Shown: positions 1-39,456 of the stretch, one piece after another | How the letters are laid out: the number at the start of each line of letters is the position of its first letter | How positions within the stretch are numbered: the first letter of the stretch is position 1 | Source of the DNA: a virus | Length of the DNA stretch: 39,456 bases | Strand: one strand, 5' to 3' | Virus genome (UHGV): UHGV-1356089 | Notes under the pieces: model-generated | Database searches by the model: none | What the model saw: only the letters and a program-made list of their open reading frames with translations | Told to the model about the DNA's origin: nothing | Made by a program: the position numbers and the translations under genes

Positions 1-855
1 TCAAAACTTCAGTCCTATCGTGATGAGCTTGTTCGCAATGCTGGTCCTGATGGTCCGGTAAATCTGGATTTGAAGCAATTAAGCGATCTGCGCAGCCAGT
101 TCAGAATGGATGTGAAGGGTGAGCGACCAGTGTTACCAAACCGTTCCGATGCTGCCATTCAGCGCGTTTACAAGGCAATGACCGACGATATCAATGGTGC
201 CATTGGTCAGAATCTTGGCAACGATACTCTCCGTAAATATCAGCAGGCCAATGCCGTCTACGCTGACGAAGCGGCGAAACTAAAGAATACCATGCTGAAG
301 AATGTTCTCATGAAAGGCGACCTGACGCCGGAAGTTGTCAACAACATGCTATTCAGCAAGAACAAATCGGAAATTAAGACGCTGTATAACTCAGTTGGTC
401 GTGTTGGCAGGGCGCAAATGCGCAATGGCATCATTGGAAAGGCGATGGAGAAATCAGGTGGTTCCCCTGATCAGTTCCTTCGACAGCTTAACATCCTGCA
501 AAACCAGACTGGCATCACATTTAAGGGGCAGGACGCTGCTTATCTGAAAGGATTGAAAAACTACCTGCAATCCACGCAGCAGGCTGCAAAAGCGGCAGTA
601 ACAACACCAACAGGGCAGCAAACCATCCCGTTCATTATCGGGTATGGGACAGCAATGAACCCGGCGACAACTGGCGCAGCGGTAAGCTACGGACTTCTTA
701 CTCGCGCCTATGAGAGCGAACCATTCAGAAATGCAATGCTCCGAATGGCAAACACACCACGCGGATCGACAGCGTTTGAGAAAGCCATGCAGCAAGCGCA
801 AAAAGCGATTAATGCACTGACGCAGGGTGCTAAGTCTGATTCGTTGTCAGAATAG
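1..855 (+). CDS. DNA ejection/injection protein, gp16-like, 3' part (5' end lies beyond the window start; in frame with 38314..39456 if the molecule is circular)
   Basis: Frame 1 is open from base 1 to the stop at 853-855; sits where P22-like phages place the last ejection protein, before the tailspike region; the ORF at the right edge is in the same phase. Confidence 0.55.
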   Translation, partial: SKLQSYRDELVRNAGPDGPVNLDLKQLSDLRSQFRMDVKGERPVLPNRSDAAIQRVYKAMTDDINGAIGQNLGNDTLRKYQQANAVYADEAAKLKNTMLKNVLMKGDLTPEVVNNMLFSKNKSEIKTLYNSVGRVGRAQMRNGIIGKAMEKSGGSPDQFLRQLNILQNQTGITFKGQDAAYLKGLKNYLQSTQQAAKAAVTTPTGQQTIPFIIGYGTAMNPATTGAAVSYGLLTRAYESEPFRNAMLRMANTPRGSTAFEKAMQQAQKAINALTQGAKSDSLSE

Positions 856-945
856 CCTTTCAAACACCAGGAACGTGCAAAAACCAAATATGTAGAACGC
901 GAGGTTTATCGTATTCCTCTGCATAGGCGATACCTTTGCTGATTG

Positions 946-1431
946 TTATCTGATGTTACTGCTACTGTTGCATGTTACCGCGTTTCCAAATCCTGAATTG
1001 CAGTTTGTATATGTGTCAACGCGTGTTGGGTAAGGTTGAGTTATAACAGGCTGGCGCGCTTTTTGCTCGATCGCTTGCATTGTGTTTACAGCCTGATAAT
1101 TCAATAAAGCCTGCTGGAATGCTTGGCTTTGTGCTATTTGTTGGGCTTGTTCTTGGCTTTGTAATTGAACATAAAGATTCTGAAGCTCAAGTCTTGCCTG
1201 TGCGTCACTTATCTTGCCTTCATCGACACCTTGCCCGAGCATCTTTGCAGCAAGGACATACAGCTTAGGTGTTGGTGCTGATGCCATGCGTGAGTCGTTC
1301 TTCACACTGGCATCAAGGCAATTAGCCATATCGCTAAGCTTTTGATAGCGTTGTTCGCAACTTGCTTGATAGTCACTTACTTTTGCGCACCCAGCCAGCA
1401 GAAGCGGGATAATTAACAGTGATTTTTTCAT
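946..1431 (-). CDS. Predicted lipoprotein (signal peptide with lipobox LLAGC, Q-rich body); accessory gene
   Basis: N-terminus MKKSLLIIPLLLAGC when started at the ATG at 1431; AAGGAGAG RBS about 8 nt upstream; ORF-track ORF 946..1482 trimmed to this start. Confidence 0.6.
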   Translation of the reverse strand: MKKSLLIIPLLLAGCAKVSDYQASCEQRYQKLSDMANCLDASVKNDSRMASAPTPKLYVLAAKMLGQGVDEGKISDAQARLELQNLYVQLQSQEQAQQIAQSQAFQQALLNYQAVNTMQAIEQKARQPVITQPYPTRVDTYTNCNSGFGNAVTCNSSSNIR

Positions 1432-1465
1432 ATAATTAACTCTCCTTAGTTTTGCGCAGGATACC

Positions 1466-1831
1466 ATGAAAAAAGTTAACATTGGAAACGTACCAAAGAT
1501 GCTCGTACCGCTCTTTGAGAGCGGTACGGTTGTGTTTTGCAGAGACTTTCCAGAATGGCAACGCCTGCATCAAAAACTTGGCGTGGACGTGCAGGACTCG
1601 GATGCCAACGGAGCGTCTCATACAATGAGCAGCGAGAATGGTGTTTTGCATGTGATAGGTGTGTTCAATGGCAAACTATCTACTATTGCCCATGAGTGCG
1701 CTCACATGGCATTCGATATCTGCTCAAGGGTAGGTGTTGATGTTGAACCAGGAAGAGCCAACGAGACTTACTGCTACTTAATGAGCAGGCTTGTTGAGTT
1801 CTGCGAGAGACATATCAAAAAGCCGGAGTGA
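1466..1831 (+). CDS. Hypothetical protein with HExxH motif (possible small zinc metallopeptidase-like protein)
   Basis: 121-aa ORF with AGGA 5 nt upstream of the ATG; HECAH at residues 76-80 (nt 1691-1705); no competing long ORF on the minus strand. Confidence 0.45.
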   Translation: MKKVNIGNVPKMLVPLFESGTVVFCRDFPEWQRLHQKLGVDVQDSDANGASHTMSSENGVLHVIGVFNGKLSTIAHECAHMAFDICSRVGVDVEPGRANETYCYLMSRLVEFCERHIKKPE

Positions 1832-1844
1832 CCCGGCTTGATTA

Positions 1845-2024
1845 TTACTTTTTGCTGTCTGGAGTTCGCTTATCCAATACCCAGCCATGACCTGGCTTTG
1901 TTGTTGGCGGAAGCCTTTCGTTGTCCTTGACGGTGGCAAAATTGTCTTTCTTACCGCCGCGCGGGCCAACTTCTTGGTATATTCCGCCGTTTTTTCCTGT
2001 GTTTTCACCTGGTTTTTTCGCCAT
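1845..2024 (-). CDS. Small basic hypothetical protein (59 aa)
   Basis: ORF-track ORF trimmed to the internal ATG at 2024 (MAKKPGEN...) which has a GAGGT RBS 7 nt upstream; Lys/Gly/Pro-rich. Confidence 0.45.
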   Translation of the reverse strand: MAKKPGENTGKNGGIYQEVGPRGGKKDNFATVKDNERLPPTTKPGHGWVLDKRTPDSKK

Positions 2025-2115
2025 GATATACCTCAACATACACCCGTTATTGGGCGATTAAATATTGATCTCATTTTATGAGTAGTCAATATGGTCCAAA
2101 AAAGGCAAAAATTAA

Positions 2116-2137
2116 CCCGCCATCAGGTGGGTTTTTT
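2116..2137 (+). terminator. Rho-independent terminator-like hairpin (CCCGCC-ATCA-GGTGGG then T6); the reverse complement is also followed by a T-rich run
   Basis: 6-bp stem with one G-U pair, 4-nt loop, TTTTTT; overlaps the mnt stop codon. Confidence 0.5.
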
Positions 2138-2374
2138 GTACAAATCCTTCAGCGTATCAAACACCATCTTCTTAACAAGTTCAGACTGCTCATCAGCGAT
2201 GCGTTCCGCATCGTCTCGATAGCCTGAAATTTTGGATGGCTTTGATACAGCATCAGTCACTATCTGAACTAATTCAGAATTAAGAGAGCGGCCATTGGAT
2301 TTGGCTCGCTGTTTTAGTTTTTCCTTTAATTCGTAAGGTAGCCGCAGATTAAATTGCGGGTCATCTCTTCCCAT
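2123..2374 (-). CDS. mnt: Mnt repressor (ribbon-helix-helix, Arc/Mnt family)
   Basis: 83 aa; MGRDDPQFNLRLPYELKEKLK...ADEQSELVKKMVFDTLKDLYKKPT closely matches P22 Mnt as I remember it. Confidence 0.8.
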   Translation of the reverse strand: MGRDDPQFNLRLPYELKEKLKQRAKSNGRSLNSELVQIVTDAVSKPSKISGYRDDAERIADEQSELVKKMVFDTLKDLYKKPT

Positions 2375-2437
2375 TCTTGATGCCTCGCTTTTGTGAGTGG
2401 ATCGGCATCTTATTATCTGCTGGTTGCATCCTCAATA

Positions 2438-2452
2438 AGACCACAGTGGTCT
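2438..2452. promoter_or_regulatory. Candidate Mnt operator: perfect 15-bp palindrome AGACCAC-A-GTGGTCT
   Basis: Perfect inverted repeat in the 146-bp gap between mnt (minus) and the tailspike gene (plus); resembles the GTCCAC/GTGGAC-type symmetry of the P22 mnt operator. Confidence 0.5.
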
Positions 2453-2520
2453 CTTTGTTTGATTAATAATGCATCACCGTAGCCATGCTGCGGCGATTCC
2501 TTGTATCTGGAGCAAATTAA

Positions 2521-4995
2521 ATGACAGACATTACAGCCAATGTTGTAGTGAGTATGCCTTCGCAACTCTTCACTATGGCGCGTTCTTTTAAAGCCGTAGC
2601 CAATGGCAAAATTTATATCGGTAAAATTGACACTGACCCGGTAAATCCTGAAAACCAGATTCAGGTTTATGTAGAGAACGAAGACGGTTCTCACGTTCCT
2701 GTTTCGCAACCAATCATCATTAACGCTGCTGGTTATCCGGTATATAACGGACAGATTGCCAAATTCGTAACTGAGCAAGGCCATTCTATGGCTGTTTATG
2801 ATGCGTATGGTGCACAGCAGTTCAAATTCCCAAATGTGCTGAAGTATGACCCCGATCAGCTACGGCAGCAATTAGAAGATCCAGATGGCGCTAAAAAATA
2901 TCCTGAGTTGCAGATAGCACGATGGAGAGATTGTGGAGATGTTAGAGGTTGGGGAGCAAAAATAGATGGGGTAACAGATGATTCAGATGCTTTTATTAAA
3001 GCTTTAAACTCTGGAAGGTCGGTTATAACAATTCCTGAAGGAATATGCATCATCAAGAAGAATATTAACATTCCTGAAGGGTGTTCACTGGTTGGATCTG
3101 GCATTGATTATTGGGATACATATAGACCAGCGCCTGAAAGATTATTAAAAAGTTGGAGTAAAGGAACCCATCTTGTATTTACTGGTGATGGAGAAAAAAA
3201 CAAATATTTTTTTAACATCTCTAATGAAAGACCGGTTAAAATTGTTGAAGGGATATCTTGTAAGTTCACTGAGTTTACGAATGAAGATTCTGTAGGTGTT
3301 ACTCCTGCTACACCAAAAGCCATGAGCGTAGCTGTTAGTATCAACAGGGCATCACAGTTACGCAATCTGAGAATAATGGTAAGTAAAAATGGTATTGAAG
3401 GATACAATAACCCTGATTCTTATTCATTGGGTGATAACTGGGATATAGGGTTGCATGTATACGATAGCTGTGATTCAGTTATTGATAACGTACAGATTGT
3501 CGGCTATTGGAGGGTAAAAGGACTACTACTGACAGAAAATGACGGGAGCCTTTCAATGAAGGGAAATCCTGAAAAAACGCACTTTAATAACGTTTATGTA
3601 CAGTCAGGAATCGCGATAAGGAATAGCCCTCAGATTGATCTTGTAAGTAATACTGAAAGCTCAGTGACATTTAAACATAAAAAGTCGATGAGAATAACTT
3701 CAGTTAAACAGTTTAAAATTGCTGGCAGTGAATCAGTATATACGTATTCAGATGCATCATTTGATGGAACTAATATCACACTATCTGGTATTTCTCCTGA
3801 AATACAAGGTTCAATAAGTGTAATCAGGTTTCCGTCAATTGGTAATAATTTTAGTGGGACTGTTTTTGAGAATACAGTAGCCACTACTCTTGATCATACA
3901 TCAGGTAAGCCATCAGAATACTTTGGCCTTCCTGCATCCTTTGCATTAGAGATTGATGGTTTCCCTGTTCGTAATTTAAGGCTTGATAAATTCAAAGCTC
4001 AAACTACCTTTGATAAAGGAAATTGCATTTTTGGTGATTGCCGTGATGTTAAAATCACATCATCTGAGTTTGAAAATGGAATTATGATTGCGTATAACCT
4101 GACCGAGACTCATGGTTATACAGGAAATCTTAGATTTTTTGCTTCTGATCTTCAGAGCAGCGTTAACACAAGCGAGTTTAAACCAAGAGACGCATTTGTA
4201 GACAATAGACAAATAAAAACGGAGTTTACTGATGGTTCTTTCATTATAAAGAACTGGAGGCCTACAGATACAAAAATACAATGGTCGTCTGGAGTGGATG
4301 CTATTGTTCTTAGAGAGTCACCTGACGAACAATCAAACGGAAATATTTACGGGTATCACATTGATGGTAAAAGATGGATTAATGTTAGTGGATATAACAA
4401 AGATATAAATATTTCATCAAGAAACTTAAGCGTAAAAAACCATAGTGATGACTCCGCAGTTATTAATATATTCGGCGACTCTGGAAATATTGCCATTAAA
4501 GGTAATTTTTCACCAATTGTTGATAACAGCAAATCTCTTGGTGCACCATCATTTAGATGGGCTCAGATTTATTCTGCATCTGGGACTATAAGCACATCAG
4601 ATGAAACACTTAAAACAATATATGACATTACTCAGGCAGAGCGTGATGCTGCGCTGGAAATAAAGGGAATTATATGCAAGTTCAGGTTTAATGAGTCGAT
4701 TAATTTTAAAGGATTGGAGTTATCAAGGTATCATTTTGGAGTTGGCGCTCAAACCGTAGGGGATATTCTTAGAAAGCATGGTTTAAACCCTGAGCAATAT
4801 GCTTTTTGGTGTTACGATGAATGGCCAGACGTATGGGATGAAGAGGTGATAACTGAAGAGAGCACAGATCCTGATACAGGTGAGAAAATTTATTCTCAAT
4901 ATAAAACAGGAAATATGATTCTTGTAAAAAAAGCAGGTGGACGCTACGGAATTCGTTATGACGAATTGGCTATGTTTATATTAATGGCAATGTAG
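2521..4995 (+). CDS. Tailspike: P22-type N-terminal head-binding domain, central probable glycan depolymerase, C-terminal self-cleaving chaperone domain
   Basis: N-terminal ~110 aa match the P22 gp9 head-binding domain; the C-terminus has an [10 protein letters not shown]... segment like the self-cleaving chaperone domains of endosialidases and K5 lyase. Confidence 0.85.
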
Positions 4996-5013
4996 TTGCA
5001 ATAAATGCAGTAT

Positions 5014-5043
5014 ATCCCGCATGAAAACTGCGGGATTGTTTTT
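5014..5043 (+). terminator. Rho-independent terminator after the tailspike gene
   Basis: ATCCCGCA-TGAAAAC-TGCGGGAT stem-loop followed by TGTTTTT. Confidence 0.75.
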
Positions 5044-5294
5044 ATCTAGTGTATTTGTGAGTTTTAAATAAAATTTGGTATGGATTCTTGCATCGTAGTG
5101 AACGCAGGATTACCTATGAAACAAAACTGAGACACACAAAGCTTTGCACTGGATTGCAAGGCTTTGTGTCATTCGATAGTTAAGGTGGATCACTCCACCT
5201 TTTCATCAAGACAATCCGCCCACCACTGCATCATGTCTCTGCGATTATCGAGATACTGAGCATGGTTGTAAATTCAACTAACCCAGTGAGTTGG

Positions 5295-5336
5295 CAAAAA
5301 ATTAGCGCAAGAGGACAAAAAATCACCTTGCGCTAA
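5295..5336 (-). terminator. tI/sib-like hairpin and terminator downstream of int
   Basis: Minus strand reads TTAGCGCAAG-(15 nt)-CTTGCGCTAA then TTTTTT; matches the lambda tI/sib sequence as I recall it. Confidence 0.7.
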
Positions 5337-5340
5337 TGCT

Positions 5341-5580
5341 CTGTTACAGGTCACTAATGCCATCTAAGTGTTTGATTCATAGTGACTGGATATGTTGTGA
5401 TTTGTAGCATTATGCAGTCTATTTTTTAGACTAAAGATATTATAACACATTGATATTAATGGTTTTTAATGTTTCATGTTCAGCTTTTTTATACTAAGTT
5501 GGCATTATAAAAAAGCATTGCTTATCAATTTGTTGCAACGAACAGGTCACTATCAGTCAAAATAAAATCATTATTTGATT
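5341..5580. other. attP: Lambda-type attP (core GCTTTTTTATACTAA at 5483..5497, with P and P' arms)
   Basis: Core identical to the lambda att core; arm-type sites CAGGTCACTAAT (5347-5358), CATAGTGACTGG (5378-5389) and CAGGTCACTATCAGTCAAAAT (5543-5563); core ~75 bp from the int 3' end as in lambda. Confidence 0.85.
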
Positions 5581-6641
5581 TCAATTTTGTCCCACTCCCT
5601 GCCTCTGTCATCACGATACTGTGATGCCATGGTGTCCGACTTATGCCCGAGAAGATGTTGAGCAAACTTATCGCTTATCTGCTTCTCATAGAGTCTTGCA
5701 GACAAACTGCGCAACTCGTGAAAGGTAGGCGGATCCCCTTCGAAGGAAAGACCTGATGCTTTTCGTGCGCGCATAAAATACCTTGATACTGTGCCGGATG
5801 AAAGCGGTTCACGACGAGTAGATGCAATTATGGTTTCTCCGCCAAGAATCTCTTTGCATTTATCAAGTGTTTCCTTCATTGATATCCCGAGAGCATCAAC
5901 ATGCAATGTTGTAGGGATGGCAATTTTTACGCCCGTTTTGCTTTGCTCGACATAAAGATATCCATCTACGATATCAGACCACTTCATTTCGCATAAATCA
6001 CCAACTCGCTGCCCGGTAACAACAGCCAGTTCCATTGCAAGTCTTAGCCAACATGGTGATGATTCTGCTGCTTGATAAATTTTCAGGTATTCGTCAGCCG
6101 TAAGCCTTGATCTCCTTACCTCTGATTTTGCTGCGCGAGTGGCAGCGACCGGGTTTGTTGTTATATGGCCTTCAGCTATTGCCTCTCGGAATGCATCGCT
6201 CAGTGTTGATCTGATTAACTTGGCTGATGCCGCCTTGCCCTCGTCTATGTATCCATTGAGCATTGCCGCAATTTCTTTTGTGGTGATGTCTTCAAGTGGA
6301 GCATCAGGCAGACCCCTCCTTATTGCTTTAATTTTGCTCATGTAATTTATGAGTGTCTTCTGCTTGATTCCTCTGCTGGCGAGTATTTTTTCGTAGCGAT
6401 CAAGCCATGAATGTAACGTAACAGAATTATCACTGTTGATTCTTGCTGTCAGAGGCTTGTGTTTGTGTCCTGAGAATAACTCAATGTTTGCCTGTATTGC
6501 TTCAGTAATTGCTATCCTCCTGTCTCTGCCTAATCCGAACTCTTTACCCGTCCTTGGGTCCCTGTAGCAGTAATATCCATTGTTTCTTATATAAAGGTTA
6601 GGGGGTAAATCCCGGCGCTCATGACTTCGCCTTCTTCCCAT
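5571..6641 (-). CDS. int: Tyrosine integrase, lambda Int
   Basis: 356 aa, MGRRRSHERRDLPPNLYIRNNGYYCYRDPRTGKEFGLG... matches lambda Int along its length. Confidence 0.95.
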   Translation of the reverse strand: MGRRRSHERRDLPPNLYIRNNGYYCYRDPRTGKEFGLGRDRRIAITEAIQANIELFSGHKHKPLTARINSDNSVTLHSWLDRYEKILASRGIKQKTLINYMSKIKAIRRGLPDAPLEDITTKEIAAMLNGYIDEGKAASAKLIRSTLSDAFREAIAEGHITTNPVAATRAAKSEVRRSRLTADEYLKIYQAAESSPCWLRLAMELAVVTGQRVGDLCEMKWSDIVDGYLYVEQSKTGVKIAIPTTLHVDALGISMKETLDKCKEILGGETIIASTRREPLSSGTVSRYFMRARKASGLSFEGDPPTFHELRSLSARLYEKQISDKFAQHLLGHKSDTMASQYRDDRGREWDKIEIK

Positions 6642-6837
6642 TTCTGATCCTCTTCAAAAGGCTACCTGTTATTGGTCGATTTAAGTCAACCTTTACCGCT
6701 GATTCGTGGAACAGATACTCTCTTCCATCCTTAACCGGAGGAGGGAATATCCTGCATTCGCGTACCCATCGACGAACTGTTTCAAGGCTTCTTGGGCGTC
6801 GCTGGCGTGCGTTCCACTCCTGAAGTGTCAAGTACAT
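6619..6837 (-). CDS. xis: Excisionase, lambda Xis
   Basis: 72 aa, MYLTLQEWNARQRRPRSLETVRRWVRE...; overlaps the int start as in lambda. Confidence 0.9.
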   Translation of the reverse strand: MYLTLQEWNARQRRPRSLETVRRWVRECRIFPPPVKDGREYLFHESAVKVDLNRPITGSLLKRIRNGKKAKS

Positions 6838-6848
6838 CGCAAAGTCTC

Positions 6849-6862
6849 CGCAATTACACGCA
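6849..6862 (-). promoter_or_regulatory. Candidate cII-activated pI promoter site (TTGC-N6-TTGC)
   Basis: Minus strand TTGCGTGTAATTGC just upstream of the xis start, matching the lambda pI cII-box arrangement. Confidence 0.55.
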
Positions 6863-6884
6863 AGAAAAAACCGCCATCAGGCGG
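6861..6884 (-). terminator. Rho-independent terminator in the pL operon upstream of xis
   Basis: Minus strand GCCGCC-TGAT-GGCGGT followed by TTTTTTCTT. Confidence 0.55.
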
Positions 6885-7162
6885 CTTGGTGTTCTTTCAG
6901 TTCTTCAATTCGAATATTGGTTACGTCTGCATGCGCTATCTGCGCCCATATCATCCAGTGGTCATAGCAGTCATTGATGTTCTCTGCTTCGATAACTCTG
7001 TTGAATGGTTCTCCATTCCATGCACCTGTGACTCGGAAGTGCATTTATCATCTCCATAAAACAAAACCCGCCGTAGCGAGTTCAGATAAAAGAAATCCCC
7101 GCGAATGCGAGGATTGTTATTCATTGCTGATATTCACCCTTATCGCGAACACCTTTACCGGT

Positions 7163-7405
7163 TTATCTCCTTTGCATGGCACGTAATTTTTTCAGATGGT
7201 TCTCCTGCTCTGTTTCAGCCAGGATCTGGTGATATTCTCTGTGATCAATGTGTTCGAATAAATTATTGAATTTTCTGATGCACACTCTTCCAGGATAGCC
7301 ATCCATCCTCTTGAAGAACACTGAGTGATCAGTACTACGAATGATTTTTACTGGATAGCCAGCGCTATCGGTGTATATCTGACCACGTTGAATCAGAGAG
7401 AACAT
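7163..7405 (-). CDS. Hypothetical early protein (80 aa)
   Basis: ORF with GGGGAT-type RBS; in the xis-to-recombination block of the leftward operon. Confidence 0.5.
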   Translation of the reverse strand: MFSLIQRGQIYTDSAGYPVKIIRSTDHSVFFKRMDGYPGRVCIRKFNNLFEHIDHREYHQILAETEQENHLKKLRAMQRR

Positions 7406-7466
7406 TCGTTTATCCCCAGATAAAAATATAGCAATACCAATTACATAAAATACTTCAGGCCAAGCA

Positions 7467-8417
7467 TCATTTCACCTCCTGCGGCGGTTCCGGTAGCGGC
7501 ATCCAGTGAGTTGCTTGCTCAATACCATTACCCTGCTTAATCGTTGCATCTCCGCGCCGAAAGGTGCTTCCGGTATAGCGTGCGGAGCATATTAGCGGTT
7601 CAACCAGAGAGCTATCGAAATTCACCGAAATAAGCACGTTCTGGCCCTTTTCAGGCATTCGCTCACTACAGCTTATCCAACCATCCGGAGTTACCGGAGA
7701 GTTGCCGGGTTCTTTAATGTGCAAGCGAGGCTCACCATCTTTTGGCTCAGGCCACTGGCGCTCCATGTTGATCTTCAATTTATCTTCCATAGCAGCGGTA
7801 ATTTCAGCATCGCTGATGCCAGCACGGCGCTGTGCATCCCACAACAGAAACTGCATATCAGCCCACTCGCTAAGATCGTCTGGTTCGGCTGCGGCTTCCA
7901 GTGCCTCTTTTGAGAGATGTTTCAGCGGGCCAACTGGACCAACACAGCCAAACGTCTTATCTGACCATTCAGCATGGCGCTGCCGGATTAAATTGCGCAA
8001 TTGAAGCGATGATCCGTTCTCCTCTGACAACTCTTCATGATTACTTGCAGGTTCGACACCCTGAAGCATGGCGGCGCGGCAGGCATTCCAGCCTCTCACC
8101 TCTGCAATAGCGGCAACAGCATCGACCGCGTACATTTTAAGAGGGTTGGGCATTGGTTTTTCTTCAGGTACTACTGGCATTGGAGGGGCGGCGTATACTT
8201 CAATAATCCCATTATCAATAGGCCATTCTCCATCCTTGAGGTAGTCACTTGTGCCGTCAACTTGCTGTTCTGCAATGTGGAATGCACCTATTGGTTTTGC
8301 TTCCAGTGATGCCAGTGCAATTTCATAAGCACGGCGCTCAATATTGTCTCGAACGTCCAGGCTGCCTATGCGCTCTTTGATTTCTTTAATCAGTTCTTTG
8401 TCGGTGAAAGTTGTCAT
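7467..8417 (-). CDS. Phage protein with DUF550-like and DUF551-like regions
   Basis: 316 aa; C-terminal WISCSERMPEKGQNVLISV... is typical of DUF551; family assignment from memory. Confidence 0.55.
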   Translation of the reverse strand: MTTFTDKELIKEIKERIGSLDVRDNIERRAYEIALASLEAKPIGAFHIAEQQVDGTSDYLKDGEWPIDNGIIEVYAAPPMPVVPEEKPMPNPLKMYAVDAVAAIAEVRGWNACRAAMLQGVEPASNHEELSEENGSSLQLRNLIRQRHAEWSDKTFGCVGPVGPLKHLSKEALEAAAEPDDLSEWADMQFLLWDAQRRAGISDAEITAAMEDKLKINMERQWPEPKDGEPRLHIKEPGNSPVTPDGWISCSERMPEKGQNVLISVNFDSSLVEPLICSARYTGSTFRRGDATIKQGNGIEQATHWMPLPEPPQEVK

Positions 8418-8420
8418 ATG

Positions 8421-8708
8421 TTAGTCCTCATCCACTTCAACGCCATCTTTCAGCGTGATGCCGTGCCAATCATCAGCCCAACTGGTTAGCCCTGGCGCAT
8501 CAATGCTAGGCATATAGACGCTTGCAGTGTGGTAGCCCTTATCGTTATCAATGCTGGCAACGTGCTCGCCGTTGTATGCGCTCAGCGTGTCCAGGACGCT
8601 ATAAAACTTTCCTCCGGCTGCCCTGAAATCCTTTACAGCCTTCACAAGGCGATTCCACGCTTTTTCCTGTTCTGGCGTCAGGTCGATTAATTCCTGCAAA
8701 GTTGCCAT
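8421..8708 (-). CDS. Hypothetical protein (95 aa)
   Basis: ORF-track ORF 8421..8807 trimmed to the ATG at 8708 (MATLQELIDL...) with AAGGAGAG RBS; abuts the upstream gene stop at 8710. Confidence 0.55.
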   Translation of the reverse strand: MATLQELIDLTPEQEKAWNRLVKAVKDFRAAGGKFYSVLDTLSAYNGEHVASIDNDKGYHTASVYMPSIDAPGLTSWADDWHGITLKDGVEVDED

Positions 8709-8709
8709 A

Positions 8710-9249
8710 TCACTCTCCTTTGATGCGAATGCCAGCTGCGCTTGCTGATTCTTCATATGCGCGTTTAGCAGCGTTAAGGATTGCTGCCAGTGGCGTATAG
8801 CCGCCATCCATTCGGATTGTGTTGTGGATGCCAGCCATTGTGTCGCGCAATTTGCTGTGGCTAGCAGACAGTTCTGCTATGCACTTATCTGCGGCTTCCA
8901 GCTCAACACGCAGTTTCCCTACCGTTAGCGCAATATCCTCGTTCTCCTGATCGCGGCGTTTTATGTATTGCTGGTTTCTTTCCCGTTCATCCAGCAGCGC
9001 CAGCACAGTAGCTGGACTGGCTGCGGCGATGAATTCAGCATTGGCCTGCTGTTCCATTTGGAAATCTTCATCGAAACCGCTTTCTGGATGCGCTCCTTCA
9101 ATTCTGCAAATTGGAATATATCCAGCAGCCTCGCGATGAATTAGTGCATCATCACCATCAAATCGGCCCTCTCCATATTCGAGCGACCACACACCACACG
9201 TTGCTTTCTCTGCCTTTTCACGCAGTACCTGATAGTCAATCTTGCTCAC
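8710..9249 (-). CDS. Ea22/Ead-like coiled-coil protein
   Basis: 179 aa with central coiled-coil-like segment; position and composition resemble lambdoid ea22-region proteins. Confidence 0.45.
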   Translation of the reverse strand: MSKIDYQVLREKAEKATCGVWSLEYGEGRFDGDDALIHREAAGYIPICRIEGAHPESGFDEDFQMEQQANAEFIAAASPATVLALLDERERNQQYIKRRDQENEDIALTVGKLRVELEAADKCIAELSASHSKLRDTMAGIHNTIRMDGGYTPLAAILNAAKRAYEESASAAGIRIKGE

Positions 9250-9644
9250 TGGCTGCCTCCTTTGCGAAGCTGGGCGGCTAACTCGTCACATATGTGCGTC
9301 AAAGAGCAAAGTTTGATTGATGGGTGTTCGCGCATCATCTCAACCCCCTGCGCCCGTACTTCAGCCAGGAAAGCGTCGGTGGCCGGGGTTTTGCAGGACA
9401 TTTGAATTGCCTTCTCTGTGTATAAAACACCCGTTCGATTGGCGGTATACATGATGGTGTTTACAGCATCTTGATGTGCTGATTTCACAGCCTCAACTTC
9501 AGCAGCCAGCGCCGCGCACTTGGCCTCCGCTTCAGCAAATTTACGCACCAGATATTCAGCGTTTGTTTCGTTAACCTTTAAATCTCGTGGGATGCATTTG
9601 CCTTTCAGAAAACCATCCATATCAATTAGTGTCATTTGTTTCAT
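9246..9644 (-). CDS. Hypothetical protein (132 aa)
   Basis: ORF with 4-nt overlaps to both neighbours (coupled translation). Confidence 0.55.
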
Positions 9645-9805
9645 TTCTTACCACTCCGCCACATCGCATTCAGATATTTGTTTTGATTCACTGATGGAAA
9701 AGAATTTCTCTTAAGCAATTCCTCTCTCGATGGCATTGGCTTTACGCGTTGGCGAATAATCATTTCTGCCGGAAGAATGCCGGGATTGTATGCAAGTCCT
9801 CTCAT
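9641..9805 (-). CDS. Small hypothetical protein (54 aa)
   Basis: Not in the ORF track (under 60 aa); AAGAGGAA RBS 5-6 nt upstream of the ATG at 9805; stop overlaps the next start (ATGA). Confidence 0.4.
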
Positions 9806-9821
9806 GGTAAATTCCTCTTTG

Positions 9822-10136
9822 TTAATTTATTCGTATGCCTGCTCTTTCTTCATCGAGTTTTTTTAGCTTGTATCGCATAGCTCTTACTGAATAAATTGAG
9901 CGGCAGGTTGCAATTGCTATTTCTTCTGCGGAGAACTTACCGAAAAGTGATACTTCGGCTCTTGTCCAGCGTCTTCCACGAAGTCGGCTAACAATGTCAG
10001 CTCCAATCCTTGTTGCTTTCGCCATTACTGCTTTTTCAGTCCTTTCCAGTTTTTCAGCGATAACTTCAACTGGCATTGTCGCCGCCACTTCGCGCAAGAA
10101 ATCGACTTCCCATTTCTCCCATGGAGTCTTTTTCAT
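9822..10136 (-). CDS. Hypothetical protein, possible DNA-binding (104 aa)
   Basis: ORF in the operon; C-terminal [30 protein letters not shown] looks like a helix-turn-helix. Confidence 0.55.
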
Positions 10137-10147
10137 AGGCGATACCG

Positions 10148-10636
10148 TTATTTGATAAGAAGTGAAGGTTTCCCAACTTTGAGTTGAGCGCCGGGGATAT
10201 TTATTCCTGCTTTTAGTTGGTGTTTGATTGCCAGTTTGTCGGCTTTAATTGTCGTTTCAAACTCAACGTATTCAGGAGGAAGGGCGCTTGAGTCGATTAT
10301 TTCTACAATTTCTGACGGTTTGCGGATTGTTACCTGGTGAATACCTGCTCGGATATTTTTCTTGCCAACCATTTCAAGCGATGACGCTATATATGATTTG
10401 ATGCTGTCAATCTTATTTTGAATTACTGCGGCTCGCTCATTCAGTGACTTTGCCTCTTCCTTGAGGCGTTCGGCATAACCAGATTCATTTTTAATGACGG
10501 AAAGTAGTTGCTCTATTTTATCGGTAAATTCTCCTTCCATACCTTCTATTGTGTCAGCAATCATCTCTGGTTCTAAATCTGAATCCATCAATTTTGCGTA
10601 TTCATTGGCTATTTCATACAGTTTGCTCACTGGCAA
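10148..10636 (-). CDS. Gp157-like protein (recombination-associated, Sipho_Gp157 family)
   Basis: 162 aa immediately downstream of and overlapping recT; size and composition fit Gp157-family proteins that pair with RecT/Sak recombinases. Confidence 0.5.
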   Translation of the reverse strand: MPVSKLYEIANEYAKLMDSDLEPEMIADTIEGMEGEFTDKIEQLLSVIKNESGYAERLKEEAKSLNERAAVIQNKIDSIKSYIASSLEMVGKKNIRAGIHQVTIRKPSEIVEIIDSSALPPEYVEFETTIKADKLAIKHQLKAGINIPGAQLKVGKPSLLIK

Positions 10637-11525
10637 CCTCCAGTTTCGCTTTGCATTCTATGTAAATGGCTTGTACGTTCTGCTGCAATTTCATTCCAGA
10701 TGTCAGGCGATATGCTTCTGCAAAATATCGCTTCAAATCATCCATGTTTTCTGCCTGAGCCATTTCATCACAAAGAAGTTGTGCTTTTTCCATTATTTCC
10801 TGCTGGCGTTTCCGTTCATCTTCGCGGATATCTTCCTCAGATTTGTGCGGCATAACTGGTTCAGTCCACACACCTTCTTCTTCGTTTAGTACGTGAATAG
10901 CACTATCAAGACGTGATGCCTTAGGCCAATACTTGCTTGCACGCTTTACGACCGTCTTTCGCGCCATCTCATTCCAGTGATTTACCCATGGTCCTTTATC
11001 GCTGAATGCTGCCTTGCTTGTTTTCCTTACAGCCTCAATTTCAGCCAGACTCATCTCTTCCGTTAGATAATCACCTGCTGGCGTCTTAACTGTGCAGTAA
11101 ACGCCAACGATATCACCACGATCACCGAAGGCGTTGTATTTATGGGTTGGTGCTTTATCAAGCCCGTTTGACTCATAGGTATCGTTAGCATGAACAAGTT
11201 TTGCCTGACCCCATGAGATAACACCAGACTCCATTGCAATATGGAGCAATCCCATATAACTGATATCAAGGCAAACCATGCCGTCGCGCGGAACCAGATA
11301 AGCCAGTTTGCTGGCCGGGTTTAAGGTGATGCCGATCGCCGCAACATTGATGATGGCGTTCTGTGCACTGGTTGGATTTGCCAGTGCTGTTTTAGCCAGG
11401 TAATCATTTTTCTGGAAATACTGAATTGCAAACTGGCTTTCCTTAGCCCATGTCACCGTCTGTTCAGTCAATGCTCCGCAGAATAACTGCTCCTGCTGTT
11501 TAACGAATTCAACGATATTGCTCAT
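10614..11525 (-). CDS. recT: RecT-family single-strand annealing recombinase
   Basis: 303 aa; GPWVNHWNEMARKTVVKRASKYWP matches the conserved RecT segment GPWVTHWEEMAKKTAIRRLFKYLP. Confidence 0.85.
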   Translation of the reverse strand: MSNIVEFVKQQEQLFCGALTEQTVTWAKESQFAIQYFQKNDYLAKTALANPTSAQNAIINVAAIGITLNPASKLAYLVPRDGMVCLDISYMGLLHIAMESGVISWGQAKLVHANDTYESNGLDKAPTHKYNAFGDRGDIVGVYCTVKTPAGDYLTEEMSLAEIEAVRKTSKAAFSDKGPWVNHWNEMARKTVVKRASKYWPKASRLDSAIHVLNEEEGVWTEPVMPHKSEEDIREDERKRQQEIMEKAQLLCDEMAQAENMDDLKRYFAEAYRLTSGMKLQQNVQAIYIECKAKLEVASEQTV

Positions 11526-11833
11526 GCTGCTTCTCCATAAATGTGTCTGCGTTTGAATATTGCGAAGGCATATTCAGCCTTAACTCTTTCGGTTATTGCA
11601 TCCCAGAACCATTCAGCGGCTTTTTCCTGATAGTTACAGTCATCATCTTCCAGCCAGTCGATAGCGTCCTTAGTGTGTTCATCTGGTTTATATGAGCGAA
11701 GCATTTCGCTTATTGGGTCGCAACGTTTGCAGAGACGATCAACTTCACTGTTGATTCGTTCGTAATCATCATCGGTAAAACTTGCGATTATTTGCGATAT
11801 TTCACGCTTATCATTCAGAGTCAGAATCATCAT
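11522..11833 (-). CDS. Hypothetical protein (103 aa), immediately upstream of recT
   Basis: ORF overlapping the recT start; acidic. Confidence 0.55.
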   Translation of the reverse strand: MMILTLNDKREISQIIASFTDDDYERINSEVDRLCKRCDPISEMLRSYKPDEHTKDAIDWLEDDDCNYQEKAAEWFWDAITERVKAEYAFAIFKRRHIYGEAA

Positions 11834-11914
11834 CTTTCTCCTGTTCTTTGTGCTGATTGAGCATTTTGTTCATCTGACGAATGAATTCTTCGTCTGACCA
11901 GTTATCTGTAAAAC

Positions 11915-12037
11915 TCATTTCCTGCGATACCACGGAAGGTTGATAGCTGATTTCATCGCTTTATTTGCTTCAAGCCACATTTTTGAATCACCAATAAATC
12001 TGGCTATTACTGCTTTGTTTTGTGCTGCACGAAGCAT
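11915..12037 (-). CDS. Kil-like small protein (40 aa)
   Basis: MLRAAQNKAVIARFIGDSKMWLEANKAM...; the FIGD-KM motif and position next to cIII resemble lambda Kil as I recall it. Confidence 0.4.
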   Translation of the reverse strand: MLRAAQNKAVIARFIGDSKMWLEANKAMKSAINLPWYRRK

Positions 12038-12051
12038 CTGGTGATTAATGG

Positions 12052-12186
12052 CTATTTCATTGCGCATAACGCCTCCAGTTGTTTCTTTGCTGCTCTGATT
12101 AATTGTTTAACTCGGCGTGATAATTCAGATTCGTGCGGGTAGAAAGCGGACATGACGCCGCTACCCGCGAGCTGAAAGTGCATCAT
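12052..12186 (-). CDS. cIII: CIII-like protein (FtsH inhibitor that protects CII)
   Basis: 44 aa; ...HESELSRRVKQLIRAAKKQLEAL resembles the lambda CIII core helix; AAGGAG RBS. Confidence 0.6.
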   Translation of the reverse strand: MMHFQLAGSGVMSAFYPHESELSRRVKQLIRAAKKQLEALCAMK

Positions 12187-12261
12187 GGGTAACTCCTTAT
12201 ATTTGATTGCATAACGAAAACGCCTCGAGTGAAGCGTTATTGGTATGCGGTAAAGCCGCTC

Positions 12262-12630
12262 TCAGGCGGCTTTGATAGTCATATCATCTGAATCAAATAT
12301 TCCTGATGTGTCGATATCGGTAATTCTTATTCCTTCGCTACCATCCATTGAAGGCCATCCTTCCTGACCATTTCCATCATTCCAGTCGAACTCACACACA
12401 ACACCATATGCATTTAAGTCGCTTGAAATTGCTATAAGCAGAGCATGTTGCGCTAGCATGATTAATACAGCATTTAATACAGCGCCGTGTTTATTGAGTC
12501 GGTATTCAGAGTCTGACCAGAAATTATTAATCTGGTGAAGTTTTTCCTCTGTCATTACGTCATGGTCGATTTCAATTTCTATTGATGCTTTCCAGTCGTA
12601 ATCAATGATGTATTTTTTGATGTTTGACAT
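12262..12630 (-). CDS. Hypothetical early protein (122 aa)
   Basis: ORF directly downstream of the terminator at 12651-12676 in the pL operon. Confidence 0.55.
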   Translation of the reverse strand: MSNIKKYIIDYDWKASIEIEIDHDVMTEEKLHQINNFWSDSEYRLNKHGAVLNAVLIMLAQHALLIAISSDLNAYGVVCEFDWNDGNGQEGWPSMDGSEGIRITDIDTSGIFDSDDMTIKAA

Positions 12631-12650
12631 CTGTTCATATCCTCACAGAT

Positions 12651-12676
12651 AAAAAATCGCCCTCACATTGGAGGGC
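12651..12676 (-). terminator. Rho-independent terminator in the pL operon (tL1-like)
   Basis: Minus strand GCCCTC-CAATGT-GAGGGC followed by GATTTTTT. Confidence 0.55.
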
Positions 12677-12833
12677 AAAGAAGATTTCCAATAATCAGAA
12701 CAAGTCGGCTCCTGTTTAGTTACGAGCGACATTGCTCCGTGTATTCACTCGTTGGAATGAATACACAGTGCAGTGTTTATTCTGTTATTTATGCCAAAAA
12801 TAAAGGCCACTATCAGGCAGCTTTGTTGTTCTG

Positions 12834-13013
12834 TTAACCAAGTTCTCTGGCAATCATTGCCGTCGTTCGTATTGCCCATTTATCGACATATTTCCCATCT
12901 TCCATTACAGGAAACATTTCTTCAGGCTTAACCATGCATTCCGATTGCAGCTTGCATCCATTGCATCGCTTGAATTGTCCACACCATTGATTTTTATCAA
13001 TAGTCGTAGTCAT
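12834..13013 (-). CDS. ral: Ral-like restriction-alleviation protein
   Basis: 59 aa, MTTTIDKNQWCGQFKRCNGCKLQSECMVKPEEMFPVMEDGKYVDKWAIRTTAMIARELG, matching lambda Ral as remembered; not in the ORF track because it is under 60 aa. Confidence 0.65.
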   Translation of the reverse strand: MTTTIDKNQWCGQFKRCNGCKLQSECMVKPEEMFPVMEDGKYVDKWAIRTTAMIARELG

Positions 13014-13082
13014 ACGGATAGTCCTGGTATTGTTCCATCACATCCTGAGGATGCTCTTCGAACTCTTCAAATTCTTCTTCCA
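12996..13082 (-). CDS. Tiny acidic ORF (28 aa) overlapping the ral start
   Basis: MEEEFEEFEEHPQDVMEQYQDYPYDYDY with AAGGTGAT RBS; overlaps ral by 17 nt in another frame. Confidence 0.3.
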
Positions 13083-13226
13083 TATATCACCTTAAATAGT
13101 GGATTGCGGTAGTAAAGATTGTGCCTGTCTTTTAACCACATCAGGCTCGGTGGTTCTCGTGTACCCCTACAGCGAGAAATCGGATAAACTCTATTCACCC
13201 CTACAGAGAGCAAAAGAGAAACGCCG

Positions 13227-13808
13227 ATGAACAACTCATGGTGGCAGGAACTAATGCATTTTTTCCTGCAAGGAATGACACTTAAACAGTTGATTCATAT
13301 GCTAATCATCCTGATCATATTGATTATTGTTATGCCGGTAAGCGTAAAAGAATGGATAAACCTGCATAATCCAGAAATCCTTCCTCATTATTGGATGTAT
13401 TACATCCTGTTGTTCTGCGTTAGCTATGTGCTTAACGGTGTTGTTAATTCCGCTTATCACGCTGTGACTGAAAGAATTGAGGTATCCGCTGCTCAGAAGC
13501 GCAAATCTAAAGAAGAAAAATATGTGCAAGATTTGTTTGATTCGTTAACTCTTGGAGAAAGAGCGTATTTGGCATTCGCTGTAGCCGCGAATAACCAGCT
13601 AAAGACAGAAAAGGGAAGCCCTGAAGCAATCTCATTGCTCGAAAAAGGGCTTCTTATTCGGATACCTTCTGCTACTGGATATCCTGAAATCGACCGTTTT
13701 GTTATCCCGGAACGCTATAGAAATGAGTGCTACATTAGGTTTGCTGGGAAGAAAGACAGTCTTATGGATGAACTTATCGCTCAGGATAAGCATGGCAAAA
13801 ACAAGTAA
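13227..13808 (+). CDS. sieB: SieB-like superinfection exclusion protein
   Basis: 193 aa with hydrophobic N-terminal segments; on the strand opposite the pL operon between ral and the N-like gene, the position of sieB in P22 and lambda. Confidence 0.65.
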   Translation: MNNSWWQELMHFFLQGMTLKQLIHMLIILIILIIVMPVSVKEWINLHNPEILPHYWMYYILLFCVSYVLNGVVNSAYHAVTERIEVSAAQKRKSKEEKYVQDLFDSLTLGERAYLAFAVAANNQLKTEKGSPEAISLLEKGLLIRIPSATGYPEIDRFVIPERYRNECYIRFAGKKDSLMDELIAQDKHGKNK

Positions 13809-13823
13809 TTAGCAAATGATTTA

Positions 13824-14096
13824 TCATCTCGCCGTCAGTTGTTTTGATTTCCTGTAGCCTGCCGCGTAAATGGCTACGTTTGGCAGGCAAACACTTCCAC
13901 TGCATTCATCAACTTTCTTGCAGCGAAGACTTCCGAGTGATGCTGCTTTGTCTGCTCTGACGCAACCAGAGAGCTTTAGCGCAATTTTTCGCGCCAGTCG
14001 CTGCTCTTGCATCGCCTGTTCACGTTGAGCCTGTCTGCGTGCTCTGCGGCGATTTCTGGCGTTATCGTCAGCCAGATATGTAATGACTACTGTCAT
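13824..14096 (-). CDS. N-type antiterminator, P22 gp24-like
   Basis: Arginine-rich NRRRARRQAQ near the N-terminus; C-terminus LPNVAIYAAGYRKSKQLTAR matches P22 gp24; ORF-track ORF trimmed to the ATG at 14096 with GGAGG RBS. Confidence 0.8.
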   Translation of the reverse strand: MTVVITYLADDNARNRRRARRQAQREQAMQEQRLARKIALKLSGCVRADKAASLGSLRCKKVDECSGSVCLPNVAIYAAGYRKSKQLTAR

Positions 14097-14150
14097 GTTG
14101 ACCTCCGATGAAACAACTTTGGAATTGATAGTGATTGCAAAGTGGTTTCT

Positions 14151-14170
14151 GGCCCCTCGAATTGAGGGGC
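14151..14170 (-). promoter_or_regulatory. Stable hairpin in the N-gene leader (GCCCCTC-AATTC-GAGGGGC), possible processing or regulatory structure
   Basis: 7-bp perfect stem ~55 nt upstream of the N start; no U-run on either strand. Confidence 0.35.
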
Positions 14171-14407
14171 AGAAAGAGCATCTCGCCACCTAATAGGTCG
14201 ATGCTCGGATCGAGAGATTTAATTAACCTCGGTTTTGAAGTTATGCATTCACATAAATCCTCCTGTTGCATGTGCAGCATTGGCTGTGTTTGGCGGCTGC
14301 ATTTCGCCTATGGAATTGACTTTGGCGGTGACGCGCCGGGTGCTTATCTTCCGGTTGCCGTCGTGCAGCTGCACTTCACGTCACCCCAAAGCCAACTACT
14401 CTTTGGT

Positions 14408-14449
14408 TCCCGCATTTCGGCGGGACAATCCCATCAATGTTAAAGAGCC
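14408..14449 (-). promoter_or_regulatory. nutL (boxA GGCTCTTTA, boxB TCCCGCCGAAATGCGGGA)
   Basis: On the minus strand between OL and the N-like gene; the boxB hairpin is identical to the one downstream of cro. Confidence 0.65.
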
Positions 14450-14496
14450 TGCCAATCTGTTCCGTTTGGCTACCAGCGTCCTGCTGATGGTTAAAG

Positions 14497-14590
14497 AATA
14501 CTGTAGGTATTTTATTTTGTAAATACTCAAGGTATTTATTTTGGTGAAATAATGATAAGCAAATGAATACAAAGGATATTTATTTTTTCG
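14497..14590. promoter_or_regulatory. OL operator cluster (three AATAC-N5-GTATT-type sites)
   Basis: AATACTGTAGGTATT (14497-14511), AATACTCAAGGTATT (14522-14536), AATACAAAGGATATT (14576-14590); same motif as the sites between cI and cro. Confidence 0.55.
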
Positions 14591-14666
14591 GCGTCTGCTT
14601 GTTCAGTGCTTTTTATGCGGGATATGTGAAGTGGATCCCGATAGCTATTGCTGCCGGGATTATGGG

Positions 14667-15056
14667 TTAGTCAGCGAAGGTTAAGACGAGAATTACCTTA
14701 ATGATGTCTGCTACAACAGACACGGCCATAGATAAACCAAAGACGATCCAAGCCATAGAGATGTCTTCACTACCATCGTATAGAGTTCCGTAATCACTGG
14801 TATAAGGCGTAAATGTCGCGCCTTGATACAATAGGTATAAGCTTGATCCATAGAGGATAAATGCAGATATCCCTTGTATTGCTATGATCACCAGAATCAT
14901 GAAACGAGCTGATCTATGCGCCCAAGCCTGGCTTATTTTTTCTGATAGAGATTTCGCAAGAAAAGCATGCGCTAAGCCGTAAATTGTCGAGATTGCCAAC
15001 ATCCCAAAAAAGCTTGCTATAGCGGTTCCAACCATAAGCGCCCCTTGCGTGATCAA
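14667..15056 (-). CDS. Predicted multi-pass membrane protein translationally coupled to cI (rex-position accessory gene)
   Basis: 129 aa with 3-4 hydrophobic segments; its ATG overlaps the cI stop (ATGA); lies between cI and OL. Confidence 0.7.
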   Translation of the reverse strand: MITQGALMVGTAIASFFGMLAISTIYGLAHAFLAKSLSEKISQAWAHRSARFMILVIIAIQGISAFILYGSSLYLLYQGATFTPYTSDYGTLYDGSEDISMAWIVFGLSMAVSVVADIIKVILVLTFAD

Positions 15057-15769
15057 ACCAGCCTTAGTTTTGTCTCAATTGCAACGCCTATAATCTTGCA
15101 GTTTCCATTGATTGGCACGAGAGGCCATGCAGGATTAAGTCCCTTGAGGTATTTATTTCCGCCGTCGATTATCAGCTTCTTGAATGTTGCTTCGTTAGAG
15201 TCAGAAAGTTTTGCTATGACCAAGCTGCCGTTGACCGCCTCCCTTCCGGTATCGAAAAGAACGAATGTTCCCTCTGGAATGCTTAACCCAACCGGTGCCG
15301 TCATTGAATCACCTTCCACTTTAAGCCAGAACGCATTACCTTGAATATGCGCGTCAGACTCAAGCCAAACATCTATGTCTTTAATGGTGTATGGTTCGCA
15401 TGCTTCACACCACGAGCCAGCCTGGATACTGCTTAACACCGGATACCTCTTTCCTGCTCTGTATTCCCCTGCATACCTTACGTTGGCATCGCTCTTAAGG
15501 CTTTCTGCCTGTTCTGCAACCTTGGCAGCAATTGACTGGCTAAAATCAGCAATTGAGACTTGCAACAACCGTGCAAAACCAGATGCAACCTCAACGTTTA
15601 GCGCGTTTCTGCCATTAAGATAATGCCCTACCGCTCCTTGGGTGATACCCAGTTCATCAGCGATTGAGTATTGGGTTATTCCCAATTCTTTCTTTTTTGA
15701 CTCATACAAAGCCTTAAGCCGCTTAGCGTCTTCGAGCTGTTCTGTCGTCAGTGATTTTTTATTTTCCAT
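15053..15769 (-). CDS. cI: CI-type prophage repressor (HTH plus LexA-like S24 autocleavage domain)
   Basis: 238 aa; HTH ITQYSIADELGITQGAVGHYLNG; Ala-Gly at RYAGEY; GDSM serine and downstream lysine motifs of S24 peptidases. Confidence 0.9.
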   Translation of the reverse strand: MENKKSLTTEQLEDAKRLKALYESKKKELGITQYSIADELGITQGAVGHYLNGRNALNVEVASGFARLLQVSIADFSQSIAAKVAEQAESLKSDANVRYAGEYRAGKRYPVLSSIQAGSWCEACEPYTIKDIDVWLESDAHIQGNAFWLKVEGDSMTAPVGLSIPEGTFVLFDTGREAVNGSLVIAKLSDSNEATFKKLIIDGGNKYLKGLNPAWPLVPINGNCKIIGVAIETKLRLV

Positions 15770-15780
15770 AGCTTAATTCT

Positions 15781-15845
15781 AATAGCTAAGGTACTTAAAC
15801 TAAAAATACCCTGAGTATTGATTGATTTGAATACCTGTAGTATTC
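15781..15845. promoter_or_regulatory. OR operator cluster (three sites) with divergent pRM/pR
   Basis: AATAGCTAAGGTACT (15781-15795), AATACCCTGAGTATT (15805-15819), GAATACCTGTAGTATTC (15829-15845); centres about 24-25 bp apart. Confidence 0.65.
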
Positions 15846-15875
15846 TTTGTTCATGGTTAATAACGGAGAGTGCAT

Positions 15876-16070
15876 ATGATTCGAATGACACTTGCCGATT
15901 ACGCCAAAATCCATGGACAGGCTAAAGCAGCCAGTGACTTTGGTGTAATCCAGTGCGCTATCAGCAAGGCCATTCTGGCAGGCCGTAACATCATGGTTAC
16001 GGTAAAGCCTGATGGCAGTGTGATTGGAGAGGAAGTTCGTCCTTTCCCAAGCAACAAGAAAAACAAATAG
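15876..16070 (+). CDS. cro: Cro repressor (lambda Cro fold)
   Basis: [37 protein letters not shown]...[13 protein letters not shown] is similar to lambda Cro; ORF-track GTG start replaced by the ATG at 15876 with GGAGAG RBS. Confidence 0.85.
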
Positions 16071-16076
16071 TAACAC

Positions 16077-16120
16077 CGCTCTTTAACAGTCATGGTCATC
16101 ACTCCCGCCGAAATGCGGGA
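16077..16120 (+). promoter_or_regulatory. nutR (boxA CGCTCTTTA at 16077-16085, boxB TCCCGCCGAAATGCGGGA at 16103-16120)
   Basis: BoxA consensus followed 17 nt later by a hairpin identical to the nutL boxB. Confidence 0.65.
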
Positions 16121-16178
16121 ATACAACGCGCATAATTTGATGCGCATAACTTCTTATTTGTTAAGGAAATACTTACAT

Positions 16179-16472
16179 ATGGTTCGTGCAAACAAACGCA
16201 ACGAGGCTCTACGAATCGAGAGTGCGTTGCTTAACAAAATCGCAATGCTTGGAACTGAGAAGACAGCGGAAGCTGTGGGAGTTGATAAGTCGCAGATCAG
16301 CAGGTGGAAGAGGGACTGGATTCCAAAGTTCTCAATGCTGCTTGCTGTTCTTGAATGGGGTGTCGTCGACGACGACATGGCTCGATTGGCACGACAAGTT
16401 GCTTCGATTCTCACCAATAAAAAACGCCCGGCGGCAACCGAGCGTTCTGAACAAATCCAGATGGAATTCTGA
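16179..16472 (+). CDS. cII: CII transcriptional activator (lambda CII)
   Basis: MVRANKRNEALRIESALLNKIAMLGTEKTAEAVGVDKSQISRWKRDWIPKF... matches lambda CII; the ORF-track 5' extension has no support. Confidence 0.9.
   Translation: MVRANKRNEALRIESALLNKIAMLGTEKTAEAVGVDKSQISRWKRDWIPKFSMLLAVLEWGVVDDDMARLARQVASILTNKKRPAATERSEQIQMEF
16188..16201 (-). promoter_or_regulatory. pRE cII-binding site (TTGCGTTTGTTTGC)
   Basis: Minus strand TTGC-N6-TTGC overlapping the cII start, as at lambda pRE. Confidence 0.6.
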
Positions 16473-16494
16473 GGTCATTACTGGATCTATCAAC
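16418..16494 (-). ncRNA. oop: oop antisense RNA with intrinsic terminator
   Basis: Minus strand GTTGATAGATCCAGTAATGACCTCAGAA...GGTTGCCGCCGGGCGTTTTTTATT matches lambda oop as I recall it; overlaps the cII 3' end. Confidence 0.7.
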
Positions 16495-16504
16495 AGGAGT
16501 AATT

Positions 16505-16666
16505 ATGACAAAACGTCGTAAGAAATACCAGGAAAAAGAAGAGATTCGACACCCTGATTCACCTGAGGGATTAGTGGTAGCCGCAGCAAATAACAGGGCG
16601 TTCGCAGAGCGCCTTGTTGGTGTTTACAGACTAGCCAAAGCAGGAGTGAAACATGGGCGTCGTTAA
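16505..16666 (+). CDS. Small basic hypothetical protein (53 aa) between cII and the O-like gene
   Basis: AGGAG RBS 7 nt upstream of the ATG; overlaps the O start; not in the ORF track. Confidence 0.35.
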   Translation: MTKRRKKYQEKEEIRHPDSPEGLVVAAANNRAFAERLVGVYRLAKAGVKHGRR

Positions 16667-17483
16667 GTTAGCTGATTACAGGCCTCAACTGGAGGTCGTG
16701 GAGCATCGCGTGGCAGAACTCGAAGATGGCTACACTCTGACTGCAAACACACTGTTAGAAGCCGCCATGCTTTCTGGACTTACTCTACATCAGTTACTGA
16801 TTGTTATGGCTGTGTGGCGCAAGACATACGGTTACAACAAAAAAATAGATTGGATCGGAAACGAACAGTTCGCTGAACTCACTGGCATGGCACCAACCAA
16901 ATGTTCTACCGCCAAAAACGAGCTTATCAGAATGGGAGTTCTCATTCAGGTGGGGCGTCAAGTTGGTATGAATACAAACATTTCAGAGTGGAAAACGAAA
17001 GTTAACGGATTTGGTAAAACATTTACCAAATCGGTAAAACAAACCTTCACTAAATCGGTAAAAAGCAATTTACCGAATCAGTCAAACACAAAAGACAATA
17101 TACAAAAGACAATAAATACAAATACCCCCTTACCCCCTAACGGGGGCGGCGATGGGCAGGTTAAACCTGAACGTCGCAAGGCAGAACGAATCGACTACGA
17201 ATCCTTCCTGAACGCCTACAACACCGAAGTCGGTGACAGACTGCCACACGCTGTTGCGGTCAACGAGAAACGCAAACGTCGCCTGAAGAAAATCATTCCG
17301 CAACTGAAAACGCCAAACGTGGACGGTTTCAGAGCGTATGTCAGGGCGTTTGTGCATCAGGCCAAGCCGTTTTACTTCGGAGACAACGACACGGGCTGGA
17401 CGGCAGATTTTGATTACCTGCTGAGGGAAGACTCGTTAACGGGAGTTCGGGAAGGGAAGTTTGCAGACAGGGGGATTGCATGA
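16653..17483 (+). CDS. Replication initiator, lambda O-like N-terminal domain with a different C-terminal domain
   Basis: N-terminal region ([13 protein letters not shown]...WRKTYGYNK...NISEW) resembles lambda O; internal iterons; followed by a DnaB-like helicase. Confidence 0.8.
17011..17130. repeat. Candidate ori: iterons (TTTACC-N5-GGTAAA type) and an A/T-rich tract inside the O-like gene
   Basis: TTTGGTAAAACATTTACCAAATCGGTAAAAC plus two related units, then AAAAGACAATATACAAAAGACAATAAATACAAATAC. Confidence 0.55.
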
Positions 17484-18856
17484 GACAGGATATCGAAGCG
17501 AGCGTTATCGGTGGCCTGCTGATTGGTGGATTAACTCCAACCGCCAGCGACGTTCTGGCAACGCTGGAGCCGGAAGCGTTTTCAATTCCGCTCTACCGGA
17601 AAGCCTTCGAGGTTATCCGCAAGCAGGCGAGAAACAGAAACCTAATCGACGCGCTGATGGTTGCCGAGGCGTGCGGAGAGGAGCATTTCACGTCAATCCT
17701 GATGACCAGCAAAAACTGCCCGAGCGCCGCAAACCTGAAGGGATATGCCGGAATGGTCGCGGATAACTATCACCGCCGTCTGGTGCTGGAAATCATGGAT
17801 GAAATGCGTGAACCAATTCAGAGCGGAACCATCGACGCATCGAGTCAGGCGATGGATGAGCTTGTAAAGCGTCTTTCAGCCATCAGAAAGCCCCGTGACG
17901 AGGTTAAACCTGTACGGTTAGGGGAAATCATCACTGACTACACTGACACGCTTGACAGGCGTCTGAGGAACGGAGAAGAGTCCGATACCCTGAAGACCGG
18001 AATCGAAGAACTTGACGCCATCACCGGAGGGATGAACGCGGAAGACCTGGTGATAATCGCTGCTCGTCCTGGTATGGGGAAAACCGAACTGGCGCTGAAG
18101 ATTGCCGAAGGCGTTGCAAGCCGCGTTATTCCTGGTTCTGACGTCCGGCGCGGAGTATTGATTTTCTCAATGGAAATGAGCGCATTGCAGATTGCAGAGC
18201 GGAGCATTGCCAACGCCGGGAGGATGTCGGTTAGCGTGCTGCGAAATCCTGCATCGATGGATGACGAGGGCTGGGCACGTGTTGCTAACGGCATGAGTCA
18301 GCTTGCGGATTTGGATGTATGGGTAGTCGATGCCTCGCGGTTATCGGTTGAAGAAATACGCTCAATCGCAGAACGGCACAAACAGGAAAATCCAAACCTC
18401 TCACTCATCATGGCGGATTATCTTGGCCTGATTGAGAAGCCGAAAGCAGATCGCAACGACCTCGCAATTGCTCACATCTCCGGAAGCCTGAAGGCGATGG
18501 CGAAAGACCTGAAAACGCCTGTTATCTCCCTAAGTCAGCTTTCGCGCGATGTTGAGAAGCGACCAAACAAACGCCCGACAAACGCAGATTTACGTGATTC
18601 AGGAAGCATTGAACAGGACGCAGACTCAATCATCATGCTCTATCGGGAAGCGGTATATGACGAGAACAGTAGCGCCGCGCCATTTGCTGAAATCATCGTG
18701 ACGAAAAACCGTTTTGGCTCACTTGGCACGGTTTACCAGCGGTTCTGCAACGGACACTTTGTTGCATGTGACCAGGATGAAGCCAGACAGATTTGCACAG
18801 CATCAAATGCACCTGCTTCGCGTGGCAGACGATATGCACAAGGGGCTGACGTATGA
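17480..18856 (+). CDS. DnaB-family replicative helicase (P22 gp12-like)
   Basis: 458 aa; Walker [13 protein letters not shown] and DnaB-like C-terminal motifs; start overlaps the O stop. Confidence 0.9.
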
Positions 18857-18929
18857 CCATCTACATCACCGAGCTAATAACAGGCCTGCTGGTAATCGCA
18901 GGCCTTTTTATTTGGGGGAGAGGGAAGTC

Positions 18930-19112
18930 ATGAATCTGGACGAGCAAGATGCACAAACTATTAGCTCATACATAAGGGCATCAAGACCAGATTACAAAGG
19001 TCCGGTATTCGTAGATTTATCTCGCCTTGAAGAGATTTACATGTGGAAAGCAAGGTTACTTACGCATTTTGTTATTCGAACGATGACTAGCAACATTACA
19101 AAACCAATGTAA
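18930..19112 (+). CDS. Hypothetical nin-region protein (60 aa)
   Basis: ORF-track ORF 18714..19112 trimmed to the ATG at 18930 with GGGAGAGGGAAG RBS. Confidence 0.5.
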   Translation: MNLDEQDAQTISSYIRASRPDYKGPVFVDLSRLEEIYMWKARLLTHFVIRTMTSNITKPM

Positions 19113-19126
19113 CTGGAGAGATGAAT

Positions 19127-19342
19127 ATGAGCACACTCGCAGACCTTATTCATGCTGATATGGCGGAAGATGGAGCAAGGCGTAATAGGTACTGGAAATC
19201 ATCAAGCCTTCCAGTTTGTGAAAGATTCAACCACAGGCCAAAACCAAAACGTAGCCGACGAGACAAGGTGTTGAAAAAACTCATGCAAATTAACATGGCT
19301 GGTTTTGTCAGATTCGTGAGTGAAACGACTAACGGGGATTGA
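19127..19342 (+). CDS. Hypothetical nin-region protein
   Basis: ORF with GGAGAG 6 nt upstream of the ATG at 19127. Confidence 0.5.
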   Translation: MSTLADLIHADMAEDGARRNRYWKSSSLPVCERFNHRPKPKRSRRDKVLKKLMQINMAGFVRFVSETTNGD

Positions 19343-19343
19343 T

Positions 19344-19700
19344 ATGGACGAATCAAGAAAGCAGTTTGAGGAATACGTTGCCAAAAAATTGAGATTACCA
19401 TTCGAGATGATAACCGAGGCGAGAAATGGTGATAGGTACTTCGCATTTTCAAGCATGGATATTCGTCACTCCTTAAATGAGTGGTGGACTTTATGGCAGG
19501 CATCGCGAGCAGCTATTGAACTGGATATCGACTGGCCAGAATCGAATGACGACTTTTGGAAAGATGGTGAAGAAGGTGCTTATGCGATGGGTTATGAGGA
19601 TGGGCGTGACAAAACGGTAATTGCAGTAATGAAAGCTATCAGAGCCGCTGGAATTAAAGAGAAGAATTTCGATGAAGCAAACAATCTTCCTCCGAACTAA
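19344..19700 (+). CDS. Hypothetical nin-region protein (118 aa)
   Basis: ORF-track ORF trimmed to the ATG at 19344. Confidence 0.5.
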   Translation: MDESRKQFEEYVAKKLRLPFEMITEARNGDRYFAFSSMDIRHSLNEWWTLWQASRAAIELDIDWPESNDDFWKDGEEGAYAMGYEDGRDKTVIAVMKAIRAAGIKEKNFDEANNLPPN

Positions 19701-20082
19701 GCAACAACAGCAAGCTGCAATAAATGCCATCCTCGCAACACCACTCGATAAAGACAAGCCAGTCACAATCCGCATTACTGACTACAAGCGCAACCTTGAC
19801 CAGAACGCAAAATTTCACGCGATGCTGGCGGATATCGCACGTCAGGTTCAATGGTGCGATAAATGGTTAAAACCAGAACAATGGAAGGTTTTGTTGATAA
19901 GCGGTCATGCAGTGGCGACAAAGCAGGAAGCTGATGTTTTGCCCGGGCTTGAAGGCGAATACGTCAACATTCGTGAGAGCAGCGCACAGATGAGCGTGAA
20001 GCGTATGGCAAGTCTGATTGAGTACACGACAGCATGGGCTATTGGTAAGGGTGTCAGATTTACCGACAGGAGGTACGAATGA
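19672..20082 (+). CDS. ninB: NinB (Orf-family recombination mediator)
   Basis: ...[31 protein letters not shown]... parallels lambda NinB (...VVTIQERNRSLDQNRKLWACLGDVSRQVEW...). Confidence 0.8.
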
Positions 20083-20255
20083 GACGACAGCGACGAAGTA
20101 TCACCGACATCATCTGCGAAAACTGCAAATACCTTCCAACGAAGCGCTCCAGAAATAAACGCAAGCCAATCCCAAAAGAATCTGACGTAAAAACCTTCAA
20201 CTACACGGCTCACCTGTGGGATATCCGGTGGCTAAGACATCGTGCGAGGAAATGA
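20079..20255 (+). CDS. ninD: NinD-like small zinc-binding protein
   Basis: 58 aa, [30 protein letters not shown]...; ATGA overlap with ninB; not in the ORF track. Confidence 0.55.
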
Positions 20256-20659
20256 CAATGCTTTTAATTCAACCTGGATTTGGACTTAGCATCAAAAAAG
20301 GCCACATGTTTGGCGAGAAAGAGTCACAACGAAAAATGGTGTCTATCCGGTTGCCATTTATCAGTATTTATTGGCTAAACAGGGAGGCAACAAATTATTG
20401 GTATACATGCGCCAGAGCAGCATTTAACGACCCTGACTGGTTTGTGAAAAACCACCACGCAGTTCGTCAGGCAAAGAGAAAGGCCAACATGACATACATG
20501 AAGGCGTATCAAAAAGCATGGAAAGAACACCGCGATCGATACCAACAAGACATGGAAAAGCTTGAATCAGAAAACATGGAATTAAGACGAAAGCTTGGTG
20601 AAGCAAAACGAGACATTGATGCTTACAAGCGACTTTTTAATGGTGAAAGCCATGCTTAG
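20252..20659 (+). CDS. Hypothetical nin-region protein with C-terminal coiled coil
   Basis: ORF-track ORF trimmed to the ATG at 20252, which overlaps the ninD stop. Confidence 0.5.
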
Positions 20660-20828
20660 CCCATCCCAATCCCTTCAATACCAGAAAGAAAGCGTCGAGC
20701 GGGCTTTAACGTGCGCTAACTGCGGCCAGAAGCTGCATGTGCTGGAAGTTCACGTGTGTGAGCACTGCTGCGCAGAACTGATGAGCGATCCGAATAGCTC
20801 AATGTACGAGGAAGAAGACGATGAGTGA
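20652..20828 (+). CDS. ninF: NinF-like protein
   Basis: [50 protein letters not shown]... matches lambda NinF as remembered. Confidence 0.65.
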   Translation: MLSPSQSLQYQKESVERALTCANCGQKLHVLEVHVCEHCCAELMSDPNSSMYEEEDDE

Positions 20829-21033
20829 TTACATGAAATGGTATCTCTGCCACCGCTGGTTAATTAAGTTTGCTGTAAAAGACTGGATGACAGCGGATGC
20901 CAACAAGCTTAAGCAACGAAAGGACTATTACTACGCCAGAATGAAGGAAAACTACTGCTCAATTCGCACTCGCATATTTATTAAAAAAGACCTTCAGTCA
21001 ATTCTTCAATTGCGAGGGAAGGTAAATGGCTAA
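20821..21033 (+). CDS. Hypothetical nin-region protein (70 aa)
   Basis: ORF overlapping its neighbours' ends. Confidence 0.5.
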   Translation: MSDYMKWYLCHRWLIKFAVKDWMTADANKLKQRKDYYYARMKENYCSIRTRIFIKKDLQSILQLRGKVNG

Positions 21034-21316
21034 CCTACGCAAAGAAGCACGCGGCAGAGAATGCCAGGTACGTATTTACGGCGTATGCAATGGTAATCCT
21101 GAAACTACAGTTCTGGCACATTACCGGATGGCTGGAATTTGCGGAACGGGAATGAAGCCTGACGACCTGATCGGCGCATGGGCTTGTAGCGCGTGTCACG
21201 ATGAAATCGACCGACGCACCCATAACCTCGACAACAAAGACGCCAGACTTTACCACCTCGAAGGCGTGATCAGGACGCAGGCGATACTGCTGAAGGAGGG
21301 GAAGATTAAGTCATGA
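21026..21316 (+). CDS. Cys/His-rich nin-region protein (DUF1364-like, putative nuclease)
   Basis: 96 aa with CQVRIYGVCNG...AWACSACHDEID cysteine/histidine pattern. Confidence 0.55.
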   Translation: MANLRKEARGRECQVRIYGVCNGNPETTVLAHYRMAGICGTGMKPDDLIGAWACSACHDEIDRRTHNLDNKDARLYHLEGVIRTQAILLKEGKIKS

Positions 21317-21675
21317 ACGAATATCAGTTTGTGCTTCCATACCCGCCGTCGGTGAATACCTACTGGCGAAGACGGGGAAGCCAATACTACATCAGCGATA
21401 AAGGCCAGAAATACCGAAAAGACGTTCAGCAAATCATCCACCAACTCAAGTTAGATATTTTCACCAAATCACGGCTCCGCATCAAAGTCATCGCAGACGT
21501 TCCAGACTCCCGCCGCCGCGACCTCGATAACATCCTGAAAGGTTTACTCGACTCTCTTATCCACGCCGGATTTGCGGAAGACGACGAGCAATTCGATGAC
21601 ATTCGCGTAATTCGTGGTGTGAAAGTACCAGGCGGACGGCTTGGAATAAAAATCACCGAACTGGAGAACGTATGA
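21313..21675 (+). CDS. rusA: RusA-family Holliday junction resolvase
   Basis: 120 aa; PYPPSVNTYWRRRG...DVPDSRRRDLDN...DDEQFDDIRVIRGVKVPGGRLGIKITE matches RusA motifs. Confidence 0.85.
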   Translation: MNEYQFVLPYPPSVNTYWRRRGSQYYISDKGQKYRKDVQQIIHQLKLDIFTKSRLRIKVIADVPDSRRRDLDNILKGLLDSLIHAGFAEDDEQFDDIRVIRGVKVPGGRLGIKITELENV

Positions 21676-21860
21676 ACGCCACAATTCAAACGATACCAGA
21701 GCTTCTTATCCAGACACGAGGCAATCAGACCGAAGTGGCAAGGATGCTTTCCTGCGCAAGAGGAACAGTGCTCAAGTACAACCGAGACAGCAAAGGCGAG
21801 CGTCATGTAATAGTTAACGGCGTCCTGATGGTCACGCCAGGAAAAAAGGGAAGACGATGA
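21672..21860 (+). CDS. ninH: NinH-like protein
   Basis: 62 aa immediately before the Q-like gene; start overlaps the rusA stop. Confidence 0.55.
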   Translation: MNATIQTIPELLIQTRGNQTEVARMLSCARGTVLKYNRDSKGERHVIVNGVLMVTPGKKGRR

Positions 21861-22375
21861 GCATAAGAGAGCTAAACCTCACCAAAGAACAGCACGATTG
21901 GCTGAATGGCTGGCTTGAGCTGTGGGGCGCATGGGTTTATTCAGGTCGTCTGGAAAAGCGCATGAGCAGCGTAATAGCGAAGTTCATGGAGAGCGTAGAG
22001 CCGGGAAGAGTTATGACAAGGCCAATGTGTAATGATGATGATGGAATGTTGATTTCTCAGGTCGTCGATTCCGTCATGTACATTGACAAGAAAGCCTTTG
22101 GCATCCTCCTCAGCTACTACGCTCATGGTTCATCTAAGCGAGCAATTGCATCCTACTATCACGCGACTGCAAAGCCACGCAAGATGTGTGGACGTGGTGG
22201 CGAGGGATGGAGAAAACCTTCACTGGCAACCTGTAGAAACGAAATTGACGACATCCTGAAAGCGTCGTTATTTGTTTTGTACCAACCAATGCAAAATGCT
22301 TTCAAAATGCGTAAACGTGTTGAGAAAGTTAAGCATGTTGCTGTTAAAAGCCTTGACATGCAATTAGCCATTTAG
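21857..22375 (+). CDS. Late-gene antiterminator Q (phage 82/P22 gp23-type)
   Basis: N-terminal LNGWLELWGAW... and ...MCNDDDGMLISQ... resemble the Q82-type family; immediately upstream of the pR'/tR' elements. Confidence 0.65.
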   Translation: MSIRELNLTKEQHDWLNGWLELWGAWVYSGRLEKRMSSVIAKFMESVEPGRVMTRPMCNDDDGMLISQVVDSVMYIDKKAFGILLSYYAHGSSKRAIASYYHATAKPRKMCGRGGEGWRKPSLATCRNEIDDILKASLFVLYQPMQNAFKMRKRVEKVKHVAVKSLDMQLAI

Positions 22376-22382
22376 CCATAAT
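22353..22382 (+). promoter_or_regulatory. Candidate late promoter pR' (-35 TTGACA, 18-bp spacer, -10 CATAAT)
   Basis: TTGACA at 22353-22358 and CATAAT at 22377-22382, at the 3' end of the Q-like gene. Confidence 0.5.
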
Positions 22383-22423
22383 ATTCACATATGCTGCTGC
22401 TTTTGCATTCAGCAACCATCACA

Positions 22424-22447
22424 AGCCCACCTCCTGTGGGCTTTTTT
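22424..22447 (+). terminator. tR'-like intrinsic terminator
   Basis: AGCCCAC-CTCCT-GTGGGCT followed by TTTTTT, about 40-45 nt downstream of the candidate pR' -10. Confidence 0.65.
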
Positions 22448-22569
22448 GCATTCGCGTGCAATCAAAACAAGAGTCTTAGTGATATGGGCCTGAGATATGG
22501 TGGTGGAAACATCGCTCCGCTCTTGGCTGTCATATCTACGCGAACAGGCTCTATCCCTAAGGTAAAGCG

Positions 22570-23082
22570 ATGAAAGAAATAAAATTAACGCCAGAAATGG
22601 TGCTTTCTGTTGTTGATTACAATCCATCATCAGGCGACTTTCACTGGAGATGGAGGCGGGGAAGAGAGAGGACCACTTTGACATGGAACTCTCGTTTTGC
22701 TTTCAAGAAATGCTCATCAATAAATTCTGATGGGTATTTAATGATTATGATTAATGGTAAAGCATACCCTGCTCACAGACTGGCATGGTTGATTGTTTAT
22801 GGCACCATGCCCGATGGTTTTATTGATCACATCAACAGGGTAAGAACAGATAACCGGATATCAAATCTTCGTCTTGTCACTCATTCCGAAAATATGCAGA
22901 ACAGGAAAATTCAGAAGAATAATAAATCTGGATACCGTGGCGTGTCTTGGGATGCTAAGTACGGGAAATGGAGAGCAAGAATTAATGCGTCTGGAAAGTG
23001 TATTAACCTTGGATACCATGATACTGCCGAACTTGCCGCTGCGGCTTTTGAGGCCGCCAGAATGAAATATCATACCGTTTAA
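22570..23082 (+). CDS. HNH endonuclease with C-terminal AP2-type DNA-binding domain (homing-endonuclease-like)
   Basis: YPAHRLAWLIVYG...IDHINRVRTDNRISNLRLVTHSENMQN (HNH) then YRGVSWDAKYGKWRARI...LGYHDTAELAAAAFEAAR (AP2-like); AAGGTAAAG RBS. Confidence 0.75.
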   Translation: MKEIKLTPEMVLSVVDYNPSSGDFHWRWRRGRERTTLTWNSRFAFKKCSSINSDGYLMIMINGKAYPAHRLAWLIVYGTMPDGFIDHINRVRTDNRISNLRLVTHSENMQNRKIQKNNKSGYRGVSWDAKYGKWRARINASGKCINLGYHDTAELAAAAFEAARMKYHTV

Positions 23083-23573
23083 AGATGTAAGCTGCCGTTA
23101 GTGACTCTTAAGTTGCAACGGTGGCTTTTTTATTTGCACAACAGGTAAGAGCATTGAACCCGCAGACCTCGCGGAATTGGTGAAAGGTGCCGCGCAGTGC
23201 TCTTATCGTTGTGGTGAATGCACAGGCTGATGTGTAAGGGCAAGAATCTTTCGCTGGATTCGGTGTGGCCACGTAGCCCGCTGTAGGCAGTTGCAGCAAA
23301 CCGGAGATCAGCACCGGTCGCCACAATCCAAACTGAGCCGTAGCCACTGGCTATCATGAATTCATCGGTGATAGTTACGCTGCGGCCTTCTACACATGAC
23401 CTTCGTGAAAGCGGGTAGCAAGAGGTTGCGCTAACAACCTCCTGCCGTTTTGCCCGTGCATATCGGTCACGAACAAATCTGATTACTAAACACAGTAGCC
23501 TGGATTTGTTCTATCAGTAATCGACCTTATTCCTAATTAAATAGAGCAAATCCCCTCAATGAAGGGGTAGAGC

Positions 23574-23777
23574 ATGTACCGTATGGACAAAATCAGAGAA
23601 TGGTTCAGTTACAGCTTCGGAGGACTGACTGCGATGGGTGGCATTCTCTCCCTGAATGACTGGGCTGTCATCATTGGTATTCTTTGTACTGTCGGCACAT
23701 TTGGCATCAACTGGTACTACAAGCGCAAAGAGCGCGAGGACAGATTGAATGGCAATGTCACCGGCACTACGAAATAG
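23574..23777 (+). CDS. Small holin (pinholin-like) with possible dual start
   Basis: 67 aa beginning MYRMDK (two in-frame Met), hydrophobic core, charged C-terminus KRKEREDRL; directly precedes a SAR endolysin. Confidence 0.7.
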
Positions 23778-24252
23778 CGTAATAGCGGCGATAAGTGGCG
23801 GGGCTATTGCTATAGCATCTGTGTTAATCACTGGACCAAGTGGTAACGATGGTCTGGAAGGTGTCAGCTACATACCATACAAAGATATTGTTGGTGTATG
23901 GACTGTATGTCACGGACACACCGGAAAAGACATCATGCTCGGTAAAACGTATACCGAAGCAGAATGCAAAGCTCTCCTGAATAAAGACCTTGCCACGGTC
24001 GCCAGACAAATTAACCCGTACATCAAAGTCGATATACCGGAAACAACGCGCGGCGCTCTTTACTCGTTCGTCTACAACGTGGGGGCTGGCAATTTCAGAA
24101 CATCGACGCTTCTTCGCAAAATCAACCAGGGCGATATCAAGGGCGCATGTGACCAGCTGCGTCGCTGGACATACGCTGGCGGTAAGCAATGGAAAGGGCT
24201 GATGACCCGTCGCGATATTGAGCGTGAAGTCTGTTTGTGGGGGCAGCAATGA
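23749..24252 (+). CDS. SAR endolysin (T4-lysozyme-type muramidase with N-terminal signal-anchor-release segment)
   Basis: N-terminal [22 protein letters not shown] then [22 protein letters not shown]...; closely resembles the phage 21 R endolysin as I recall it. Confidence 0.85.
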
Positions 24253-24686
24253 GCAGGTTAACCGCGATTATCTCCGCTCTGGTTATTTGCATCATCGTCT
24301 GCCTGTCATGGGCTGTTAATCATTACCGTAATAACGCCATCGCCTACAAAGAGCAGCGCGATAAGGCCGCATCCATCATCGCTGACATGCAGAAGCGTCA
24401 ACGTGATGTAGCAGAACTCGACGCCAGATACACAAAGGAGCTTGCTGATGCTAACGCGACTATCGAAAGTCTCCGTGCTGATGTTTCTGCTGGTCGTAAG
24501 CGCCTGCAAGTCGCCGCCACCTGTGCAAAGTCAACGACCGGAGCCAGCGGCATGGGCGATGGAGAAAGCCCAAGACTTACAGCAGATGCTGAACTCAATT
24601 ATTACCGTCTCAGAAGTGGAATCGACAGGATAACCGCGCAGGTTAACTACCTGCAGGAGTACATCAGGACTCAGTGCCTGAAATAA
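24249..24686 (+). CDS. Rz: Rz inner-membrane spanin
   Basis: [34 protein letters not shown]... is highly similar to lambda Rz; ORF-track start trimmed to the ATG at 24249. Confidence 0.85.
24442..24633 (+). CDS. Rz1: Rz1 outer-membrane lipoprotein spanin, embedded in Rz in the +1 frame
   Basis: Lipobox LLVVSAC followed by a proline-rich segment [13 protein letters not shown]; lies entirely inside Rz. Confidence 0.75.
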
Positions 24687-24718
24687 TTTTTTTGCAAATC
24701 ACAAAGTCCATTTAATGA

Positions 24719-24741
24719 GCCTCGCGATGCGGGGCTTTTTT
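24719..24741 (+). terminator. Rho-independent terminator after the lysis cassette
   Basis: GCCTCGC-GAT-GCGGGGC followed by TTTTTT. Confidence 0.6.
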
Positions 24742-24888
24742 ATGTCCGCAGTAAACGCGCTTCACACGCGCGACTTATGAACACAGAACCTTTCAGGATG
24801 ACCCTTGAGGATGCCGGTTTGGTGATCGGTACCTTTCTGTGGGCCGGAATCCTGTGTGACAAGGTTCATCACTAAAAGGTAATTACTG

Positions 24889-25419
24889 ATGAAGTACCCA
24901 ACAGTTATTGTCAATGGTGTGTCCGTTCGTGTTGATGAGGATGGACGCTACAACTTAAACGATCTCCATGCAGCAGCAGTTGCAAATGGAGAGGCTACAG
25001 AGCAACAGCGCCCAAGCCAGTTTTTGCGTAGCGCGCAGATAAAACGCTTCATAAAAGCACTGGAGGCCAAAGTGCAAAAAAGCACTTTGGAACAAATTCA
25101 GCCACTTAAAATAATCAAAGGTGGTGCAGAACCAGGTGTGTGGGGTGTTGAACTTCTGGCAATCAGATATGCAGCATGGATTAAGCCGGAATTTGAAATC
25201 GAAGTTTATGAAGTTTTCAAAACGGTTGTCCGTCTCGGCGTTGGCGCAATGTCCCGTCTGAATAGAATCGATCACATCATCAATACTGAAACCAAAGCGA
25301 TAAGCCAGTGCGCAAGCCAAATGGCTAAGTGGGGCGTTGGTGGGCGAAAAAGATTGCTTCATGTTGCACGTGAGAGAGCGGCAAATGAAGTGCAAATGTA
25401 TTTGCCCGGAATGGTGTGA
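24889..25419 (+). CDS. KilA-N domain protein
   Basis: N-terminal VIVNGVSVRVDEDGRYNLNDLHAAA...PSQFLRS is typical of KilA-N DNA-binding domains. Confidence 0.6.
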   Translation: MKYPTVIVNGVSVRVDEDGRYNLNDLHAAAVANGEATEQQRPSQFLRSAQIKRFIKALEAKVQKSTLEQIQPLKIIKGGAEPGVWGVELLAIRYAAWIKPEFEIEVYEVFKTVVRLGVGAMSRLNRIDHIINTETKAISQCASQMAKWGVGGRKRLLHVARERAANEVQMYLPGMV

Positions 25420-25606
25420 TTTCGCAGGTTAATCCAGTTTTTGCATTACGGCAGTACCACGAAACAACCCAAGCCAGAAAGTGGGGAAATAACACTGGCA
25501 GCCACTGAAAGATGAACCTCCAGCCTTATGGCAAAAAAGATTCTTTGTGGTGGCGGACTGATGGAAAGACATCCTAATCAAGCAACCACTCCACAGGGCC
25601 ATAATT

Positions 25607-25981
25607 ATGAACGACCAGCAAATCGAAAAAGAAATCGTTGAGAAAGGCAAAACGGCACCGCGTGTAACACCCGAGAAAATTGAAGGCCTCATTTGCAGTG
25701 AGCATTTTTTCACTGCTGCGCAGGGTGACCACCAGGCTAAAGAAGATGACCTTATTTATAATCCGGAGCCTTATGTCGAAGCCACCCCTGATGCTCTGCA
25801 CCTTCTCACTTTCTGTGTATTGGTACTGAAGAATGGCTTCACCGTCACCGGAGAGAGTGCCTGTGCAAGCCCGGAAAACTTTGATGCAGAAATTGGTCGG
25901 AAGATTGCCCGGCAGAATGCTGTAAACAAAATCTGGATGCTCGAAGGTTACTTGCTGAAGCAGAAGCTAAGCGAACAGTAG
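25607..25981 (+). CDS. Hypothetical protein (124 aa), possibly Sf6 gene 66-like
   Basis: ORF upstream of the packaging genes; family guess from memory only. Confidence 0.45.
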   Translation: MNDQQIEKEIVEKGKTAPRVTPEKIEGLICSEHFFTAAQGDHQAKEDDLIYNPEPYVEATPDALHLLTFCVLVLKNGFTVTGESACASPENFDAEIGRKIARQNAVNKIWMLEGYLLKQKLSEQ

Positions 25982-26084
25982 TTATTACAAAAGCCATTCC
26001 CTACAGAGTGGCTTTGATAATGGCTTATACCCTACACGGGATAACTTAACTGATATCCCTTTTAACGGATAAACGGAGCCAACA

Positions 26085-26327
26085 ATGGCAGAGATTATTC
26101 CCATGACTGAAGAACAGAAATTCCAGTTAGAGATTTACAAACTGGTCATGAACCAGAACGCAGCCGCAGAAGAAGCATTTCAATTCATTGGCACTGACGA
26201 ACTGAAGCTTGAGCTATTCAAAATTCACTTCCAGTCAGGTGGCGCTAATTCAGATATCACGACCCGCACTATCGAAGCGGTGCGTAAATCGAAGGAAGCG
26301 TTAGACCTGTTCACTACCGGAGCATGA
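26085..26327 (+). CDS. Hypothetical protein (80 aa)
   Basis: ORF with upstream GGAG; acidic. Confidence 0.5.
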   Translation: MAEIIPMTEEQKFQLEIYKLVMNQNAAAEEAFQFIGTDELKLELFKIHFQSGGANSDITTRTIEAVRKSKEALDLFTTGA

Positions 26328-26328
26328 T

Positions 26329-26508
26329 GTGAGCCGCGTAATCAATTTGGGTAAGGAGAAGAAATTCCCAATTACTCAAGAGCTATACGAGCGGCTGGAA
26401 AGCGTCATTCATGATTACGATGGTGAAATCAGTTTATGTGAGGCGATTGGCACACTCGAATTGCTGAAGCATTCATTGATTGAAGGCGCGAAAGAGTCAT
26501 CAGCCTGA
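26329..26508 (+). CDS. Hypothetical small protein (59 aa, GTG start)
   Basis: Open frame starting at GTG right after the previous stop; not in the ORF track; weak. Confidence 0.3.
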   Translation: MSRVINLGKEKKFPITQELYERLESVIHDYDGEISLCEAIGTLELLKHSLIEGAKESSA

Positions 26509-26531
26509 AATAACAACTAAGTGAGATGAAT

Positions 26532-26954
26532 ATGGCGACTGAACCAAAAGCTGGTCGCCCCTCTGATTATATGCCGGAGGTGGCTGACGATATCTGCTCG
26601 TTGCTTTCTTCTGGCGAGAGTTTGCTGAAAGTATGTAAGCGTCCTGGTATGCCGGATAAGTCCACTGTTTTCCGCTGGTTGGCAAAGCATGAGGATTTTC
26701 GCGACAAGTACGCGAAGGCAATTGAGGCACGAGCTGATTCTATTTTCGAAGAGATATTCGAAATTGCTGACAATGCGATTCCAGATGCTGCTGAAGTGGC
26801 AAAGGCAAGACTTCGCGTTGATACACGCAAATGGGCGTTGGCCCGAATGAATCCCCGTAAGTATGGCGACAAGGTAACTAACGAGCTTGTCGGTAAGGAC
26901 GGCGGCGCAATCCAGATTGAAACATCACCGATGAGCACTCTGTTCGGAAAATGA
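26532..26954 (+). CDS. Terminase small subunit (Sf6 gp1-like)
   Basis: MATEPKAGRPSDYMPEVADDICSLLSSGESLLKVCKRPGMPDKSTVFRWL... matches the Sf6 small terminase as remembered. Confidence 0.8.
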   Translation: MATEPKAGRPSDYMPEVADDICSLLSSGESLLKVCKRPGMPDKSTVFRWLAKHEDFRDKYAKAIEARADSIFEEIFEIADNAIPDAAEVAKARLRVDTRKWALARMNPRKYGDKVTNELVGKDGGAIQIETSPMSTLFGK

Positions 26955-28366
26955 CCTCGATTAATCCTATCTTTGAACCGTTCATTGAGGCGCATCGCTA
27001 CAAAGTCGCCAAAGGCGGTCGAGGTAGCGGTAAGTCATGGGCAATTGCGAGGCTGCTTGTTGAGGCGGCTCGTCGGCAGCCGGTGCGTATTCTCTGCGCT
27101 CGTGAACTGCAAAACAGTATCAGCGATTCGGTAATTCGGTTGCTTGAAGACACCATCGAGCGGGAAGGTTATTCGGCTGAGTTTGAAATTCAGCGTTCAA
27201 TGATTCGTCATCTCGGAACGAATGCTGAGTTCATGTTCTACGGCATCAAAAACAACCCGACGAAGATTAAATCGCTCGAAGGTATTGATATCTGCTGGGT
27301 GGAAGAAGCGGAAGCGGTAACGAAGGAATCATGGGATATCCTGATACCGACCATCCGTAAGCCGTTCTCTGAAATATGGGTAAGCTTCAACCCGAAAAAC
27401 ATACTCGACGATACCTATCAGCGGTTCGTCGTAAATCCTCCCGATGATATTTGCCTGCTGACGGTGAACTACACCGACAACCCGCACTTTCCTGAAGTTC
27501 TCCGTCTGGAGATGGAAGAGTGTAAGCGCAGAAACCCGACACTGTATCGTCACATCTGGCTTGGTGAGCCAGTAAGCGCAAGTGATATGGCAATCATCAA
27601 ACGTGAATGGCTTGAAGCCGCAACCGATGCGCACAAGAAACTCGGATGGAAAGCGAAAGGCGCTGTTGTCTCTGCGCATGACCCATCAGATACAGGGCCA
27701 GATGCTAAAGGTTATGCATCGCGTCACGGTTCGGTAGTTAAGCGTGTATGCGAAGGCCTGCTCATGGATATAAACGAAGGTGCGGATTGGGCATCGTCTT
27801 TGGCAATAGTCGATGATGCTGATCATTTCCTGTTTGATGGCGATGGTCTTGGGGCAGGGTTGCGTCGTCAGATAACAGACTATTTCAGTGGCAAGAAAGT
27901 CACCGTGACGATGTTCAAGGGCAGCGAATCGCCATTCGATGAAGATGCACCGTATCAGGCCGGAGCATGGGCTGATGAAGTCGTACAGGGCGACAACGTT
28001 CGCACTATTGGCGATGTATTCCGCAATAAGCGAGCGCAATTCTATTACGCGCTGGCTGACAGGCTGTATCTGACATATCGGGCGGTTGTCTACGGTGAGT
28101 ATGCAGACCCCGACGACATGCTGAGTTTCGACAAAGAAGCGATAGGCGAGAAGATGCTGGAGAAGCTGTTTGCAGAACTGACGCAGATTCAGCGCAAATT
28201 CAATAATAACGGGAAGCTGGAGCTTATGACTAAGGTCGAAATGAAGCAGAAGCTCGGTATTCCATCTCCTAACCTGGCTGATGCGCTGATGATGTGTATG
28301 CATTGCCCGGAGTCGGCTGCGCAACCCGACTATTCCAGTTACTCAATTCCTTGTGGTGTAGGTTAA
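26951..28366 (+). CDS. Terminase large subunit
   Basis: 471 aa; Walker A KVAKGGRGSGKS; C-terminal nuclease-like region; start overlaps the terS stop. Confidence 0.9.
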   Translation: MTSINPIFEPFIEAHRYKVAKGGRGSGKSWAIARLLVEAARRQPVRILCARELQNSISDSVIRLLEDTIEREGYSAEFEIQRSMIRHLGTNAEFMFYGIKNNPTKIKSLEGIDICWVEEAEAVTKESWDILIPTIRKPFSEIWVSFNPKNILDDTYQRFVVNPPDDICLLTVNYTDNPHFPEVLRLEMEECKRRNPTLYRHIWLGEPVSASDMAIIKREWLEAATDAHKKLGWKAKGAVVSAHDPSDTGPDAKGYASRHGSVVKRVCEGLLMDINEGADWASSLAIVDDADHFLFDGDGLGAGLRRQITDYFSGKKVTVTMFKGSESPFDEDAPYQAGAWADEVVQGDNVRTIGDVFRNKRAQFYYALADRLYLTYRAVVYGEYADPDDMLSFDKEAIGEKMLEKLFAELTQIQRKFNNNGKLELMTKVEMKQKLGIPSPNLADALMMCMHCPESAAQPDYSSYSIPCGVG

Positions 28367-28367
28367 T

Positions 28368-30566
28368 ATGGCAGAAAAAAAGATGACTGACTGGCATCGC
28401 AAGGTGCTGTGCAACTTTGATAATGCCTGGTCAGCAACACAGGATATGCGTGAGCAGATTATTGAGGCTCAACGTTTCGTCCGGGTGTCCGGCGCACAGT
28501 GGGAAGGCAGCACAAACGCTGGTTACTCATTTGATGAAGGCAGGTTTGAGCATTACCCGCGCTTTGAACTGAATAAGATTGCCCGTGAATGTGATCGCAT
28601 CATTGGCGAGTATCGACAGAATCGCATCAGCGTTAAATTCAGGCCGAAGGACGATAAGGCATCGGAAGCGTTGGCCGAAAAGATGAACGGCAAATTCCGC
28701 GCTGACTATCAGGAAACATCCGGTGGCGAAGCGTGTGATAACGCATTTGATGATGCTGTAACGGGCGGATTCGGTTGTTTCCGCATGTGTGCTGATTACG
28801 AAGATGAAATGGATCCGAGTAACGAGCAGCGACGCATCAGCCTTCTTCCTGTTTACGACCCAGCGACATGCGTCTTCTTCGATCAGGACAGCAAGCAATA
28901 TGACCGCTCTGATGCTATGTGGGCTATGGAAATGTTCTCCATGACGCCTAAAGCGTTCGAGGCTGAATACCCTGATTCCATCGCGGCAAGCCTTTCTCGT
29001 GCTGACACTGGCACTCAATATGACTGGTCAACGCCCGATGCCATCTATGTTGGACGTTACTACGAAGTCCGCATAGAGAAGGTGAAGCTCACAGTATGGC
29101 GTAACCCTGTCAGCGGAGAAACGGCAATCTATGATGAAGAGCAAATCAAAGATATTGTCGACGAGCTGACCGATGGTGCATTCGAACTGATTGGCGAGCG
29201 AACGGTGAAGAAGCGCCGCGTTTATTGCGGTCTTCTGTCTGGCGCTGAATGGCTGGAAGAACCGAAGCGTATTCCGGGCGAACATATTCCTCTCATCCCG
29301 GTATATGGGCGTCGCTCATTTGTTGATAATCAGGAGCGAATCGAAGGCCACGCAGCAAAAGCGATGGATGCACAGCGTCTTGAGAACCTGATGGTTTCTA
29401 TGATTGCAGATAACGCTACTCAGGCTGGCGGTGATGGCATTCCTATCGTGGATGTTGATTTCATTCCCGGTCCATTAATGAATCACTGGGCAGAGAGGAA
29501 TAAGAAAAGACCTGCAGTTCTTCCCATGACCAGCAAGAAGGACAAAAACGGAACGGTCATTTCAGAGGCTCAGGTTGCTGGCTGGACACCTCCGACACAA
29601 ATGCCTCCTGCTCTTGCCGGGTTATTGCAGTACACCGGAACGGCTATTCAGCAAATTACAGGTGCGTCGCAGCTTGAGAACATGCCTAGCAACGTCGCTA
29701 CCGATACCGTTGATAGCATTTTTAACCGGATGGACACGCAGTCCTATATCTACATGGACAACATGGCTAAATCCATGCGCCGCGCTGGCGTTGTGTGGCT
29801 TTCTATGGCGCGTGAGGTCTATGGCAGTGATACGCCGATGCGTATCGTTAATGATGACGGCAGCGATGACGTGGCGCTGATGACTGGTGAAGTGGTTGAC
29901 CGTCAGACAGGGCAGGTTATCGCGCTTAACGACCTTTCGCAGGGTAACTATGAAGTGACTGTCGATGTCGGTCAGTCGTTCGCTACTCGCCGTGATGCAA
30001 CTGTTAAGTCGTTACTTTCCATGCTGGCACTTATCCCGCCGGGAACGCCGAAGCACGACCTTGTATCGTCGATGATTCTCGACAATATGGATGGCGAAGG
30101 GATGGACGACCTTAAAGAATACAACCGCAATCAGTTGCTTCTGTCTGGAGTTATCAAGCCGAGAACGCCAGAAGAGCAGCAGATGGTTGAGCAGGCGAAA
30201 CAACAACAGGCCAGTCAGCCAGATCCGGCTATGGTTGCAGCGCAAGGTCAGCTTCTTGCTGGTCAGGCTGAATTGCAGAAAGCGCAGAACGAACAGGCAG
30301 CCATTCAGGTTAAAGCATTCCAGGCACAGACTGATGCTCAGGTTGCAGCGGCAAATGTTGTGAAAATCCTCGCATCTGCCGATAGCCAGCAGAAATCTGA
30401 TATCCGTGAGGCTCTGAAACTGCTCGGACAGTTCCAGCAACAGCAAGGAGACAATGCCCGTGCTGATGCAGAGCTTGTCCTGAAAAGTCAGGCGCAGGGA
30501 CATGCACAACGCATGGACATCAGCAGCATCCTGCAAAAATCAACCCAGCAACAACCACAGCAGTAA
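28368..30566 (+). CDS. Portal protein (P22 gp1-like)
   Basis: 732 aa; GEHIPLIPVYG and the C-terminal PEEQQMVEQAKQQQ...DPAMVAAQGQLLAGQAELQKAQN region parallel the P22 portal. Confidence 0.9.
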   Translation: MAEKKMTDWHRKVLCNFDNAWSATQDMREQIIEAQRFVRVSGAQWEGSTNAGYSFDEGRFEHYPRFELNKIARECDRIIGEYRQNRISVKFRPKDDKASEALAEKMNGKFRADYQETSGGEACDNAFDDAVTGGFGCFRMCADYEDEMDPSNEQRRISLLPVYDPATCVFFDQDSKQYDRSDAMWAMEMFSMTPKAFEAEYPDSIAASLSRADTGTQYDWSTPDAIYVGRYYEVRIEKVKLTVWRNPVSGETAIYDEEQIKDIVDELTDGAFELIGERTVKKRRVYCGLLSGAEWLEEPKRIPGEHIPLIPVYGRRSFVDNQERIEGHAAKAMDAQRLENLMVSMIADNATQAGGDGIPIVDVDFIPGPLMNHWAERNKKRPAVLPMTSKKDKNGTVISEAQVAGWTPPTQMPPALAGLLQYTGTAIQQITGASQLENMPSNVATDTVDSIFNRMDTQSYIYMDNMAKSMRRAGVVWLSMAREVYGSDTPMRIVNDDGSDDVALMTGEVVDRQTGQVIALNDLSQGNYEVTVDVGQSFATRRDATVKSLLSMLALIPPGTPKHDLVSSMILDNMDGEGMDDLKEYNRNQLLLSGVIKPRTPEEQQMVEQAKQQQASQPDPAMVAAQGQLLAGQAELQKAQNEQAAIQVKAFQAQTDAQVAAANVVKILASADSQQKSDIREALKLLGQFQQQQGDNARADAELVLKSQAQGHAQRMDISSILQKSTQQQPQQ

Positions 30567-30656
30567 TTAACCCATAACGTGCAATGGCTGTTTTTATGAG
30601 GCCTGGCACCCTATTGCCTTCCGATGGGCTGAACATCGAGTAAACAGGGGTAACAA

Positions 30657-31550
30657 ATGGACCAGATGGCAGAAAACACACCAGAAGTTGAAATCGAAAC
30701 CGACGCGTCAGAGCAGATTCCTGATGATGTCGAACTGGCTGAAGAAGTCGAAACAGAAGATGGCGGTGAGTCCTCTGGCAATGATGCAGAGGAAGCTACT
30801 GAAACTGATGACGACGAATCAGAACAGGAATTCTACTTTGGTGACGAAAAGCTGGATTCGCCAACCAGCGAAGATAGCGCAGAGCATGGACTGGTAAAAC
30901 ACCTGCGCAAGACGATTAAAGAGAAAGACCGCGAGCTGAAAGAGCTGATGCGTCAGTCTCAGAAACCCGTCGAGCAGCAGCCGGTAATCACTCAACCACC
31001 GCGAATGCCAAAACTGGATGATGAGGACATCGGTTTCGATGAAGAAATCTATCAGCAACGCATGGCTAAGTGGGCAGAGGATAACGGAAAGTACCAGCAA
31101 CAGGAGATGGCTCGCAAGCAGAAGGAGCAGGAGCTTCAGGCTGCTTATCAAGAGCGATTATCCAAATATCAGCAACGTGTTAAGGCTCTCAAAGTTCCTG
31201 GCTATCAGGAAGCTGAGCAGGCCGTACTCGAGGAAATCCCCATCGAGACACAAAACGCGATCTTGTTTGAGTCAGAGAAGCCGGAAATCGTTGTTCTGGC
31301 ACTCGGTCGCAACGCTGAACTGCGCAAGCAACTGGCAGAAGCTACCAACCCCATAGCAATTGGTCGTCTGCTGGAACGTATCGAATCGAAGGCCAGAATC
31401 ATGCCAAAAGCAAAAACCACGGCAGCCACAACCCCGACAGTTAAGGGGAGCAACGGCGCAGTAATCAACAACCTCGACAAACTGAAAGCCAAGGCGCTGG
31501 AAACTGGTGACTGGACGCCGTATTTCGCCGCTAAAAAGGCAAAAAAATAA
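30657..31550 (+). CDS. Scaffolding protein
   Basis: 297 aa, very acidic N-terminus, charged helical coiled-coil-like body; between portal and coat genes. Confidence 0.75.
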   Translation: MDQMAENTPEVEIETDASEQIPDDVELAEEVETEDGGESSGNDAEEATETDDDESEQEFYFGDEKLDSPTSEDSAEHGLVKHLRKTIKEKDRELKELMRQSQKPVEQQPVITQPPRMPKLDDEDIGFDEEIYQQRMAKWAEDNGKYQQQEMARKQKEQELQAAYQERLSKYQQRVKALKVPGYQEAEQAVLEEIPIETQNAILFESEKPEIVVLALGRNAELRKQLAEATNPIAIGRLLERIESKARIMPKAKTTAATTPTVKGSNGAVINNLDKLKAKALETGDWTPYFAAKKAKK

Positions 31551-31568
31551 CCTATCGGAGCATTAAGC

Positions 31569-32822
31569 ATGGCTAACCAATTAGCAAAAGACCTTGAAAT
31601 CATGTTCGAAAACTACGTTGAAGGCTTTGAGGCCGCCTGCGTAGTTTCCCGTAACGCTAAAAAATTCCGTCCCGGTGATACAGCAATGCAGCGAGCAGGT
31701 GATGTTCTGTATCGTCCGCAGCATTACCACATGAACATTGAGGAAGGCCTAGACCTCAGCGGCAAAACGCCAACAGCACTGGTTCAGCGCCTTGTTCCTT
31801 CTGTGTTCAAGGAGCCGAAAAACATTCTGTACACTCTGGATGCGCGTGAAATGCGTGACCCGGAACATAAAACTGAAGCTGGTCGCGCCGCAGGTATGCG
31901 CCTTGCTGCACAGATTGACTCTGACCTGATTTCCATGGTTACGCAGCGTGCTACTAACGTGATCACGATGGCTGACTCAACCACAGGTTCACAGGGCCGT
32001 GATTTGTGGAACTGTGCGGCAGGTATTGATGCCACCATGACGGCGATTGGTGTACCTCAGGGTATCAACCGTCGCTCTTTCTGGAACCCCTTCAACTACA
32101 AAGACCTTGCTGGCGAGCTTGGTCACCGTGCCTATGCTCAGGGCGCAACCCTGACAGCATACGAAAAAGCGCAAATCCCTCCGGTTGCGTCCTTCGATAG
32201 CTACAAGACCGATATTTCTGGTCGTGTTCCGAAGGGTACAGCAACTTCCATTACGCTGGCAGCAGCACCTGCGCACAAGGTTGAAGCGAAAGATGCTAAC
32301 GATATGCCAGTGGATAACCGGCAGGGGACCATTACGGTATCTGCTGAAGGTTTGCAGGTTGGCGATGCGTTTACCATCGCAGGGGTGAATTCTGTACACC
32401 AGATCACCAAAGATACCACCGGGCAGCCGCAGGTATTCCGCGTTCTGGCAGTAAGCGGAACGACAGTAACTATCTCCCCGAAAATTCTGCCGCCTGACAA
32501 CGCGGATGTCGCCAGCCGACCATATGCAAACGTTGATGCTAATGCGGCAAGTAGCGCAGCAATCACCATTCTCAACAAAAATGCCGCACCGGCTAACCTG
32601 TTCTGGGCTGATGGTTCTGTTGAACTGATGTACGGCAAGCTGGCGTTCCCAACTGGTCAGGGTCCACAAGTAATGACAGCAACCACCGAGCAGGGCGCTA
32701 CGCTGATCATGTCTTACGCCTTCGACCACATCAAAGGTGTAACCACTGCGCGTTTCACCACCCTGTACGGTTGCTCTGTACTTGTTCCTGAATATACGGG
32801 CATCGTTATTGCCGGGCAGTAA
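31569..32822 (+). CDS. Major coat protein (P22 gp5-like)
   Basis: 417 aa in the coat position after the scaffold gene; followed by a strong terminator. Confidence 0.8.
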   Translation: MANQLAKDLEIMFENYVEGFEAACVVSRNAKKFRPGDTAMQRAGDVLYRPQHYHMNIEEGLDLSGKTPTALVQRLVPSVFKEPKNILYTLDAREMRDPEHKTEAGRAAGMRLAAQIDSDLISMVTQRATNVITMADSTTGSQGRDLWNCAAGIDATMTAIGVPQGINRRSFWNPFNYKDLAGELGHRAYAQGATLTAYEKAQIPPVASFDSYKTDISGRVPKGTATSITLAAAPAHKVEAKDANDMPVDNRQGTITVSAEGLQVGDAFTIAGVNSVHQITKDTTGQPQVFRVLAVSGTTVTISPKILPPDNADVASRPYANVDANAASSAAITILNKNAAPANLFWADGSVELMYGKLAFPTGQGPQVMTATTEQGATLIMSYAFDHIKGVTTARFTTLYGCSVLVPEYTGIVIAGQ

Positions 32823-32829
32823 TTTTGGT

Positions 32830-32850
32830 GGGGCTTCGGCCCCATTTTTA
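32830..32850 (+). terminator. Rho-independent terminator after the coat gene (GGGGC-TTCG-GCCCC then T5)
   Basis: Perfect 5-bp GC stem with TTCG loop followed by ATTTTTA. Confidence 0.65.
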
Positions 32851-32863
32851 TTGGGAGAAGACA

Positions 32864-33052
32864 ATGGCACGAACAATGCTCTATAAGCCGGGCAACATGA
32901 TCACCTGTGGTCAGTTTGCTGTCGATTACATCATTGTTGATGACGAAGAAGTTAAATCTCACCTGAAAAAAGGCTGGGTAAAAACTCCTGAAGAAACCGC
33001 AACGAAGCAAAAAGTGGCTAAGGCGGAAGAAGATGGCGAAAACGAAGGGTGA
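32864..33052 (+). CDS. Small hypothetical protein (62 aa)
   Basis: ORF-track ORF trimmed to the ATG at 32864 with GGGAGAAG RBS, downstream of the coat terminator. Confidence 0.45.
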   Translation: MARTMLYKPGNMITCGQFAVDYIIVDDEEVKSHLKKGWVKTPEETATKQKVAKAEEDGENEG

Positions 33053-33494
33053 TCTCGTTCTTAAGGCTTTACGAAAAGCCGGGCTGTATTCCAATGCCAC
33101 GTTGACAGATGCCGACCCTCAGGCAATTGAAGATGCCATTAATGACCTCGAAGACATGATGGCAGCATGGCAGGCGAAAGGTATCGAGCTTGGATATCAG
33201 TTTGCGGATACAGAAAACGGCATCATGCCGTTACCTGACGATGATTCAGGTATCCCTGCATGGGCAAATGATGGCGTCGCTTTGAAGCTCGCTGTGCAAG
33301 TGTGCATGGATAACGTCATTCAGCCGTCAGACGCTCTCCTTGCCGCTGCTGACAGTGCATATCAGACAATCTGCATCGCTTTAACCAAAATACCACCACT
33401 TGAGCGGCGAAATGACATGCCTCGCGGTAGTGGTAACAAAAGCGCGTTTACGTGGAATCGGTTTTACATCGAGAAAGATGATCCGAGTACGTGA
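33033..33494 (+). CDS. Head completion / tail accessory protein, P22 gp4-like
   Basis: MAKTKGDLVLKALRKAGLYSNATLTDADPQAIEDAINDLEDMMAAWQAKG parallels P22 gp4. Confidence 0.75.
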   Translation: MAKTKGDLVLKALRKAGLYSNATLTDADPQAIEDAINDLEDMMAAWQAKGIELGYQFADTENGIMPLPDDDSGIPAWANDGVALKLAVQVCMDNVIQPSDALLAAADSAYQTICIALTKIPPLERRNDMPRGSGNKSAFTWNRFYIEKDDPST

Positions 33495-33503
33495 GGTGAA
33501 TAA

Positions 33504-34922
33504 ATGCCGATTCAGCAACTTCCGCTCATGAAAGGTGTCGGCAAAGACTTCCGAAATGCCGACTATATCGACTATCTGCCAGTGAATATGCTGGCTACAC
33601 CCAAAGAAATCCTGAACAGCAGCGGATATCTTCGCTCATTCCCGGGCATTGCCAAACGCTCTGATGTGAACGGTGTATCGCGCGGCGTCGAGTACAACAT
33701 GGCGCAGAATGCTGTTTATCGTGTGTGTGGTGGGAAGCTCTACAAAGGAGAAAGTGAAGTCGGTGACGTCGCCGGAAGTGGTCGCGTATCAATGGCGCAT
33801 GGTCGAACATCACAGGCTGTAGGCGTTAATGGTCAACTGGTCGAGTATCGTTATGATGGCACGGTTAAAACCGTCTCAAACTGGCCTACAGACAGTGGAT
33901 TCACGCAGTATGAGTTAGGTTCAGTTCGCGACATTACTCGCTTACGTGGGCGTTATGCGTGGTCAAAAGATGGTACTGATTCATGGTTCATCACTGACCT
34001 TGAAGACGAATCACATCCTGACCGTTACAGCGCACAATATCGTGCTGAGTCTCAGCCTGACGGCATCATCGGCATCGGAACATGGCGAGACTTCATCGTC
34101 TGTTTTGGTTCATCGACGATTGAGTATTTTTCCCTGACTGGTGCAACCACCGTTGGTGCTGCTTTGTATGTCGCACAGCCATCGCTGATGGTGCAAAAAG
34201 GCATCGCCGGAACTTACTGCAAAACGCCGTTTGCTGATTCCTATGCGTTTATCAGCAATCCGGCAACAGGTGCGCCGTCTGTGTATATCATCGGCTCCGG
34301 TCAGGTATCACCAATCGCCAGCGCGAGCATTGAGAAAATACTACGCTCCTACACTGCTGATGAACTGGCTGATGGCGTGATGGAATCGTTGCGGTTTGAT
34401 GCGCATGAGTTGCTGATTATCCATCTTCCGCGTCACGTCCTCGTGTACGACGCATCTTCAAGTGCCAATGGTCCGCAATGGTGTGTGCTGAAAACAGGCC
34501 TGTATGACGATGTGTACCGCGCTATCGACTTCATTTACGAAGGCAATCAGATAACGTGCGGCGATAAGCTGGAGTCCGTGACCGGGAAATTGCAATTCGA
34601 TATCAGCAGCCAGTACGACAAGCAACAGGAACACCTGCTGTTTACTCCGTTGTTCAAAGCGGATAACGCCAGAGTTTTCGACCTTGAAGTTGAATCTTCA
34701 ACTGGCGTTGCGCAGTATGCTGACCGCCTGTTCCTCTCTGCAACTACTGACGGCATCAATTACGGGCGTGAGCAGATGATTGAGCAGAATGAACCGTTCG
34801 TTTACGACAAACGCGTTTTGTGGAAGCGTGTCGGGCGAATCAGGAAAAATGTCGGCTTCAAATTGCGCGTTATCACGAAGTCACCTGTCACTCTGTCTGG
34901 CTGCCAGATAAGGATTGAGTAA
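33504..34922 (+). CDS. Tail accessory protein, P22 gp10-like
   Basis: 472 aa, same length and position as P22 gp10. Confidence 0.7.
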
Positions 34923-35875
34923 TGGCTGATTCGAATCTCAATGAGCCGGTAATCATTCAGACTACACGACTCGACACATCAGTCCTTCCACGCAATATCT
35001 TCTCGCAGTCGTATCTGCTTTACGTTATCGCACAGGGCACTGATGTTGGTAACGTGGCTAACAAGGCCAACGAAGCAGGGAAGGGGGCTTATGATGCACA
35101 GGTGAAGAATGATGAGCAGGATGTCACCCTTGCAGACCATGAATCCAGAATTGAAGCTGCTGAAGCAACTCTCATCAATCATGAAAATAGAATTGCAGCA
35201 GCGGAAAGCACTCTTGCAGATCATGAAACAAGGATTACGGCTGCTGAAACAGAGCTGGCTGATCACGAGACGCGAATTGCTGCCAATGAATCTGAGTTAG
35301 CAAACCATGATGCGCGCATAACTCAGAATACAACTGATATCGACGCACTTGATACCAGGCTCACAGCGGCAGAGGGAAGTATTTCGACGCTACAAAGCAC
35401 AGTTGGTGATCACTCAACAAGAATATCTGCGCTTGAGTATGCCACCACGCGCAAGAAATCAGAGGTTGTTTACTCAGGAGTATCAGTAACCATTCCAACA
35501 GCGCCGACCAACCTTGTTAGCCTACTGAAAACGCTCACGCCGTCATCCGGCACGTTGGCACCATTCTTCGACACCGTTAACAACAAGATGGTTGTGTTCA
35601 ACGAGAACAAAACCTTGTTCTTAAAGCTGTCGATCGTCGGGACGTGGCCCAGTGGAACCGCAAACAGGTCAATGCAGCTAACCTTTTCCGGCTCTGTTCC
35701 TGACACGTTGGTCAGCAGTCGTAATGCGGCGACAACAACCGACAACATCCTGTTAGCTACGTTCTTCAGCGTGGATAAAGACGGCTTTCTTGCCACAAAT
35801 GGAAGCACGTTAACCATTCAGTCAAATGGTGCGGCGTTTACTGCCACAACCATCAAAATCATTGCGGAGCAGTGA
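34922..35875 (+). CDS. Tail needle (P22 gp26-like) with heptad-repeat coiled coil and C-terminal knob domain
   Basis: N-terminus [43 protein letters not shown]... matches gp26; repeated ADHETRI heptads; extra ~150-aa C-terminal domain as in Sf6-type needles. Confidence 0.8.
35132..35324 (+). repeat. About 4.5 tandem copies of a 42-bp unit encoding the needle coiled-coil heptads
   Basis: Consecutive 42-nt units starting GCAGACCATGAA / ATCAATCATGAA / GCAGATCATGAA / GCTGATCACGAG / GCAAACCATGAT. Confidence 0.6.
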
Positions 35876-36354
35876 TGGAAATAAAGCTCATCGATAATCC
35901 GGTGAAGCTTGCAGAATTCCTCAACAACCCGGCAAACACGGGAAATATCGTAGACAGTGGAGATAAATACTACATCAAGCCTGATGCGGTATATCTCGGC
36001 ATCTACGAAGGATTAGTGCTGGCTGGCGTTCATGAAGTGCGTAACTTCTGGCATAGCGTTGTTGAATGTCATGCGGTGTACGACCACGGATTCCGTGGTG
36101 AATATGCACTGCAAGGGCATCGATTATTCTGCAAATGGCTTCTCGAAAACTCACCATTCCTTAACAGCATCACCATGGTTCCTGACACAACGAAATACGG
36201 ACGGGCAATTATCCGTTTGCTTGGCGCTACCCGTGTTGGTCACCTTGATGATGCTTATACCAGCAATGGAAAGCCTGTGGGCATCACGATTTATCAGTTA
36301 CCGCGCTCAAAATACGAGGAGCTAACGAATGTTAATTTTCCAGATTGCCAATAA
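35872..36354 (+). CDS. Hypothetical protein in the P22 gp14 position
   Basis: 160-aa ORF with 4-nt overlap to the needle gene; assignment by position only. Confidence 0.45.
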
Positions 36355-37003
36355 GCACCTCAGCAAAGCTGTTTACTGCAAAGGTGGCAGTGATGGCGGT
36401 TCAAAGGCACAGGCACGCGCAACTGAAAAGGGCATCGAATTGCAGCGTGAAATGTGGCAGACGAACATGCAAAACCTTGCACCGTTCACGCCACTCGCTC
36501 AGCAGTACGTATCACAGTTGCAAAATCTTTCCTCTCTTCAGGGGCAAGGTCAGGCGCTTAACCAGTATTACAACTCCCAGCAGTACAAAGACCTTGCAGG
36601 TCAGGCGCGTTACCAGAGTCTGGCAGCAGCAGAGGCAACGGGTGGATTAGGCTCTACAGCAACAGGAAACCAGTTAGCAGCAATCGCACCTACACTCGGT
36701 CAAAACTGGCTGTCAGGTCAGATGAACAACTACAACAATCTGGCAAATATCGGCCTTGGCGCTCTTACAGGTCAGGCAAACGCCGGGCAGAACTACGCTA
36801 ACAACGTCAGCCAATTGTATCAACAGCAGGCGGCAGCATCTGCGGCGAATGCTAACCGACCATCAGGATTGCAATCAGCTTTGGGCGGTGCCATGAGCGG
36901 TGCTGCATCAGGGGCGATGATTGGCTCTGTGGTGCCTGGAATAGGTACAGCTGTTGGCGCTATTGGTGGCGGTATTATCGGTGGGCTTGGATCATTGTTT
37001 TAA
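36329..37003 (+). CDS. Ejection protein, P22 gp7-like
   Basis: Q/N-rich with Gly-rich hydrophobic C-terminus GAMIGSVVPGIGTAVGAIGGGIIGGLGSLF; position after the gp14-like gene. Confidence 0.55.
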   Translation: MLIFQIANKHLSKAVYCKGGSDGGSKAQARATEKGIELQREMWQTNMQNLAPFTPLAQQYVSQLQNLSSLQGQGQALNQYYNSQQYKDLAGQARYQSLAAAEATGGLGSTATGNQLAAIAPTLGQNWLSGQMNNYNNLANIGLGALTGQANAGQNYANNVSQLYQQQAAASAANANRPSGLQSALGGAMSGAASGAMIGSVVPGIGTAVGAIGGGIIGGLGSLF

Positions 37004-37012
37004 GGTGGGAAT

Positions 37013-38314
37013 ATGGCTACTTGGCAACAAGGAATCAACTCAGGCGGCTTTCTTGCTGGTATCGGTGGGCAAAACTCAAATGCGCCAAAGGCAAGTGATG
37101 TAAGTGAGGCGTTGGCCTATATTCGCCAGAACAACGAAATGGAGCGCTCAGGTCGCAATAACATCGGCCTTCAGGCGTTGCAGGGTCTTGGTAGTGTCGC
37201 TCAAGCATATCAAGCCGCAAAGCAACAGGAAGCGGATGCTGCATTCCAAAAAGAATATGCGGCAGCCATCCAGTCCGGCGATCGACAGCAGGTTCGAAAT
37301 CTGATGACCAAATATCCTGGTCAATTAGAGAAGATTCAGTCTGGTATGAAGTGGGCAGACGAAGACCAGCGCAATTCCATCGGTACCTTAGCGGCTGGCG
37401 CACGCCTTGCGTCATCGTCTCCAGAAGCAATGCAATCATGGCTGCAAAACAACGCCAAGGAACTGACTCGCGTCGGTGTTGACCCTAATAACGTTGCTCA
37501 GATGTATCAGCAGAATCCTTCAGGATTTGGTGAGTTTGTTGATCACCTTGGAATGGCTGCTCTTGGTCCGATTGATTACTTCAATGTTCAGGACAAGATG
37601 GCTGGTCGTGAGATTGACCGAGGCAGGCTGGCAGAGACAATCCGCAGCAATCAGGCAGGAGAAGCACTAACAGCTCGAGGTCAGGACATCCAGATACGTG
37701 GACAGAACATCAGCGCACAGAATGCTGCTCTTTCCCGAGAAATACAAAGAGCAGAATTACAAGAAAAGGCTCTGGACAGACAGATAGCCAGAGAAAGCAA
37801 TCAGTTAAAGCTTGAAGAGCTAAAACAGAAACAGGCAGATGTTCGGCAAAAGGCTGACATAGCCCGCGCTGACAGGCAGGCCGCCGCTCAGGGTGCAGTT
37901 GATACGTTCAGCACCGCGCTTGATTCTCTCAACGAGATAGAGCAAAGCCCCGGCCTTTCAAAAGCAGTAGGAATTCGCTCAGCGTTTCCGACAGTTCCTG
38001 GCTCTGATGCGGCTAACTTTGAAGCAAGGCTCGACACCTTTAAAGCTCAAACATTCCTTCCTATGGTGCAGTCCCTGAAGGGTATGGGCGCTCTTTCAGA
38101 TGCAGAGGGTAAAAAATTATCCGATGCGGTTGGTGCCCTAAGCCCCAAAATGAGTGAAAAGGCTTTTCGTGACTCTATCGGAAAGATTAGAAATCAGCTT
38201 GAAAGCAAGTTGAGCACTGTTAAAAAACAGTTTGATTATCAGGAGCCGGTGCAGAATATGCCAGGGCAACAATCTACTACTGGCAGTAACTTTTCTTCGC
38301 TATGGGGTGATTAA
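37013..38314 (+). CDS. Ejection protein, P22 gp20-like
   Basis: 433-aa ORF in the gp20 position; coiled-coil-rich. Confidence 0.55.
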   Translation: MATWQQGINSGGFLAGIGGQNSNAPKASDVSEALAYIRQNNEMERSGRNNIGLQALQGLGSVAQAYQAAKQQEADAAFQKEYAAAIQSGDRQQVRNLMTKYPGQLEKIQSGMKWADEDQRNSIGTLAAGARLASSSPEAMQSWLQNNAKELTRVGVDPNNVAQMYQQNPSGFGEFVDHLGMAALGPIDYFNVQDKMAGREIDRGRLAETIRSNQAGEALTARGQDIQIRGQNISAQNAALSREIQRAELQEKALDRQIARESNQLKLEELKQKQADVRQKADIARADRQAAAQGAVDTFSTALDSLNEIEQSPGLSKAVGIRSAFPTVPGSDAANFEARLDTFKAQTFLPMVQSLKGMGALSDAEGKKLSDAVGALSPKMSEKAFRDSIGKIRNQLESKLSTVKKQFDYQEPVQNMPGQQSTTGSNFSSLWGD

Positions 38315-39456
38315 TGGCTAAAGCATGGAAAGATGTTATCGCCTCTCCACAGTATCAGGCGTTAGCACCAGAACAAAAAGCGCAGGCTCAGGAGCAATAC
38401 TTCAATGAAGTCGTTGCCCCGCAAGCCGGAGAAAATGCAGAGCAGGCTAAGCAAGCTTTCTATGCTGCCTATCCATTGCCATCTGTGCAGCCAGTGGAGA
38501 CACAACAACCAGTATCACAGCAACAACCACAGCAAAGTGGATTTATGTCGGATCTTGGTGAAGCCGTGAAAGAAACTGGTCGCGGACTGGTGCAGGCTGG
38601 CGTGAACGTGGCAAACATACCTGCATCAGTTGCCGATGCTGTAACAAGCGCGGCGGCATGGGCTGGCGGTAAACTCGGCATTGGCGATGGTACATATCAA
38701 CCAGCGCCACGAGTAACAACGCAGGGGTTAGAGCAGGACTTTGGCCTTCAGCAAGGCGCGCTCACTCCACAAACGACAGAGGGAAGGGTATTTGCTGAAG
38801 CATTGCCTTACCTCACTCCTGCTGGCGTTGAGAGAGCGGCAGCACAGGCACCAACACTTGCTGGTCGAATTGCTCAGGGGGCAACTCGCCTTCTAGCAGA
38901 AAACGCAGTTGGATCACTTGCTGCAAATAGTGCGAAAGATGATGCGGAAGCACTCGCCACCGATTTAGGCGTTGGCGTTCTGGCTGGCGGTGCTATTAAC
39001 GCTGCCGGACGTGGATTAGGTGCTGCTTATCGTGGCGTTCGTGGTGCTATTGCGCCAGAAGCGCAGCAGGCTATCAGATTTGCAGAGCGTGAAGGAGTTC
39101 CTCTGCACACCACAGACCTGTTACAGCCTACTTCCCGCGTCGGAAAAATGGCGCAAACGACAGCAGAAAATATCCCCCTGGCTGGCACAAGCGGAATGAG
39201 AGCAACGCAACAGGAAGCGAGAAGCCAGTTGGTTCAGAGATTTGCTGATAAATTCGGTGAGTATGATCCAGCGGTTGTTATTGACAGCCTTAAAGCGAAA
39301 ACATCAGGAATTCGTCGTGCCGCCGGTAATCGACTGGAGCAGGTTCAGAATGCTATGGCGGGAATAAACATTCAGCCTGCAAGAGCAATTCAGCAGATTG
39401 ATACAGAAATATCTAACCTGCAGAAGCTTGGTAAGGTTGCTGATAACGAGACTATT
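38314..39456 (+). CDS. Ejection protein gp16-like, 5' part (no stop before the window end; continues in frame at 1..855 if circular)
   Basis: ATG at 38314 overlaps the previous stop (TAATG); frame open to the last base; 39456 is divisible by 3 and the left-edge ORF is in frame 1. Confidence 0.55.
   Translation, partial: MAKAWKDVIASPQYQALAPEQKAQAQEQYFNEVVAPQAGENAEQAKQAFYAAYPLPSVQPVETQQPVSQQQPQQSGFMSDLGEAVKETGRGLVQAGVNVANIPASVADAVTSAAAWAGGKLGIGDGTYQPAPRVTTQGLEQDFGLQQGALTPQTTEGRVFAEALPYLTPAGVERAAAQAPTLAGRIAQGATRLLAENAVGSLAANSAKDDAEALATDLGVGVLAGGAINAAGRGLGAAYRGVRGAIAPEAQQAIRFAEREGVPLHTTDLLQPTSRVGKMAQTTAENIPLAGTSGMRATQQEARSQLVQRFADKFGEYDPAVVIDSLKAKTSGIRRAAGNRLEQVQNAMAGINIQPARAIQQIDTEISNLQKLGKVADNETI

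What the first reader, a model, noticed from the sequence alone, without database searches (positions are those of the whole stretch)
946..2120. Accessory cluster between the ejection genes and mnt: lipoprotein, HExxH protein and small basic protein
Where P22 carries sieA there is instead a minus-strand lipoprotein (lipobox LLAGC, Q-rich body), a plus-strand 121-aa ORF with an HECAH motif, and a 59-aa basic protein. The lipoprotein and HExxH starts are only 34 bp apart and divergent, so promoters must lie inside the neighbouring coding sequence. A prophage-encoded lipoprotein is a classic way to block superinfecting phage at the envelope, and a tiny HExxH protein could be a protease-like regulator or toxin. 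Neither matches a family I can name.
Basis: partly seen in the sequence, partly recalled or inferred. Interest (0 to 1): 0.7.

Follow-up and report, generated by a model that had tools for sequence, protein, structure and literature searches.

The report
Lipoprotein swapped into P22 sieA slot
In this E. coli P22-like prophage an uncharacterised outer-membrane-type lipoprotein gene sits exactly where phage P22 keeps its exclusion gene sieA, while the other two genes flagged (a tiny zinc-protease-like protein and a 59-residue basic protein) are the already catalogued but unstudied P22/HK620 genes hkcC and 59a.

Summary
All three ORFs are real and under purifying selection. The framing is only partly right. 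The interval is the left part of the known hypervariable "ant moron", between ejection gene 16 and the tailspike gene of P22-like phages.

- **Lipoprotein (946-1431, minus):** this is the only gene that replaces sieA. It belongs to PHROG 6067 (function unknown). It follows the same Shine-Dalgarno sequence and leader that precede sieA in P22. In every relative examined it lies next to gene 16, often in the mnt operon, and never together with sieA. I infer a prophage-expressed envelope protection factor, most likely superinfection exclusion. Nothing here tests that.
- **HExxH ORF (1466-1831, plus):** this is hkcC, 99% identical in P22 and HK620. It is a minimal zincin with H76, E77, H80 and E100 invariant in 122 relatives. 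It is always co-oriented with late genes.
- **59-aa ORF (1845-2024, minus):** this is P22 gene 59a, a YjzC-family protein with its own conserved promoter and terminator.

hkcC and 59a usually travel together as a convergent cassette, including in siphovirus tail operons, but they can be separated.

Overall this is a modest finding: a new variant inside a known variable region, plus two testable leads.

The parts
70..855 (+). 3' part of the gene-16-type DNA-ejection (E-protein) gene. It is context only, and its end is the left border of the accessory region.
   Evidence: phrog_770 'DNA transfer protein', E 7e-106. It is 98% identical to phage Gally gp13-like injection protein.
946..1431 (-). 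161-aa lipoprotein gene (PHROG 6067). It has a predicted periplasmic helical-bundle domain (residues about 18-100), a Q-rich helix and a C-terminal Cys-loop hairpin.
   Evidence: (93 homologues across Enterobacterales).
1387..1431 (-). Signal peptide and lipobox (MKKSLLIIPLLLAG|C). The Cys15 codon is at 1387-1389. Residue +2 is Ala and +3 is Lys, so there is no Asp retention signal.
   Evidence: Read directly from the sequence. C15 is invariant, and L12, G14 and A16 are at least 90% conserved in 30 homologues.
946..1050 (-). C-terminal module of about 34 aa (Pro-rich linker plus C144-x9-C154 loop). It recombines independently of the N-terminal domain.
   Evidence: P0039 vs P0067 are 96% identical in the N part and 24% in the C part. 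P0102 vs P0108 are 58% and 93%. Sequence classes ending ...NSSSNIR and ...SY are seen.
1432..1496 (-). Leader with the SD (AAGGAG, plus-strand 1443-1448) and the sequence equivalent to P22 P_sieA. It overlaps the first 10 codons of hkcC.
   Evidence: Homology to P22 starts at the SD. P_sieA is annotated in AF527608 and NC_002371. The P22 sequence is confirmed by a published primer. The segment TCATG(A/G)TATCCTG..AAAACTAAGGAG is conserved upstream of the lipoprotein in three different arrangements.
1466..1831 (+). hkcC: a 121-aa cytoplasmic minimal zincin-like protein (PHROG 1365). HECAH is encoded at 1691-1705 and the candidate third-ligand Glu100 at 1763-1765.
   Evidence: AF2 pLDDT 88; HK620 annotation hkcC.
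1820..1839 (.). G+C-rich hairpin AAGCCGG-N6-CCGGCTT, with a T-run on the minus strand. It is the terminator of the 59a/mnt transcript ('t mnt' in P22). It encodes the KKPE C-terminus of hkcC.
   Evidence: It is conserved in 8 divergent contexts.
1845..2024 (-). Gene 59a (P22 orf59a): a 59-aa basic protein of the YjzC family.
   Evidence: 98% identical to P22 orf59a. phrog_3202 at E 7e-31. Pfam YjzC scores 19.4 bits, below the 25-bit cutoff. More distant homologues carry PF14168 or are named YjzC.
2061..2089 (-). Sigma-70-type promoter of 59a: TTGACT-17-AATATT.
   Evidence: Found by the scan. TTGA and AATATT are invariant in 7 contexts whose flanks are unrelated.
2041..2056 (-). Small stem-loop at the 5' end of the predicted 59a leader (CGCCC-AATAA-CGGGTG).
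   Evidence: The stem GCCC/GGGY is replaced by GCTC/GAGC in two relatives. This is weak evidence.
2104..2133 (.). Hairpin with T-runs directly after the mnt stop codon. It separates mnt from the 59a promoter.
2123..2374 (-). mnt (Arc/Mnt-family maintenance repressor). It is the right border of the interval. No arc or ant gene follows, and the tailspike gene starts at 2521.
   Evidence: Pfam Arc at 2.8e-22 and Repressor_Mnt at 2.2e-18. ORF list.

Best explanation
The interval is the left half of the 'ant moron', the hypervariable accessory region between ejection gene 16 and tailspike gene 9 of P22-like phages. It holds two independently mobile modules.

**(1) The lipoprotein gene**
- Shown: it replaces the sieA ORF precisely. 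It keeps the SD and leader that precede sieA in P22, and the sequence annotated as P_sieA. In relatives it is always next to gene 16, is often directly downstream of mnt on the same strand, and is never found with sieA.
- Inferred: it is made in the lysogen. It is lipidated at Cys15 and sorted to the inner leaflet of the outer membrane, because residue +2 is Ala. It exposes a disulfide-bonded helical bundle and a swappable C-terminal Cys-loop to the periplasm. It protects the lysogen at the envelope.
- Most likely mechanism: it interferes with the outer-membrane or periplasmic stage of DNA delivery by P22-like phages. That would make it a functional analogue of SieA, not a homologue.

**(2) hkcC plus 59a, both also present in P22 and HK620**
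- hkcC is a cytoplasmic minimal zincin (HExxH plus Glu). It has no promoter of its own that is conserved. It is always co-oriented with late genes. I infer that it is translated from late read-through transcripts and cleaves an unknown host or phage protein.
- 59a is a self-contained moron made of promoter, YjzC-like gene and terminator. I infer that it is expressed from the prophage.
For: **Region identity**
- It lies between a gp16-type gene, mnt and the tailspike gene.
- The literature describes this region as a highly variable moron. [quoted passage not shown]

**Junction**
- Window-to-P22 homology begins at the SD upstream of the lipoprotein and sieA start codons.
- P_sieA is annotated there.
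- The same leader precedes the lipoprotein in three different arrangements.
- Published yfp fusions show sieA transcription in lysogens and, more strongly, in carrier cells (PMC4697819).

**Lipoprotein context**
- It is adjacent to and convergent with gp16 in E. coli, Salmonella phage VSe13, Proteus phage Brookers, Serratia, Tatumella, Yersinia and Morganella.
- Of 80 IMG/VR contigs, 76 have the convergent gp16-like ORF and none has SieA. In at least 39, mnt is the nearest identified gene upstream on the same strand, and 8 more have mnt-X-lipoprotein.
- An overlapping mnt-X-lipoprotein arrangement is seen in E. coli FDAARGOS_772.
- The lipobox and four further cysteines are conserved.
- The C-terminal module swaps independently.

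**hkcC**
- H76, E77, H80 and E100 are invariant in 122 relatives that are 22-43% identical to it (one is 73%).
- The AF2 model has pLDDT 88 with β-β-α-β-β-α-α topology.
- A profile search against PDB sequences returns zincins as its nine best, borderline hits.
- BFVD fold matches have TM 0.6-0.8. The named ones are 'SprT-like' and 'Metalloprotease'.
- It is co-oriented with late genes in P22-like phages and in siphovirus tail operons. A roughly 39% identical paralogue in ST64T sits between the lysis and terminase genes.
- No conserved upstream promoter was found.

**59a**
- The promoter, terminator and gene are conserved in 7-8 unrelated flanks.

Purifying selection acts on all three genes.
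Against: - No experiment or transcript data for this prophage were available. Expression and exclusion are inferred from position and from P22 sieA.
- The lipoprotein has no detectable similarity to any known exclusion protein.
- Its structure model is poor (pLDDT 61), and its fold matches are generic helical bundles.
- Its type does not track the neighbouring gp16 type, so no link to a specific ejection protein is visible.
- The same slot also holds Rap1a-type immunity domains in relatives. Protection against something other than phage is therefore possible.
- The exact -35/-10 of P_sieA could not be resolved from sequence. The consensus scan did not call it.
Confidence: 0.55

Rival explanations
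1. The lipoprotein is a lysogenic-conversion factor that does not act on phages. It could be a periplasmic immunity protein against T6SS or bacteriocin effectors, or a Bor/TraT-like surface or serum-resistance factor that benefits the host.
For: - In relatives the same slot carries Rap1a-family (T6SS immunity) domains beside or instead of it.
- Its type is independent of the resident phage's gp16.
- It occurs in 186 of 5426 complete E. coli genomes, including clinical isolates.
Against: - Every context examined is the gene 16 to tailspike slot of a P22-like phage.
- It shares promoter, leader and position with sieA and is never found with sieA.
- It has no hit to Rap1a or any other immunity family.
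Confidence: 0.25
2. hkcC and 59a are one functional two-gene system, such as a protease with a small inhibitor, partner or substrate, acting as a defence, counter-defence or addiction-like module. They are not two independent genes.
For: - The convergent pair, 5-30 bp apart, is kept in all diverse contexts looked at. These include P22-like phages of E. coli, Salmonella and Morganella, siphovirus tail operons of Rosenbergiella and Klebsiella, metagenomic phages, and the 44%-identical homologue P0032.
- The terminator of 59a is built into the last codons of hkcC.
Against: - They are separate transcription units on opposite strands. 59a has its own promoter and hkcC has none that is conserved.
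- 11 of 80 near-identical P22-like contigs keep hkcC but lack 59a, with homology ending at window 1853.
- YjzC-like genes occur without hkcC.
- hkcC paralogues in ST64T and L have no 59a neighbour.
- Physical linkage alone could explain co-travel over short evolutionary distances.
Confidence: 0.2
3. The lipoprotein serves the phage's own lytic cycle, for example as a spanin-like lysis component or a factor that stops progeny from adsorbing to debris, rather than protecting the lysogen.
For: - Outer-membrane lipoproteins with Pro-rich segments and disulfides are typical of o-spanins.
- T5 Llp acts during lytic growth (general knowledge; also mentioned).
Against: - The window has its own lysis cassette, with an endolysin (23749-24252) and an Rz-like spanin (24237-24686).
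- The lipoprotein gene is antisense to the late operon. It is linked to mnt or P_sieA, which are lysogenic transcription units.
Confidence: 0.04
4. One or more of the three ORFs are chance ORFs in an intergenic regulatory region. P22's reference annotation treats the hkcC stretch as holding only a promoter and a terminator.
For: NC_002371 and AF527608 annotate no CDS over hkcC. Only 32 clustered homologues were found by the word-indexed search.
Against: - Third-position changes dominate (for example 34/23/72 by codon position), and pN is far below pS for all three genes.
- There are 524 family representatives with the catalytic residues invariant.
- The AF2 model is confident.
- SD-like sequences are present upstream in all contexts.
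- HK620 and PGAP annotate the ORF.
Confidence: 0.02

Closest known systems
P22 SieA (superinfection exclusion, Leavitt et al. 2024, PMC10883804)
   Same: Same genomic slot, convergent with gene 16. Same upstream SD and leader and the same annotated promoter region. Prophage-side orientation. Confined to P22-like phages. The two are mutually exclusive in the 160 contigs examined.
   Different: SieA is a polytopic inner-membrane protein with a cytoplasmic FxRYPxEAxxFNK motif. This protein has one cleavable lipoprotein signal, no other hydrophobic segment, no such motif and no sequence similarity. It would have to act from the outer membrane or periplasm, not at the inner membrane.
Exclusion lipoproteins T5 Llp and Cor of phi80/N15/HK022; TP-J34 Ltp
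   Same: These are small phage-encoded lipoproteins that block entry of related phages at the envelope (general knowledge; Ltp is cited). The predicted localisation and the conserved disulfides here are compatible with that mode of action.
   Different: There is no detectable homology: it matches only phrog_6067 and nothing in Pfam, NCBIfam or PADLOC. Llp and Cor target FhuA for siphoviruses. P22-like phages use O-antigen, a tail needle and ejection proteins. The target here is unknown.
hkcC of HK620 / P22 and gene 59a of P22
   Same: These are the same genes. hkcC is 99.2% identical in protein sequence in HK620, where it is annotated, and in P22, where it is unannotated in the RefSeq record. 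59a is 98% identical. The literature lists them as genes of unknown function in the ant moron.
   Different: Nothing differs structurally. What is added here is the zincin signature and fold, the late-operon co-orientation, the separate 59a transcription unit, and the cassette's presence in siphovirus tail operons.
Minimal zincins: SprT-like family (PF10263) and gluzincin-type metallopeptidases
   Same: An HExxH helix is followed about 20 residues later by an invariant Glu in the next helix (NExxxY). A β-sheet precedes the active-site helix. Fold matches to phage 'SprT-like' proteins have TM about 0.7. Borderline profile hits go only to zincins.
YjzC family (PF14168)
   Same: About 60 aa, Gly-rich and basic, with a conserved GxYxEVGxRGG...LPPT...W pattern. 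Sources name close homologues YjzC, and distant homologues carry the Pfam domain.
   Different: The direct Pfam score is below the gathering cutoff (19.4 vs 25 bits). The family itself has no known function (one search found no relevant literature).

Membership tests
Bacterial lipoproteins (SPase II / Lgt substrates) | N-terminal positively charged n-region, a hydrophobic h-region, and a lipobox [LVI][ASTVI][GAS]C. | tested here: met
   The sequence reads MKK-SLLIIPLL-LAG-C15. C15 is invariant, and L12 and G14 are at least 90% conserved in 30 homologues.
Bacterial lipoproteins (SPase II / Lgt substrates) | Actual lipidation, and sorting according to the +2 rule (Asp at +2 retains the protein in the inner membrane). 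| not testable with these tools
   Residue +2 is Ala in 29 of 30 homologues (Thr in P0113) and never Asp. The E. coli rule therefore predicts an outer-membrane location. Globomycin, palmitate-labelling or fractionation experiments are needed.
SieA superinfection-exclusion proteins (types A-C) | Polytopic inner-membrane protein homologous to P22 SieA, with the FxRYPxEAxxFNK motif. | tested here: not met
   No BLAST hit to P22 SieA and no motif in any lipoprotein locus. Only the signal peptide is hydrophobic.
SieA superinfection-exclusion proteins (types A-C) | Blocks DNA entry of P22-like phages when expressed from the prophage. | not testable with these tools
   Only position and promoter sharing are shown.
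Known phage exclusion or conversion lipoproteins (Cor, Llp, Bor) and catalogued defence proteins | Sequence membership in the corresponding PHROG, Pfam, NCBIfam or PADLOC models. | tested here: not met
   Only phrog_6067 (unknown function) matches. There is no Pfam, NCBIfam or PADLOC hit above noise and no PDB sequence relative.
'ant moron' / immI-adjacent accessory region of P22-like phages | [quoted passage not shown] | tested here: met
   gp16 C-terminus at 70-855, mnt at 2123-2374, tailspike at 2521-4995. Definition. arc and ant are absent here.
Zincin metallopeptidases (HExxH; gluzincin subtype) | HExxH within an α-helix, with both His and the Glu conserved. | tested here: met
   H76, E77 and H80 are invariant in 122 relatives that are 22-43% identical (one 73%). 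The motif lies in predicted helix 71-88.
Zincin metallopeptidases (HExxH; gluzincin subtype) | Third metal ligand Glu on the following helix, about 18-30 residues after the motif. | tested here: met
   E100 is invariant, 20 residues after H80, at the start of helix 100-116 within the NExxxY pattern. Its ligand role is inferred, not shown.
Zincin metallopeptidases (HExxH; gluzincin subtype) | Zincin fold resembling solved members. | tested here: inconclusive
Zincin metallopeptidases (HExxH; gluzincin subtype) | Zinc binding and peptidase activity. | not testable with these tools
   Needs purified protein, metal analysis and an E77A control.
SprT-like family (Pfam PF10263) | Match to the family HMM. 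| tested here: not met
   No hit for the window protein at E up to 1. Only 3 of 122 relatives hit it, with a best E of 1e-4.
YjzC family (Pfam PF14168) | Match to the family HMM at the gathering score. | tested here: inconclusive
   Direct score is 19.4 bits against a 25-bit cutoff, E 0.0013, covering profile positions 8-54 of 55. Homologues at 49-60% identity carry PF14168, and UniRef names closer ones 'YjzC family protein'. Membership is therefore supported transitively.
Moron (independent promoter-gene-terminator unit inside a late operon) | Own promoter and terminator flanking a gene that is dispensable for the operon, and present or absent among relatives. | tested here: met
   For 59a, TTGACT-17-AATATT and the terminator hairpin are conserved in unrelated flanks, and the gene is absent in 11 of 80 relatives. 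This rests on sequence patterns only. No transcript data were available.
Type II toxin-antitoxin pair (considered for hkcC/59a) | Co-transcribed adjacent genes with obligate co-occurrence. | tested here: not met
   The genes are convergent and form separate units. hkcC occurs without 59a, and 59a-like genes occur without hkcC.

The most novel reading that the evidence does not exclude
The sieA position of P22-like prophages may be an exchange site where alternative envelope-acting exclusion genes are plugged in behind a shared promoter and leader. On this reading the PHROG 6067 lipoprotein is a new, outer-membrane-anchored exclusion family. It would block the trans-envelope DNA-delivery machinery of P22-like phages from the periplasmic side, and its recombining C-terminal Cys-loop would set specificity.
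Probability: 0.35. Interest if true: 0.6.

Novelty: new variant of a known kind. Interest (0 to 1): 0.4.

Why it matters
**Lipoprotein.** SieA is, per Leavitt et al. 2024, the only studied system that blocks DNA injection by short-tailed phages. Only about a third of sequenced P22-like phages carry it. This lipoprotein occupies the same slot behind the same leader and is present in about 3% of complete E. coli genomes and in at least eight enterobacterial genera. It is an obvious candidate for a second, mechanistically different exclusion system. If it is one, it would give a periplasm-side handle on how the gp7/gp20/gp16 conduit assembles.

**hkcC.** Recognising that P22 and HK620 themselves encode a conserved minimal zincin gives a concrete hypothesis for a gene that has sat unexplained in a model phage for 25 years. 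hkcC is unannotated in the P22 reference record, and its family members always sit inside late operons.

Neither point is surprising enough to rank as a major finding without experiments.

Tried and rejected
- **Literature search for 'hkcC'** returned only unrelated acronyms. Searches for 'orf59a' and 'YjzC' returned nothing functional.
- **The afdb50 fold library** was unavailable.
- **The search for related loci with the 122-sequence alignment** was too diverse to seed. The two successful IMG/VR scans returned only near-identical copies, so they served as context statistics.
- **Terminator-like hairpin at 1503-1529 inside hkcC.** I considered it as an attenuator. It is strong here (-20 kcal/mol), weaker in P22, and absent in divergent homologues. 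It is therefore not a family feature.
- **Lipoprotein as inhibitor of a lytic-transglycosylase domain in gp16.** The local Pfam scan found no SLT domain in six neighbouring gp16 proteins. The idea was dropped.
- **Co-variation of lipoprotein type with the adjacent gp16 C-terminus.** There is none: lipoproteins 98% identical sit next to gp16 proteins only 33% identical.
- **The 104-aa protein between mnt and the lipoprotein in some E. coli as a Rap1a relative.** No similarity was found.
- **Rfam** gave no RNA family in 700-2700.
- **Spanin role** was rejected because a separate Rz-like spanin exists.
- **Toxin-antitoxin reading of hkcC/59a** was rejected on gene organisation and separability.
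Full report
**What is in the sequence**

The window is a circularly permuted genome of a P22-like (Lederbergvirus) prophage. Positions 700-2600 are 100% identical to prophages in E. coli strains 04-00955 and ECE170. The features around the finding are:

| Coordinates | Strand | Feature |
|---|---|---|
| 70-855 | + | 3' end of a gene-16-type ejection protein gene |
| 946-1431 | − | 161-aa ORF (lipoprotein) |
| 1466-1831 | + | 121-aa ORF (HExxH) |
| 1845-2024 | − | 59-aa ORF |
| 2123-2374 | − | mnt |
| 2521-4995 | + | tailspike gene |

There is no arc or ant gene.

- The lipobox is LLAGC, with Cys15.
- The Q-rich stretch has 14 Q in residues 88-127.
- HECAH is encoded at 1691-1705.
- The 59-aa protein has pI 9.9.
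- The divergent start codons are 34 bp apart.

All three ORFs are genuine genes. Against homologues from other genera, synonymous sites are saturated (pS 0.76-0.96) while pN is 0.10-0.38, and third-position changes dominate.

**The comparison with P22 is only partly right**

Megablast shows that P22 is about 96% identical to the window from position 1438 rightwards, through the HExxH ORF, the 59-aa ORF and into mnt.
- P22 contains the same 121-aa ORF with a single amino-acid change, and it contains orf59a.
- The P22 reference records (NC_002371, AF527608) annotate no CDS over the HExxH ORF. They list only 'P sieA' and 't mnt' there.
- HK620 annotates the 99.2%-identical ORF as hkcC.
- Villafane et al. 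[quoted passage not shown] They call the whole gene 16 to gene 9 interval the 'ant moron', with ten types in sixteen genomes. Zaworski et al. 2020 also describe it as very variable.

So only the lipoprotein stands in place of sieA. The interval is a new combination inside a known hypervariable region.

**The lipoprotein: context**

- *Swap junction.* It lies at the gene boundary. Reading the minus strand, window and P22 are collinear through ...TTTTTTCATGGTATCCTG(C/T)... AAAACTAAGGAG and then diverge just before the start codon. A published P22 ΔsieA primer confirms the P22 sequence.
- *Promoter.* P22's annotated P_sieA maps to about 1465-1496, inside the first codons of hkcC.
- *Leader.* The segment TCATG(A/G)TATCCTG..AAAACTAAGGAG also precedes the lipoprotein gene where its upstream neighbour is mnt, or a different plus-strand lipoprotein gene as in phage Gally. 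The leader therefore travels with the gene.
- *Expression of the sieA counterpart.* Published reporter fusions show that sieA is transcribed in lysogens, and more strongly in carrier cells.
- *Family and position.* The family has 93 clustered homologues in Escherichia, Citrobacter, Serratia, Klebsiella, Cronobacter, Yersinia, Pectobacterium, Morganella, Providencia and Tatumella. Every context inspected is the same slot of a P22-like (pro)phage, convergent with gene 16.
- *IMG/VR statistics.* Of 80 contigs carrying it, 76 show the convergent gp16-like ORF and none has a SieA. In at least 39, mnt is the nearest identified gene upstream on the same strand; in the contig inspected (L116) the gap is 76 nt with no obvious terminator. 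Eight have mnt-X-lipoprotein, 10 have the Gally arrangement and 17 have the window's arrangement. In E. coli FDAARGOS_772 the mnt and X genes overlap and the lipoprotein follows 26 bp later.
- *The converse.* Among 80 contigs selected for hkcC, 18 have the lipoprotein, 11 have sieA and none has both.
- *Prevalence.* The gene is in 186 of 5426 complete E. coli genomes. The hkcC-59a cassette is in 132. The window's full combination is in about 13.

**The lipoprotein: protein features**

- The lipobox is conserved. Residue +2 is Ala in 29 of the 30 aligned homologues (Thr in one) and never Asp. By the E. coli sorting rule this predicts an outer-membrane location.
- Four further cysteines are conserved (C25, C38, C144, C154), which fits a periplasmic, disulfide-bonded protein.
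- There is no sequence relationship to SieA, to any annotated PHROG, Pfam, NCBIfam or PADLOC family, or to any solved structure.
- The last 34 or so residues recombine independently of the rest. P0039 and P0067 are 96% identical in the N part and 24% in the C part. P0102 and P0108 are 58% and 93%. This pattern is typical of a specificity module.
- The lipoprotein type does not track the neighbouring gp16 type.

**The lipoprotein: interpretation**

I infer that it is a prophage-expressed, outer-membrane-anchored periplasmic protein that protects the lysogen. Most likely it interferes with entry of P22-like phages. That would make it an analogue of SieA, not a homologue.

The main rival is a non-phage protective role. 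Rap1a-type immunity domains occupy the same slot in relatives. A lysis role is unlikely, because the phage has its own endolysin and Rz-like spanin.

**hkcC (the HExxH protein)**

- The word-indexed search found only 32 clusters. An exhaustive profile search found 524 family representatives at E ≤ 0.001.
- In an alignment of the window protein with 121 of them (22-43% identical to it, one at 73%), the only invariant residues are H76, E77, H80 and E100. That is the zincin motif plus a glutamate 20 residues downstream, as in gluzincins. The cysteines conserved among close relatives are not conserved family-wide.
- AF2 gives a confident model (pLDDT 88, pTM 0.83) with β-β-α-β-β-α-α topology. The motif lies in helix 71-88 and E100 at the start of helix 100-116.
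- All 122 sequences fall in phrog_1365 (function unknown). Three hit Pfam SprT-like weakly.
- The family profile's nine best, borderline PDB sequence hits are all zincins: myroilysin, astacins and a Lys-specific metalloendopeptidase.
- Foldseek against BFVD finds many phage proteins with TM 0.6-0.8. The few that are named are 'SprT-like' or 'Metalloprotease'.
- The protein has no signal peptide or membrane segment.

I therefore file it as zincin-like, with membership of any named family unproven and catalysis untested.

**Expression logic of hkcC and 59a**

- *59a is self-contained.* A TTGACT-17-AATATT promoter lies at 2089-2061. A short leader hairpin follows. A terminator at 1839-1820 has a stem that encodes hkcC's C-terminal KKPE. 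All are conserved in seven to eight contexts whose flanks are otherwise unrelated.
- *hkcC has no conserved upstream promoter*, although SD-like sequences are always present.
- *hkcC is always co-oriented with late genes.* This holds between gene 16 and gene 9 in P22-like phages, and between the tail-chaperone region and the tape-measure gene in siphovirus-type prophages of Rosenbergiella and Klebsiella and in metagenomic phages. A paralogue about 39% identical (Orf-129 of ST64T; also hit in L and ε34) sits between the lysis genes and the terminase in ST64T, and the mEp044 homologue lies just downstream of that phage's lysozyme gene.
- *My inference:* hkcC is translated from late read-through transcripts. 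59a is expressed from the prophage.

**Are hkcC and 59a one system?**

The convergent pair is kept in all diverse contexts, including a 44%-identical homologue. The pairing is not obligate, however:
- 11 of 80 near-identical contigs keep hkcC plus the terminator but carry a different small gene instead of 59a.
- YjzC-like genes occur without hkcC.

This argues against a toxin-antitoxin reading. A looser functional link remains possible at about 0.2.

**59a itself**

It is 98% identical to P22 orf59a and belongs to phrog_3202. It scores just below the Pfam YjzC cutoff (19.4 vs 25 bits). More distant homologues carry PF14168 or are named YjzC. No function is known for that family, and there is no solved relative.

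**Verdict**

The region is ordinary in kind: it is a variant of the ant moron. Two of the three genes are long-catalogued P22/HK620 ORFs.

What is new and testable:
- a candidate second exclusion family sitting behind the sieA leader;
- the recognition that hkcC is a conserved, late-operon-embedded minimal zincin that is missing from the P22 reference annotation;
- the hkcC-59a cassette as a mobile unit shared by podovirus and siphovirus late operons.

No function is demonstrated. Interest is moderate.

Noticed in passing
window 1503-1529 (+): A 12-bp perfect hairpin followed by TTGTGTTTTG lies inside codons 13-22 of hkcC (-20 kcal/mol). It looks like a terminator on the late-operon strand. 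It is weaker in P22 and absent in divergent homologues, so it is lineage-specific. It could modulate late read-through toward the tailspike gene.
   Followed up: partly
window 2375-2520, palindrome AGACCACAGTGGTCT at 2438-2452: The mnt-tailspike intergenic region keeps an operator-like perfect palindrome, although arc and ant are absent. Mnt may therefore control a rightward promoter that now reads directly into the tailspike gene.
   Followed up: no
P22 reference records NC_002371.2 / AF527608.1, 13861-14226 (loci L005, L002): An intact hkcC ORF (121 aa, with the HExxH+E signature) is not annotated as a CDS in either P22 record. HK620 and PGAP-annotated E. coli prophages do annotate it.
   Followed up: yes
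L010 4604-4942 (Tatumella); L015 209-562: Rap1a-family (T6SS immunity) domain proteins occupy the same accessory slot in other P22-like prophages. One lies between mnt and the lipoprotein, and one lies in the sieA position next to hkcC.
   Followed up: partly
L001 3209-3628 (phage Gally GALLYPH_14); L028 3008-3322; L027 2081-2449; L029 3782-3970 and 4380-4604: Other cargo found in this slot in relatives:
- a second, unrelated 139-aa lipoprotein (LLSGC, phrog_6823);
- a 104-aa secreted protein (phrog_19844) co-operonic with mnt and the lipoprotein;
- a 122-aa protein (phrog_2651);
- small membrane proteins.

All are uncharacterised, and most are predicted to be envelope proteins.
   Followed up: partly
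L189 2501-2890 (ST64T orf-129); L190 2501-3085 (mEp044_72): Distant paralogues of hkcC (about 37-39% identical) sit between the lysis genes and the terminase genes of other P22-like and lambda-like phages. They are again co-oriented with the late operon and have no 59a-like neighbour. Some phages (ST160, SE1, ST-32) carry both copies.
   Followed up: partly
window 13227-13808 (+): A 193-aa SieB-family protein (phrog_1301, E 2e-123). The prophage therefore has a sieB-type system even though it lacks sieA.
   Followed up: no
window 2041-2056 (-) and homologous positions in L012, L013, L015, L017, L025: The predicted 5' end of the 59a transcript forms a small stem-loop with an AATA-type loop. The stem changes from GCCC/GGGY to GCTC/GAGC in two relatives, which is one apparent compensatory pair. 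It may be an mRNA-stabilising hairpin or a binding site.
   Followed up: partly

What the first reader, a model, noticed from the sequence alone, without database searches (positions are those of the whole stretch)
1466..1831. Small HExxH-motif ORF lying antisense within a minus-strand gene block
This is the only plus-strand ORF in a run of minus-strand genes (lipoprotein, small basic protein, mnt) and ends facing the 59-aa gene. At 121 aa it is short for a canonical metallopeptidase, so the HECAH at residues 76-80 may instead mark an ImmA/IrrE-like or anti-sigma-like zinc site. If the minus genes are co-transcribed from Pmnt, that transcript would be antisense to this gene.
Basis: inference. 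Interest (0 to 1): 0.5.

Follow-up and report, generated by a model that had tools for sequence, protein, structure and literature searches.

The report
Small phage zinc-protease-like gene hkcC
The ORF is a real, strongly conserved accessory gene of P22-like phages, long listed as hkcC with "function unknown"; it encodes a minimal protein with the signature of a zinc metallopeptidase, and its target has not been identified.

Summary
The ORF at 1466..1831(+) is real. It is the hkcC gene of phage HK620, and the same gene sits, often unannotated, in P22 (99% aa identity). In 81 copies there are 38 DNA alleles but only 6 proteins. 26 of 31 variable sites fall at third codon positions, and pN/pS is 0.03-0.08. 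It belongs to a large family of stand-alone ~120-aa proteins with no Pfam model (phrog_1365; 524 clusters at 50% identity). Across 135 diverse members H76, E77 and H80 are invariant and E100 and Y104 are at least 90% conserved. That gives HExxH, 19 residues, then E, which is thermolysin's spacing. The AlphaFold model (pLDDT 88) has the zincin order of strands and helices. No member matches ImmA/IrrE (Pfam M78), there is no anti-sigma Cys motif, and SprT-like matches are weak and below threshold. The antisense scenario is unlikely. Terminators lie after mnt and after the 59-aa gene, and hkcC is on the sense strand of the late operon (gene 16 to tailspike). New here: hkcC and the 59-aa YjzC-family gene often travel as a convergent two-gene cassette, also inside siphovirus tail operons, but each also occurs alone. 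Relatives occur in virulent N4-like and T7-like phages. My best reading is a late-expressed cytoplasmic zinc peptidase with an unknown target. Interest is moderate.

The parts
1466..1831 (+). hkcC coding sequence (121 aa plus stop): stand-alone zincin-like protein of family phrog_1365
   Evidence: 99% identical to HK620 hkcC and the P22 copy. Purifying selection.
1458..1461 (+). Shine-Dalgarno-like AGGA, 4 nt upstream of the ATG
   Evidence: Read from the sequence. Diverged homologues also have GGAGAGG or GAGG just before their ATG.
1691..1705 (+). Codons for H76-E77-C78-A79-H80 (HExxH: two zinc ligands plus the catalytic base) on predicted helix 71-88
   Evidence: cat gag tgc gct cac. Invariant in A1 and A2. 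Helix from the model.
1760..1777 (+). Codons for N99-E100-T-Y-C-Y104: candidate third zinc ligand E100 and conserved Tyr at the start of predicted helix 100-116
   Evidence: E100 and Y104 are at least 90% conserved in 135 sequences. The spacing H80 to E100 equals thermolysin's H146 to E166, as aligned.
1820..1839 (.). Bidirectional terminator hairpin shared by hkcC and the convergent 59-aa gene
   Evidence: -12.1 and -12.6 kcal/mol. Annotated as a terminator in P22 and HK620. Retained in diverged cassettes.
1845..2024 (-). orf59a (59 aa, YjzC family), frequent convergent partner of hkcC
   Evidence: Pairing statistics.
2061..2089 (-). Sigma-70 promoter-like site (TTGACT-17-AATATT) upstream of orf59a
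   Evidence: This is a consensus match only.
2104..2133 (.). Hairpin with T-runs just downstream of mnt (called tMNT in HK620), separating mnt from orf59a
1466..1496 (-). Stretch equivalent to the promoter annotated PsieA in P22. It lies inside the first 10 codons of hkcC and presumably drives the divergent lipoprotein gene here.
   Evidence: P22-pbi annotation (L001 2528-2558), with hkcC at L001 2528-2890. Homology to P22 begins at window 1438. Promoter function in this window is inferred.
946..1431 (-). Divergent lipoprotein gene (161 aa, lipobox LLAGC) in the slot of P22 sieA / HK620 hkcB. It is a neighbour, not shown to be functionally linked.
   Evidence: phrog_6067 aligns to residues 18-178 of the 178-aa ORF. 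Mosaic left flank.

Best explanation
hkcC is a genuine accessory gene of the 'ant moron' region of P22-like phages. It encodes a minimal (~120 aa), soluble, stand-alone zincin-type metallopeptidase.

Proposed active site: H76 and H80 on the active-site helix and E100 on the following helix bind one zinc ion. E77 acts as the catalytic base, and Y104 probably helps to hold the substrate or the transition state.

Proposed expression: the gene lies on the sense strand of the late operon, between gene 16 and the tailspike gene, and has no recognisable promoter of its own. It is therefore most likely made late in lytic growth from the antiterminated late transcript.

Proposed role: it cleaves a specific cytoplasmic protein, either a host factor such as an immune or stress protein, or a prophage-encoded one. 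It is dispensable for virion assembly.

Shown here: the gene is real; the HExxH...E...Y site is conserved; the predicted secondary-structure order is zincin-like; the strand and terminator layout; the distribution in temperate and virulent phages.

Inferred: zinc binding, catalysis, late timing, and the kind of substrate.
For: - Coding and under purifying selection: 38 DNA alleles give 6 proteins, 26 of 31 variable sites are at codon position 3, and pN/pS is 0.03-0.08.
- Large family of uniformly small proteins: 524 representatives. In 135 diverse members G49, H76, E77 and H80 are invariant, and F67, G90, E100 and Y104 are at least 90% conserved. Invariance of E77, which is not needed for metal binding alone, argues for retained catalysis.
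- Thermolysin-like neutral protease aligns HExxH, the NE motif and LVEF with identical spacing, though weakly (E=0.1). The family profile hits myroilysin at E=0.008 and astacins at 0.1-0.2.
- The AF2 model has pLDDT 88 with the order b-b-a-b-b-a(HExxH)-a(E), as in zincins.
- 24 phage proteins in BFVD share the fold at E<=1e-3. One of them is labelled SprT-like family protein, and another at E=2.6e-3 is labelled Metalloprotease.
- Layout: the gene is co-directional with gene 16 and the tailspike gene, and no plus-strand promoter-like site was found in 850-2600. [quoted passage not shown]
- Homologues in siphovirus prophages are likewise sense within the tail operon. The 39%-identical subfamily lies between the lysis genes and terminase.
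- Homologues occur in virulent N4-like and T7-like phages, so the role is not tied to lysogeny.
Against: - No experimental data on expression, zinc binding or activity were found; the literature calls the gene 'unknown function'.
- All sequence links to known peptidase families are below significance or below Pfam thresholds.
- I could not inspect model coordinates, so I have not verified that E100 faces H76 and H80.
- The target is unknown. None of the 268 anti-defence proteins in the EVADES text is described as a protease, so the anti-defence idea has no direct phage precedent in that catalogue.
- Plus-strand terminator-like hairpins (1503-1529, 1820-1839, 2114-2133) mean expression depends on antitermination, which is assumed rather than shown.
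Confidence: 0.55

Rival explanations
1. HkcC and the convergent 59-aa YjzC-family protein Orf59a form a functional two-gene module. Orf59a would be expressed from the prophage as a moron with its own promoter and terminator. The late-expressed protease HkcC would cleave or neutralise it, or act together with it, for example as self-immunity against the prophage's own exclusion factor.
For: - A convergent pair with a 20-42 nt gap and a shared hairpin is present in 73 of 84 close copies and in 5 of 7 copies at 55-95% identity.
- It is also present in a Pasteurellaceae genome where HkcC is only 45% identical and Orf59a 64% identical, and in Morganella P22-like prophages.
- The same cassette sits in an entirely different place, between the tail tube/chaperone genes and the tape-measure gene of siphovirus prophages in Klebsiella oxytoca and Rosenbergiella.
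- Orf59a has a promoter-like site and terminators on both sides.
Against: - The link is not obligatory. 11 of 84 near-identical hkcC copies have other DNA in place of orf59a, and L093 and L103 lack it.
- The 39-43% subfamily and the homologues in virulent phages have no Orf59a next to them.
- Orf59a occurs alone in S. bongori prophages and in metagenome contigs.
- Two small adjacent genes can be co-inherited without interacting.
- No interaction test could be run.
Confidence: 0.15
2. HkcC is a nucleic-acid-associated protease of the SprT/Spartan/ArdC/IrrE type. It would remove or cleave DNA-bound proteins, such as crosslinked proteins, restriction components or DNA-bound regulators, during phage DNA metabolism.
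For: - 21 of 135 family members give weak Pfam SprT-like (PF10263) matches, best E=1e-4. For P0076 the match covers the HExxH helix and the following segment.
- Some structural and sequence relatives are labelled 'SprT-like family protein' by their depositors.
- Longer family members carry Lys/Arg-rich charged C-terminal tails that could bind nucleic acid.
- ArdC is a plasmid anti-restriction protein with a gluzincin domain (HExxH plus Glu helix plus Tyr) structurally close to Spartan and IrrE (PMC7213743).
Against: - The window protein itself has no Pfam hit, and all SprT-like matches are below the gathering score.
- hhalign of the family profile against E. coli SprT/YggI gave probability 3.9%.
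- Spartan uses a third His, whereas this family has Glu.
- The window protein has no basic tail or DNA-binding domain. It ends ...ERHIKKPE.
Confidence: 0.15
3. This is the first reader's idea: an ImmA/IrrE-like anti-repressor protease that cleaves a phage repressor (Mnt or C2-type) to control the lysis-lysogeny switch, or an anti-sigma-like zinc protein.
For: - It has HExxH plus a downstream Glu, as in the M78 family.
- It lies in the immI region near mnt.
- Very weak Foldseek hits to phage proteins labelled IrrE, E=0.03-0.04.
Against: - None of 135 members matched Peptidase_M78.
- The gene is separated from mnt by orf59a and two terminators.
- It is kept in HK620, where mnt is only a remnant, and in the Rosenbergiella tail operon and the virulent-phage stretches examined, which show no mnt or repressor gene. 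In the Klebsiella oxytoca locus Arc-family genes lie about 5.5 kb away, not adjacent.
- No ZAS HxxxCxxC motif is present, and C78 is not conserved.
Confidence: 0.05
4. The zincin fold is retained but the protein works without catalysis, as a zinc-stabilised binder or inhibitor of a host protein.
For: Many small phage counter-defence proteins act by binding; the EVADES text mentions no protease. The ArdC E229A mutant still promoted conjugation (PMC7213743).
Against: The catalytic base E77 is invariant in 135 sequences that are 24-78% identical to the window protein, together with Y104. This is not expected if only metal binding mattered.
Confidence: 0.08
5. The ORF is spurious: a chance open frame opposite real minus-strand genes or regulatory DNA (PsieA region, terminator).
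For: Several P22 GenBank records leave it unannotated and mark only a promoter and a terminator there.
Against: Codon-position bias of variation and pN/pS of 0.03-0.08. A family of 524 clusters with invariant motif residues. A confident fold prediction. A Shine-Dalgarno sequence kept in diverged copies.
Confidence: 0.01

Closest known systems
HK620 hkcC / P22 hkcC (phrog_1365)
   Same: It is the same gene: 99% amino-acid identity, the same position between gene 16 and the tailspike gene, and the same convergent 59-aa neighbour and terminator.
   Different: The left neighbour differs. Here it is a lipoprotein gene instead of sieA (P22) or hkcB (HK620). This window also has mnt but no arc or ant. 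The published function is 'unknown'.
Thermolysin-type gluzincins (MEROPS M4; clan MA(E))
   Same: HExxH followed by a Glu exactly 20 residues after the second His, in an N-E context. The weak alignment also matches LVEF. The predicted order is active-site helix followed by a 'glutamate helix'.
   Different: It is about 120 aa against about 316 aa, with no C-terminal helical domain. The match has E=0.1 and is not significant. There is no signal peptide or propeptide, so the protein is presumably cytoplasmic.
Minigluzincins (proabylysin/projannalysin) as minimal soluble zincin scaffolds
   Same: A stand-alone zincin domain of about 100-120 residues with HExxH and a third ligand on the next helix. 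The comparison rests on my own knowledge of that family.
SprT-like / Spartan / ArdC C-terminal metalloprotease domains
   Same: Small HExxH domains on mobile elements. There are weak Pfam SprT-like matches for 21 of 135 members. ArdC is a gluzincin with a Glu helix and a conserved Tyr.
   Different: All matches are below threshold. hhalign to E. coli SprT gave probability 3.9%. Spartan's third ligand is His. HkcC has no zinc-ribbon or ssDNA-binding domain.
ImmA/IrrE (Peptidase_M78)
   Same: An HExxH...E metalloprotease idea in a phage immunity context.
   Different: No profile match in any of 135 members. There is no adjacent cognate HTH repressor, and the family is present in virulent phages.

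Membership tests
Zincin / gluzincin metallopeptidases (clan MA) | HExxH motif on an alpha-helix (two His zinc ligands plus catalytic Glu) | tested here: met
   H76, E77 and H80 are invariant in 21 close and 135 diverse homologues. They lie in predicted helix 71-88.
Zincin / gluzincin metallopeptidases (clan MA) | Third zinc ligand Glu on the next helix ('glutamate helix'), about 18-25 or more residues downstream | tested here: met
   E100 is at least 90% conserved, starts predicted helix 100-116, and has a spacing identical to thermolysin's in the alignment. Its spatial proximity to the two His was not checked because no coordinates were available.
Zincin / gluzincin metallopeptidases (clan MA) | Zincin fold: N-terminal mixed beta-sheet with a backing helix before the active-site helix, recognisable by structure comparison | tested here: inconclusive
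Zincin / gluzincin metallopeptidases (clan MA) | Zinc binding and peptide-bond hydrolysis | not testable with these tools
   Needs purified protein.
ImmA/IrrE (Pfam PF06114, MEROPS M78) | Match to the family profile | tested here: not met
   No match for any of 135 members at E<=0.1, and none for the window protein at E<=1.
ImmA/IrrE (Pfam PF06114, MEROPS M78) | Encoded next to its cognate HTH/XRE repressor substrate | tested here: not met
   The neighbours are a lipoprotein gene and orf59a. Mnt (RHH) is two terminators away. Other contexts lack any repressor.
SprT-like (Pfam PF10263) | Match to the family profile above the gathering score | tested here: not met
   The window protein has no hit. 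21 of 135 members give sub-threshold hits, best E=1e-4; for example P0076 scores 15.7 bits against a cut-off of 25.6. hhalign against E. coli SprT gave probability 3.9%.
SprT-like (Pfam PF10263) | Third zinc ligand His (HExxH...H, as in Spartan) and often a zinc-ribbon or DNA-binding part | tested here: not met
   The conserved downstream residue is Glu. There is no extra domain in the 121 aa. Spartan's third His is described in PMC7213743.
Zinc-binding anti-sigma factors (ZAS) | HxxxCxxC motif | tested here: not met
   The motif is absent. C78 is replaced by L, A, I and other residues across the family.
Known anti-phage defence systems (PADLOC-DB 2.0) | Match to any defence-protein model | tested here: not met
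   No hits for HkcC, its ST64T relative, Orf59a or the lipoprotein at E<=0.1.
phrog_1365 (HkcC family, function unknown) | Full-length match to the family profile | tested here: met
   E=1e-39, residues 1-121 against profile positions 3-120 of 127. ST64T Orf-129 and mEp021 gp49 match the same family.

The most novel reading that the evidence does not exclude
HkcC is a phage-encoded protease made late in infection that destroys a specific immune or exclusion protein. The target would be either a host sensor triggered by late phage proteins, or the prophage's own moron product Orf59a, with which it often travels as a convergent cassette. That would make it a proteolytic counter-defence or self-immunity enzyme sitting unnoticed in the immI region of the model phage P22.
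Probability: 0.2. Interest if true: 0.7.

Novelty: new member of a known kind. Interest (0 to 1): 0.36.

Why it matters
P22 and HK620 are model phages. Their immI / 'ant moron' region has been dissected for decades, yet hkcC is still listed as 'unknown' and is not even annotated in several P22 records.

Recognising it as a conserved minimal zincin gives a concrete and cheap set of experiments: point mutants at H76, E77 and E100, zinc content, and a substrate search. The family has hundreds of members in temperate and virulent phages and no Pfam model.

If the substrate turns out to be a host immune protein or the co-travelling YjzC-family protein, it would add proteolysis to the known repertoire of phage counter-defence or self-immunity mechanisms. 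If not, the result is still a better annotation of a widespread accessory gene: it is present in 131 of 5,426 complete E. coli genomes.

Tried and rejected
- Pfam, NCBIfam and PADLOC scans of the window protein gave nothing meaningful. The only hits were chance lantibiotic matches around 'HEC'.
- hhalign of the family profile against E. coli SprT (YggI) gave probability 3.9%, so direct SprT membership is rejected.
- The search for related loci with the 135-sequence alignment failed because no stretch was conserved enough. The 21-sequence alignment returned only 98-99% identical IMG/VR copies. The GTDB scan gave 11 diverse loci.
- Domain fusions gave no clue. Longer members only add low-complexity charged tails and no Pfam domain.
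- The strong hairpin inside the ORF (1503-1529, -20.6 kcal/mol) was considered as a conserved attenuator. I rejected it as a conserved element because most near-identical alleles carry a mismatch and diverged homologues that keep the PLFESG peptide use codons that break it.
- I checked whether hkcC is the P22 'pid' ORFan moron. It is not: pid lies between orf25 and orf80.
- I looked for transcriptome evidence. BTP1/D23580 RNA-seq is not applicable because BTP1 lacks the immI region, and no P22 or HK620 strand-specific data were found.
- Literature searches for a phage HExxH anti-defence protease found none.
- A paralogue elsewhere in the window was sought by tblastn and none was found.

Full report
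**What is there**

The window is a P22-like phage or prophage genome. It opens in the 3' part of a gene-16 (DNA-transfer protein) homologue that ends at 855 (phrog_770).

It then carries, in order:
- a minus-strand lipoprotein gene at 946..1431, whose true start is M18 of the 178-aa ORF, with lipobox LLAGC (phrog_6067);
- the plus-strand ORF of the finding at 1466..1831;
- a minus-strand 59-aa gene at 1845..2024;
- minus-strand mnt at 2123..2374, which matches the Pfam Arc and Repressor_Mnt domains;
- the plus-strand tailspike-position gene, starting at 2521.

There is no arc or ant. The ORF is 121 aa, starts with ATG and has AGGA four bases upstream. It reads HECAH at residues 76-80, nt 1691-1705.

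**Identity of the gene**

The protein is 99% identical to HK620 HkcC, which is annotated 'unknown'. It is also 99% identical to an intact ORF at 13861-14223 of P22. Several P22 records leave that ORF unannotated and mark only 'PsieA' and a terminator there, and one phage record mislabels it as a GNAT acetyltransferase.

[quoted passage not shown] The UAB_Phi20 genome paper tabulates hkcC as unknown (PMC4837284).

The gene is in phrog_1365, a family of unknown function (E=1e-39). It has no Pfam, NCBIfam or PADLOC match. It occurs in 131 of 5,426 complete E. coli genomes and is always annotated 'hypothetical protein' in the records listed. One strain, 04-00955, is 100% identical over the gene.

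**Is it a real gene?**

Yes. The evidence is:
- 81 copies (window plus 80 IMG/VR loci) comprise 38 DNA alleles but only 6 protein variants.
- 26 of 31 variable sites are third positions of this frame, and pN/pS against the window allele is 0.03-0.08.
- Diverged homologues keep a Shine-Dalgarno sequence before their ATG.
- A profile search of 1.84 billion representatives found 524 clusters with E<=1e-3, nearly all 105-140 aa and stand-alone.

**The motif**

HExxH is present in 170 of 177 collected homologues. Six of the seven exceptions are frameshifted, truncated or chimeric. The seventh, P0145, is full-length and reads HKAAH.

In an alignment of 135 members that are 24-78% identical to the window protein, G49, H76, E77 and H80 are invariant. 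F67, G90, E100 and Y104 are at least 90% conserved.

The site is therefore HExxH, then 19 residues, then E, with a Tyr one helical turn later. This is a gluzincin-type arrangement. The ArdC paper describes that pattern for the group: HExxH on the active-site helix, an (E,H)xx(A,F,T,S,G) motif on the next 'glutamate helix', and a conserved Tyr (PMC7213743).

A weak phmmer alignment to a thermolysin-like neutral protease (1npc, E=0.1) lines up HExxH, N-E and LVEF with exactly the same spacing. The family profile hits myroilysin at E=0.008 and astacins at 0.1-0.2. All of these are sub-significant, but they all point to the zincin superfamily.

Because E77 is not a metal ligand, its invariance argues that catalysis, and not just metal binding, is preserved.

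**Structure**

AlphaFold2 with 21 homologues gives mean pLDDT 88 and pTM 0.83. The elements are E11-13, E21-25, H28-37, E49-56, E59-66, H71-88 (which carries HExxH) and H100-116 (which starts at E100). This is the zincin order: sheet with backing helix, then active-site helix, then glutamate helix.

Against predicted viral structures there are 24 matches at E<=1e-3. They are uncharacterised proteins of T7-like, N4-like and other phages. One of them is labelled 'SprT-like family protein' by its depositor, and another at E=2.6e-3 is labelled 'Metalloprotease'. Proteins labelled IrrE appear only at E about 0.03. I could not inspect the model coordinates.

**Testing the named families**

- SprT-like: 21 of 135 members give sub-threshold matches (best E=1e-4). 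The window protein gives none, and hhalign of the family profile to E. coli SprT/YggI gave probability 3.9%.
- Anti-sigma ZAS motif: absent, and C78 is not conserved.
- Defence systems: no PADLOC match.

The family is therefore best described as an unclassified zincin-like family. It is not a member of any of these.

**Transcription layout**

- A hairpin with T-runs follows mnt at 2104-2133. HK620 annotates the equivalent as tMNT.
- A promoter-like site (TTGACT-17-AATATT, 2089-2061, minus strand) precedes the 59-aa gene.
- A bidirectional hairpin at 1820-1839 lies exactly at the 3' end of hkcC. It folds at -12.6 kcal/mol followed by UUUUU on the minus strand, and at -12.1 kcal/mol on the plus strand. 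P22 and HK620 annotate it as a terminator.
- The promoter annotated as PsieA in P22 corresponds to window 1466-1496, within the first ten codons of hkcC, and points away from the gene.

Minus-strand transcripts should therefore cover hkcC only marginally.

Conversely, hkcC is on the same strand as gene 16 and the tailspike gene. The scan found no plus-strand promoter-like site in 850-2600. The epsilon34 paper places the ant moron inside the late operon and states that PLate-initiated polymerase transcribes through it into the tailspike gene. I infer that hkcC is expressed from the antiterminated late transcript. This is inference, not observation.

**Genomic contexts elsewhere**

- The flanks of hkcC are highly mosaic. 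There are 11 different left flanks and 12 different right flanks among 81 loci, while the gene itself stays 98-99% identical.
- A 78%-identical copy sits in a P22-like prophage next to a ClpP-like gene.
- Copies at 61-63% identity sit inside siphovirus tail operons, between the tail tube/chaperone genes and the tape-measure gene, in Klebsiella oxytoca and Rosenbergiella. They are sense to that operon.
- A subfamily at about 39% identity (ST64T Orf-129, phage L Orf129, epsilon34 gene 70, mEp021 gp49) lies between the lysis cassette and small terminase.
- More distant members are in virulent N4-like (phCDa, KP8) and T7-like (Kurepalu-1, Lolek) phages.

In the temperate-phage examples examined the gene is sense to late genes. 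Its presence in virulent phages means the role belongs to lytic growth rather than to lysogeny.

**A recurring partner**

The 59-aa gene is a YjzC-family protein. It gives a weak PF14168 match, UniRef names some relatives 'YjzC family protein', and the family is very conserved. It is convergent to hkcC with a 20-42 nt gap and the hairpin between them in the following places:
- 73 of 84 close copies;
- 5 of 7 copies at 55-95% identity;
- a Pasteurellaceae genome (HkcC 45% identical, Orf59a 64% identical);
- Morganella P22-like prophages;
- both siphovirus contexts.

This shows the two genes move as a cassette. The link is not obligatory:
- 11 near-identical hkcC copies have other DNA in place of orf59a.
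- The distant subfamily and the homologues in virulent phages lack it.
- Orf59a occurs alone in S. bongori prophages and in metagenome contigs.

A functional link, such as the protease acting on the moron product, is possible but unproven.

**Most likely mechanism**

HkcC is most likely a small cytoplasmic zinc peptidase produced late in infection that cleaves a specific protein. Zn would be bound by H76, H80 and E100, with E77 as the base and Y104 assisting.

- The distribution is that of an accessory gene. [quoted passage not shown]
- The most plausible target class is a host or prophage-encoded factor that would interfere with late development.
- There is no direct phage precedent in the EVADES catalogue text, which does not mention any protease.
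- The closest functional analogue on a mobile element is the plasmid protein ArdC. Its protease-site mutant still supported the anti-restriction phenotype, which is a caution against assuming that catalysis is what matters.

**Verdict**

The specific family guesses and the antisense-transcription idea are not supported.

The gene is already known by name, but its family is uncharacterised. I file it as a new member of a known kind (a zincin-like metallopeptidase family) of moderate interest. It is raised somewhat by the model-phage setting, the clear experiments it suggests and the hkcC-orf59a cassette.

Noticed in passing
window 946..1431 (-) and 1438-1496: A lipoprotein gene (161 aa, lipobox LLAGC, phrog_6067) occupies the slot of P22 sieA / HK620 hkcB. 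Homology to P22 resumes at 1438, just upstream of this gene's start, so the region annotated PsieA in P22 (inside the first codons of hkcC) is kept while the cargo gene behind it is swapped. There are 11 different left flanks among 81 loci, and one relative carries a ClpP-like gene there (L093 5349-5885).
   Followed up: partly
window 1845..2024 (-), with 2061-2089 and 2104-2133: orf59a is a highly conserved YjzC-family protein; G6, G14, E18, G20, P21, R22, G23, T31 and P39 are invariant in 39 sequences. It has a promoter-like site and hairpin terminators on both sides, which is a textbook moron. Its function is unknown. It often travels with hkcC but also occurs alone in S. bongori prophages and in metagenome contigs.
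   Followed up: partly
window 1503..1529 (+): A 12-bp perfect-stem hairpin followed by UUGUGUUUUG lies inside hkcC codons 13-25 (-20.6 kcal/mol, z -4.0). It looks like an intrinsic terminator. The window allele is the most perfect version: 60 of 81 copies carry a mismatch, and diverged homologues encoding the same PLFESG peptide do not keep it. It is probably incidental or lineage-specific.
   Followed up: yes
window 2123..2520: mnt is present without arc or ant, as in ST160/SE1-type phages, so Mnt here has no antirepressor gene to control. What it regulates in this arrangement is unclear; it may be transcription entering the tailspike gene.
   Followed up: no
L090 6001-6563; L092 6001-6556: The hkcC-orf59a cassette is inserted inside the tail-gene operon of siphovirus prophages (Klebsiella oxytoca, Rosenbergiella), between the tail tube/chaperone genes and the tape-measure gene. 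In one variant a truncated Rha-like gene lies nearby.
   Followed up: partly
P22 records AF527608, BK000583, AB426868; phage 34 KR296688: hkcC is intact but unannotated in several reference P22 records. In one Salmonella phage record it is labelled 'GNAT family acetyltransferase', which the sequence does not support.
   Followed up: yes
proteins P0076, P0084, P0152, P0170 (family members of 173-189 aa): Longer members of the family add only Lys/Arg/Glu-rich low-complexity C-terminal tails with no Pfam domain. These may be nucleic-acid-binding or disordered.
   Followed up: partly

Follow-up and report, generated by a model that had tools for sequence, protein, structure and literature searches.

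The virus genome UHGV-1356089, analysed here as a single stretch of 39,456 nucleotides (the window), carries a tailspike gene whose two ends resemble well-characterized phage modules and whose large central part belongs to no recognizable enzyme family. The question raised by this locus is which host glycan the spike recognizes. The explanation that best accounts for the evidence, with a probability of about 0.7, is that the gene encodes a P22-like phage tailspike equipped with a self-cleaving chaperone and a beta-helix that degrades a group 2 capsule, most probably K14.

The features of the gene and its surroundings are, in window coordinates:

2521..4995, plus strand: tailspike gene, an intact ORF with an ATG start, 824 aa, 91.6 kDa precursor
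2521..2859, plus strand: head-binding (particle-attachment) domain, aa 1-113, PF09008
2860..3096, plus strand: neck/linker and N-terminal beta-helix cap (aa 114-192); the similarity shared with CUS-3 stops within this segment
3097..4470, plus strand: body (aa 193-650), a right-handed parallel beta-helix predicted to bind the receptor and to act as the depolymerase
4471..4596, plus strand: stalk before the cleavage site, aa 651-692, containing D668 and R679
4594..4614, plus strand: autocleavage motif T692-S693-D-E-T-L-K698, with predicted scissile bond T692/S693 and Ser693/Lys698 dyad
4597..4992, plus strand: intramolecular chaperone (Peptidase S74), aa 693-824, 15.3 kDa, whose release is predicted to follow trimer folding
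5014..5036, plus strand: terminator-like GC hairpin and T-run, 19 nt past the tailspike stop codon, from a consensus scan only
5571-6641, minus strand: lambda-type integrase gene, adjoining the attP core

A three-module tailspike in a P22-like temperate phage

The window is a complete, circularly permuted genome of a P22-like temperate E. coli podophage. Its ends (1-855 with 38314-39456) join into an intact 665-aa ORF, which is 99.95% identical to a gene in the ejection-protein region of the prophage of E. coli 04-00955. The lambda attP core GCTTTTTTATACTAA is found at 5483-5497, between the tailspike and integrase genes; identity to the chromosome of the 04-00955 lysogen ends exactly at 5497, and the prophage in this strain adjoins ybhB-bioA, which is the lambda attB site. 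In the RefSeq annotation of this identical prophage the head-binding domain is encoded within a P22-like virion gene set, the tailspike gene being located downstream of the gp4, gp10, tail-needle and ejection protein genes and of an Arc-family gene. The phage combines a P22-like virion module with lambda integration machinery.

Just upstream of the tailspike gene, a bidirectional terminator-like hairpin (2104-2133) occurs at the 3' end of the Arc-family repressor gene (2123-2374, minus strand). This region looks like a reduced immI-type region; in CUS-3 the corresponding place is occupied by mnt and ant genes and by annotated 'boundary sequences'. Also, an antisense ORF of 123 aa (2413-2784, minus strand) overlaps the start of the tailspike gene. 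It is absent from the RefSeq annotation of the lysogen and is probably spurious.

The 824-aa product has the same sequence (100% identity) as the 'phage tailspike protein' listed by RefSeq for E. coli 04-00955 and ECE170, and its residues 121-824 match PHROG 1171 'tail spike' (E 3.5e-202). The three-module design put forward by the sequence-only reading, consisting of a P22-type head-binding domain, a body that resists assignment and a C-terminal chaperone, was recovered by Pfam, phmmer, profile, AlphaFold2 and Foldseek analyses, cleavage itself being predicted, and the body is modelled as a beta-helix. The matches of the individual modules are not due to chance. AlphaFold2, supplied with the family alignment, gave a model with a mean pLDDT of 81.9.

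The first of these modules (aa 1-113) is of the P22/Sf6 type and attaches the spike to the tail hub. Pfam Head_binding (PF09008) scores 217.1 bits over these residues against a cut-off of 24 (E 5.6e-65), the solved N-terminus of Sf6 gp14 (7sg7) aligns with aa 1-118 and differs from them at only some ten positions (E 1e-64), and the match to P22 gp9 has an E-value of ~1e-49, the Sf6 and P22 domains both aligning end to end. These scores agree with the earlier assignment of the first ~110 residues to the P22 gp9 particle-binding domain. In the adjoining neck, PF12708 is detected on aa 141-196 (28.5 bits, cut-off 27) and the tail spike 9vvr matches aa 114-194 by phmmer.

Chaperone, autocleavage motif and module exchange

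The third module (aa 693-824) is an intramolecular chaperone of the endosialidase/T5 pb1/phi29 gp12 family, with the catalytic residues present. The motif SDETLK begins at aa 693 (nt 4597), giving a C-terminal domain of 132 aa. As a single sequence the protein marginally misses the Pfam cut-off for Peptidase_S74 (PF13884; 21.4 against 22 bits), and a precomputed PF13884 match exists in most of its homologues. Single-sequence phmmer searches recovered Kp7 gp51 of a Klebsiella phage (7y5s, 1.4e-15), T5 pb1 (4uw8, 4.5e-12) and the endoNF chaperone (3gw6, 5e-10), and also the Acinetobacter tailspike 6eu4 and phi29 gp12 (3gud). With a profile of 54 family members the values were 8e-38 for 3gw6, 3e-35 for the C-terminal domain of phi29 gp12 (3gud) and 2e-29 for 4uw8. 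The chaperone part of the AlphaFold2 model (pLDDT 80-94) was matched to 3gw6 by Foldseek with a probability of 1.0. The resemblance to endosialidase chaperones, originally noted for the C-terminal ~150 residues, is solid by phmmer, profile and Foldseek and holds on alignment (phmmer to 7y5s, 4uw8 and 3gw6; ungapped against T5 pb1), the length of the domain being corrected to 132 aa.

Preceding the motif, only the last 42 positions of PF12219 End_tail_spike, corresponding to the stalk end, match the protein (aa 651-692), with a score below threshold, and the C-terminus of the phi92 endosialidase (4hiz) matches the stalk in both phmmer and family profile searches. The pLDDT is low at aa 673-690, as would be anticipated where the chains of a trimer intertwine and a single chain is modelled. 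T5 pb1, solved as the S1264A variant (4uw8), aligns ungapped from the stalk through the motif, where TADARLK of pb1 and endoNF are aligned, so that D668, R679, T692, S693 and K698 are the counterparts of pb1 D1239, R1250, T1263, S1264 and K1269. In pb1 the Thr1263-Ser1264 bond is cut, with Ser1264 activated by Lys1269, and Arg1250 of the neighbouring chain is placed between Asp1239 and Thr1263, where it senses correct trimer folding; in both pb1 and K1F the serine departs with the chaperone (PMC4690869).

Because the Thr-Ser bond is the one cleaved in the aligned pb1 and K1F proteins, cleavage is predicted between Thr692 and Ser693. The sequence-only reading had picked the right catalytic motif, and the bond is now placed one residue upstream of the Ser-Asp site that it had proposed. 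Within the family alignment, T692, S693 and K698 are each conserved in 49/54 members and D694 in 48/54; the upstream catalytic residues are less well kept (D668 in 36 and R679 in 35 of the 54 homologues). In the proposed mechanism, three chains would fold around the C-terminal chaperone trimer, and correct formation of the stalk would then allow Ser693, with Lys698 as its activator, to cut the Thr692-Ser693 bond, aided by Arg679 of the neighbouring chain together with Asp668 and Thr692. The cut would free the 15.3-kDa chaperone and leave a mature spike of 76.4 kDa.

The chaperones of T5 pb1 (4uw8) and K1F endoNF (3gw6) are homologous to the present one, the Asp, Arg, Thr-Ser and Lys constellation being matched position by position. 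They are, however, attached to other mature proteins, in T5 to a bullet-shaped protein that binds O-antigen and in K1F to a sialidase, and cleavage is predicted in the present case. The pre-neck appendage gp12 of phi29 (3gq7 and 3gud, ~14% identity) differs in belonging to a Gram-positive phage, in its teichoic-acid substrate and in its N-terminal attachment.

The tailspike of CUS-3 (SiaK1), a P22-like temperate K1 coliphage, has the same three-part design and a group 2 capsule target. Over aa 1-163, its head-binding N-terminus shares 88% identity with the present one (DNA 89.5% over nt 1-437), and its chaperone shares 34% over aa 661-816, with VTSDGTLKT at the position of STSDETLKT. The central parts are different: CUS-3 harbors the GH58 sialidase domains PF12217, PF12218 and PF12195, none of which was detected by Pfam in the present tailspike, whereas the latter has an unrelated beta-helix with a PF12708 cap. 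Also, the target of CUS-3 is the K1 capsule, in contrast to the K14-like capsule predicted here. CUS-3, HK620, Sf6 and P22 already serve as the review example of tailspike module exchange (PMC5380687). The modular design is known from the CUS-3 K1 endosialidase tailspike and the basic architecture is textbook knowledge; the mosaic is real but conventional, and the new part is the predicted capsule receptor, not the architecture.

The ECONIH2 gene WM48_RS30365 ('tail fiber domain-containing', PHROG 1171) shares the body and stalk (nt 579-2083, aa 193-694) with 97.8% DNA identity, but it encodes an unrelated N-terminal adaptor and a different chaperone after the TSD motif. It lies beside the lysis cassette of another prophage type and is annotated as a pseudogene. 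The DNA breakpoint between the two genes coincides exactly with the TSD autocleavage motif (window 4594-4602; L002 5228-7702), indicating that the mature spike (body plus stalk) and the chaperone are exchanged as separate cassettes. Relatives of the body-plus-chaperone unit are found behind PF09008, PF18668, PF03906 and PF12571 N-termini.

The beta-helix body and the capsule of its hosts

Residues ~140-650 are modelled as a right-handed parallel beta-helix, mostly with pLDDT >90 and with the short strands typical of this fold, preceded by a PF12708-type N-terminal cap. When the profile of the 54 family members was compared with solved structures, only the first rungs (aa 140-200, the PF12708-like cap) gave a match. 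No NCBIfam model matching the body was found, no enzyme family could be given to it by sequence (Pfam, NCBIfam, family profile against solved structures), and comparison with characterized glycanase families yielded nothing beyond the generic fold at ~13% identity. The statement that the central domain is not assignable was therefore correct for sequence as well as fold comparison (Pfam, NCBIfam, profile and structure comparison), and the structure prediction recommended along with it returned a confident beta-helix of generic kind. Twelve acidic positions of the body show little or no variation among the 54 homologues, five of them being conserved without exception (D308, E351, E477, D509 and E518) and seven in 49-53 of the 54 (D196, D256, D305, E339, D341, D498 and D561). 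The GC content of the body and chaperone (window 3001-5000) is 36%, versus ~50% elsewhere in the genome, which fits a recent import of the tailspike cassette from a lower-GC source. The 'colanic acid degradation' label of PHROG 8280 was discarded, as the match, over aa 1-367, owes most of its signal to the common N-terminus.

In order to assign a receptor, the distribution of the modules was compared with the surface polysaccharide loci of the hosts. Twenty complete E. coli genomes contain the full tailspike gene (97.8-100% identity), 29 of 5,426 contain the body cassette, and the head-binding part alone is present in 1,153. The 29 genomes hold 33 body-cassette places, with two copies each in ECE170, Combat2C1, OZ040490 and E57; in such cells two prophages may share one receptor specificity.

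The group 2 kps locus of strain NCCP12480 contains in its region 2 a galE-like gene, a 761-aa gene and an acetyltransferase gene. This region 2 type is present in 108 of the 5,426 genomes (2%), all of which were listed in full for the overlap count, and exists in three sequence variants (51, 26 and 31 records). It is shared by 28 of the 29 carriers of the body cassette (Fisher p = 1.5e-48, the genomes not being phylogenetically independent; p ~1e-17 if only ten independent acquisitions are counted). All 20 P22-type lysogens have it, as do eight of the nine genomes in which the body is joined to another adaptor, the sole exception being GF43; apart from this strain, hosts of ECONIH2-type body-cassette proteins have the same kps type as the P22-type lysogens. 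Given that the head-binding module alone occurs in 1,153 genomes, the association belongs to the body. Colanic acid was rejected as receptor, since it is made by nearly all E. coli and cannot account for a 2% subset of hosts.

Region 2 looks inactivated in several genomes. A frameshift interrupts the galE-like gene of the lysogen NCCP12480 (L012 24672-25659), strain C9 has an IS1 insertion, and the polymerase gene is annotated as split in M160133, FCI17 and SCAID WND1. Such inactivation could reflect escape from capsule-targeting phages.

The co-occurrence is correlative, and many of the carriers are clonal (E50/E67/E57/E20; CREC/CRKP strains), which leaves room for an indirect link in which the spike recognizes something else, or binds without cutting, and travels with hosts of this type. 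Both the presence of the body in GF43, which lacks this K locus, and the failure of fold and profile comparison to assign catalytic residues are in line with such a link. It is nevertheless quite improbable, as the association persists with each of the three variants of the K locus, across no fewer than three O-types and four integration sites, and with two adaptors or phage types that are unrelated to each other, and as the twelve acidic body positions are invariant or nearly so. Moreover, in 04-00955 the prophage lies at 0.82 Mb and the kps locus at 3.53 Mb; being megabases apart, their physical linkage is excluded. A capsule receptor directly recognized by the body remains the preferred reading.

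Most characterized tailspikes with a P22-type head-binding domain target the O-antigen, and the beta-helix fold is common to the tailspikes of P22, Sf6 and HK620, so that an O-antigen-specific endoglycosidase using the host O-antigen as receptor had to be considered. Strain 04-00955, the only lysogen for which a literature serotype was recovered, is O2:H6 (PMC3958309) and has the O2/O50 wzx and wzy genes. VG38-53E1 is also O2, while NCCP12480, O15_8X and M160133 are O15. Overall, the wzx/wzy genes of the lysogens define O2, O83 and O15 clusters, and the tailspikes found with them are 98-100% identical. The repeat units of O2, O83 and O15 are chemically unrelated, and with clusters this diverse a single O-antigen cannot be the receptor. 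Also, the prophages occupy the lambda attB site, a site beside sbcB, the argW region and a site next to yfgI, each O-type being found with more than one of these integration sites, and one capsule type accounts for all 20 lysogens. The O-antigen as receptor is hence very unlikely. The E50 chromosome is rearranged relative to the expected rfb synteny.

From the co-occurrence, the tailspike is most likely a capsule depolymerase rather than an O-antigen enzyme. The initial description, a capsule- or O-antigen-degrading enzyme of unknown specificity, can be narrowed to its first half, all 20 lysogens sharing one group 2 kps type, and the O-antigen half is contradicted by the O2, O83 and O15 clusters.

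Capsule type, chemistry and significance

Region 2 of 04-00955 encodes three proteins: a GalE/Gne-family epimerase, a 760-aa polymerase-like protein and a hexapeptide acetyltransferase. The 760-aa protein has a GT2 domain (Glyco_tranf_2_2) at its N-terminus, where a weak galactosyltransferase signal is also seen, and in addition a Capsule_synth domain, which is of the Kdo-transferase type found in KpsS/KpsC. The repeat predicted from this combination of epimerase, GT2/Kdo-transferase and acetyltransferase is a disaccharide of Gal(NAc) and Kdo that carries O-acetylation. For the K14 antigen, Jann et al. (1983) reportedly described an O-acetylated polymer of GalNAc and Kdo. K14 is one of the beta-Kdop capsules (PMC12887879); by frequency it belongs to the top four or five E. 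coli K types, and it occurs in many STs and is notable in CC131, together with K5, K100, K2 and the atypically arranged KL112 (PMC13171606, PMC13171598). The kps locus of the carriers has the typical arrangement and is present in the ST131 strains JJ1886 and JJ1887. None of the usual reference strains for K1, K2, K5, K15, K52 and K100 is among the 108 carriers of this region 2 type. Gene content and elimination, rather than a match to a typed reference, make K14 the probable capsule type. The text of Alqasim 2014 does not give the K type of JJ1886, and the supplements of two 2026 K-typing papers contain none of the relevant strains or assemblies.

According to the proposed mechanism, the beta-helix would bind and degrade the group 2 (kps) capsule and not the O-antigen. 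Glycan cleavage, the least supported step, would most likely be hydrolytic and proceed via conserved carboxylates of the groove, for which D308, E351, E339 and D341 are candidates. As the fold alone cannot separate hydrolases, lyases and deacetylases, the same capsule receptor could also be served by a lyase or deacetylase instead of a glycoside hydrolase. This variant is unlikely: Pfam finds no SGNH or esterase domain in the tailspike, a Kdo ketoside does not offer the 4-O-linked uronate geometry of beta-eliminating lyases, and the phage enzymes described for other Kdo-containing K antigens are glycanases. A hydrolytic depolymerase is accordingly the chemistry favored here.

No report of a K14-specific coliphage enzyme was found in the searchable literature. 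The chances are about even that with this tailspike a depolymerase for the E. coli K14 capsule (or for this kps type) is identified for the first time, its carriers being temperate P22-like phages in which the spike and the chaperone are swapped separately, with the crossover at the autocleavage motif. If true, it would be a second case, similar to CUS-3, of lysogenic capsule-specific podophages in ExPEC lineages; K14 ranked second for invasive potential in a recent study (PMC13171598). A prophage-borne depolymerase defined at the sequence level would be useful as a reagent for typing, as an anti-virulence candidate enzyme and as a genome marker from which phage host range could be predicted. 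The receptor assignment, to a capsule that is probably K14, is the specific and testable value added by this analysis. More generally, counts of co-occurrence with capsule loci can assign the receptor of a prophage tailspike where sequence and fold comparison fail.

What the first reader, a model, noticed from the sequence alone, without database searches (positions are those of the whole stretch)
10148..11833. RecT recombinase with Gp157-like partner but no recognisable exonuclease or Gam/Abc-type RecBCD inhibitor
The recombination module has a RecT-family annealase followed by a 162-aa Gp157-like protein, with a 103-aa acidic ORF just upstream. I see no RecE or lambda-Exo-like nuclease and no Gam or Abc2-like protein. 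Lambdoid recombination modules usually include a host RecBCD inhibitor, so one of the flanking unknown ORFs (11522..11833, 9822..10136 or 9246..9644) may be an uncharacterised one.
Basis: inference. Interest (0 to 1): 0.45.

Follow-up and report, generated by a model that had tools for sequence, protein, structure and literature searches.

The report
Exonuclease-less RecT cassette with Gam-slot gene
This E. coli prophage carries a common but unstudied recombination cassette in which RecT is partnered not by an exonuclease but by a distant relative of phage Mu's DNA-end-protecting Gam, and the small acidic gene in front of RecT sits exactly where phage lambda keeps its RecBCD inhibitor, which makes it a good but untested candidate for a new inhibitor family.

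Summary
The window is a P22-like prophage of E. coli ECE170 at the lambda attachment site. Its early-left operon reads kil, a 102/103-aa acidic ORF (phrog_3486), RecT, Gp157, a 104-aa two-HTH protein, DUF2737. No lambda-Exo/YqaJ or RecE/DUF3799 nuclease, lambda Gam or Abc2 is present.

"No Gam-type protein" is only half true.
- Gp157 is a remote homologue of Mu Gam, the end-binding host-nuclease inhibitor. The sequence bridges are moderate, and fold searches did not confirm the link.
- The 104-aa ORF is homologous to Mu gp9, the gene next to Mu gam. It falls in the same PHROG as P22 Abc1.

- In 100 related loci, the slot before RecT holds this ORF (80), lambda Gam (5) or a Gam-like variant (5), and never two of them.
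- Diverged family members always head recombination modules of five different architectures, with start/stop overlap onto the next gene.
- Its size and charge match GamS.

Homology to Gam is not established, and its function is inferred only. The third candidate, 9246..9644, has no support. The cassette already occurs in sequenced phages (HK140, mEpX1, Kapi1).

The parts
11811..11933 (-). Unannotated 40-aa acidic ORF (orf40) overlapping kil and orf103. It may be an Arf-like small cofactor, and whether it is a gene is uncertain.
   Evidence: pI 4.21. Hits phrog_17766 at E 7.6e-16. Weak match to P22 Arf, 6/12 identities, E 0.05. Detected by BLAST in 74 of 100 loci. Not annotated by RefSeq.
11522..11833 (-). 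orf103: 102/103-aa acidic all-helical protein of family phrog_3486, in the 'Gam slot'. Predicted RecBCD antagonist; this is an inference.
   Evidence: phrog_3486 E 2.6e-59, no Pfam family. AF2 model shows five helices, pLDDT 77. Sits directly upstream of RecT in 80 of 96 loci and is mutually exclusive with lambda Gam and phrog_1050. Heads five module types. Local motif shared with Gam, hhalign P 0.003-0.01.
10614..11525 (-). RecT-family single-strand annealing protein, 303 aa.
   Evidence: PF03837 E 3.8e-32, phrog_148 E 4.9e-92. RefSeq names it 'recombinase RecT'.
10148..10630 (-). Gp157-family protein, 160 aa. Remote homologue of Mu Gam and the predicted DNA-end-binding partner of RecT. It occupies the position that an exonuclease holds in sibling modules.
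   Evidence: PF05565 E 2.4e-37, phrog_253 'Mu Gam-like end protection' E 5e-54. Family member LP-101 hits PF07352 at E 3e-6 over its full length. hhalign against the Mu Gam family gives prob 64.5%, P 6e-5. AF2 model has a long helix 21-88 plus a C-terminal beta domain. Adjacent to RecT in 99 of 100 loci.
9822..10136 (-). orf104: basic protein with two Myb/HTH-like repeats. Homologue of Mu gp9, the gene next to Mu gam, and in the same PHROG as P22 Abc1.
   Evidence: phrog_323 E 2.8e-20. Mu gp9 and P22 Abc1 hit phrog_323 at 5e-29 and 2e-23. hhalign against the Mu gp9 family gives prob 96.6%, E 5e-10. Against Abc1 the alignment is colinear over 76 columns with P 6e-4. Follows Gp157 in 82 of 96 loci.
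9641..9805 (-). DUF2737 protein, homologue of P22 orf56. It marks the downstream border of the cassette, as orf56 does after abc2 in P22.
   Evidence: 75% identical to P22 orf56. RefSeq names it a DUF2737 family protein.
11915..12186 (-). kil (11915..12067) and cIII-like (12052..12186). These are the upstream border, as in lambda and P22.
   Evidence: RefSeq kil annotation. The same cIII/kil-then-orf103 order appears in L108, L109, L114-L116, L207 and L209.

Best explanation
The region is a conserved, exonuclease-less recombination and end-protection cassette of lambdoid and P22-like phages. It is expressed from pL after kil, in the order orf103 - RecT - Gp157 - orf104.

Shown:
- The gene identities.
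- The tight operon packing.
- The conservation of the RecT-Gp157 pair.
- The absence of any lambda-Exo/YqaJ or RecE/DUF3799 nuclease.
- The homology of orf104 to Mu gp9.

Inferred:
1. Gp157 is a diverged Mu-Gam-type protein. It binds the ends of the injected or cut linear phage DNA and works with RecT in place of a dedicated exonuclease.
2. orf103 is the functional counterpart of lambda Gam. It is a roughly 100-aa acidic helical protein that neutralises or re-programmes host RecBCD, so that phage ends survive and RecT, not RecA, gets the DNA.
3. orf104 is an Abc1/gp9-type accessory DNA-binding protein.
4. Resection is left to host nucleases.
For: RecT-Gp157 adjacency holds in 99 of 100 loci, including 19 of 20 species-level genomes at 57-79% identity. 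No exonuclease lies within +-6 kb in any of them. Gp157-family genes also sit next to Sak4 or Erf annealases without an exonuclease in Listeria, Streptococcus, Lactobacillus, Staphylococcus and Bacillus phages. PMC8093625 notes that they alternate there with true Mu gam homologues.

Link between Gp157 and Mu Gam:
- PF07352 hit of the LP-101 member at E 3e-6, residues 28-158 against profile positions 6-147 of 149.
- hhalign prob 64.5%, P 6e-5, colinear, with a reversed control at P 0.15.
- Conserved neighbour. Mu gp9-like ORFs end just before gam in 48 of 80 Mu-like loci, and orf104 against gp9 gives prob 96.6%.

orf103 as a Gam analogue:
- The slot before RecT holds orf103 (80), lambda Gam (5) or phrog_1050 Gam-like (5), never two of them.
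- Family members at 25-50% identity always come first and overlap the next gene's start by 1-4 nt. They do so in RecT+Gp157, RecT+YqaJ, DUF3799+RecT, DUF3799+phrog_11517 and phrog_21613+YqaJ modules.
- SEN22 keeps orf103 (95% identity) and orf104 (91%) around a swapped core pair.
- orf103 is 102 aa, pI 4.64, net -9. GamS is 98 aa, pI 4.63, net -9.
- The two share the motif [ST]K.A[IV]...DDD..[YF]QE[KR]aaE at colinear positions.
Against: No functional data exist for any of the three accessory proteins. No paper was found by accession or PHROG id.

Against the Gp157 inference:
- The window's own Gp157 gives no PF07352 hit even at E 10.
- Lambda Gam and Gp157 co-occur in some phages (Dewey, L007, L016), so Gp157 is not simply a Gam substitute.

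Against the orf103 inference:
- orf103 against Gam aligns over only 23-24 columns at 4-11% probability, and this did not improve with a deeper profile.
- The orf103 model has no significant PDB match, lambda Gam included.
- Position is not decisive. In P22 the gene before the annealase is arf, an accessory factor, and the anti-RecBCD genes lie after it.
Confidence: 0.5

Rival explanations
1. Gp157, as a Mu-Gam-type end binder, with or without the Abc1/gp9-like orf104, supplies all the protection from RecBCD. On this view orf103 is not a nuclease antagonist. It would be a recombination cofactor of the annealase or nuclease, like P22 Arf or a loader, or a regulator.
For: The PHROG label and the sequence bridges link Gp157 to Mu Gam. 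In P22 the anti-RecBCD genes abc1 and abc2 lie after the annealase, where Gp157 and orf104 lie here, and the gene before the annealase is the cofactor arf. orf103 is translationally coupled to whatever recombination gene follows it. orf103 shows no established homology or fold match to Gam or Abc2.
Against: Lambda Gam or Gam-like phrog_1050 occupies the orf103 slot in sibling modules that still carry Gp157 and orf104. A RecBCD inhibitor is therefore kept alongside Gp157, and orf103 alternates with it. orf103 accompanies modules with unrelated annealases and nucleases, which fits a host-directed target better than a partner-specific cofactor.
Confidence: 0.25
2. Gp157 is not functionally Gam-like. 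It would be a distinct annealase partner that replaces the exonuclease by another route. Examples are recruiting a host helicase or nuclease, or SSB, or targeting RecT to replication forks or to the phage origin. On this view the 'Mu Gam-like' label over-reads a weak similarity.
For: Fold searches did not find 2P2U or Ku. HMMER shows no direct hit of the window protein to PF07352. In SEN22 the RecT+Gp157 pair is exchanged for nuclease plus a 189-aa protein between identical flanks, so Gp157 sits in a partner slot. The family pairs with three unrelated annealase families.
Against: There is a full-length colinear PF07352 match of a bona fide Gp157 member at E 3e-6 and a profile-profile P of 6e-5. 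A gp9-like neighbour is conserved in both Mu and this cassette. The family alternates by position with true Mu gam homologues in Firmicutes phages (PMC8093625).
Confidence: 0.2
3. The cassette is a decayed remnant of a Red/RecET-like module that lost its exonuclease and no longer functions.
For: No exonuclease is present in the window. Neighbouring ea-region genes are flagged as pseudogenes by RefSeq.
Against: The same intact gene order occurs in plaque-forming phages (HK140, mEpX1, Kapi1, Gally, Louie). It also occurs in 19 of 20 species-level genomes at 57-79% protein identity with the ORFs intact.
Confidence: 0.03

Closest known systems
Phage lambda Red operon (kil - gam - bet - exo)
   Same: Same place in the pL operon after cIII and kil. 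A small acidic protein of about 100 aa comes first, then an annealase. orf103 alternates with lambda Gam in that first slot and matches GamS in size and charge.
   Different: The annealase is RecT rather than Red-beta. There is no Exo. Gp157 and orf104 follow the annealase instead. orf103 is not demonstrably homologous to Gam.
Phage P22 recombination region (kil - arf - erf - abc1 - abc2 - orf56)
   Same: No dedicated exonuclease. A small acidic ORF lies before the annealase. An Abc1-type protein (phrog_323) lies after it. The same orf56/DUF2737 gene closes the region, and the prophage itself is P22-like.
   Different: RecT rather than Erf. No Abc2. Gp157 is present. orf104 against Abc1 is only weakly alignable, P 6e-4.
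Phage Mu gp9 - Gam pair
   Same: orf104 is homologous to gp9 (prob 96.6%). Gp157 is a remote relative of Gam. The two genes are adjacent in both.
   Different: The gene order is inverted. Mu has no annealase. The Gp157-to-Gam similarity is marginal for the window protein itself, and the fold match is unconfirmed.
Rac prophage RecE/RecT and RecT+YqaJ modules
   Same: Same RecT family. Diverged orf103 relatives head RecT+YqaJ and DUF3799+RecT modules.
   Different: Those modules carry a 5'-3' exonuclease and this one does not. Rac's upstream gene racC is unrelated to orf103.
Photorhabdus Plu-gamma/beta/alpha (Plu2934-2936; PMC4381043)
   Same: This is a precedent for a non-canonical first gene of a Red-like operon that boosts recombineering and is proposed to act like Gam.
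   Different: Plu2934 resembles only helix H1 of Gam, like the phrog_1050 variant found here in L008, L014 and L026. orf103 lacks that helix.

Membership tests
RecT family (PF03837) | Match to the family profile above the curated cut-off | tested here: met
   111.9 bits against a cut-off of 24, E 3.8e-32. phrog_148 E 4.9e-92.
Siphovirus Gp157 family (PF05565) | Full-length match to the family profile above the cut-off | tested here: met
   128.9 bits against a cut-off of 28.6, profile positions 1-162 of 162.
Mu Gam family (PF07352), for Gp157 | Sequence match to the Mu Gam profile | tested here: inconclusive
   The window protein gives no hit at E<=10. The Gp157 member from Listeria phage LP-101 scores 27.7 bits (cut-off 28.3), E 3e-6, over its full length. 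hhalign family against family gives prob 64.5%, P 6e-5.
Mu Gam family (PF07352), for Gp157 | Ku/Gam-like fold (solved homologue 2P2U) | tested here: not met
Mu Gam family (PF07352), for Gp157 | Binds double-stranded DNA ends and blocks exonucleases | not testable with these tools
   Needs EMSA and nuclease-protection assays.
Lambda Gam family (PF06064), for orf103 | Sequence match to the Gam profile | tested here: not met
   No Pfam or PHROG Gam hit for any of 31 family members. There is only a 23-24 column local hhalign match, P 0.003-0.01, prob 4-11%.
Lambda Gam family (PF06064), for orf103 | Gam fold (2UUZ / 5MBV) | tested here: not met
   Foldseek of the orf103 model against the PDB gives no match with E<4.
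Lambda Gam family (PF06064), for orf103 | First gene of the recombination operon; about 100 aa and acidic | tested here: met
Lambda Gam family (PF06064), for orf103 | Binds and inhibits RecBCD | not testable with these tools
   Needs genetics or biochemistry.
P22 Abc2 (phrog_656), for orf103 | Sequence similarity to Abc2 | tested here: not met
   hhalign P 0.54. BLASTP E 8.4.
Mu gp9 / P22 Abc1 group (phrog_323), for orf104 | Match to phrog_323 and homology to Mu gp9 | tested here: met
   phrog_323 E 2.8e-20. hhalign against the gp9 family gives prob 96.6%, E 5e-10.
Mu gp9 / P22 Abc1 group (phrog_323), for orf104 | Direct homology to P22 Abc1 | tested here: inconclusive
   Abc1 hits phrog_323 at E 2e-23. 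BLASTP gives nothing. hhalign is colinear over 76 columns with P 6e-4, prob 28%.
Red/RecET-type two-component recombinase | A 5'-3' exonuclease (YqaJ/lambda-Exo or RecE/DUF3799) encoded beside the annealase | tested here: not met
   None in the window or in 100 Gp157 loci.

The most novel reading that the evidence does not exclude
phrog_3486 (orf103) is a new family of RecBCD antagonists. It is unrelated, or only vestigially related, to lambda Gam, and it serves as the interchangeable 'slot-1' gene of at least five kinds of phage recombination module. In this cassette it would work with a Ku/Mu-Gam-like end binder (Gp157) that replaces the exonuclease. The phage would then carry out annealase-driven recombination with no nuclease of its own.
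Probability: 0.35. Interest if true: 0.65.

Novelty: new variant of a known kind. Interest (0 to 1): 0.45.

Why it matters
RecBCD inhibitors matter for three reasons. They are central to phage-host conflict. Known ones such as Gam and gp5.9 are the cues sensed by some abortive-infection defences (my own knowledge). They are also working parts of recombineering tools.

A further inhibitor family that travels with many different annealase/nuclease pairs would widen that toolbox. It would also help explain how P22-like phages that lack Abc2 protect and circularise their linear DNA.

The RecT-Gp157 pairing is widespread. Gp157-family genes occur in 599 phage records, next to RecT, Erf or Sak4. The pairing raises a testable question: how does an annealase work without its own exonuclease?

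The recurring Abc1/gp9-like protein beside three different end-protection devices also gives a handle on the long-unknown role of P22 Abc1.

Tried and rejected
- Foldseek against the PDB found nothing significant for Gp157 or for orf103.
- Profile searches of the PDB by sequence with Gp157 (A1) and orf103 (A2, A4) gave no meaningful hits.
- orf103 against P22 Abc2, Abc1 and Arf showed no similarity.
- orf103 against Rac RacC, which is also upstream of recE, showed no relationship.
- Deepening the orf103 profile from 11 to 31 diverse sequences did not strengthen the Gam match, so I do not claim homology.
- The search for related loci with the diverse orf103 alignment failed because no stretch was conserved enough. 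I used exact-protein look-ups instead.
- The Gam alignment obtained is shallow, with all members at or above 74% identity.
- I considered a PD-(D/E)XK motif in the Gp157 beta domain and rejected it by inspection. The spacing is wrong and the domain is too small.
- Literature searches by Gp157, Sipho_Gp157, PHROG ids and accessions found only in-silico mentions.
Full report
**What the window is.** The 39,456-base window is identical to E. coli ECE170 chromosome NZ_CP196906.1, positions 4088323-4127778. It holds a P22-like prophage, with a P22-type capsid, portal and gp4/gp10 head-completion genes. The prophage is integrated next to ybhC and carries a lambda-type integrase. Its early-left operon runs on the minus strand in this order:
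- cI-like repressor (15053..15769), with sieB on the other strand
- ral, DUF2528 (12262..12630), cIII (12052..12186), kil (11915..12067)
- the 102/103-aa ORF (11522..11833)
- RecT (10614..11525)
- Gp157 (10148..10630)
- a 104-aa ORF (9822..10136)
- DUF2737 (9641..9805)
- a 132-aa ORF (9246..9644)
- Ea22-like and other ea genes, then xis and int

**Checking the observation.** RecT matches PF03837 (E 3.8e-32) and Gp157 matches PF05565 (E 2.4e-37). Homologues and RefSeq place the Gp157 start at 10630, giving 160 aa. The upstream ORF is acidic, with pI 4.64 and net charge -9. It belongs to phrog_3486, of unknown function, and to no Pfam family.

The genes overlap or nearly abut: 4 nt, 17 nt, then an 11-nt gap. 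RefSeq annotates no exonuclease, Gam or Abc2 anywhere in the window. YqaJ and DUF3799 nuclease queries find nothing in the window. So the anatomy and the lack of a dedicated nuclease are confirmed.

**Gp157 is probably a diverged Mu Gam.** PHROGs labels its family (phrog_253) 'Mu Gam-like end protection'. Mu Gam itself falls in phrog_491, so I tested the link directly.
- HMMER finds no PF07352 match for the window protein, even at E 10.
- The Gp157 member of Listeria phage LP-101 (PF05565 E 2.9e-46) also matches PF07352. The match is at E 3e-6, 27.7 bits against a cut-off of 28.3, and covers residues 28-158 against profile positions 6-147 of 149. Two other members give weak C-terminal hits.
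- A profile of 14 diverse Gp157 proteins aligns colinearly with a profile of 13 Mu Gam proteins. Residues 94-159 align with 96-165, at probability 64.5% and P 6e-5. A reversed control gives P 0.15.
- The AF2 model (pLDDT 79, pTM 0.40) has a 68-residue helix followed by a small beta domain.

I rate the homology as likely but not proven. The function, end binding, is inferred.

**A conserved neighbour supports the link.** The 104-aa ORF downstream of Gp157 and Mu gp9, the gene immediately upstream of Mu gam, both match phrog_323. Family profiles of the two align at 96.6% probability, E 5e-10.

gp9-like ORFs end just before gam in 48 of 80 Mu-like loci. orf104 follows Gp157 in 82 of 96 loci. P22 Abc1 also matches phrog_323 (E 2e-23). 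It aligns colinearly but weakly with orf104 (P 6e-4), and BLASTP finds nothing.

P22 reads kil-arf-erf-abc1-abc2-orf56. The window reads kil-(orf40)-orf103-recT-gp157-orf104-DUF2737, and DUF2737 is 75% identical to P22 orf56. The literature states that the roles of Abc1 and Arf are unknown (PMC9836394).

**How general the RecT-Gp157 pairing is.** I collected 100 loci encoding close or moderately diverged Gp157 proteins. Twenty are species-level genomes at 57-79% identity and 80 are viral contigs. RecT is the adjacent upstream gene in 99 of them. No YqaJ or DUF3799 nuclease lies within 6 kb in any of them.

The Gp157 family occurs in 599 phage records. In Gram-positive phages it sits directly beside Sak4 (LP-101, ALQ13.2, Lrm1) or Erf (SA75, Bacillus 022DV001), again without an exonuclease. 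PMC8093625 notes that in Firmicutes it alternates by position with genuine Mu gam homologues, DUF2483 and DUF1351. Gp157 is therefore a general annealase companion.

**The 103-aa ORF sits in the Gam slot.** In phage Dewey the gene just before RecT is a bona fide lambda Gam.
- Across the 96 loci with sequence upstream of RecT, the slot holds orf103 in 80 and lambda Gam in 5. A 92-aa variant fills it in 5 more.
- The variant's first 45 residues are homologous to Gam helix H1 (hhalign 95%, E 4e-8). It belongs to phrog_1050, 'gam-like host nuclease inhibitor'.
- orf103 and Gam never co-occur.
- An exhaustive profile search found only 53 representative relatives. All 31 full-length ones match phrog_3486.

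Where contigs were long enough, members at 25-50% identity are always the first gene after cIII/kil. Each overlaps the next gene's start by 1 or 4 nt. This holds in five architectures:
- RecT+Gp157 (L111, L115)
- RecT+YqaJ (L107, L116, phages ENT47670 and Midgardsormr38)
- DUF3799+RecT (L108, phiEt88)
- DUF3799+phrog_11517 (L114, SEN22)
- phrog_21613+YqaJ (L109)

In Salmonella phage SEN22, near-identical orf103 (95%) and orf104 (91%) flank a completely different core pair. orf103 therefore travels independently of the particular annealase and nuclease. That fits a host-directed role such as RecBCD antagonism. It also matches GamS in size and charge: 102 aa, pI 4.64, net -9 against 98 aa, pI 4.63, net -9.

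**Is orf103 homologous to Gam?** BLASTP gives one 23-residue local match, 11 identities, single-comparison E 8e-5. The match lies over a short helix, a DDD turn and the start of the long C-terminal helix (TKDAIDWLEDDDCNYQEKAAEWF against SKNAISKAFDDDVEFQERAAEFI). It is at colinear positions, and the residues are among the most conserved in both families.
- Profile-profile P values are 0.003-0.01, with probabilities of only 4-11%. They did not improve with the deeper alignment. Reversed controls give P about 0.5.
- The AF2 model (five helices, pLDDT 77) has no significant PDB match.

I treat this as a lead, not as homology. orf103 shows no similarity to Abc2, Abc1, Arf or RacC.

**The other candidates.** ORF 9822..10136 is the gp9/Abc1-like double-HTH protein described above. 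It is basic (pI 10.0) and looks like a DNA-binding protein rather than a DNA mimic. ORF 9246..9644 matches several unknown PHROGs only in part. It lies in the mosaic ea region and is found in only 49 of the 100 loci. Nothing links it to RecBCD.

**Most likely mechanism.** The shown parts are the gene identities, order, conservation and missing nuclease. The rest is inferred.
1. After injection of the terminally redundant linear genome, orf103 neutralises or re-programmes RecBCD, as Gam or Abc2 do.
2. Gp157 binds DNA ends as Mu Gam does and cooperates with RecT.
3. Host nucleases provide single-stranded DNA.
4. RecT anneals the redundant ends or recombines with replicating DNA.

Lambda Gam and Gp157 co-occur in Dewey-type phages. 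This argues that Gp157 does not make a RecBCD inhibitor redundant, which favours orf103 as that inhibitor here.

The main rival is that Gp157, with or without orf104, provides all the protection and orf103 is an Arf-like cofactor. P22's gene order gives that rival some weight.

**Novelty and verdict.** The cassette is present intact in known phages: HK140, mEpX1, Kapi1, Gally and Louie. At least 51 complete E. coli genomes carry 80% or more of the region. The Mu-Gam label for Gp157 already exists in PHROGs. No experimental work on Gp157, orf103 or orf104 was found.

What appears new is the consistent Gam-slot behaviour of phrog_3486 and the recurrent gp9/Abc1-type neighbour. The finding is a sound, moderately interesting lead.

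Noticed in passing
window 12262-12630 (-): The DUF2528 protein between ral and cIII is strongly acidic (122 aa, pI 4.28, net -14). Its function is unknown, and it is another possible host-directed or DNA-mimic factor in the same operon.
   Followed up: no
window 11811-11933 (-): An unannotated 40-aa acidic ORF overlaps kil and orf103. It has a weak 'SDEEFI' match to P22 Arf (E 0.05). Database proteins P0122 and P0145 are fusions of it with orf103 through the shared 'KDDD' stretch.
   Followed up: partly
L207 (Salmonella phage SEN22) 3498-5697: orf103 (95% identity) and orf104 (91% identity) flank a DUF3799 exonuclease plus a 189-aa phrog_11517 protein with no Pfam match, in place of RecT+Gp157. 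The 189-aa protein, and the related 184-aa and 167-aa proteins in L114 and L109, may be an unrecognised annealase family.
   Followed up: partly
L008, L014, L019, L021, L026, just upstream of RecT: A 92-aa Gam-like variant (phrog_1050) shares only the N-terminal H1 helix with lambda Gam and has a different C-terminal half ending in CPF. This recalls the description of Photorhabdus Plu2934.
   Followed up: partly
H31 (E. coli 22KM0354) and L009 between RecT and Gp157: Some relatives have an HNH endonuclease gene inserted between RecT and Gp157, and L009 has a 155-aa ORF there. This looks like a homing-endonuclease insertion.
   Followed up: no
window 7467-8417 and 8710-9249 (-): The window has one continuous 316-aa ORF carrying dATP/dGTP pyrophosphohydrolase plus DUF551. 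RefSeq splits it into a 200-aa CDS and a DUF551 pseudogene fragment. RefSeq also flags the Ea22-like gene as truncated. Both are signs of mosaic rearrangement in the ea region.
   Followed up: no
L024 904-1227: In Lonsdalea the slot before RecT holds a 107-aa acidic protein with no PHROG or Pfam match. It may be yet another occupant type of the Gam slot.
   Followed up: no
L012, L015, L017, L019, L021, L022, L111 downstream of Gp157: In several genera the gene after Gp157 is not orf104. It is a 125-144-aa basic protein of phrog_1680, of unknown function, starting MKK.PFYRR.
   Followed up: no

What the first reader, a model, noticed from the sequence alone, without database searches (positions are those of the whole stretch)
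13090..13808. sieB-like gene on the opposite strand, preceded by two direct repeats ACCCCTACAG(C/A)GAG
A 193-aa membrane protein resembling SieB lies antisense to the pL operon. Two copies of ACCCCTACAGNGAG (13163-13176 and 13197-13210, starts 34 bp apart) sit just upstream of its start, the second about 17 nt before the ATG. These could be binding sites for a regulator or part of a dedicated promoter; SieB-type genes are described as having an internal in-frame start that yields an inhibitory product, which could be looked for here.
Basis: partly seen in the sequence, partly recalled or inferred. Interest (0 to 1): 0.5.

Follow-up and report, generated by a model that had tools for sequence, protein, structure and literature searches.

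The report
sieB control region with sas antisense RNA
The gene is a close relative of phage P22's exclusion gene sieB, and the two repeats mark the first bases of its mRNA and a hairpin in the known antisense RNA sas, so the locus is a known system with one possibly undescribed detail.

Summary
ACCCCTACAG(C/A)GAG occurs twice, 34 bp apart, just upstream of a 193-aa ORF. That ORF is SieB: Pfam E=1e-25 and 85% identity to P22 SieB, with the Esc start Met25 kept.

The repeats are not free-standing sites.
- Mapping the P22 annotation onto the window puts the first base of copy 2 on the mapped sieB transcription start.
- Copy 1 overlaps the annotated -35 hexamer.
- Both copies lie inside the known P22 antisense RNA sas (123/127 nt identical; window 13106-13231, minus strand).
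- On that strand, copy 1 is the 5' arm plus GGGG loop of a hairpin. The hairpin has compensatory changes and many G-U pairs.

Across about 170 distinct related loci the two copies change together. There are eight motif classes, and copy 2 always starts at the predicted transcription start.

My best reading, which is inferred, is that the sas hairpin loop recognises the free 5' end of sieB mRNA, much as IS10 RNA-OUT recognises RNA-IN. A regulator binding two DNA sites is less likely.

The repeats belong to an 85-bp module (13122-13206). It includes a very conserved 32-bp element of unknown function and precedes at least 39 unrelated gene families in Enterobacterales prophages.

The parts
13227..13808 (+). 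sieB coding sequence (193 aa, two N-terminal hydrophobic segments)
   Evidence: ORF list. Pfam SieB PF14163, E=1.4e-25. 85% identity to P22 SieB.
13299..13808 (+). esc: in-frame internal start at Met25, giving the SieB inhibitor Esc
   Evidence: The P22 record annotates the esc CDS 72 nt after the sieB start. Residues 1-60 are nearly identical to P22, including Met25.
13197..13210 (+). Repeat copy 2: the first 14 nt of sieB mRNA. The transcription start is inferred at A13197.
   Evidence: The P22 'sieB RNA start site' falls on the A of ACCCCTACAGAGAG. The sequence is identical in the window. These 9 nt are predicted unpaired in the mRNA.
13163..13176 (+). Repeat copy 1: positions -34 to -21 of the sieB promoter. 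On the minus strand it is the 5' arm plus GGGG loop of hairpin 1.
   Evidence: It overlaps the P22-annotated -35 hexamer TGTACC.
13160..13190 (+). sieB promoter as annotated in P22: TGTACC, 19 nt, TAAACT (-10 at 13185-13190)
   Evidence: P22 regulatory feature 29690-29720 mapped onto identical window sequence.
13106..13231 (-). sas antisense RNA. It covers the sieB start codon, ribosome-binding site and 5' UTR, then hairpin 1 and the conserved element. It stops 68 nt short of the esc ATG.
   Evidence: 123 of 127 nt identical to the P22A-sas RNA sequence in PMC13397905. The ends are taken from that single small-RNA data set.
13154..13178 (-). Hairpin 1 of sas: UUCUCG-C-UGUA GGGG UACA-CGAGAA
   Evidence: Present in the minimum-energy fold. 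Across 39 distinct homologues, 9 pairs with 7 showing compensatory changes, 90% of cells paired against 76% shuffled (0/500), and 65 G-U cells.
13122..13153 (.). Conserved 32-bp element TGCCTGTCTTTTAACCACATCAGGCTCGGTGG. It is the 3' domain of sas. Its function is unknown.
   Evidence: One copy in the window, none expected by chance. Found in 97 genome stretches from many Enterobacterales genera, and more than 120 viral-contig stretches in each of two relaxed-pattern scans.
13244..13269 (.). Inverted repeat GCAGGAA..TTCCTGC inside sieB codons 6-15, 13 nt upstream (in the pL sense) of the sas 5' end. It may be a processing signal, but belonging to the system is uncertain.

Best explanation
The locus is the P22-type sieB/esc/sas exclusion module of an HK140-like lambdoid phage.

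Shown by mapping published P22 features onto nearly identical sequence:
- sieB is transcribed rightward from its own promoter (-10 TAAACT, 13185-13190), starting at A13197, the first base of repeat copy 2.
- The mRNA yields SieB from the ATG at 13227 and the inhibitor Esc from the ATG at 13299.
- Leftward transcription yields the antisense RNA sas (13231 to 13106). It covers the sieB ribosome-binding site and start codon but not the esc start. In P22 this switches translation from SieB to Esc.

Shown by comparative analysis:
- Copy 1 read on the minus strand (CUGUAGGGGU) is the 5' arm plus GGGG tetraloop of a conserved sas hairpin.
- The two DNA copies co-vary between phage lineages.
- The repeated segment always starts at the predicted transcription start.

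Inferred:
- Because the copies are direct repeats, the sas hairpin loop and 5' arm are complementary to the unpaired 5' end of sieB mRNA.
- I propose that this hairpin is the site where sas first captures the mRNA 5' end (CCCC pairing with the GGGG loop, then strand invasion). IS10 RNA-OUT captures the 5' end of RNA-IN in this way.
- The full duplex over the ribosome-binding site would then form.
- The repeats are therefore the footprint of an RNA-RNA recognition device rather than protein operators.
For: Identity of the locus:
- SieB.
- P22 promoter, RNA start and esc annotations.
- The window is identical to P22 through the promoter and copy 2.
- sas sequence from PMC13397905, 123/127 identical to the window.

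Hairpin 1 is a minus-strand RNA structure:
- 7 of 9 pairs have compensatory changes.
- 90.0% of cells are paired, against 76.2% in shuffles (0 of 500 reach it) and 32-59% in slid registers.
- 65 cells are G-U, which would be A-C mismatches on the plus strand; only 23 cells are the reverse type.
- The minus strand folds 2.06 kcal/mol better on average in 75 two-repeat loci. A composition-only control gives 0.79.

The copies evolve together:
- Eight motif classes appear in both copies of a locus: ACCCCTACAG, ACCCCTACAA, TCCCCAACAAC, CCCCCACAA, CTCCCCAGCAA, TCCCCAGT, CCCCAATGCAA and TTCCACAGTCAA.
- 62 of 65 distinct C-run loci have a second C-run 26-45 nt downstream.
- The 6 nt after the run match at 4.77 of 6 positions, against 3.31 +/- 0.21 when permuted (0 of 10,000).

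Geometry and accessibility:
- A TANNNT hexamer ends 4-7 nt before the first repeated base of copy 2 in 69 of 72 loci, so the repeat begins at the predicted start.
- In single-hairpin relatives, an extended -10-like sequence inside the conserved element places the predicted start in the hairpin loop. The same loop-to-5'-end relation then arises directly.
- The mRNA 5' end is predicted single-stranded.
- The duplex of mRNA nt 1-16 with hairpin 1 is -23.1 kcal/mol, against -9.9 for the hairpin alone.

No external factor fits:
- The same class serves lambda, P22, HK620 and HK140, which differ in immunity and N proteins.
- Photorhabdus prophages carry two different classes.
Against: - Nothing was tested experimentally for this phage.
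- The sas ends come from one small-RNA data set (127 nt), whereas a review lists sas as 105 nt.
- The original sas papers could not be read, so the repeat may already have been explained there.
- sas is already fully complementary to the mRNA leader in cis, so a second, partial recognition site looks redundant.
- Whole-RNA folding energies are not unusual (z = -0.5 to -1.0).
- Copy 1 overlaps the -35 region, so a constraint at the DNA level cannot be excluded.
- In single-hairpin relatives the loop sequence (TCTCACACA) is conserved beyond what complementarity alone requires, which hints at another constraint.
- Where the two copies differ by a transition, wobble-compatible and incompatible changes are equal, 6 against 6 by my count of the pairs listed.
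- The permutation test does not correct for relatedness of the sequences.
Confidence: 0.55

Rival explanations
1. The repeats are two operator sites for one DNA-binding regulator. It binds at -34 and at +1 and represses or activates the sieB promoter.
For: The repeats are direct, 31-37 bp apart (about three helical turns), and straddle the -35 region and the start site. Both copies are conserved and co-vary, as operators recognised by one protein would. Loop sequences in related loci are conserved more than complementarity requires.
Against: No linked gene co-varies with the motif class; the genes on both sides differ. Lambda, P22, HK620 and HK140 share the motif but have different repressors and N proteins. 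Photorhabdus prophages carry two classes, which argues against a host factor of fixed specificity. Copy 2 starts exactly at the predicted transcription start, and copy 1 coincides with one arm plus the loop of an RNA hairpin that has strand-specific G-U pairs. Single-hairpin relatives have only one copy.
Confidence: 0.15
2. Each copy is the first transcribed sequence of one of two tandem promoters: one inside the conserved element and the mapped one. The shared C/A-rich 5' leader is needed in the mRNA itself, for stability, ribosome loading or Rho avoidance, and not for pairing with sas.
For: In single-hairpin relatives the conserved element ends in TGGTATNCT, an extended -10-like sequence, and the hairpin loop lies 6-8 nt downstream. 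That is where copy 1 lies in this window. All motif classes are C/A-rich and G-poor on the plus strand.
Against: In this window and its class the corresponding hexamer is TTCTCG, which lacks the key A2 and T6, so an upstream start at copy 1 is unlikely. P22 annotation reports one RNA start. A generic C/A-rich leader would not require the two copies to share the same lineage-specific substitutions.
Confidence: 0.15
3. The repeat is a relic of a short duplication that created the present promoter arrangement and has no function of its own.
For: The two-repeat arrangement looks like the single-hairpin one with the segment from the -10 to the start motif laid down a second time.
Against: A neutral relic would decay independently in each copy. 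Instead, eight classes show the same changes in both copies across distant hosts. Mosaic joints in relatives fall exactly at the end of copy 2 (13206) and keep it intact.
Confidence: 0.05

Closest known systems
Phage P22 sieB / esc / sas system (Ranade and Poteete 1993, cited from my own knowledge; P22 record BK000583; sas sequence in PMC13397905)
   Same: SieB is 85% identical. Met25, the Esc start, is kept. The -10, transcription start and both repeats are identical. The sas region is 123/127 identical. The position is the same, antisense between the N-type gene and ral.
   Different: The host phage is an E. coli HK140-like phage, not Salmonella P22. The C-terminal half of SieB is more diverged. 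Nothing was tested here. Whether the P22 papers discuss the repeats is unknown, because they could not be read.
Phage lambda sieB
   Same: Lambda carries the same module, 96% identical over window 13080-13206, with both repeats and the same -10, directly upstream of its sieB.
   Different: Similarity ends at the last base of the copy-2 10-mer. The lambda SieB protein and its 5' UTR have a different sequence. No sas RNA or Esc is annotated for lambda in the record seen.
IS10 RNA-OUT / RNA-IN antisense control (from my own knowledge)
   Same: An antisense RNA hairpin has a loop complementary to the extreme 5' end of the target mRNA. Pairing would start at the loop and run down one side of the stem, blocking the ribosome-binding site. 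This comparison is about how the system may work, not about family membership.
   Different: There is no sequence relation. Here the recognition hairpin is not the direct antisense of the mRNA 5' end but a second copy 34 nt away. The kinetic role is only inferred.
Rac prophage sieB region of E. coli K-12
   Same: It has a diverged copy of the whole module upstream of sieB, with the element, hairpin, a TAACAT -10, and copies ACCCCTACAG and ACCCTTACAG.
   Different: The element differs: GCCCGG..CCGGGC replaces GCCTG..CAGGC. The annotated small RNA KilS lies about 60 nt further left and is a separate RNA.

Membership tests
SieB superinfection exclusion protein (Pfam PF14163; P22 SieB) | Significant match to the family profile | tested here: met
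   E=1.4e-25, 90.1 bits against a cut-off of 26, covering profile positions 2-144 of 147.
SieB superinfection exclusion protein (Pfam PF14163; P22 SieB) | Close similarity to the experimentally characterised P22 protein | tested here: met
   163 of 191 residues identical, E=1e-116.
SieB superinfection exclusion protein (Pfam PF14163; P22 SieB) | Location antisense within the leftward early operon, between the N-type gene and ral | tested here: met
   N_peptide and Ral Pfam matches on the minus strand on either side. Same order in HK140 and P22.
SieB superinfection exclusion protein (Pfam PF14163; P22 SieB) | In-frame internal start that gives Esc | tested here: met
   ATG at 13299 is codon 25, the position of the annotated P22 esc CDS. 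Actual translation from it was not tested.
SieB superinfection exclusion protein (Pfam PF14163; P22 SieB) | Aborts lytic growth of superinfecting phages | not testable with these tools
   Needs infection assays.
sas antisense RNA of P22 | Sequence homologous to the sequenced P22 sas RNA | tested here: met
   123 of 127 nt identical to P22A-sas.
sas antisense RNA of P22 | Complementary to the sieB translation start but not to the esc start | tested here: met
   The homologous stretch runs from 13231 to 13106. The sieB ATG is at 13227 and the esc ATG at 13299.
sas antisense RNA of P22 | Made during lytic growth and switches translation from SieB to Esc | not testable with these tools
   Known for P22 only.
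Any Rfam RNA family | Match to a curated covariance model | tested here: not met
   In 12500-14500 there were only two chance-level matches (E 0.19 and 0.57, both far below gathering scores), and neither overlaps the sas region.
Operator pair for a DNA-binding regulator | A cognate regulator that co-occurs or co-varies with the sites | tested here: not met
   Neighbouring genes are unrelated between loci of one motif class. One class spans phages of different immunity, and one host genus carries two classes. Actual binding was not tested.
Loop to 5'-end antisense recognition (IS10 RNA-OUT type; works-like comparison only) | Antisense hairpin loop and one arm complementary to the extreme 5' end of the target mRNA | tested here: met
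   Copy 1 on the minus strand is the 5' arm plus loop. Copy 2 is mRNA nt 1-14. Duplex -23.1 kcal/mol.
Loop to 5'-end antisense recognition (IS10 RNA-OUT type; works-like comparison only) | Target 5' end accessible | tested here: met
   The first 9 nt are unpaired in both the minimum-energy and centroid folds. This is a prediction only.
Loop to 5'-end antisense recognition (IS10 RNA-OUT type; works-like comparison only) | The loop contact sets the pairing rate | not testable with these tools
   Needs binding kinetics with loop mutants.

The most novel reading that the evidence does not exclude
The repeats are the visible sign of a widespread, portable control cassette in lambdoid prophages of Enterobacterales. 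The cassette comprises a conserved 32-nt element and a G-loop hairpin, both on the leftward transcript, plus a promoter on the other strand. Its hairpin is kept complementary to the first 10-14 nt of whatever prophage-expressed cargo gene follows (SieB and at least 38 other families). During lytic growth the leftward RNA silences or re-programmes that cargo. The eight co-varying motif classes would then be specificity groups that decide which incoming phage can neutralise which resident prophage's exclusion gene.
Probability: 0.3. Interest if true: 0.7.

Novelty: new member of a known kind. Interest (0 to 1): 0.45.

Why it matters
SieB/Esc/sas is one of the few cases where an antisense RNA switches a gene between two protein products, letting a phage escape its own exclusion system.

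If the repeats mark a dedicated recognition hairpin, they show how that RNA finds its target quickly. They also give a simple compensatory-mutation test of the idea.

The same 85-bp module precedes dozens of unrelated, mostly uncharacterised prophage genes and occurs in about a fifth of complete E. coli genomes. It could therefore serve as a marker for finding new exclusion or defence genes, and it points to a shared way of turning them off during lytic growth.

Tried and rejected
- **Pseudoknot in the 32-bp element** (ACCAC/GUGGU with GCCUG/CAGGC). Two relaxed scans found only rare, uncompensated single variants. One compensated variant exists in Rac. The idea is unsupported and left open.
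- **Known DNA or RNA sites in the element**, checked by eye: CRP, LexA and DnaA boxes, Chi, boxA, ops. None fits, or the orientation is wrong.
- **Protein coding across the element.** The 55-aa minus-strand ORF 13067-13234 was rejected because the reading frame differs between loci and the element carries a 1-nt indel.
- **An own promoter for sas** just upstream of 13231 on the minus strand. The scan found none and none is visible by eye, so sas is probably processed from the leftward transcript. This remains unproven.
- **Thermodynamic signal for the whole sas region.** The z-scores are not significant.
- **Original P22 papers.** They are not held. Reviews give only outlines.
- **Literature search for the element sequence.** The only paper found was an unrelated microscopy paper.
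- **Search for distant relatives with the Rac SieB protein.** It returned only near-identical Rac copies.
- **Wobble bias between discordant copies.** Counts were 6 against 6, by my count of the pairs listed, so this was uninformative.
- **KilS small RNA of Rac.** It lies next to the module but is a separate RNA.

Full report
**Observation.** The similarity extends to 17 nt with 15 of 17 identical, and the starts are 34 bp apart. With up to two mismatches the pattern gives three matches in the window against 0.15 expected.

The ORF 13227-13808 on the plus strand encodes 193 aa.
- It matches Pfam SieB at E=1.4e-25.
- It is 85% identical to the characterised P22 SieB.
- It is flanked on the minus strand by ral (12834-13013) and an N-type antiterminator gene (13824-14189).
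- A CI-like repressor ORF lies further right (15053-15769).

The gene is therefore antisense to the leftward early operon. The region is 99.3% identical to E. coli phage HK140 and about 90% to P22-like Salmonella phages.

**What the repeats sit in.** The P22 reference record annotates four relevant features: a sieB promoter (TGTACC, 19 nt, TAAACT), a sieB RNA start site, the sieB CDS, and an esc CDS that begins 72 nt into sieB.
- Read against the P22 sequence, the RNA start is the A that opens ACCCCTACAGAGAG, which is the first base of copy 2.
- The annotated -35 hexamer overlaps the first bases of copy 1.
- The window is identical to P22 through this stretch.

By homology, then, the promoter is 13160-13190, the start is 13197, and Esc starts at the ATG at 13299 (Met25, conserved).

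A 2026 small-RNA sequencing paper gives the sequence of the P22 antisense RNA sas, and it contains both repeats as CUCUCUGUAGGGGU and CUCGCUGUAGGGGU (PMC13397905). The window's minus strand 13106-13231 is 123/127 identical to it. Reviews describe sas as the RNA that blocks SieB synthesis while allowing Esc synthesis. I could not read the two original 1993 papers. Rfam has no model for this RNA.

**A larger conserved module.** Window 13122-13206 is shared by phages whose downstream genes are unrelated: P22-type SieB, lambda-type SieB, HK620 hkaP and others. This stretch holds a 32-bp element, a hairpin carrying copy 1, the -10, and the 10-mer of copy 2. Similarity to lambda and HK620 ends exactly at 13206. 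Similarity to another group of phages begins exactly at 13122.

A scan for the 32-bp element found 97 stretches in genomes of many Enterobacterales genera, including Providencia, Proteus, Xenorhabdus, Photorhabdus, Klebsiella, Enterobacter, Citrobacter, Pantoea and Edwardsiella. About twenty short contigs identical or nearly identical to lambda also turned up in unrelated organisms, presumably as contamination. Viral contigs gave more than 120 further stretches in each of two relaxed-pattern scans. 1010 of 5426 complete E. coli genomes carry the module. Wherever I checked, the element is antisense to the leftward operon, with the repressor gene to its right on the other strand.

**Two architectures.** Both arrangements follow the conserved element.
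- In 78 of 174 distinct loci the arrangement matches this window: a hairpin, a -10-like hexamer, then a second copy of the hairpin's loop-plus-arm sequence 31-37 bp downstream.
- In most of the rest, the element itself ends in TGGTATNCT, an extended -10-like sequence. It is followed by a single hairpin that runs straight into a Shine-Dalgarno sequence and a start codon, and there is no repeat.
- In that second arrangement the predicted start lies in the hairpin loop, so the mRNA 5' end is the loop plus the 3' arm. This is the very segment that is duplicated in the first arrangement. This step is an inference from consensus spacing, not from mapped ends.

**The hairpin is a minus-strand RNA structure.** For 39 distinct sequences of the GGGG-loop class, the consensus fold has 9 pairs, and 7 of them show compensatory changes.
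- 90.0% of cells form standard pairs, against 76.2% in shuffles (0 of 500 reach it) and 32-59% in slid registers.
- 65 cells are G-U pairs, which would be A-C mismatches on the plus strand. Only 23 cells are the reverse type.
- In the two-repeat loci the minus strand folds 2.06 kcal/mol better on average (57 loci against 16). A composition-only control accounts for 0.79 of that.
- Single-hairpin loci show a smaller bias of 0.64.

In this window the hairpin is UUCUCG-C-UGUA GGGG UACA-CGAGAA (13178 to 13154). Copy 1 read on this strand is its 5' arm and loop.

**The two copies evolve together.** Eight motif classes occur, and in each class both copies carry the same variant: ACCCCTACAG, ACCCCTACAA, TCCCCAACAAC, CCCCCACAA, CTCCCCAGCAA, TCCCCAGT, CCCCAATGCAA and TTCCACAGTCAA.
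- Of 65 distinct C-run loci, 62 have a second C-run 26-45 nt downstream.
- The six bases after the run agree at 4.77 of 6 positions, against 3.31 +/- 0.21 after permutation (0 of 10,000). That test ignores relatedness, so the number of classes is the more honest measure.
- A TANNNT hexamer ends 4-7 nt before the first repeated base of copy 2 in 69 of 72 loci, so the repeat begins at the predicted start.

**Mechanism.** The steps taken from P22 are these: sieB mRNA starts at 13197; sas covers the sieB start region but stops 68 nt before the esc ATG; pairing shuts off SieB and leaves Esc.

The new, inferred step concerns the repeats. Because they are direct repeats in DNA, the sas hairpin loop and 5' arm are complementary to the first 10-14 nt of the mRNA.
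- Those nucleotides are predicted to be unpaired.
- The intermolecular duplex (-23.1 kcal/mol) is far more stable than the hairpin (-9.9), whose stem carries a bulged C here and, in most related loci, G-U wobble pairs.

I therefore propose that the hairpin is the site of first contact, comparable to the RNA-OUT loop and the RNA-IN 5' end of IS10. This accounts for four observations without invoking any outside factor: the co-variation; the left edge of the repeat falling at the start site; the overlap of copy 1 with one arm plus the loop; and the single-hairpin relatives.

**Rivals.**
- *A regulator binding both DNA copies* would also explain co-variation. However, no linked gene tracks the motif. 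Lambda, P22, HK620 and HK140 share the motif despite different repressors and N proteins. Photorhabdus prophages carry two classes.
- *Tandem promoters with a required leader sequence* is weakened because the upstream hexamer in this class (TTCTCG) lacks the key bases.
- *A neutral relic* would not change in parallel in both copies.

The weak points of my reading are as follows.
- sas is already fully complementary to the leader in cis.
- Loop sequences are conserved beyond what pairing needs.
- Overall folding energies are ordinary.
- Discordant copy pairs show no wobble bias, 6 against 6 by my count of the pairs.

**The 32-bp element.** It is the most conserved part of the module and remains unexplained. 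Its two possible helices show almost no variation and no compensation within the canonical family. The diverged copy in the K-12 Rac prophage replaces GCCTG..CAGGC with GCCCGG..CCGGGC, which is a single compensated change. In single-hairpin loci the element doubles as a likely promoter. In this window it forms the 3' part of sas. No paper in the library contains its sequence in a relevant context.

**Cargo.** Downstream of the module I found at least 39 unrelated protein families. Several occur with both architectures. Those tested match phage families of unknown function or nothing at all.

**Verdict.** The locus is a new member of the known sieB/esc/sas system. The repeats are best read as an RNA-level recognition feature, with moderate confidence. 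The portable module around them deserves follow-up.

Noticed in passing
window 13122-13153 (also L013-L263): A 32-bp element, TGCCTG(T)CTTTTMACCACNTCAGGCNNGGTGG, is almost invariant across prophages of many Enterobacterales genera and always lies antisense to the leftward operon. Its function is unknown. It is not in Rfam and not in the searched literature. In many loci its end reads TGGTATNCT, an extended -10-like sequence.
   Followed up: partly
L013-L263, downstream of the element: At least 39 unrelated plus-strand protein families follow the module at the sieB position. Most are small phage proteins of unknown function, and several families occur with both module architectures. The site looks like a swap point for prophage-expressed genes.
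   Followed up: partly
L264 8566-8672 (E. coli K-12 Rac prophage): A diverged copy of the whole module lies upstream of Rac sieB, with repeat copies ACCCCTACAG and ACCCTTACAG. Here GCCCGG..CCGGGC replaces GCCTG..CAGGC, the only compensated change seen in the element.
   Followed up: partly
L264 8406-8503, minus strand: The annotated Hfq-associated small RNA KilS (b4833) lies about 60 nt beyond the module in the kilR leader. It is said to have its own promoter (PMC8175672). The window has no counterpart.
   Followed up: partly
window 13244-13269: An inverted repeat, GCAGGAA..TTCCTGC, lies inside sieB codons 6-15, 13 nt before the sas 5' end in the leftward sense. It could be a processing or pause signal.
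   Followed up: no
window 13091-13105 and 13281-13295: A 15-nt direct repeat with 13 of 15 identical. One copy abuts the sas 3' end and the other lies just before the esc ATG. Only 12 of 15 match in P22, so it is probably chance.
   Followed up: partly
window about 13000-13086, minus strand: A small acidic ORF (MEEEFEEFEEHPQDVMEQYQDYPYDYDY, 28 aa) resembles lambda orf28. It has a good Shine-Dalgarno sequence, starts just after the sas region, and overlaps the ral start.
   Followed up: no
L011 772-1017 (phage SfV, U82619): An unannotated 81-aa plus-strand ORF follows the element. It matches phrog_3311 over its full length (E=1e-55), so it is probably a real gene missing from the record.
   Followed up: partly
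L028, L030, L031 and about 20 other short contigs: Short contigs identical or nearly identical to phage lambda appear in genome assemblies of unrelated bacteria such as Nocardioides, Lacrimispora and Paenibacillus. This is most likely lambda DNA contamination.
   Followed up: no

What the first reader, a model, noticed from the sequence alone, without database searches (positions are those of the whole stretch)
14667..15056. Unrecognised membrane protein translationally coupled to cI in the rex position: candidate exclusion or abortive-infection module
Between cI and OL, where lambda carries rexA-rexB, sits one 129-aa ORF with 3-4 hydrophobic segments whose ATG overlaps the cI stop (ATGA), so it would be made with the repressor in the lysogen. 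I could not match it to RexB, SieB or any other family from memory. The cI-downstream slot is a known site for prophage-encoded defence genes in lambdoid phages. A single small membrane protein with no RexA-like partner would be a minimal, possibly new, membrane-acting exclusion factor.
Basis: partly seen in the sequence, partly recalled or inferred. Interest (0 to 1): 0.8.

Follow-up and report, generated by a model that had tools for sequence, protein, structure and literature searches.

The report
Unstudied membrane gene beside phage repressor
Just after the repressor gene of this E. coli prophage sits a real, conserved gene (hkaS, listed as "unknown" since 2001) for a small three-helix inner-membrane protein that resembles nothing known; it is a reasonable but untested candidate for protecting the host from other phages.

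Summary
The ORF is real but was partly misdescribed. It lies on the minus strand. The 129-aa version (14667..15056) starts at a TTG that overlaps the cI stop as TTGA, not ATGA. The conserved start is the ATG at 15035, 17 nt after the cI stop, with its own AAGGGG ribosome-binding site, giving 122 aa.

This is hkaS of phage HK620 (annotated "unknown"), HK140_049 and PHROG 6534.

- **Selection:** dN/dS is about 0.15-0.2.
- **Linkage:** it is strictly linked to the HK620-type cI (146 of 5426 E. coli genomes carry each). It always sits between cI and OL3, inside the immunity module.
- **Family size:** the family is tiny, with one full-length 50%-identity cluster among 1.84 billion proteins.
- **Homology:** there are no hits in Pfam, NCBIfam, PADLOC or PDB. 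hhalign probability is below 1% against RexB, SieA and SieB.
- **Structure:** AlphaFold2 (pLDDT 92) and hydropathy give three TM helices, N-out/C-in, with only generic fold matches.

The closest cI relatives carry unrelated genes, or none, in the same slot, so this is a variable cargo site like the lambda rex site.

Expression in the lysogen and membrane location are well supported. A role in excluding other phages is plausible but has no direct evidence. It is a good experimental candidate but not a surprise.

The parts
14667..15035 (-). hkaS coding sequence (122 aa plus TAA stop). Predicted inner-membrane protein with TM1 at residues 3-27, a cytoplasmic loop at 28-44, TM2 at 45-70, a periplasmic loop with a beta-hairpin at 71-92, and TM3 at 93-120.
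15036..15056 (-). cI-hkaS junction. It holds the cI stop TGA (15055..15053), a 17-nt spacer with the Shine-Dalgarno AAGGGG (15046..15041), and the non-conserved TTG (15056..15054) that creates the 129-aa mechanical ORF.
15053..15769 (-). cI repressor of HK620 immunity type (HTH_3 + Peptidase_S24), the first cistron of the immunity operon.
14635..14660 (-). Stable RNA hairpin 7 nt after the hkaS stop codon, a candidate 3' end or terminator of the cI-hkaS transcript. A hairpin is present at this position in all four lineages, with different sequences.
   Evidence: z-scores -2.2 to -4.1; the HK620 annotation places tIMM slightly further downstream, overlapping OL3
14497..14580 (.). OL1 (14497..14511), OL2 (14522..14536) and OL3 (14566..14580), consensus AATAYC-N4-GTATT. 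A pL-like promoter lies at 14523..14495 on the minus strand.
15781..15844 (.). OR3 (15781..15795), OR2 (15805..15819) and OR1 (15830..15844). Together with OL these bracket cI and hkaS as one immunity module.

Best explanation
hkaS is the second cistron of the prophage immunity operon (pRM/pRE -> cI -> hkaS -> hairpin -> OL), so it is made wherever the repressor is made, that is, in the lysogen. It encodes a 122-aa protein that sits almost wholly in the inner membrane. It has three TM helices with the N-terminus out and the C-terminus in. A short, positively charged, highly conserved cytoplasmic amphipathic helix links TM1 and TM2. An acidic periplasmic loop with a small beta-hairpin links TM2 and TM3. 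Invariant polar residues lie inside the bilayer (Q54, S65, S106, D110, K113, T119). The most likely role is that of a lysogenic-conversion ('moron') membrane protein that protects the lysogen from heteroimmune phages at the inner membrane. I favour a constitutive block of genome entry, as with P22 SieA, HK97 gp15 or T4 Imm. The protein would bind, through its conserved periplasmic loop and membrane core, an inner-membrane component that incoming phages need, or their ejection/tape-measure conduit. I favour this over a triggered suicide channel because there is no sensor partner and almost no soluble domain. Shown here: the gene is real, it is under selection, its operon position is fixed, it is predicted to be a membrane protein with this topology, and it has no detectable homologue. 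Inferred: expression from pRM, and the exclusion function and its mechanism.
For: Operon position: the gap after cI is 17 nt, hkaS has its own SD, and no promoter or terminator motif lies between the genes. The same layout holds in all diverged homologues from Salmonella, Enterobacter, Hafnia and metagenomes. A hairpin follows the stop codon in all lineages, and OL lies beyond it. Real and selected: dN/dS is 0.15-0.2 and synonymous sites are saturated together with those of cI. About 99% of the roughly 650 sequences in the 90%-identity clusters fall in clusters whose representative is full length. Linkage: hkaS and this cI type each occur in 146 of 5426 E. coli genomes, at 147 places. Membrane topology: three hydropathy peaks, loop1 with +4/-1 charge, loop2 with 0/-4. 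AF2 gives pLDDT 92.3 with three long helices and a hairpin. Variable cargo slot: lambda carries rexAB, Sf6 carries gp38 (a protein with a signal peptide), BHUENT3 carries two unrelated ORFs, and ST64T carries nothing. GC content is 42% against 46.9% for the window, similar to sieB at 40%. The periplasmic loop is nearly invariant within a lineage (1 of 22 sites variable) but differs between lineages, as expected for a specific interaction surface. Established knowledge: genes co-transcribed with lambdoid repressors (rexAB, HK022 nun, BTP1 bstA) are typically exclusion functions.
Against: There is no direct evidence of any phenotype. No paper in the library mentions hkaS with HK620. There is no similarity to any known exclusion or defence protein and no informative fold match. 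The strict linkage to cI is explained by physical trapping between cI and OL and says nothing about function. The same prophage already carries SieB (13227..13808). Truncated or frameshifted alleles exist in several genomes and in phage HF4s, so the gene is dispensable for the phage. The immunity module travels between podovirus, siphovirus and Stx-phage backgrounds, so any entry block cannot be matched to the resident phage's own virion type.
Confidence: 0.4

Rival explanations
1. Rex-like abortive infection with a single component. HkaS oligomerises into a latent channel, with a glycine-zipper-like G3-x3-[AG]7-x3-G11 motif in TM1 and buried D110/K113/Q54. The channel opens when an infecting phage perturbs the membrane or supplies a trigger. 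It depolarises the cell and aborts the infection.
For: It occupies the same operon slot as lambda rexAB. It is a polytopic small membrane protein with invariant polar and charged residues in TM helices and TM1 rich in small residues. P22 SieB is a precedent for a single membrane protein that aborts infection (established knowledge; the window's SieB is identified).
Against: There is no sensor partner. The only cytoplasmic part is a 17-residue loop, so there is little capacity to sense phage components. It has no homology to RexB or SieB. It would be produced constitutively with cI without any evident antitoxin or gate.
Confidence: 0.15
2. Lysogeny or switch accessory factor. HkaS modulates a membrane-associated host protease or regulator (for example FtsH/HflKC, as lambda cIII does, or the way RexB has been reported to antagonise ClpXP). 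This would stabilise cII, cI or O and tune establishment, maintenance or induction.
For: hkaS would be transcribed from pRE during establishment as well as from pRM. Its most conserved segment is the cytoplasmic loop (9 of 17 residues invariant). It has co-diverged with cI over a long period. The HK620 cIII is annotated as shortened by an internal stop codon. RexA and RexB have reported roles in the lambda switch (established knowledge, not checked here).
Against: Co-divergence is expected from adjacency inside the OL-OR module. Close cI relatives manage without it: ST64T has no gene in the slot, and Sf6 and BHUENT3 carry unrelated genes. Truncated alleles persist in prophages and in a viable phage, HF4s.
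Confidence: 0.1
3. Host-physiology conversion unrelated to phages. The small membrane protein alters a transporter, an envelope stress response, or sensitivity to bacteriocins or antibiotics, and so benefits the lysogen directly.
For: Many prophage morons encode small membrane proteins of this kind. Composition (GC 42%) and position are moron-like. The gene occurs in gut Enterobacterales of several genera. Only weak, sub-threshold transmembrane-composition hits were found, such as Cation_ATPase_C at 18.5 bits against a cut-off of 27.3.
Against: No homology supports any specific activity. Characterised genes in this particular slot are phage-exclusion functions (established knowledge).
Confidence: 0.2
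4. Not a functional gene: a chance ORF or a decaying remnant carried along with cI.
For: Function is unknown, the family is tiny, and some truncated alleles exist.
Against: The ORF stays intact at 122 aa while identity falls to 50-53% and synonymous sites are saturated. dN/dS is 0.15-0.2. The SD and ATG are conserved. The AF2 fold is confident from only 7 sequences. 43 of 122 columns are invariant across lineages.
Confidence: 0.02

Closest known systems
Lambda RexB (with RexA), the cI-rexA-rexB immunity operon
   Same: Same genomic slot: downstream of cI, same strand, upstream of tIMM/OL, so expressed in the lysogen. Both are small polytopic inner-membrane proteins.
   Different: No sequence relationship (hhalign probability 0.7%). 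HkaS has 3 TM and 122 aa, against 144 aa for RexB, which is described as having four TM segments. There is no RexA-like partner. Whether HkaS forms a channel is unknown.
P22 SieA, HK97 gp15 and T4 Imm (inner-membrane superinfection-exclusion proteins that block DNA entry)
   Same: Single small inner-membrane proteins made by the resident phage, acting without a partner. This is the mechanism favoured here. SieA is described as an inner-membrane protein that interferes with ejection-protein function (PMC10461980).
   Different: No homology to SieA (hhalign probability 0.3%). sieA lies in the immI region after gene 16, not in the cI operon. In this window that slot holds a lipoprotein-like ORF instead. 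No exclusion phenotype is known for HkaS. gp15 and Imm were not compared directly.
P22/lambda SieB (PF14163)
   Same: A single membrane-associated prophage protein that causes exclusion. A SieB gene is present in this same window (13227..13808).
   Different: HkaS has no PF14163 match, and hhalign probability against the window's SieB is 0.1%. SieB is on the opposite strand, beyond N, and is not in the cI operon.
Class I holins (such as lambda S105)
   Same: Similar size and predicted 3-TM N-out/C-in topology.
   Different: HkaS has no charged cytoplasmic C-terminal tail; it ends 2 residues after TM3. It is not in a lysis cassette, has no holin Pfam or PHROG hit, and would be expressed in the lysogen rather than late.
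PHROG 6534 / HK620 HkaS / HK140_049 / WP_016063178.1
   Same: This is the family itself: 96.7-100% identical, full-length match.
   Different: None. All members are annotated 'unknown' or 'hypothetical protein'.

Membership tests
PHROG 6534 (HkaS family, function unknown) | Full-length profile match | tested here: met
   E=7.5e-79, residues 8-129 aligned to profile positions 1-122 of 122. 96.7% aa identity to HK620 hkaS and 100% to the HK140 gene.
Lambda RexB | Sequence or profile homology to RexB | tested here: not met
   hhalign probability 0.7% over 20 columns. No Pfam, PHROG or PADLOC Rex hit.
Lambda RexB | Adjacent RexA sensor gene in the same operon | tested here: not met
   Only 17 nt separate cI and hkaS. 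No further ORF lies before OL that is conserved across lineages.
Lambda RexB | Located between cI and OL, co-oriented with cI | tested here: met
Lambda RexB | Ion-channel activity that depolarises the cell when triggered | not testable with these tools
   Needs membrane-potential assays.
SieB (PF14163) | Pfam SieB domain | tested here: not met
   No hit for HkaS, whereas the window's own SieB scores 1.4e-25. hhalign probability 0.1%.
P22 SieA | Homology to a SieA type | tested here: not met
   hhalign probability 0.3% against P22 SieA. [quoted passage not shown]
P22 SieA | Blocks DNA delivery by incoming phage | not testable with these tools
   Needs plating and DNA-entry assays.
Class I holin | Three TM segments, N-out/C-in | tested here: inconclusive
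   Predicted from hydropathy and the positive-inside rule only and from AF2 helices. No experimental topology.
Class I holin | Charged cytoplasmic C-terminal domain and position in the lysis cassette beside the endolysin | tested here: not met
   The protein ends ...LVLTFAD, 2 residues after TM3. The gene lies in the immunity operon. No holin family hit.
Catalogued anti-phage defence systems (PADLOC-DB v2) | Match to any defence-protein model | tested here: not met
   0 families at E<=10.

The most novel reading that the evidence does not exclude
HkaS founds a new family of sensor-less, single-gene, three-helix inner-membrane phage-exclusion factors. The family is confined to the HK620-type immunity module of enterobacterial lambdoid prophages and is unrelated in sequence and fold to RexB, SieA, SieB, Imm and all catalogued defence proteins. 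Its lineage-specific periplasmic loop would set target specificity.
Probability: 0.35. Interest if true: 0.55.

Novelty: new member of a known kind. Interest (0 to 1): 0.4.

Why it matters
About 2.7% of complete E. coli genomes carry this gene (146 of 5426), including O111:H8 strain TW05614. Stx2c-converting phages and phages whose listed host is an EHEC strain also carry it. It would be expressed whenever the prophage is silent, yet its function is unknown 25 years after it was first annotated. If it excludes other phages it would add a minimal, easily transferable membrane defence module. It would also affect phage therapy and typing of strains that carry HK620-immunity prophages. The model phages HK620, HK140, HK630 and mEpX2 all carry it, so the question is cheap to answer. 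If it does not exclude phages, it is still a clean case of cargo trapped inside an immunity module.

Tried and rejected
- **Family scans.** Pfam, NCBIfam and PADLOC gave only sub-threshold transmembrane-composition noise: Cation_ATPase_C at 18.5 bits against a cut-off of 27.3, and TssN.
- **Exhaustive profile search.** A profile HMM search of 1.84 billion representatives found only the family itself plus a 44-aa fragment, so there are no distant relatives to borrow a function from.
- **Direct comparisons.** hhalign against lambda RexB, P22 SieA and the window's SieB gave probabilities below 1% in every case.
- **Literature.** 'hkaS' alone matched only a fungal herbarium acronym. 'hkaS' with 'HK620' matched no papers. 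Papers on HK620 and exclusion, and on mEpX2, contain nothing on this gene. The svsR sRNA paper concerns an icd-integrated prophage and was not linked to this locus.
- **Overlapping TTG start.** Rejected as the real start. It is not conserved, and the Salmonella type has an in-frame stop before its ATG.
- **Convergent 35-aa ORF.** The hydrophobic ORF at 14563..14670 (+) was considered as a partner or toxin gene and rejected. It is absent from two of the four lineages.

Full report
**What is in the sequence.** The ORF listing gives a 129-aa minus-strand ORF at 14667..15056 that starts with TTG. Reading the minus strand, cI ends ...CTG GTT TGA (stop at 15055..15053), and the TTG at 15056..15054 overlaps that stop as TTGA. 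There is no ATGA. The first ATG is at 15035, 17 nt after the cI stop. It is preceded by AAGGGG (15046..15041) and a 5-nt spacer. PHROG 6534 aligns to residues 8-129 as profile positions 1-122. HK620 (hkaS, 369 nt), HK140 (HK140_049) and RefSeq (WP_016063178.1) all annotate the 122-aa form. In diverged homologues the gap after cI is 17-20 nt, an AAGGA motif is conserved, and the Salmonella type has an in-frame TAA immediately before its ATG. The gene is therefore 14667..15035, 122 aa. The two genes are adjacent and must share a transcript, but they do not overlap.

**Context.** The window is a P22-like mosaic prophage. The segment 14190..15800 is 100% identical to phage HK140 and 98.5% to HK620. 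The local gene order matches a prophage of E. coli ECE170. The order on the minus strand is OR3-OR1 (15781..15844), cI (15769..15053), hkaS (15035..14667), a hairpin (14660..14635), OL3-OL1 (14580..14497) with a pL-like promoter (14523..14495), nutL, then N (14096..13824). sieB lies on the plus strand at 13227..13808. No promoter-like or terminator-like motif lies between cI and hkaS. The geometry matches lambda cI-rexA-rexB-OL, and the HK620 annotators placed a tIMM terminator after hkaS. Expression from pRM and pRE together with cI is therefore a strong inference, not a measurement.

**It is a real gene under selection.**
- A search of 5.8 billion clustered proteins found 12 clusters at 53-98% identity.
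- A profile search that read all 1.84 billion 50%-identity representatives found one full-length representative and one fragment. The family is closed and very small.
- Members come from E. coli, Salmonella enterica, Enterobacter and Hafnia, and every one is named 'hypothetical'.
- All 12 diverged loci retrieved place the gene directly after an HTH_3 + Peptidase_S24 repressor and before operators and an antiterminator gene (N_peptide or N36 family, unassigned in L005).
- Synonymous sites are saturated for both cI and hkaS in the deep comparisons. Where it can be measured, hkaS dN/dS is 0.15-0.20. Its dN is about 4 times that of cI (0.34-0.40 against about 0.08).
- 43 of 122 columns are invariant across lineages.
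- In 5426 complete E. coli genomes, hkaS and this cI type each occur in 146 genomes at 147 places.

Because hkaS lies between cI and OL, and both OL and OR must match the repressor, this linkage is explained by physical trapping inside the immunity module. It does not by itself imply a functional tie to cI.

The same module occurs in a podovirus (HK620), in phages with other virion modules (HK140, HK630, mEpX2) and in Stx2c phages. A few decayed alleles exist: frameshifted N-termini, 111-aa and 77-aa forms, the last of these in viable phage HF4s. About 99% of the roughly 650 sequences in the 90%-identity clusters fall in clusters whose representative is full length.

**The protein.** Hydropathy shows three peaks: residues 3-27 (Kyte-Doolittle about 1.6), 45-70 (2.3) and 93-120 (2.3). 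Loop 28-44 carries +4/-1 charge and loop 71-92 carries 0/-4. By the positive-inside rule the N-terminus is periplasmic and the C-terminus cytoplasmic. AlphaFold2 with only 7 sequences gives pLDDT 92.3 and pTM 0.79. It predicts helices at 2-29, 31-38, 41-73 and 89-121, and a small beta-hairpin in loop 2. Invariant polar residues sit within the TM helices: Q54, S65, S106, D110, K113 and T119. TM1 is rich in small residues (G3, A5, S8, G11, S16).

Across lineages the cytoplasmic loop is the most conserved segment (9 of 17 invariant) and the periplasmic loop the least (4 of 22). Among the E. coli-type alleles, however, the periplasmic loop is the least variable segment (1 of 22 variable sites). 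That pattern fits a specific, lineage-dependent interaction surface. It is not proof of one.

**The slot is a variable cargo site.** The closest cI relatives in the phage collection carry different genes between cI and OL:
- Enterobacter phage BHUENT3 (cI 66% identical) has a 127-aa Cys-rich ORF and a 109-aa ORF with a C-terminal hydrophobic segment.
- Sf6 (53% identical) has gene 38, a 134-aa protein with a signal peptide.
- ST64T has nothing in the slot.
- Lambda has rexA-rexB.

All of the non-lambda cargo genes fall in PHROGs of unknown function. hkaS has 42% GC against 46.9% for the window, close to sieB at 40%.

**Interpretation.** Shown or strongly supported (about 0.85): hkaS is a genuine gene, co-transcribed with cI, that encodes a small polytopic inner-membrane protein of an otherwise unknown family. 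Inferred (about 0.4): it excludes other phages at the membrane.

I favour a constitutive entry block (SieA, gp15 or Imm-like) over a Rex-like triggered channel. There is no partner gene, only about 17 cytoplasmic residues are available for sensing, and the protein is made continuously without an evident gate. The rivals are:
- a single-component abortive channel (0.15);
- a lysogeny or switch accessory acting on membrane proteases (0.1);
- a host-physiology conversion unrelated to phages (0.2);
- not a functional gene (0.02, effectively refuted).

None of the functional readings can be separated computationally with these tools.

**Literature.** No paper in the searchable library mentions hkaS together with HK620. 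Papers on HK620 exclusion concern P22 SieA and the HK620 ejection proteins (PMC10461980). The lambdoid co-transfer study treats the immunity operon only in general terms (PMC9836094).

**Verdict.** The gene is already catalogued as a hypothetical protein. If it proves to be an exclusion factor, it would be a new sequence family of a known kind, the lysogen-expressed membrane exclusion proteins. Interest is moderate: it is a cheap and well-defined experimental target in model phages, and a cargo gene after cI would not surprise a specialist.

Noticed in passing
window 946..1482 (-): Lipoprotein-like ORF. From M18 it reads MKKSLLIIPLLLAGC, which contains a lipobox. It belongs to PHROG 6067 (unknown function). 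It lies immediately after the gene-16/DNA-transfer homologue (70..855), the slot where P22 carries sieA. It may be a surface exclusion lipoprotein (Cor/Llp-like), but this is untested.
   Followed up: partly
window 14563..14670 (+): 35-aa hydrophobic ORF (MNTKDIYFFGVCLFSAFYAGYVKWIPIAIAAGIMG) convergent with hkaS. Its ATG lies inside OL3 and its end overlaps the hkaS stop. It is kept in HK620, a 36-aa analogue exists in the Hafnia-type locus L008, and it is absent from the Salmonella-type L003 and from L007. Its conserved 3' part coincides with the post-hkaS hairpin, so it is probably not a gene.
   Followed up: yes
window 14190..14315 and ORF 14249..14374 (-): A segment of about 125 bp between nutL and N carries most of a 41-aa ORF (annotated HK140_048). 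Among the listed full-length matches it is present only in this window and HK140. It is missing from HK620, mEpX2, HK630 and the Stx2c phages, whose matches begin at query position 126 or later; CUS-3 shows a partial 90% match from position 28.
   Followed up: no
window 14866..14880 (+), inside hkaS: An operator-like sequence, GATATCCCTTGTATT, with 1 mismatch to the AATAYC-N4-GTATT consensus. It is one of only two such sites outside OL and OR (the other is at 35327). It is probably chance, and its conservation was not checked.
   Followed up: no
L015 2408..2812 (Sf6 gene 38); L014 2470..2853 and 2857..3186 (phage BHUENT3); L016 (ST64T): The cI-to-OL slot carries unrelated genes of unknown function in the nearest cI relatives: a secreted or lipoprotein-like protein in Sf6, two ORFs in BHUENT3, and nothing in ST64T. 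The slot is a general cargo site whose contents are mostly uncharacterised.
   Followed up: partly
hkaS alleles P0004-P0009, P0025, P0045-P0055; phage HF4s (H71): Decay or variant alleles occur in several E. coli genomes: frameshifted N-termini, in-frame deletions in loop 1, 111-aa forms that start at M12, 77-aa forms (including viable phage HF4s), and one 140-aa read-through form. The gene is dispensable for phage viability.
   Followed up: partly
cI 15053..15769 compared with hkaS 14667..15035 across E. coli genomes: Among the 146 E. coli genomes, cI is at least 99% identical to the window in 141, while hkaS is only 95-99% identical in 142. The cargo gene accumulates differences about three times faster than the adjacent repressor.
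   Followed up: partly
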